A stretch of 5,776 nt of DNA, taken from the IMG/VR virus record IMGVR_UViG_3300015183_000014; one strand, written 5' to 3'. A program made the translations under genes and the position numbers. This DNA comes from a virus. Its lineage: Duplodnaviria; Heunggongvirae; Uroviricota; Caudoviricetes. Under the pieces are notes generated by a model, which was not told the origin of the DNA, did not search any database, and saw only the letters and a program-made list of their open reading frames with translations. Below, one piece after another: positions 1 through 5,776 of this stretch (positions are counted from its first letter, which is position 1; every line of letters begins with the position of its first letter).

Positions 1-847
1 CGAAGGCAAAGAGCGGGTCATCACTCAGGCAGCGGGAACCCCAGAAGCGGAAACCGTCTTTGCGGATAAGCGTGGTGACGTCGTTCTGGTTCAGCAGACC
101 TGCATCGGTTGCCGGGTCCTGCAGATCCCAGAACACATCAGCAGAAATTCCGGTGACACCGTTCACGCCCACGTTGGACAGGCTTTTGTGCCACCCGGTC
201 TGCTCATCAATTTTGGCGCGCAGACCGAGCGCACGAGCGGTGGCATATGCCGTTGCTTCGGCATTCAGCACCGTGTCCCAGCCAGTAAAGTCAGGCCAGA
301 TCAGCATCCCTTCGCGCTGGCTGAAGTTTTCGCGGTAAGTGATCGCCTCCTGCACTGTCTTGCAGCCATACGCTGACAGGTAAGCAAACCCACGCAGGCT
401 TTGCGCCACGCCCAGCAACTCAGTAGCAACGGCTTTATTATCGTGCCCCGGCACGCCGAGAATGCGCGGTTTAACACCGAGCTGTGACTGGGCAGATAAC
501 AGGGCTTTCATACCAGTTTTTTTACCTTCAGCAGTCACTGCACCGATGATATTGGTCGTGGTTTCTTCTTCCGTTTCACCCTGCGGCACACGCACAACAA
601 CGGTCACGGGTTTTGCCTGGTCAGCGATGGCATCCAGCGAACGGGCCAGCGTGCCGGACTCACCCGCTTTACCGCTGGCAGTCAGCACATCAGTGATCAG
701 CACGGGTTTATTAAGAGGAAACATTTTTGCATCGGCATCATCGCCCGTGCAGACCATACCCACGATGGCGGTGCTCACCGTGGTAATGGATCGGGTGCCT
801 TCGTTGACTTCAACAACGCGCACCCCGTGGTGGTAATCCTGAGCCAT
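1..847 (-). CDS. FI: Contractile tail sheath protein (P2 gpFI-like), N-terminal 282 codons; 3' end lies beyond window position 1
   Basis: Not in the ORF track because it has no stop in the window. Reverse-complement translation from ATG at 847..845 reads MAQDYHHGVRVVEVNEGTRSITTVSTAIVGMVCTGDDADAKMFPLNKPVLITDV... and stays open to position 1, as far as I can translate by eye. An AGGAGG Shine-Dalgarno (plus-strand cctcct, 857-862) sits 9 nt upstream. The N-terminus closely resembles P2 sheath protein FI as I recall it. Confidence 0.85.
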   Translation of the reverse strand, partial: MAQDYHHGVRVVEVNEGTRSITTVSTAIVGMVCTGDDADAKMFPLNKPVLITDVLTASGKAGESGTLARSLDAIADQAKPVTVVVRVPQGETEEETTTNIIGAVTAEGKKTGMKALLSAQSQLGVKPRILGVPGHDNKAVATELLGVAQSLRGFAYLSAYGCKTVQEAITYRENFSQREGMLIWPDFTGWDTVLNAEATAYATARALGLRAKIDEQTGWHKSLSNVGVNGVTGISADVFWDLQDPATDAGLLNQNDVTTLIRKDGFRFWGSRCLSDDPLFAF

Positions 848-923
848 AGTGGCGAACCTCCTGATTGGATTAGGCTTCGCCCTATGTTGAAGTGATTATG
901 TCTGATAAGCAGCTAAGCGCAGT

Positions 924-941
924 TGTACCGTTATTCACACA
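924..941 (-). promoter_or_regulatory. Candidate late-promoter activator site (TGT-N12-ACA dyad) upstream of FI
   Basis: Minus-strand sequence TGTGTGAATAACGGTACA is TGT-N12-ACA. It lies 13 bp downstream of the G stop and about 85 bp upstream of the FI ATG, in the only intergenic gap of the window (848-953). This is the partial dyad described for P2-family late promoters dependent on Ogr/Delta-type activators. A possible -10 (CATAAT, minus strand) follows; the transcription start is not determinable here. Confidence 0.55.
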
Positions 942-953
942 AAATGACGGTAT

Positions 954-1367
954 TTATCTGCTTGCAGGGAAAACAGGCCAAATAATATCAGGTGCGGTGC
1001 TGGTATCTGTTGCCGTCACCTCGTCTATGTAATCCAGCACGGCGTTAAGTTGGGTGGTTTCTTCTTGCATCAGTTTTCGCCCGGCCTGCAGCTTTAACTG
1101 AATCACGCTGATTTTGGCCATTGCTGCGTCTATCAGCGACTGTTTTTTCTGTTCAGCATCAGCTACCAGTTCATCATGAGAACGTTTCGGAGTGGGCGGC
1201 GCAGTAAATACCCCGTCTGAATACGCCCAGCCGATTCCGGGCTGCTCACTGATATCAGAAATATTAATGAGCTGTAGATTATCCGGCACAGTGAATTCAG
1301 CCTCGCCATCCCAGGCAATTACATTCACAACCATCCCATTTTCAATAACTGCATATGACGCATTCAT
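954..1367 (-). CDS. G: Tail fibre assembly chaperone (P2 gpG / Tfa family), 137 aa
   Basis: The ORF track gives 954..1391, but the likely start is the internal ATG at 1367..1365 (MNASYAVIENG...). That ATG overlaps the H stop (TAATG) and has a GAGGAG Shine-Dalgarno about 8 nt upstream. The C-terminal motif ...LNAVLDYIDEVTATDTSTAPDIIWPVFPA is typical of Tfa-family chaperones. Position immediately after the fibre gene matches P2. Confidence 0.8.
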   Translation of the reverse strand: MNASYAVIENGMVVNVIAWDGEAEFTVPDNLQLINISDISEQPGIGWAYSDGVFTAPPTPKRSHDELVADAEQKKQSLIDAAMAKISVIQLKLQAGRKLMQEETTQLNAVLDYIDEVTATDTSTAPDIIWPVFPASR

Positions 1368-3286
1368 TATGCAAACTCCTCGATAATACAAATCCCTGCA
1401 GCGCCTTTCCCGCCCGTCATACTGGCTCCGCTATAACCGGCATCGTATGCACCACCACCGCCTGAACCATATGCCTTACCGCTAACACCACCGCCAGCGC
1501 CTGCGCGTCCACCGCCTCCCCAGTACGATGCACCGCCTTCACCGCTGACGCCGATATTCCCGGACTGACCGTCGCCTCCATTTCCACCAATGATGTTGAT
1601 ACCGCCAGTACTTGGCACACCGCCGTTACCACCGTTCGTGTTTGTGACTCCTGATTTTCCACCACCTTCACCACCAGGGGCTATTACCGATCCGAACGAG
1701 CTATCACCGCCCTTGAGGCCGTTCGTCGCACTAACGCCGCCGGCCCCACCTGCGCCGATAGTGACAGGATAACTATCCTTCGTCAGGATCAGCGTGGTGA
1801 TTACTGTCCCACCTGCCCCGCCGCCAGCACCGAAAAACGTTTCATTATTGGATATAGCCTTGCAGCCGCCCCCTCCGCCACCGCCGCCCGTTATTGTGAC
1901 CCTGATCCGTTTTGTTCCTGGCGTCGGGGTGTACGTACCTGATGAGGTGAAAACCCGGGTATTCAGCCAGCGTCCAACGTATCCACTTGCATCGCTCAGA
2001 CCAAGATATTGAATAACCGCCTGTGTGCTTGCTTTATCCAGAATATTCCGTCCAACGTTAGTCAGGGTTGTCAGGCTGGCTGTATCATTCCCCGTAAAAT
2101 ACGGAAGTTTGTCTGCCGCAGTGGCAAGGCCTGCCAGTGCGGTCAGTGTGGCGTCGGCAGGTTGTTTTCCATTGGCAAGGTCATATACAGCCTTCACGGC
2201 TTTTGGTGTGGCAGCCTGCGTTTCTGACGTGCTGTTAGTGGCGCTGCTGAGTTGCACGGTACCTTTTACCGTCAGTGAAGCTGCAGGCACATCCGTTATC
2301 TGGCTCCACGGGTGCGTGTGACTGACAGGTGCCTTACCTGCTGCAAGGTCATATGCCGCCTTCACTGCCTTTGGTGTGGCAGCCTGCGTTTCTGACGTGC
2401 TGTTAGTGGCGCTGCTGAGTTGCACGGTGCCTTTTACCGTCAGTGAAGCTGCAGGCACATCCGTTATCTGATTCCACGGGTGTGTGTGACTGACAGGTGC
2501 CTTACCTGCTGCAAGGTCATATACAGCCTTCACTGCCTTTGGAGTGGCAGCCTGCGTTTCTGATGTGCTGTTAGTGGCGCTGCTGAGTTGCACGGTGCCT
2601 TTTACCGTCAGCGAGGCTGCAGGTACACCTGTTATCTGATTCCACGGGTGCGTGTGACTGACAGGTGCCTTACCTGCTGCAAGGTCATATACAGCCTTCA
2701 CTGCCTTCGGTGTTGCGGCCAGTATTTCGGATTCACTGTTGGTCGCACTGCTTAACTGAGTAAAACCTTTTGCGGTCAGCGAGGCGTCCGGGTGACGTCG
2801 TGACTGTTCGTGCTCTGATATTTTGTCATCCACATACTTGCGAGTTGCCAGTACTACAGCAGGGTCGATTTTCAGGGTGATATTGTCCGTGCTGCTGGTA
2901 ATCAACACCATACGCACGGTCTGGGTACGCCCGCTGCCTTCAGCCAGTTGCGGCTTATAGCTTTCCGGGCAGTTGCCCACGGCAATCAATGCTCCGGACT
3001 CATCAAACAGGCCCACTTCACGTATCCACCAACCACCCTCGTTTTCAGGGATCACCTGTTCAGCAATAATCTGGCTGCTGTTCTGCGGGTCAATGTACAG
3101 CATATTCAGCGCAGCCCGGCGTTTCTCATTCACCAGCCCAGTCTGCTTTGCGTCCGGCGTTGGCAATACTCCGCCGCCATCGCCGACCGCCATATGGGTA
3201 ATTTTTAAAGGCACACCGAGCGCGGCGGCGCTGGCAAGTTTCGCCGCGCCAATATCCGTCAGCAGGGTATAAAATTTTGTGCTCAT
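1367..3286 (-). CDS. H: Tail fibre protein (P2 gpH-like N-terminus and shaft; glycine-rich C-terminal tip), 639 aa
   Basis: The N-terminus MSTKFYTLLTDIGAAKLASAA...HMAVGDGGG...ESYKPQLAEGSGRTQTVRMV...YVDDKISEHEQSRRHPDASLTAKGFTQLSSATNS resembles P2 gpH. The tail-fibre repeat motif QLSSATNSTSETQAATPKAVKA is present in four copies. P2-like sequence continues through ...DATLTALAGLATAADKLPYFTGND...QYLGL, then diverges into a Gly-rich C-terminus. Start ATG overlaps the I stop (ATGA). Confidence 0.9.
   Translation of the reverse strand: MSTKFYTLLTDIGAAKLASAAALGVPLKITHMAVGDGGGVLPTPDAKQTGLVNEKRRAALNMLYIDPQNSSQIIAEQVIPENEGGWWIREVGLFDESGALIAVGNCPESYKPQLAEGSGRTQTVRMVLITSSTDNITLKIDPAVVLATRKYVDDKISEHEQSRRHPDASLTAKGFTQLSSATNSESEILAATPKAVKAVYDLAAGKAPVSHTHPWNQITGVPAASLTVKGTVQLSSATNSTSETQAATPKAVKAVYDLAAGKAPVSHTHPWNQITDVPAASLTVKGTVQLSSATNSTSETQAATPKAVKAAYDLAAGKAPVSHTHPWSQITDVPAASLTVKGTVQLSSATNSTSETQAATPKAVKAVYDLANGKQPADATLTALAGLATAADKLPYFTGNDTASLTTLTNVGRNILDKASTQAVIQYLGLSDASGYVGRWLNTRVFTSSGTYTPTPGTKRIRVTITGGGGGGGGCKAISNNETFFGAGGGAGGTVITTLILTKDSYPVTIGAGGAGGVSATNGLKGGDSSFGSVIAPGGEGGGKSGVTNTNGGNGGVPSTGGINIIGGNGGDGQSGNIGVSGEGGASYWGGGGRAGAGGGVSGKAYGSGGGGAYDAGYSGASMTGGKGAAGICIIEEFA
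1370..1888 (-). other. Glycine-rich C-terminal domain of the tail fibre (about 173 aa, presumptive receptor-binding tip)
   Basis: It begins with an uninterrupted GGGGGGGG and continues with GAGGGAGG, GAGGAGG, GGNGG and GGGG motifs interspersed with short hydrophobic and polar stretches; I count about 65 Gly in 173 residues. It ends ...GKGAAGICIIEEFA. This is unlike the P2 gpH C-terminus as I recall it. Confidence 0.6.
2165..2779 (-). repeat. In-frame 168-bp tandem repeat array (about 3.6 units of 56 aa) inside H
   Basis: The plus-strand motif ggtcatat(a/g)c(a/c)gccttcac recurs at 2179, 2347, 2515 and 2683, an exact 168-bp period. Units at 2276-2443 and 2444-2611 differ at only a few positions. 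Each unit encodes LTVKGTVQLSSATNSTSETQAATPKAVKAVYDLAAGKAPVSHTHPWNQITDVPAAS. The first unit is slightly diverged and the fourth is truncated. Confidence 0.9.
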
Positions 3287-3888
3287 GGATTCACTCTCAT
3301 TGTGTCAATAACATGGACCGCCCCGCCTTCATGCGCGGTGCCACCGGAAATAATCGTTTCGTTGATATACGGATAGATCGTGATTTCTTCGCCAAGATAG
3401 CTGGCGGCCCCCACCCAATGCGGACCGCTGGTCTGCAGATTGATGGACATGCCGATCATGTGACGGCTACATGGTTTGGCATCGCTTATCAGCCGCTCAA
3501 GTTCCAGATAGGTATCTTCAGTGATGCCCTGGTCCTGCACGCCGATATCCAGGCGAAACGTGCCCGGTGTTTCTCCGGTCTGCCACCACTCAATAATGCG
3601 GATCAGGAATCCGAACGGTTCCACCACCCGCCGCACGGCACTGGTGGTTCCTTTATGCTGATGAATATAAAAAGCATCCTTCACCACCTGACGTTTGACG
3701 CTTTCAGTCCAGCCCTCATCCCAGCGATCCACAGAGAACGCCCAGGCGAGATAAGGCAGGAAGCTGACCGGACAGGTCGCCGGATTCCACAAGTCACGCA
3801 GCGGCACCTGCAGATCAGAAATCCCGCTGCAGGTTTGCGCCAGTCGGCGCTCCAGTGGTGTTGAACCCGGTGGCAGCAGACTATTCAT
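3283..3888 (-). CDS. I: Baseplate assembly protein (P2 gpI-like), 201 aa
   Basis: The translation MNSLLPPGSTPLERRLAQ...LWNPATCP...LPYLAWAFSVDRWDEGW...GTFRLDIGV...ERLISDAKPCSRH resembles P2 gpI. A GGAGGA Shine-Dalgarno lies about 6 nt upstream of the ATG at 3888. The start overlaps the J 3' end by 8 nt and the stop overlaps the H start. Confidence 0.85.
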   Translation of the reverse strand: MNSLLPPGSTPLERRLAQTCSGISDLQVPLRDLWNPATCPVSFLPYLAWAFSVDRWDEGWTESVKRQVVKDAFYIHQHKGTTSAVRRVVEPFGFLIRIIEWWQTGETPGTFRLDIGVQDQGITEDTYLELERLISDAKPCSRHMIGMSINLQTSGPHWVGAASYLGEEITIYPYINETIISGGTAHEGGAVHVIDTMRVNP

Positions 3889-4789
3889 CCGTTCCTCCGT
3901 TAGTTACGTTCCACTGCGTACATGATGCCGCCTGTGTTTTGTTCAGGACCACATCCGCCAGAGGAGAAGCCAGCTCCACACGCTGCACACCCTCAACATG
4001 CAGGGCGGCAAAGATGGCGCTACGGCGAATATCCCGACCAAGACGCGTCTGACTGGCGATGTACTTCTGCAGGCTGGCTTTTGCCGCTGCCATTACCGGC
4101 TCTGCTTCCGGCCCCGGATAGAGAAAAATGGTGGCTTCCACGCGATACGGGATGATTTCTGCGCTGCGAACCGTCAGACGGTCAGCCACCGGGCGGACGT
4201 TCTCACTGTTCAGAGCTTTTTCCACCACGTCCAGCAGGTCTTTTTCTGCAGTTCCATCGCCTTCGCGGCTAAGGACAGTCAGCACCACCTCTGCAGGTGC
4301 CGGGCTGGTTGCACTGGCATCCGCTACCCGACCGTCGGCGCTTCGGGCATGAAATTCATAAGCTGCAGTTGGCCCCGCAACAGAAAGCCCTTCAAAGGCT
4401 GCAGGCACACGCAGGCGTAACGCTTCATCGCTTTCCATCACAGCTGCAACGGGCGGCACAGCATCATTATCAGCAGGCGTCACCGTCAGGCGTGTCACGT
4501 TGTAGTTGGCAGCGAGCTGGTCAAGATCGCCGCCCATCGCGTAAGCCACCATCACCGCCTGCGCGGCTTCGTTAACGCGCTGGCGCAGAAGCAACTCACG
4601 GTAAGCGTTCTCCTGCAACAATTTAGTGACGGGTTCAGATTCCAGTTCCAGCGTGCGGATCACGGCTTCCTGCTCATCTTTCGGATGAAGCGCAACAAAT
4701 TGGGCCTTGCGTTCGGCAAGCAGCGTCTCAAAGTCCGGCACATCCACAATCTGCGGTGCAGGCAACTGCGAAAGGTCAATCACTGCCAT
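3881..4789 (-). CDS. J: Baseplate wedge protein (P2 gpJ-like, Baseplate_J / T4 gp6-like), 302 aa
   Basis: The ORF track gives 3881..4828, but the likely start is the ATG at 4789 (MAVIDLSQLPAPQIVDVPDFETLLAERKA...), preceded by an AGGAG Shine-Dalgarno. That gives 302 aa, the length I recall for P2 gpJ. Conserved stretches include YRELLLRQRVNEAA, GRSADGRVAD, RPVADRLTV and ALHVEGVQRVELA. It overlaps the W 3' end by 14 nt. Confidence 0.85.
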   Translation of the reverse strand: MAVIDLSQLPAPQIVDVPDFETLLAERKAQFVALHPKDEQEAVIRTLELESEPVTKLLQENAYRELLLRQRVNEAAQAVMVAYAMGGDLDQLAANYNVTRLTVTPADNDAVPPVAAVMESDEALRLRVPAAFEGLSVAGPTAAYEFHARSADGRVADASATSPAPAEVVLTVLSREGDGTAEKDLLDVVEKALNSENVRPVADRLTVRSAEIIPYRVEATIFLYPGPEAEPVMAAAKASLQKYIASQTRLGRDIRRSAIFAALHVEGVQRVELASPLADVVLNKTQAASCTQWNVTNGGTDE

Positions 4790-5135
4790 TCTCTGCTCCT
4801 GTTGATACGGAAAGTGACACATGCACACCGTTATTCCGCCGCCCGGTCAGCTCCACCACCATAGAACCGTCAAAGTTGCTGTTGATGGTGATGGAATCCA
4901 GCGTCAGCCGTGGCTCCCAGCGACTCAGCGCCACATACACTGCCGACATGACCTGCAGGCGTAATGCCGGATTTTGTGGCTGATCTATTAAAACCGACAG
5001 GAGGGAACCATATTCCCGGCGGGCAATGCGGCTACCCTGCGGTGTCAGCAGAATGTCCCGCACCGACTGGCGCAGATGGTCAATATCAGTAATGGCTTTA
5101 CCGCTGGTATTGTTCATCCCGCTATAAAGCGTCAT
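4776..5135 (-). CDS. W: Baseplate protein (P2 gpW-like, gp25/GPW family), 119 aa
   Basis: The translation MTLYSGMNNTSGKAITDIDHLRQSVRDILLTPQGSRIARREYGSLLSVLIDQPQNPALRLQ...WEPRLTL resembles P2 gpW and gp25-like baseplate proteins. Start ATG overlaps the V stop (ATGA). Confidence 0.85.
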   Translation of the reverse strand: MTLYSGMNNTSGKAITDIDHLRQSVRDILLTPQGSRIARREYGSLLSVLIDQPQNPALRLQVMSAVYVALSRWEPRLTLDSITINSNFDGSMVVELTGRRNNGVHVSLSVSTGAENGSD

Positions 5136-5710
5136 ACCGGGCCTCCGGTTGTATCGCCGCCTTTCAGGACGCCGGTATGCTGATGCGCATCAACCACGAT
5201 CCCGTTAGAACTCATCGCTCCGCCGCCCTGAGTAACGCCACCATTGACCACCACTTCGCTGTTAATACGCGTGCACTCAGCCTCCAGCACAAACTCACTG
5301 GTTTTCAGGGTGATGTTATCGGCAGCCTCAATGACCATGGATTTGATGCCCCTGACATACCAGCGCCCGGTGGCAGGTTCGTATTCAAACCAGCCACCGT
5401 CAGGATGTTCTGTCACGCAGGCGTCCGCCGACGTCGACGGTGGTGCGAACTGATTCGAATAGACAGCGGGCAGCGCAAAGGCAGTTTCCAGATTGCCGCC
5501 CAGACTCAGCAGCACCACCTGCTCACCTTCCGATGGTCGCCACCATGTCCGGGCATTACCCGCGCGCAGCGTCAGCCAACTGATCCAGTTAGTTTCAAGG
5601 TCGCCCGTTTTCACCCGGCAAAGCCAATTCTCCCGGTCCACTTCGGTGACTACACCAGTGCGGATCAGGTTGGTGATAAGGCGCATGATTTCGGTTAATT
5701 GTGCGTTCAT
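5132..5710 (-). CDS. V: Baseplate central spike protein (P2 gpV-like), 192 aa
   Basis: The translation MNAQLTEIMRLITNLIRTGVVTEVDRENWLCRVKTGDLETNWISWLTLRAGNARTWWRPSEGEQV...GGAMSSNGIVVDAHQHTGVLKGGDTTGGPV resembles P2 gpV, including a C-terminal His-containing apex motif. It is the first gene of the operon, directly downstream of the dyad at 5757-5774. Confidence 0.85.
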   Translation of the reverse strand: MNAQLTEIMRLITNLIRTGVVTEVDRENWLCRVKTGDLETNWISWLTLRAGNARTWWRPSEGEQVVLLSLGGNLETAFALPAVYSNQFAPPSTSADACVTEHPDGGWFEYEPATGRWYVRGIKSMVIEAADNITLKTSEFVLEAECTRINSEVVVNGGVTQGGGAMSSNGIVVDAHQHTGVLKGGDTTGGPV

Positions 5711-5756
5711 AGGGAAAGGTTGCCATCAGGGGAAGAAAGGCGGCAGTGCTGCAACT

Positions 5757-5774
5757 TGTATCAGTGCTGATACA
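5757..5774 (-). promoter_or_regulatory. Candidate late-promoter activator site (TGT-N12-ACA dyad) upstream of V
   Basis: Minus-strand TGTATCAGCACTGATACA is TGT-N12-ACA, embedded in a 9-bp perfect inverted repeat with a 2-bp centre (TTGTATCAG-CA-CTGATACAA, 5756-5775). Its centre is about 55 bp upstream of the V ATG. The window ends at 5776, so upstream context is missing. Confidence 0.55.
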
Positions 5775-5776
5775 AA

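What the first reader, a model, noticed from the sequence alone, without database searches (positions are those of the whole stretch)
1370..1999. Tail fibre is a mosaic: P2-type body fused to a glycine-rich C-terminal tip
Similarity to P2 gpH runs from the N-terminus through ...TNVGRNILDKASTQAVIQYLGL (about aa 430, near nt 1999) and then stops. The last roughly 170 aa are about 35-40% glycine, starting with a Gly8 run and continuing with GGxGG-type motifs. The tip of a tail fibre is normally the host-range determinant, so this is probably a receptor-binding module different from P2's, exchanged at the usual recombination junction in H. I cannot assign its fold or receptor from sequence alone.
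Basis: partly seen in the sequence, partly recalled or inferred. Interest (0 to 1): 0.6.

Follow-up and report, generated by a model that had tools for sequence, protein, structure and literature searches.

The report
P2-type fibre with swapped glycine-rich tip
The tail fibre of this E. coli P2-like prophage has swapped P2's receptor-binding end for a widespread glycine-rich tip and its matching chaperone gene, which is an ordinary example of how phages trade host-recognition parts, and whose fold can now be named.

Summary
Gene H (1367-3286, minus strand, 639 aa) resembles P2 gpH up to the LGL motif (aa 428-430, nt 1997-2005). The last ~210 aa are unrelated to P2 and contain about 36% glycine.

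The tip is a folded domain and is already catalogued:
- It matches Pfam PF21722 (Gly_rich_2).
- An AlphaFold2 model has pLDDT 96.

At DNA level the tip and the downstream tail-fibre-assembly gene form one 1.04-kb cassette (nt ~964-2005). The same cassette is attached to e14/StfP-type fibres (95% identity), to P1-like phage-plasmid fibres (91%) and to jumbo phage Goslar (67%). The junction lies where phage Mu has its gix inversion site.

The same chimeric junction is present in 148 of 5,426 complete E. coli genomes, so it is not an assembly artefact.

The receptor remains unknown. This is a new member of a known kind and of modest interest.

The parts
1367..3286 (-). Tail fibre gene H, 639 aa, whole ORF including the stop codon.
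   Evidence: ORF list. The RefSeq copy, 99.1% identical over the window, is annotated 'tail fiber protein' WP_134391605.1. PHROG 6202 matches both ends of H: aa 1-282 to profile 1-270, and the tip to profile 434-636 of 636.
2837..3286 (-). N-terminal tail-collar/baseplate-attachment domain, aa 1-150. P2-type.
   Evidence: Pfam PF12571, E 1.7e-64, matching profile positions 1-150 of 150. Aligns with P2 gpH from residue 1.
2162..2782 (-). Shaft made of four 'phage tail fibre repeat' units, aa ~169-375. It includes a 168-nt tandem array at 2175-2720.
   Evidence: Pfam PF03406, 4 stretches, E 6.7e-74. Tandem Repeats Finder gives period 168, 3.2 copies, 94% matches. E. coli HS carries one unit fewer.
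1997..2161 (-). Conserved pre-junction adaptor, aa 376-430 (PADATLTALAGL...VIQYLGL). This is the last segment shared with P2 gpH.
   Evidence: BLASTP with P2 gpH. DNA is 77.6% identical to P2 H over nt 2000-2155. The same segment precedes the tip in unrelated 355-aa fibres such as P0003.
1991..2016 (-). Recombination junction. The 26-mer TTATTCAATATCTTGGTCTGAGCGAT encodes (V)IQYLGLSD and sits at the position of the Mu gix site. It is degenerate, matching gix at 16 of 26 positions. The left half resembles P2 H and the right half resembles the P1-like cassette.
   Evidence: Coordinates. Comparison with Mu gix, P2 H, StfP, P1-like and Goslar junctions. Mu gix sequence verified at both annotated G-segment boundaries. 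It is the only copy in the window.
1370..1996 (-). C-terminal tip, aa 431-639. Predicted fold is a TNF-like beta-sandwich plus a glycine-rich lattice. The Pfam PF21722 match covers aa 448-636 (nt 1379-1945).
1865..1888 (-). Gly8 run, aa 467-474. It is the first and most conserved glycine-rich motif and follows directly after a beta-strand.
   Evidence: Glycine frequency in these columns is 80-90% across 134 family representatives. In the model it follows strand 31-37 of the tip.
954..1367 (-). Tail fibre assembly (chaperone) gene tfa, 137 aa from the ATG. The start overlaps the H stop codon (TAATG).
   Evidence: Pfam PF02413 Caudo_TAP, E 3e-21. RefSeq annotation. Overlap shown. AF2 model has beta strands at 3-55 and two helices at 64-119. 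Only 26% identical to P2 gpG.
964..2005 (-). Mobile cassette of tip plus tfa, about 1.04 kb, shared as DNA with fibres of unrelated phage types.
   Evidence: blastn gives 94.9% identity to the StfP-type locus L003 (976-2005), 91.2% to the P1-like phage-plasmid L004 (967-2005) and 67% to phage Goslar L005 (964-2010). Contexts are shown.

Best explanation
Gene H encodes a trimeric P2-type tail fibre. Its baseplate-attachment domain, repeat shaft and pre-junction adaptor are P2-like. The distal receptor-binding end of P2 gpH (P2 residues ~390-669) has been replaced by a C-terminal 'TG'-type tip.

The tip is a TNF-like beta-sandwich. About six long loops leave the sandwich and return to it. Each leg of a loop is a glycine-rich motif in an extended polyglycine-II-like conformation. 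Together there are about twelve such motifs, packed into a hydrogen-bonded lattice. The glycine motifs form the conserved scaffold. The short non-glycine segments between them, which vary and carry indels across the family, form the exposed distal surface. By analogy with solved and mutated homologues, that surface contacts the host receptor.

The tip came with its own Caudo_TAP chaperone gene as a single 1.04-kb cassette.
- The upstream crossover lies in the LGL-coding sequence, which corresponds to the Din-invertase crossover site (gix/cix/pix) of invertible tail-fibre segments.
- The downstream crossover lies in the conserved 3' end of tfa.

Here the arrangement is fixed and does not invert.

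What is shown: the mosaic structure, the junction, the cassette boundaries, family membership and the predicted fold. What is inferred: the trimeric state, the receptor-binding role, the chaperone role and the recombination route. The receptor is unknown. LPS is the best guess, from a Klebsiella homologue.
For: Family and fold:
- Pfam PF21722 at aa 448-636, 53.3 bits against a cut-off of 24.3.
- AF2 model with pLDDT 96.4 and pTM 0.91.
- A weak but end-to-end sequence alignment to Pam3 gp24 residues 78-275.

Function of homologues:
- The Pam3 structure paper describes a TNF-like plus glycine-rich domain with 12 glycine-rich motifs, a variable distal tip proposed to bind the receptor, and a two-domain chaperone (PMC9608196).
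- In a Klebsiella phage homologue of gp24, host-adaptation mutations lie in the glycine-rich domain. The purified protein also blocks LPS-triggered DNA ejection (PMC12671077).

Family-wide pattern:
- Glycine columns are 80-90% conserved. Inter-motif segments have high entropy and indels.
- In 134 of 149 representatives the domain is complete and ends within 5 residues of the C-terminus.

Cassette and junction:
- Cassette boundaries at 964/976-2005/2010. P2 similarity ends at nt 2000.
- The junction corresponds to Mu gix and to the e14 P-segment repeat (PMC12529663).
- The tip is fused to at least five different fibre bodies.
- The Tfa differs from P2 gpG but is about 62% identical to Goslar's Tfa, while the Goslar tip is 70% identical.
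- The last ~170 nt of tfa are 80-83% identical to many other tfa genes, giving a homology patch for the downstream crossover.
- The same junction occurs in 148 complete E. coli genomes.
Against: - No experiment addresses this protein or any E. coli homologue. Receptor binding is inferred from distant relatives (30-33% identity).
- The structure is a monomer prediction. The trimer and the chaperone complex were not modelled.
- Among E. coli alleles the variable positions cluster in the beta-strand part of the tip (residues 66-75, 94-105, 134-140). They do not cluster in the inter-motif loops. This does not fit a simple 'distal loops set specificity' picture at short evolutionary range.
- The junction site matches gix at only 16 of 26 positions. 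Part of that match is forced by the conserved protein motif. Site-specific and homologous recombination therefore cannot be told apart.
Confidence: 0.8

Rival explanations
1. The glycine-rich end does not bind the receptor itself. It acts as a scaffold or docking platform, and the Tfa stays attached to the mature fibre and supplies or completes receptor recognition. This is what is reported for phage Mu Tfa. It also resembles the way a separate adhesin (gp38) caps the fibre in T2/S16-type phages.
For: - A Caudo_TAP gene always travels with the tip in the E. coli contexts examined.
- According to the introduction of PMC9608196, the Tfa proteins of Mu and Ur-lambda remain in the virion.
- The N-terminal half of this Tfa is cassette-specific.
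Against: - The Pam3 authors argue that chaperone gp25 covers the sites proposed to recognise the host. They conclude it should be released before the virion matures (PMC9608196).
[quoted passage not shown] The purified fibre protein alone competes with LPS-triggered ejection (PMC12671077).
- At least one distant family member has no tfa gene next to it (L008).
Confidence: 0.12
2. The glycine-rich stretch is not a real domain. It would be a low-complexity disordered tail, a frameshifted read-through or an assembly artefact in a repetitive region.
For: - The composition is extreme, with 36% glycine and a Gly8 run.
- BLAST's low-complexity filter hides most matches.
- A few database relatives are visibly frameshifted, for example P0134 and P0158.
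Against: - The ORF is intact and ends in the family-wide motif G-I-x-I-I-E-E-F-A.
- The AF2 model has pLDDT 96 with no disordered segment.
- The same sequence occurs in 270 complete genomes, and the same junction in 148.
- There are 1,128 cluster representatives at E<=1e-10.
Confidence: 0.01
3. The tip is an enzymatic or toxin-type module and not an adhesin. Candidates are a carbohydrate kinase, as many database entries name the 308-aa relatives, or a colicin/pyocin-like glycine-rich translocation domain.
For: - The legacy NCBI name 'carbohydrate kinase' is attached to dozens of close relatives.
- Colicin translocation domains are glycine-rich (general knowledge).
Against: - No kinase, colicin or pyocin family appears in Pfam or NCBIfam.
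- No such protein appears among the sequence or fold matches to solved structures.
- The best fold matches are phage fibre tips.
- The domain sits at the distal end of tail fibres in every context examined.
Confidence: 0.02

Closest known systems
Cyanophage Pam3 tail fibre gp24 with chaperone gp25 (PDB 7YFW/7YPX; PMC9608196)
   Same: - About 12 glycine motifs, with variable segments between them.
- Same Pfam family.
- A small chaperone with beta strands in the N-terminal part and helices in the C-terminal part, with the domain boundary near residues 55/64 in both proteins (PMC9608196).
   Different: - Pam3 gp24 is a minimal 280-aa fibre whose tip sits on a short alpha-helical stalk.
- Here the tip ends a 430-aa P2-type collar and repeat shaft.
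- The hosts are a cyanobacterium and E. coli.
Bacteriophage P2 gpH / gpG
   Same: - Operon order V-W-J-I-H-G.
- N-terminal PF12571 domain, PF03406 repeats and the DATLTALAGL...YLGL adaptor. 53% identity over aa 1-438.
   Different: - P2 residues ~390-669, its own distal end, are absent and replaced.
- The shaft has two extra repeat units.
- The chaperone is only 26% identical to gpG.
- There is no Z/fun gene after G.
Invertible tail-fibre segments: Mu G (gix/Gin), P1 C (cix/Cin), e14 P (pix/PinE)
   Same: - The constant/variable boundary lies at the same LGL-coding position.
- The same tip plus tfa cassette sits behind the StfP constant part, at a site containing the e14 P-segment repeat TTGGTTTGGGAGA (PMC12529663).
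- It also sits next to a decayed recombinase gene on a P1-like phage-plasmid.
   Different: - In the window there is no invertase, no second inverted site and no alternative tip.
- The site is degenerate, matching gix at 16 of 26 positions.
- The arrangement is therefore a fixed fusion and not a switch.
Mycobacteriophage Bxb1 gp33 'tail wing brush' and gp29 tail spike subdomain (PDB 9D93)
   Different: - These are parts of a siphophage tail tip and not the end of a contractile-tail fibre.
- The host has a mycobacterial envelope.
gp38 adhesin of T2/S16-type phages (PDB 6F45)
   Same: Conserved glycine-rich motifs form a polyglycine-II lattice. Hypervariable segments between them bind the receptor. 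This is the same design principle (PMC9608196; PMC12032242).
   Different: - gp38 is a separate monomeric protein that caps gp37.
- It has a three-layer lattice of 10 motifs and no TNF-like sandwich (PMC9608196).
ALK / LTK extracellular TNF-like plus glycine-rich ('TG') domain (PDB 7LIR, 7LS0, 7NX3)
   Different: - These are animal receptor tyrosine kinases that bind protein cytokines.
- Sequence identity is 20-24%.
- Nothing here bears on common descent.

Membership tests
Pfam PF21722 (Gly_rich_2) / Pam3 gp24-type fibre tip | The profile HMM score exceeds the curated gathering threshold. | tested here: met
   53.3 bits against 24.3, aa 448-636, profile positions 2-224 of 226. The tip alone scores 56.6 bits.
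Pfam PF21722 (Gly_rich_2) / Pam3 gp24-type fibre tip | The fold is a TNF-like beta-sandwich with a lattice of extended glycine-rich motifs. | tested here: met
   [not shown]
Pfam PF21722 (Gly_rich_2) / Pam3 gp24-type fibre tip | About twelve conserved glycine-rich motifs are separated by variable segments. | tested here: met
   The conservation profile of 134 representatives shows about 12 glycine blocks at 80-90% Gly. High entropy and indels lie between them. The count is my own reading of that profile.
Pfam PF21722 (Gly_rich_2) / Pam3 gp24-type fibre tip | The domain lies at the distal (C-terminal) end of a tail fibre. | tested here: met
   It ends at the last residue of H. In 134 of 149 representatives it ends within 5 residues of the C-terminus.
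Pfam PF21722 (Gly_rich_2) / Pam3 gp24-type fibre tip | A cognate trimeric chaperone of the gp25/Tfa type is needed for assembly. | tested here: inconclusive
   [not shown]
Pfam PF21722 (Gly_rich_2) / Pam3 gp24-type fibre tip | The tip binds the host receptor. | not testable with these tools
   Only indirect evidence exists, from homologues (PMC9608196, PMC12671077).
P2 gpH-type tail fibre | An N-terminal PF12571 collar domain and PF03406 repeats, encoded between baseplate gene I and a tfa gene. | tested here: met
   PF12571 at E 1.7e-64 and PF03406 x4. Neighbours are Tail_P2_I, Baseplate_J, GPW_gp25 and Phage_base_V. RefSeq annotation agrees.
P2 gpH-type tail fibre | A P2-type distal receptor-binding region (P2 residues ~390-669). 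| tested here: not met
   BLASTP similarity ends at aa 438 here and residue 389 in P2. No further significant segment was found.
Din-invertase-controlled invertible tail-fibre segment (Mu G, P1 C, e14 P) | Two inverted crossover sites flank alternative tip plus tfa sets, with an adjacent invertase gene. | tested here: not met
   The window has a single degenerate site. The sheath gene follows tfa. No invertase is annotated in the 30 kb around the near-identical copy.
gp38 adhesin (T2/S16 type) | A separate monomeric adhesin whose N-terminal domain attaches to gp37, with a beta-helix and a three-layer polyglycine sandwich. | tested here: not met
   [not shown]
Colicin/pyocin glycine-rich translocation domain | Sequence or fold similarity to bacteriocin T domains. 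| tested here: not met
   No such family in Pfam. No such chain in the PDB sequence or fold searches.

The most novel reading that the evidence does not exclude
The Din-invertase crossover site embedded in the LGL-coding sequence may work as a universal docking point between phages. It would let serine invertases (Gin/Cin/Pin), and not only homologous recombination, move the tip plus chaperone cassette between P2-like, Mu/e14-like, P1-like and jumbo-phage fibres. The hybrid half-sites at nt 1991-2016 would be the scar of such an event. In addition, the E. coli TG tip may recognise a receptor class not yet linked to P2-like phages. The allelic hotspots on its TNF-like face would then mark a second, lateral binding surface like the ligand-binding face of ALK/LTK.
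Probability: 0.15. Interest if true: 0.55.

Novelty: new member of a known kind. Interest (0 to 1): 0.25.

Why it matters
It gives a concrete structural and modular description of a host-range determinant carried by about 3% of complete E. coli genomes, including the commensal reference strain HS. The description covers the fold, the exact swap boundaries at nt ~964 and ~2005, and the chaperone that has to move with the tip.

This is useful for engineering P2-based phages, tailocins or delivery particles. It also helps predict prophage host range. It adds no new principle. Horizontal exchange of fibre tips at this junction has been textbook knowledge since the P2/Mu/P1 comparisons of the early 1990s (my own knowledge). 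The tip family is already in Pfam and has a solved representative.

Tried and rejected
- tblastn of the tip alone against 50,697 phage records found only Goslar, and only the first 111 residues. BLAST's low-complexity filter masks the glycine-rich part. A DNA search was used instead.
- The search for related loci on the GTDB genomes failed twice. The alignment had no stretch conserved enough to search with. With the single protein, 114 pattern hits were found but none was confirmed by tblastn, probably for the same masking reason. No taxonomic survey of genomes was obtained.
- NCBIfam has no model for the tip, for StfP-type relatives or for the Tfa.
- The look-up of a 1,078-aa relative (P0166) found no contig.
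- The idea that the window holds an active invertible segment was rejected. There is one site only, no invertase and no alternative tip.
- The idea of a colicin/pyocin T domain or a kinase was rejected.
- A literature search for a described P2-like fibre with a glycine-rich tip found nothing relevant.
Full report
**What the window is**

All long ORFs lie on the minus strand and form the P2 baseplate and fibre operon:
- V (5132-5710; Phage_base_V plus Apex motif)
- W (4776-5135; GPW_gp25)
- J (3881-4828 as an ORF; Baseplate_J)
- I (3283-3888; Tail_P2_I)
- H (1367-3286; 639 aa)
- a Caudo_TAP tail-fibre-assembly gene (954-1367)
- the start of the sheath gene (from 847)

The window is 99.1% identical to a prophage beside ssrA in E. 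coli 47-1826. It is 96% identical to one in the commensal strain HS.

**Checking the observation**

The finding's coordinates and numbers hold.
- The motif TNVGRNILDKASTQAVIQYLGL is aa 409-430. Nt 1999 begins the Leu430 codon.
- BLASTP with P2 gpH aligns aa 1-438 to P2 residues 1-389 at 53% identity (E 2e-111). Nothing follows.
- At DNA level, similarity to P2 H stops at nt 2000.
- The Gly8 run is aa 467-474. Glycine is 36% of aa 463-639 and 6% of the rest.
- One refinement: the body is P2-like but not colinear with P2. It carries four PF03406 repeat units, including a 168-nt tandem array of 3.2 copies at 2175-2720.

**What the tip is**

It is not disordered low-complexity sequence.
- It matches Pfam PF21722 (Gly_rich_2) across aa 448-636, well above the curated threshold.
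- PHROG 6202, a tail-fibre family, matches both ends of H: aa 1-282 at the start of the profile, and the tip at profile positions 434-636 of 636.
- An exhaustive HMMER search of 1.84 billion cluster representatives found 7,559 relatives at E<=1e-3 and 1,128 at E<=1e-10.
- In 134 of the best 149, the domain is complete and ends within five residues of the protein's C-terminus, typically with ...G-I-x-I-I-E-E-F/Y-A/S.
- Of 99 aligned members, 95 hit PF21722. Almost none share the P2-type N-terminus. The domain is therefore a terminal module placed on many different bodies.

**The fold**

An AlphaFold2 model built from that alignment is very confident, with mean pLDDT 96.4 and pTM 0.91.

| Search | Match | Score |
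|---|---|---|
| Foldseek, PDB | Pam3 fibre 7ypx_A | E 2.6e-9, TM 0.76 |
| Foldseek, PDB | Bxb1 tail-tip chains, then ALK/LTK 'TG' domains | lower ranks |

A direct phmmer search of PDB sequences already gave a weak, composition-biased but end-to-end alignment to Pam3 gp24 residues 78-275.

The Pam3 paper (PMC9608196) describes this architecture:
- a TNF-like beta-sandwich;
- six loops, each with two glycine-rich motifs, stacked into a four-layer lattice;
- a less conserved distal end proposed to bind the receptor;
- a chaperone, gp25, with an N-terminal beta-sandwich that grips the tip and a C-terminal helical trimerisation domain.

A 2026 survey independently groups Pam3, Bxb1 gp33/gp29 and S16 gp38 as polyproline-II-type glycine bundles (PMC13243192).

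**Conservation pattern**

Across 134 representatives there are about twelve blocks of columns with 80-90% glycine. These include the Gly8 run, GAGGGAGG, GAGGAGG, PGGxGGG, GGNGG, GGxGGDG, GxGG, GGGGR, GSGGGG and GGxGAxG. The segments between them have high entropy and carry the indels. This is the scaffold-plus-variable-loop design of Pam3 gp24 and of the gp38 adhesins.

Among close E. coli alleles (72-99% identity) the picture differs. Variable positions cluster at tip residues 66-75, 94-105, 111-116 and 134-140, mostly in or next to beta-strands. I have no explanation for this. It may reflect recombination tracts or a lateral binding face.

**The mosaic at DNA level**

A blastn of the window against fetched loci shows one continuous block.

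| Locus | Window range | Identity |
|---|---|---|
| StfP-type prophage fibre locus | 976-2005 | 94.9% |
| ~93-kb P1-like phage-plasmid (darA genes, decayed recombinase gene next to the fibre) | 967-2005 | 91.2% |
| Jumbo phage Goslar | 964-2010 | 67% |

The block covers the tip from the LGL codons onward and nearly the whole tfa gene, whose stop codon is at 954-956. The exchanged unit is therefore tip plus chaperone, about 1.04 kb.

Consistent with this:
- The Tfa is only 26% identical to P2 gpG.
- It is about 62% identical over its full length to Goslar's Tfa, while the tips are 70% identical.
- The last ~170 nt of tfa are 80-83% identical to the tfa genes of many unrelated phages such as HK97, SfIV and P2-likes. 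This gives a homology patch for the downstream crossover.

Protein hits show the same tip behind at least five bodies:
- P2-type H
- the 98-aa StfP constant part
- a 145-aa MAKNDFKAF... body
- a 134-aa MNRSDSPKK... body
- long P1 gpS-like fibres

**The junction**

In phage Mu, the annotated G-segment boundaries carry TTATCCAAAACCTCGGTTTACAGGAA and its reverse complement. In frame this encodes IQNLGLQE. Matches at the equivalent position are as follows.

| Fibre | Sequence | Match to gix |
|---|---|---|
| P2 H | TTATCGAATATCTCGGTTTACAGGAA | 23 of 26 |
| StfP-type locus | CTCTCGAAAACCTTGGTTTGGGAGAT | 17 of 26 |
| Window (nt 1991-2016) | TTATTCAATATCTTGGTCTGAGCGAT | 16 of 26 |

The StfP-type sequence contains the e14 P-segment inverted repeat reported as TTGGTTTGGGAGAAGG (PMC12529663). 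In the window's site the left half resembles P2 H and the right half resembles the P1-like cassette.

The 'usual recombination junction' is thus the former crossover site of Din-family invertases. The window holds no second site, no invertase and no alternative tip, so this fibre is a fixed fusion. The data cannot decide whether the exchange used an invertase or short-homology recombination. Part of the DNA match is also forced by the conserved LGL peptide.

**How common it is**

- The tip DNA occurs in 270 of 5,426 complete E. coli genomes: 277 chromosomal places and 76 on plasmids.
- A probe spanning the P2-body/tip junction is covered at >=80% in 148 genomes.
- Fifty PLSDB plasmids, all from E. 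coli and 48 of them non-mobilizable, carry the cassette.
- Among 50,697 deposited phage genomes only Goslar has the whole cassette.
- No phage record matches H over 80% of its length, although BLAST's masking of the tip contributes to that.
- A literature search found no description of a P2-like fibre with this tip.

**The chaperone**

**Mechanism, with its basis**

Shown:
- the mosaic
- the junction
- the cassette
- family membership
- the predicted fold

Inferred from homologues:
- The fibre is a trimer whose three chains each end in a TG domain.
- The glycine lattice is a rigid scaffold presenting variable loops.
- The tip binds the receptor.
- The Tfa holds the tip during folding.

The receptor is unknown. 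In a Klebsiella phage homologue of gp24, mutations in the glycine-rich domain restored infection of an LPS mutant. The purified protein also blocked LPS-triggered DNA ejection (PMC12671077). LPS is therefore the best guess. gp38-type lattices bind porins, so a protein receptor is not excluded.

**Verdict**

The fold is now assigned and the exchanged unit is defined to within a few bases. The tip family is already in Pfam and has a solved representative, and tip swapping at this junction is long established. This is a new member of a known kind, of modest interest.

Noticed in passing
window 2175-2720: The H shaft contains a 168-nt (56-aa) tandem array of 3.2 copies at 94% identity. The E. coli HS copy of H is 1752 nt, exactly one unit shorter. 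Fibre length therefore varies by whole repeat units between otherwise 96%-identical prophages.
   Followed up: partly
window 1370-1996 (tip residues 66-75, 94-105, 111-116, 134-140): Among 118 close E. coli alleles of the tip, variable positions cluster in the beta-strand (TNF-like) part. Family-wide, it is the inter-glycine-motif loops that vary. About two main allele types are present. This is unexplained.
   Followed up: partly
relatives P0008-P0116 (308 aa): Dozens of fibres made of the StfP constant part plus the glycine-rich tip carry the NCBI/nr name 'carbohydrate kinase'. No kinase family or fold was found, so this looks like a propagated misannotation.
   Followed up: partly
window 848-953: Only a 106-nt spacer separates tfa from the sheath gene. 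P2 has the lysogenic-conversion gene Z/fun and a terminator at this position. The late promoter of the sheath operon presumably lies in this spacer. It was not scanned.
   Followed up: no
window 1200-1950: GC skew is strongly negative (-0.26 to -0.36). Antisense ORFs on the plus strand (1590-1772, 1794-2012) encode proline-rich peptides. Both are by-products of the GGN glycine codons on the minus strand and are not genes.
   Followed up: yes
window 4789-4828: The mechanical ORF for baseplate gene J starts at a GTG at 4828 (315 aa). RefSeq annotates a 909-nt gene starting at 4789. The true start was not examined.
   Followed up: no
L001 26567-29294 (outside the window, same prophage in strain 47-1826): Two non-P2 genes lie beside the portal gene: a 552-aa hypothetical protein and a protein with a dsDNA nuclease domain. 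P2-like phages often carry variable anti-phage cargo at this position (the cargo interpretation is from my own knowledge).
   Followed up: no
L004 5298-5465: On the P1-like phage-plasmid, the cassette lies next to a frameshifted, truncated recombinase gene. Only one tip plus tfa set is present. This looks like a decayed C-segment inversion system frozen with the glycine-rich tip expressed.
   Followed up: no
L008 4001-4864: A distant family member (287 aa, 50% identity) follows Mu-type baseplate genes in a metagenomic contig and has no Caudo_TAP gene after it. Not all members keep an adjacent chaperone.
   Followed up: no

What the first reader, a model, noticed from the sequence alone, without database searches (positions are those of the whole stretch)
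2165..2779. Near-identical 168-bp in-frame tandem repeats in the fibre shaft
There are four units, the last truncated, at an exact 168-bp period. Adjacent units differ by only a handful of substitutions, which suggests recent duplication or ongoing homogenisation. Because the unit is a multiple of 3, gain or loss of a unit by unequal recombination would keep the frame and change fibre length in 56-aa steps. This also makes the region a likely site for short-read assembly collapse.
Basis: seen in the sequence. Interest (0 to 1): 0.5.

Follow-up and report, generated by a model that had tools for sequence, protein, structure and literature searches.

The report
Copy-number-variable tail fibre shaft repeats

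Summary
The repeat is real. Tandem Repeats Finder reports period 168, no indels and 94% matches at 2175-2720. In gene register there are four units at 2111-2782 on the minus strand, and the last is homologous only over its first ~104 nt.

The repeat lies in gene H (1367-3286, 639 aa) of a P2-like prophage. The window is 100% identical to E. coli 47-1826, where the prophage sits next to ssrA. Each unit is one Pfam Phage_fiber_2 motif plus a spacer with an invariant His-Thr-His, a probable iron site.

"Near-identical" holds for U2/U3 (8/168 differences) and the shared part of U4. U1 differs from U2 at 31/168 positions.

The length-variation idea is supported:
- Orthologues with the same N-terminal and glycine-rich C-terminal domains are 583, 639, 695 and 751 aa.
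- Complete genomes contain 3, 4 and 5 units. Six units occur only in draft assemblies.
- Alleles with identical flanking protein sequence differ in unit number.
- Exact duplicate units and an A/B hybrid unit point to unequal recombination.
- Other genera carry a single motif at this position.
- Hundreds of 225-580-bp orphan contigs made only of such repeats show that short-read assemblies break here.

This is a new example of a known kind of variation. Any functional effect of fibre length is untested.

The parts
1367..3286 (-). Gene H, the tail fibre protein (639 aa) of a P2-like prophage
   Evidence: ORF. Pfam finds Phage_tail_fib, four Phage_fiber_2 stretches and Gly_rich_2. Annotated as 'tail fiber protein' WP_134391605.1 in the 100% identical E. 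coli 47-1826 record.
2783..3286 (-). N-terminal domain for baseplate attachment (collar), aa 1-168, immediately upstream of the array
   Evidence: PF12571 over aa 1-150, E=1.7e-64. Conserved at 60-96% identity in Xenorhabdus, Photorhabdus, Serratia, Citrobacter and others.
2615..2782 (-). Repeat unit U1 (aa 169-224), the most divergent unit; 31/168 nt differ from U2
   Evidence: This is the position of the single motif found in other genera.
2447..2614 (-). Repeat unit U2 (aa 225-280)
   Evidence: Differs from U3 at 8/168 nt (2 aa).
2279..2446 (-). Repeat unit U3 (aa 281-336). The exact same 168-nt sequence occurs in three other complete genomes.
   Evidence: unit type u3 is shared exactly by the window, PS3T (twice, in tandem), MS 85-1 and KMi012.
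2175..2278 (-). Homologous part of the truncated terminal unit U4 (aa 337-371). It has a Phage_fiber_2 motif but no HxH spacer.
   Evidence: One search shows divergence from U2/U3 starting at about unit position 104. One search puts the Tandem Repeats Finder array start at 2175. One search shows 'ATL' in place of 'HTH' in all 110 terminal units.
2648..2656 (-). His-Thr-His (HxH) codons of U1, aa 211-213; a probable metal (Fe) site in the trimer
   Evidence: Position. Invariant in 110/110 first units. The role of HxH in fibres is taken from PMC6116203 and is an inference here.
2480..2488 (-). HxH codons of U2, aa 267-269
   Evidence: HTH in 312/312 internal units.
2312..2320 (-). HxH codons of U3, aa 323-325
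2090..2173 (-). Conserved junction after the array, NGKQPADATLTALAGLATAADKLPYFTG (aa 372-399), also present in an unrelated fibre class
   Evidence: the same segment follows the 7- and 8-unit arrays of P0001 and P0032; the allele in L003 is identical to the window up to about gene nt 1165 and then diverges, which indicates module exchange downstream of the array.
1379..1945 (-). Glycine-rich C-terminal domain (aa 448-636), the presumed receptor-binding tip
   Evidence: PF21722 Gly_rich_2, E=5e-14. Differences between alleles concentrate at gene nt ~1430-1790. Weak full-length similarity to the Pam3 fibre structure 7YFW, E about 1.
954..1367 (-). Tail fibre assembly (chaperone) gene, overlapping the H stop codon
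   Evidence: PF02413 Caudo_TAP, E=3e-21; annotation.
3283..3888 (-). Baseplate gene I, upstream of H
   Evidence: PF09684 Tail_P2_I, E=7e-55.

Best explanation
The 168-bp repeats encode a 56-residue shaft module. Each module is one Phage_fiber_2 motif (SLTxKGxVQLSSATNSxSExxAATPKAVKAxYDLA) followed by a spacer with an invariant His-Thr-His. The array lies in the trimeric tail fibre gpH of a P2-like E. coli prophage, between the baseplate-binding N-terminal domain and the glycine-rich receptor-binding tip.

Neighbouring units share 92-100% DNA identity over 168 bp, a multiple of three. Misaligned homologous recombination can therefore add or delete whole units without breaking the frame. This could be unequal crossover or gene conversion between sister or co-resident copies, or possibly replication slippage. 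The prophage population accordingly holds alleles with 3, 4, 5 and provisionally 6 units, and the window carries the commonest 4-unit form.

Shown here:
- the repeat and its frame;
- the copy-number polymorphism among otherwise orthologous genes;
- exact duplicates and a hybrid junction unit;
- derivation from a single-motif ancestor.

Inferred:
- the recombination mechanism;
- that each unit lengthens the shaft and adds one His6-metal clamp per trimer;
- that length matters for adsorption or host range.
For: - Repeat anatomy.
- Domain identity and gene context.
- Copy number in 56-aa steps: E. coli HS is 583 aa. Database homologues are 583, 639, 695 and 751 aa with 3 to 6 motifs all 56 aa apart. 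The 60 best complete genomes give 4 with 3 units, 32 with 4 units (30 of 1920 bp plus one frameshifted and one with an insertion), 24 with 5 units (23 of 2088 bp plus one of 2085 bp) and none with 6.
- Recent events: protein flanks are identical (0/436 aa) between alleles with 3 vs 5, 4 vs 5 and 5 vs 6 units. Loci L004 (6 units) and L006 (5 units) differ at only 4 nt in 7.2 kb of flank. L004 reads 1-A-B-A-B-T with exact duplicates. In L006 the fourth unit carries A states at positions 20-91 and the B state at position 152, which is what one unequal crossover would produce.
- The complete genome PS3T carries an exact u3-u3 tandem duplicate.
- Concerted evolution: the 8-unit array of L008 has U2=U3=U4 and U6=U7 exactly, yet differs by about 17% from the window's units.
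- The variants A/V31 and N/S48 occur in all four combinations.
- A single motif at aa ~169-205 is found in 34 H-like fibres of other genera.
- HTH is invariant in 422/422 full units. HxH coordinates Fe in T4 gp37, R-pyocin fibres and P2 gpV (PMC6116203).
- The same paper states that repeats allow fibre length to be adjusted.
Against: - No direct evidence that unit number changes within a strain. Four independent HS assemblies all give 1752 bp.
- The 6-unit allele, and with it the cleanest 6-to-5 comparison, comes only from draft assemblies. An exact A-B-A-B array is hard to count with short reads.
- Among the complete genomes fetched, alleles with different unit numbers also differ somewhat in their flanks, for example 3 and 27 nt between PS3T and MS 85-1.
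- The physical length added per unit and the metal binding could not be tested. The AlphaFold2 monomer model was unusable, with mean pLDDT 38.8.
- No phenotype data link fibre length to host range.
Confidence: 0.8

Rival explanations
1. The array mainly serves as a shared block of homology for swapping modules. Identical or similar units in different prophages let recombination join one N-terminal (baseplate) domain to different C-terminal receptor-binding tips. On this view, change in unit number is a neutral by-product.
For: - Locus L003 has the same N-terminal domain and the same four units as the window (2 nt differences in 504 nt; U1-U3 identical) but a different tip with a 132-aa insertion. 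The breakpoint lies just after the array.
- The same 56-aa unit and the same post-array junction occur in a fibre with a different N-terminus and a Collar-domain tip next to an invertase (L008). They also occur in P1-like and Mu-like phages.
- E. coli genomes hold up to 9-10 matching places.
Against: - Units of the unrelated fibre classes are only about 82% identical in DNA to the window's units, which is a poor substrate for RecA.
- The observed breakpoint in L003 lies in or after the conserved junction, not inside the array.
- This view does not explain why unit number varies between alleles with identical flanks.
- It is compatible with the main explanation rather than exclusive of it.
Confidence: 0.3
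2. The differences in unit number are old, fixed, lineage-specific states of a rigid structural shaft. The high identity between units reflects strong purifying selection on a structural motif, not recent duplication or homogenisation.
For: - Unit number is stable in repeated assemblies of one strain (HS four times; the JNQH497/498 pair; the CP092449/CP092452 pair).
- Only 3 to 6 units are seen in this fibre class.
- Most differences between U2 and U3 are synonymous (5 of 8 nt), consistent with protein-level constraint.
Against: - Purifying selection on the protein does not preserve synonymous sites, yet units are identical at all 168 nt within arrays.
- Alleles with identical flanks differ in unit number in three separate backgrounds.
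- A hybrid unit sits at the predicted junction.
- Units are more alike within an array than between arrays.
Confidence: 0.1
3. The apparent variation in unit number is an artefact of collapsed or expanded repeats in assemblies.
For: - Short-read assemblies clearly struggle here. About 70 of 97 clusters matching the unit lie on contigs of 225-580 bp made only of repeats, and some wrap around the repeat.
- The 6-unit allele is seen only in drafts.
Against: - States with 3, 4 and 5 units are all present in complete circular chromosomes.
- The HS 3-unit state is reproduced in four independent assemblies.
- The 5-unit gene of the draft locus L006 is identical to that of the complete MS 85-1 genome.
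- The window's 4-unit protein is found on 260 contigs.
Confidence: 0.05

Closest known systems
Phage_fiber_2 (Pfam PF03406) 'phage tail fibre repeat', first recognised in lambda Stf and present in P2 gpH and Mu gpS (PDB 5YVQ, 8JU3, 9KI1)
   Same: All four units match the Pfam model (243.7 bits in total). Mu gpS residues 107-152 align to the unit (E=1e-5). The motif is found in tail fibres of many enterobacterial phages (PMC3368898).
   Different: Classical P2 gpH and lambda-type Stf space the motifs more closely, with about 38-44 aa 'GKYTAQDATT' spacers, and lack the HxH spacer. Here the motif is fused to a His-Thr-His spacer to give a 56-aa unit amplified at near-identity. [quoted passage not shown]
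R-type pyocin and tailocin fibres (P2-like), built from repeated shaft and knob motifs
   Same: These are P2-type contractile-tail fibres. PMC6116203 states that a repeating structure allows the length of the fibre to be adjusted, and it describes a buried Fe bound by an HxH motif in the shaft. In Pseudomonas syringae tailocins, whole repeats or knobs are deleted between alleles, giving shorter fibres (PMC12208367).
   Different: The pyocin repeats are short helix-plus-turn motifs visible only in the structure. The P. syringae repeats are larger shaft-plus-two-knob units. Neither is the Phage_fiber_2/HxH 56-aa unit, and neither shows near-identical DNA repeats.
In-frame 1.8-kb tandem duplications in the tail fibre gene of Enterococcus phage EfV12-phi1 during experimental coevolution
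   Same: In-frame tandem amplification of an internal fibre segment upstream of the receptor-binding region, with variable copy number in the population resolved by PCR ladders and long reads (PMC6365445).
   Different: That case was observed arising in real time under selection, with a unit ten times longer, in a lytic Gram-positive phage. Here the variation is inferred from natural alleles of a temperate E. coli prophage, and no selective agent is known.
HxH iron sites of T4 gp37, T4 gp12 and the P2 gpV spike
   Same: The His-x-His motif recurs along a trimeric fibre. It is invariant in every full unit here.
   Different: Metal binding is not demonstrated here. In T4 gp37 the HxH motifs lie in the distal needle, not in a tandemly amplified proximal module.
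EHEC prophage collagen-like side-tail-fibre proteins (EPclA-D)
   Same: These prophage fibre proteins contain Phage_fiber_2 repeats, and their lengths differ between copies by whole multiples of the repeat unit (PMC3368898).
   Different: In that case the variable parts are the Gly-X-Y collagen repeats and heptad coiled-coil repeats, not the Phage_fiber_2 unit itself.

Membership tests
Phage_fiber_2 (PF03406) repeat | Match to the Pfam HMM above the gathering score | tested here: met
   243.7 bits against a cut-off of 22, with 4 matched stretches. An HMM built here from the units finds four domains at aa 169-208, 225-264, 281-320 and 337-376.
P2 gpH-type tail fibre | N-terminal Phage_tail_fib (PF12571) domain | tested here: met
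   aa 1-150, full-length profile match, E=1.7e-64.
P2 gpH-type tail fibre | Gene order V-W-J-I-H-tail fibre assembly-sheath within a P2-like late operon | tested here: met
   Pfam hits for each neighbouring gene. Annotation of the 100% identical prophage in E. coli 47-1826 runs from ogr, D, U and T through to the portal gene.
P2 gpH-type tail fibre | Homotrimeric fibre folded with the help of the downstream Tfa chaperone | not testable with these tools
   Only the presence of a Caudo_TAP gene overlapping the H stop codon is shown. The structure tool predicts monomers only, and its model was unusable.
In-frame variable-number tandem repeat within a gene | Head-to-tail units whose length is a multiple of 3, without indels | tested here: met
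   Period 168, 0% indels; 56-codon register.
In-frame variable-number tandem repeat within a gene | Different unit numbers among otherwise orthologous alleles | tested here: met
   3, 4 and 5 units in complete genomes and 6 in drafts. Alleles with identical flanks differ in number.
In-frame variable-number tandem repeat within a gene | Length heterogeneity within a clonal population | not testable with these tools
   No read-level data were available. Indirectly, four assemblies of strain HS all show 1752 bp.
HxH metal-binding site of trimeric phage fibres | Conserved His-x-His motif | tested here: met
   HTH in 110/110 first units and 312/312 internal units; absent from the terminal truncated unit.
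HxH metal-binding site of trimeric phage fibres | Six histidines from three chains coordinating a buried Fe ion | not testable with these tools
   This needs a trimer structure or metal analysis. The AlphaFold2 monomer model had pLDDT 23-35 over the array.
Invertible host-range segment (Gin/Cin/Hin type) | Site-specific invertase gene and alternative fibre C-termini flanked by inverted repeats | tested here: not met
   The window has no invertase ORF, and H is followed directly by the Tfa and sheath genes. Only two weak long-range inverted repeats were found. In contrast, L008 has a resolvase and an inverted Collar-domain ORF.
Diversity-generating retroelement target | Reverse transcriptase plus a template-repeat/variable-repeat pair differing at adenines | tested here: not met
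   The window has no reverse transcriptase ORF and no TR/VR-like repeat pair. Differences between units are not adenine-specific.
Simple-sequence contingency locus (on/off phase variation) | A short repeat whose change in number shifts the reading frame | tested here: not met
   The unit is 168 bp (56 codons), so every observed change in number keeps the frame.

The most novel reading that the evidence does not exclude
The array could act as an evolvable ruler. Recombination would add or remove metal-clamped 56-residue modules, and selection would set the reach of the fibre to match the depth of the host's O-antigen or capsule layer. Unit number would then be a fast-evolving determinant of adsorption and host range, separate from the receptor-binding tip. 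The bounded range of 3 to 6 units, centred on 4-5, would reflect that selection.
Probability: 0.2. Interest if true: 0.55.

Novelty: new member of a known kind. Interest (0 to 1): 0.3.

Why it matters
The locus gives a clean natural series of 3, 4, 5 and perhaps 6 identical shaft modules on otherwise identical fibres. That series could be used to ask how fibre length affects adsorption and host range, and to engineer P2-type phages or tailocins of defined reach.

It also has practical consequences:
- These repeats break short-read assemblies, so unit counts taken from draft genomes should not be trusted.
- They litter public databases with orphan 'partial tail fiber' contigs.

It does not reveal a new mechanism. 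Repeat-mediated length change in fibrous phage proteins is an accepted idea.

Tried and rejected
- AlphaFold2 monomer model of the whole protein, using a 37-sequence alignment: mean pLDDT 38.8, and 23-35 over the array. It was unusable, so no fold search was run.
- PDB sequence search: only the single motif of Mu gpS matched the array. The glycine-rich tip gave only a borderline match to the Pam3 fibre, E about 1.
- Searching the protein database with two units, to find the largest arrays in nature, returned only short fragment proteins on tiny contigs. This did not answer the question but was informative about assembly breakage.
- The phage-isolate collection holds no full-length relative of this H gene. 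No record covers 80% or more of it, and only the first ~460 nt match Klebsiella, Escherichia and Salmonella P2-like phages.
- Literature searches found no paper describing this particular polymorphism. One search failed because a term was too short.
- A diversity-generating retroelement, an invertible segment and frameshift phase variation were considered and rejected (see the membership tests).
- An attempt to derive the 6-unit allele from the 5-unit allele by one single-unit-offset crossover does not reproduce A-B-A-B. The reverse direction, 6 to 5, does (reasoned).
Full report
**1. The observation**

Tandem Repeats Finder reports a single array in the window at 2175-2720. It has period 168, 3.2 copies, 94% matches, no indels and a score of 966. 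The repeat finder independently finds a 20-nt marker at 2262, 2430, 2598 and 2766, spaced exactly 168 nt apart, and 259-nt copies at 92% and 86% identity.

The array lies inside the largest ORF of the window, 1367-3286 on the minus strand, which encodes 639 aa. In the gene's register the units are as follows.

| Unit | Residues | Window coordinates |
|---|---|---|
| U1 | aa 169-224 | 2615-2782 |
| U2 | aa 225-280 | 2447-2614 |
| U3 | aa 281-336 | 2279-2446 |
| U4 | aa 337-392 | 2111-2278 |

- U2 and U3 differ at 8 of 168 nt, giving 2 amino-acid changes.
- U4 matches them closely over its first ~104 nt (2175-2278) and is then unrelated, so it is truncated.
- U1 differs from U2 at 31 of 168 nt, mostly in its first 70 nt.

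The only caveat is that 'near-identical' does not apply to the first unit.

**2. What the region is**

Pfam assigns the protein three elements:
- an N-terminal Phage_tail_fib domain (aa 1-150, E=1.7e-64);
- four Phage_fiber_2 repeats (243.7 bits in total);
- a C-terminal Gly_rich_2 domain (aa 448-636).

The neighbouring genes are baseplate V, W, J and I upstream and a Caudo_TAP tail fibre assembly gene downstream.

The H gene is 100% identical to sequence in two complete E. coli chromosomes. In strain 47-1826 it belongs to a P2-like prophage next to ssrA. That prophage has the full late gene set: ogr, D, U, tape measure, tube, sheath, Tfa, H, I, J, W, V, lysis genes, capsid and portal. So this is gene H, the tail fibre, and the array follows directly after the baseplate-binding domain. 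In that sense it is the proximal shaft.

Each full unit consists of the Phage_fiber_2 motif plus a spacer, AGKAPVSHTHPWNQITxVPAA. The truncated terminal unit has the motif but not the spacer. It runs into a conserved junction, NGKQPADATLTALAGLATAADKLPYFTG.

**3. Copy number in relatives**

- E. coli HS has the same gene with one unit fewer: 1752 bp, 583 aa and 3 motifs.
- The 120 best database homologues are 583, 639, 695 or 751 aa, with 3, 4, 5 or 6 motifs always 56 aa apart.
- A second search used the 6-unit gene as query. Gene lengths in the 60 best complete genomes are listed below.

| Gene length | Units | Complete genomes |
|---|---|---|
| 1752 bp | 3 | 4 |
| 1920 bp | 4 | 30 |
| 1922 bp (frameshifted) | 4 | 1 |
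| 2316 bp (132-aa insertion after the array) | 4 | 1 |
| 2088 bp | 5 | 23 |
| 2085 bp | 5 | 1 |
| 2256 bp | 6 | 0 |

The 6-unit allele was found only in draft assemblies and is therefore provisional.

**4. Evidence for recent events and homogenisation**

*Identical flanks with different unit numbers.* At the protein level, alleles with zero differences in the 436 residues outside the array differ in unit number. This is seen for 3 vs 5, 4 vs 5 and 5 vs 6 units, in three separate backgrounds.

*The 6-unit and 5-unit pair.*
- L004 (6 units) and L006 (5 units) differ at only 4 nt in 7.2 kb of flanking DNA.
- L004 reads 1-A-B-A-B-T, with U2=U4 and U3=U5 exactly. L006 reads 1-A-B-A'-T.
- A and B differ at six positions. 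A' has the A state at positions 20-91 and the B state at position 152.
- That is the hybrid expected if one unequal crossover between U4 and U5 removed a unit (reasoned).
- The 5-unit gene of L006 is identical to that of the complete genome MS 85-1.

*Shared and duplicated units.*
- The complete genome PS3T carries an exact tandem duplicate, u3-u3.
- The window's U3 sequence recurs exactly in PS3T, MS 85-1 and KMi012.

*Shuffling among unit variants.* Among 312 internal units from 110 alleles there are 26 protein variants. The two commonest dimorphic sites, A/V31 and N/S48, occur in all four combinations.

*Concerted evolution.* An unrelated fibre in L008 has a different N-terminus, a Collar-domain tip and an invertase nearby. 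It carries eight units with U2=U3=U4 and U6=U7 exactly. Those units differ from the window's by about 17%.

*Ancestral state.* In species-representative genomes of Xenorhabdus, Photorhabdus, Serratia, Pectobacterium and others, 34 fibres with the same N-terminal domain have exactly one motif, at aa ~169-205. The E. coli array is therefore a derived amplification.

**5. Stability**

Four independent assemblies of strain HS all give 1752 bp. Sister isolates listed share their length. The array is therefore polymorphic in the population but not hypervariable within a lineage. Read-level heterogeneity could not be examined.

**6. Assembly fragility**

A protein search with two units returned 97 clusters, and about 70 of them lie on contigs of 225-580 bp. 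They are annotated 'tail fiber protein, partial' and have up to 408 member sequences. Several consist of the window's own type of unit (P0121, P0134, P0138). Others wrap around the repeat.

It also means that unit counts from drafts need caution.

**7. Likely mechanism and function**

Shown:
- an in-frame module that varies in number;
- molecular traces of unequal exchange.

Inferred:
- RecA-type unequal crossover or gene conversion as the mechanism. Replication slippage cannot be excluded.
- A proportional change in shaft length.
- A metal clamp in each full unit.

The His-Thr-His motif is invariant in 422 of 422 full units. In T4 gp37, R-pyocin fibres and P2 gpV, HxH motifs from three chains bind a buried Fe ion (PMC6116203; PMC8174754). 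The same pyocin paper notes that repeats allow the length of a fibre to be adjusted.

Precedents exist for change in whole fibre repeats:
- P. syringae tailocins (PMC12208367);
- experimentally evolved Enterococcus phage EfV12-phi1 (PMC6365445);
- EHEC collagen-like fibre proteins (PMC3368898).

Whether length matters for adsorption is unknown. The AlphaFold2 monomer model was too poor to give a rise per unit, and the only solved relative of the motif is Mu gpS residues 107-152.

**8. Rival explanations**

- *Homology block for exchanging tips.* This has some support and is compatible with the main explanation. L003 keeps the same N-terminus and array but has a different tip, with the breakpoint just after the array. 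It does not explain changes in number between alleles with identical flanks.
- *Ancient fixed states kept similar by protein-level selection.* This is contradicted by units that are identical at every synonymous site.
- *Assembly artefact.* This is excluded for 3, 4 and 5 units by complete genomes, but not for 6 units.

**9. Novelty and score**

The Pfam repeat, HxH sites, mosaic fibres and repeat-based length adjustment are all known. I found no paper describing this specific polymorphism of 3 to 6 units. It is best filed as a new member of a known kind. Interest is 0.3: a tidy, well-supported example and a useful natural allelic series, but not surprising to a specialist.

Noticed in passing
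window 1379-1945 (minus strand, aa 448-636 of H): The fibre tip is a glycine-rich domain (PF21722) with runs such as GGGGGGGG separated by variable segments. Differences between alleles concentrate at window ~1498-1858. It has a borderline full-length alignment to the cyanophage Pam3 fibre structure (7YFW/7YPX, E about 1). It is probably the receptor-binding part.
   Followed up: partly
L003:3001-5316 (E. coli 2024CK-00475; also three other complete genomes with a 2316-bp gene): This allele has the same N-terminal domain and the same four units as the window. It carries an extra 132-residue segment inserted between the post-array junction and the glycine-rich tip, and its tip is divergent.
   Followed up: partly
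L089:3221-6739 (P1-like Escherichia phage vB_EcoM-813R1): The S tail fibre region holds a long composite array in which the 168-bp unit alternates with a 132-bp unit, giving a period of 300 with 3.9 copies. Periods of 299 and 467 are also reported. The gene is annotated as four 'fragment' CDSs, which suggests frameshifts from sequencing errors or decay inside the repeats.
   Followed up: partly
proteins P0121-P0217, on contigs of 225-580 bp: Public draft assemblies of E. coli, Salmonella and relatives contain hundreds of orphan contigs that consist only of tail-fibre repeat units. They are annotated as partial tail fibre proteins.
   Followed up: partly
NZ_CP034404.1 156978-158899 (E. coli CRE10), row H39: The orthologous gene is 1922 bp and is annotated as two CDSs, a tail fibre protein plus a glycine-rich domain-containing protein. 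This looks like a frameshifted 4-unit allele.
   Followed up: no
NZ_CP062853.1 versus NZ_CP062851.1 (sister O9:H10 isolates), rows H81 and H84; protein P0036: Two closely related isolates have 2088-bp and 2085-bp genes. The shorter one has lost one codon just before the HTH of the third unit (GKGHSHTHPW in place of GKAPVSHTHPW).
   Followed up: no
L007 (GCA_041227725.1): Here the identical 5-unit H gene sits in a degraded prophage. The baseplate genes W, J and I, the Tfa gene and the sheath gene are missing around it, and ogr follows shortly after.
   Followed up: no
L092 and L094, locus coordinates 5172-5489: In two complete genomes carrying 5-unit alleles, the downstream tail fibre assembly gene is annotated as an incomplete pseudogene. 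The same region is called as a 137-aa Caudo_TAP gene in the draft locus L006.
   Followed up: no
window 4789-4828 (minus strand): The mechanical ORF for baseplate J starts at a GTG at 4828 (315 aa). RefSeq annotates a 302-aa product that starts 39 nt downstream. Both versions overlap the end of gene W.
   Followed up: no
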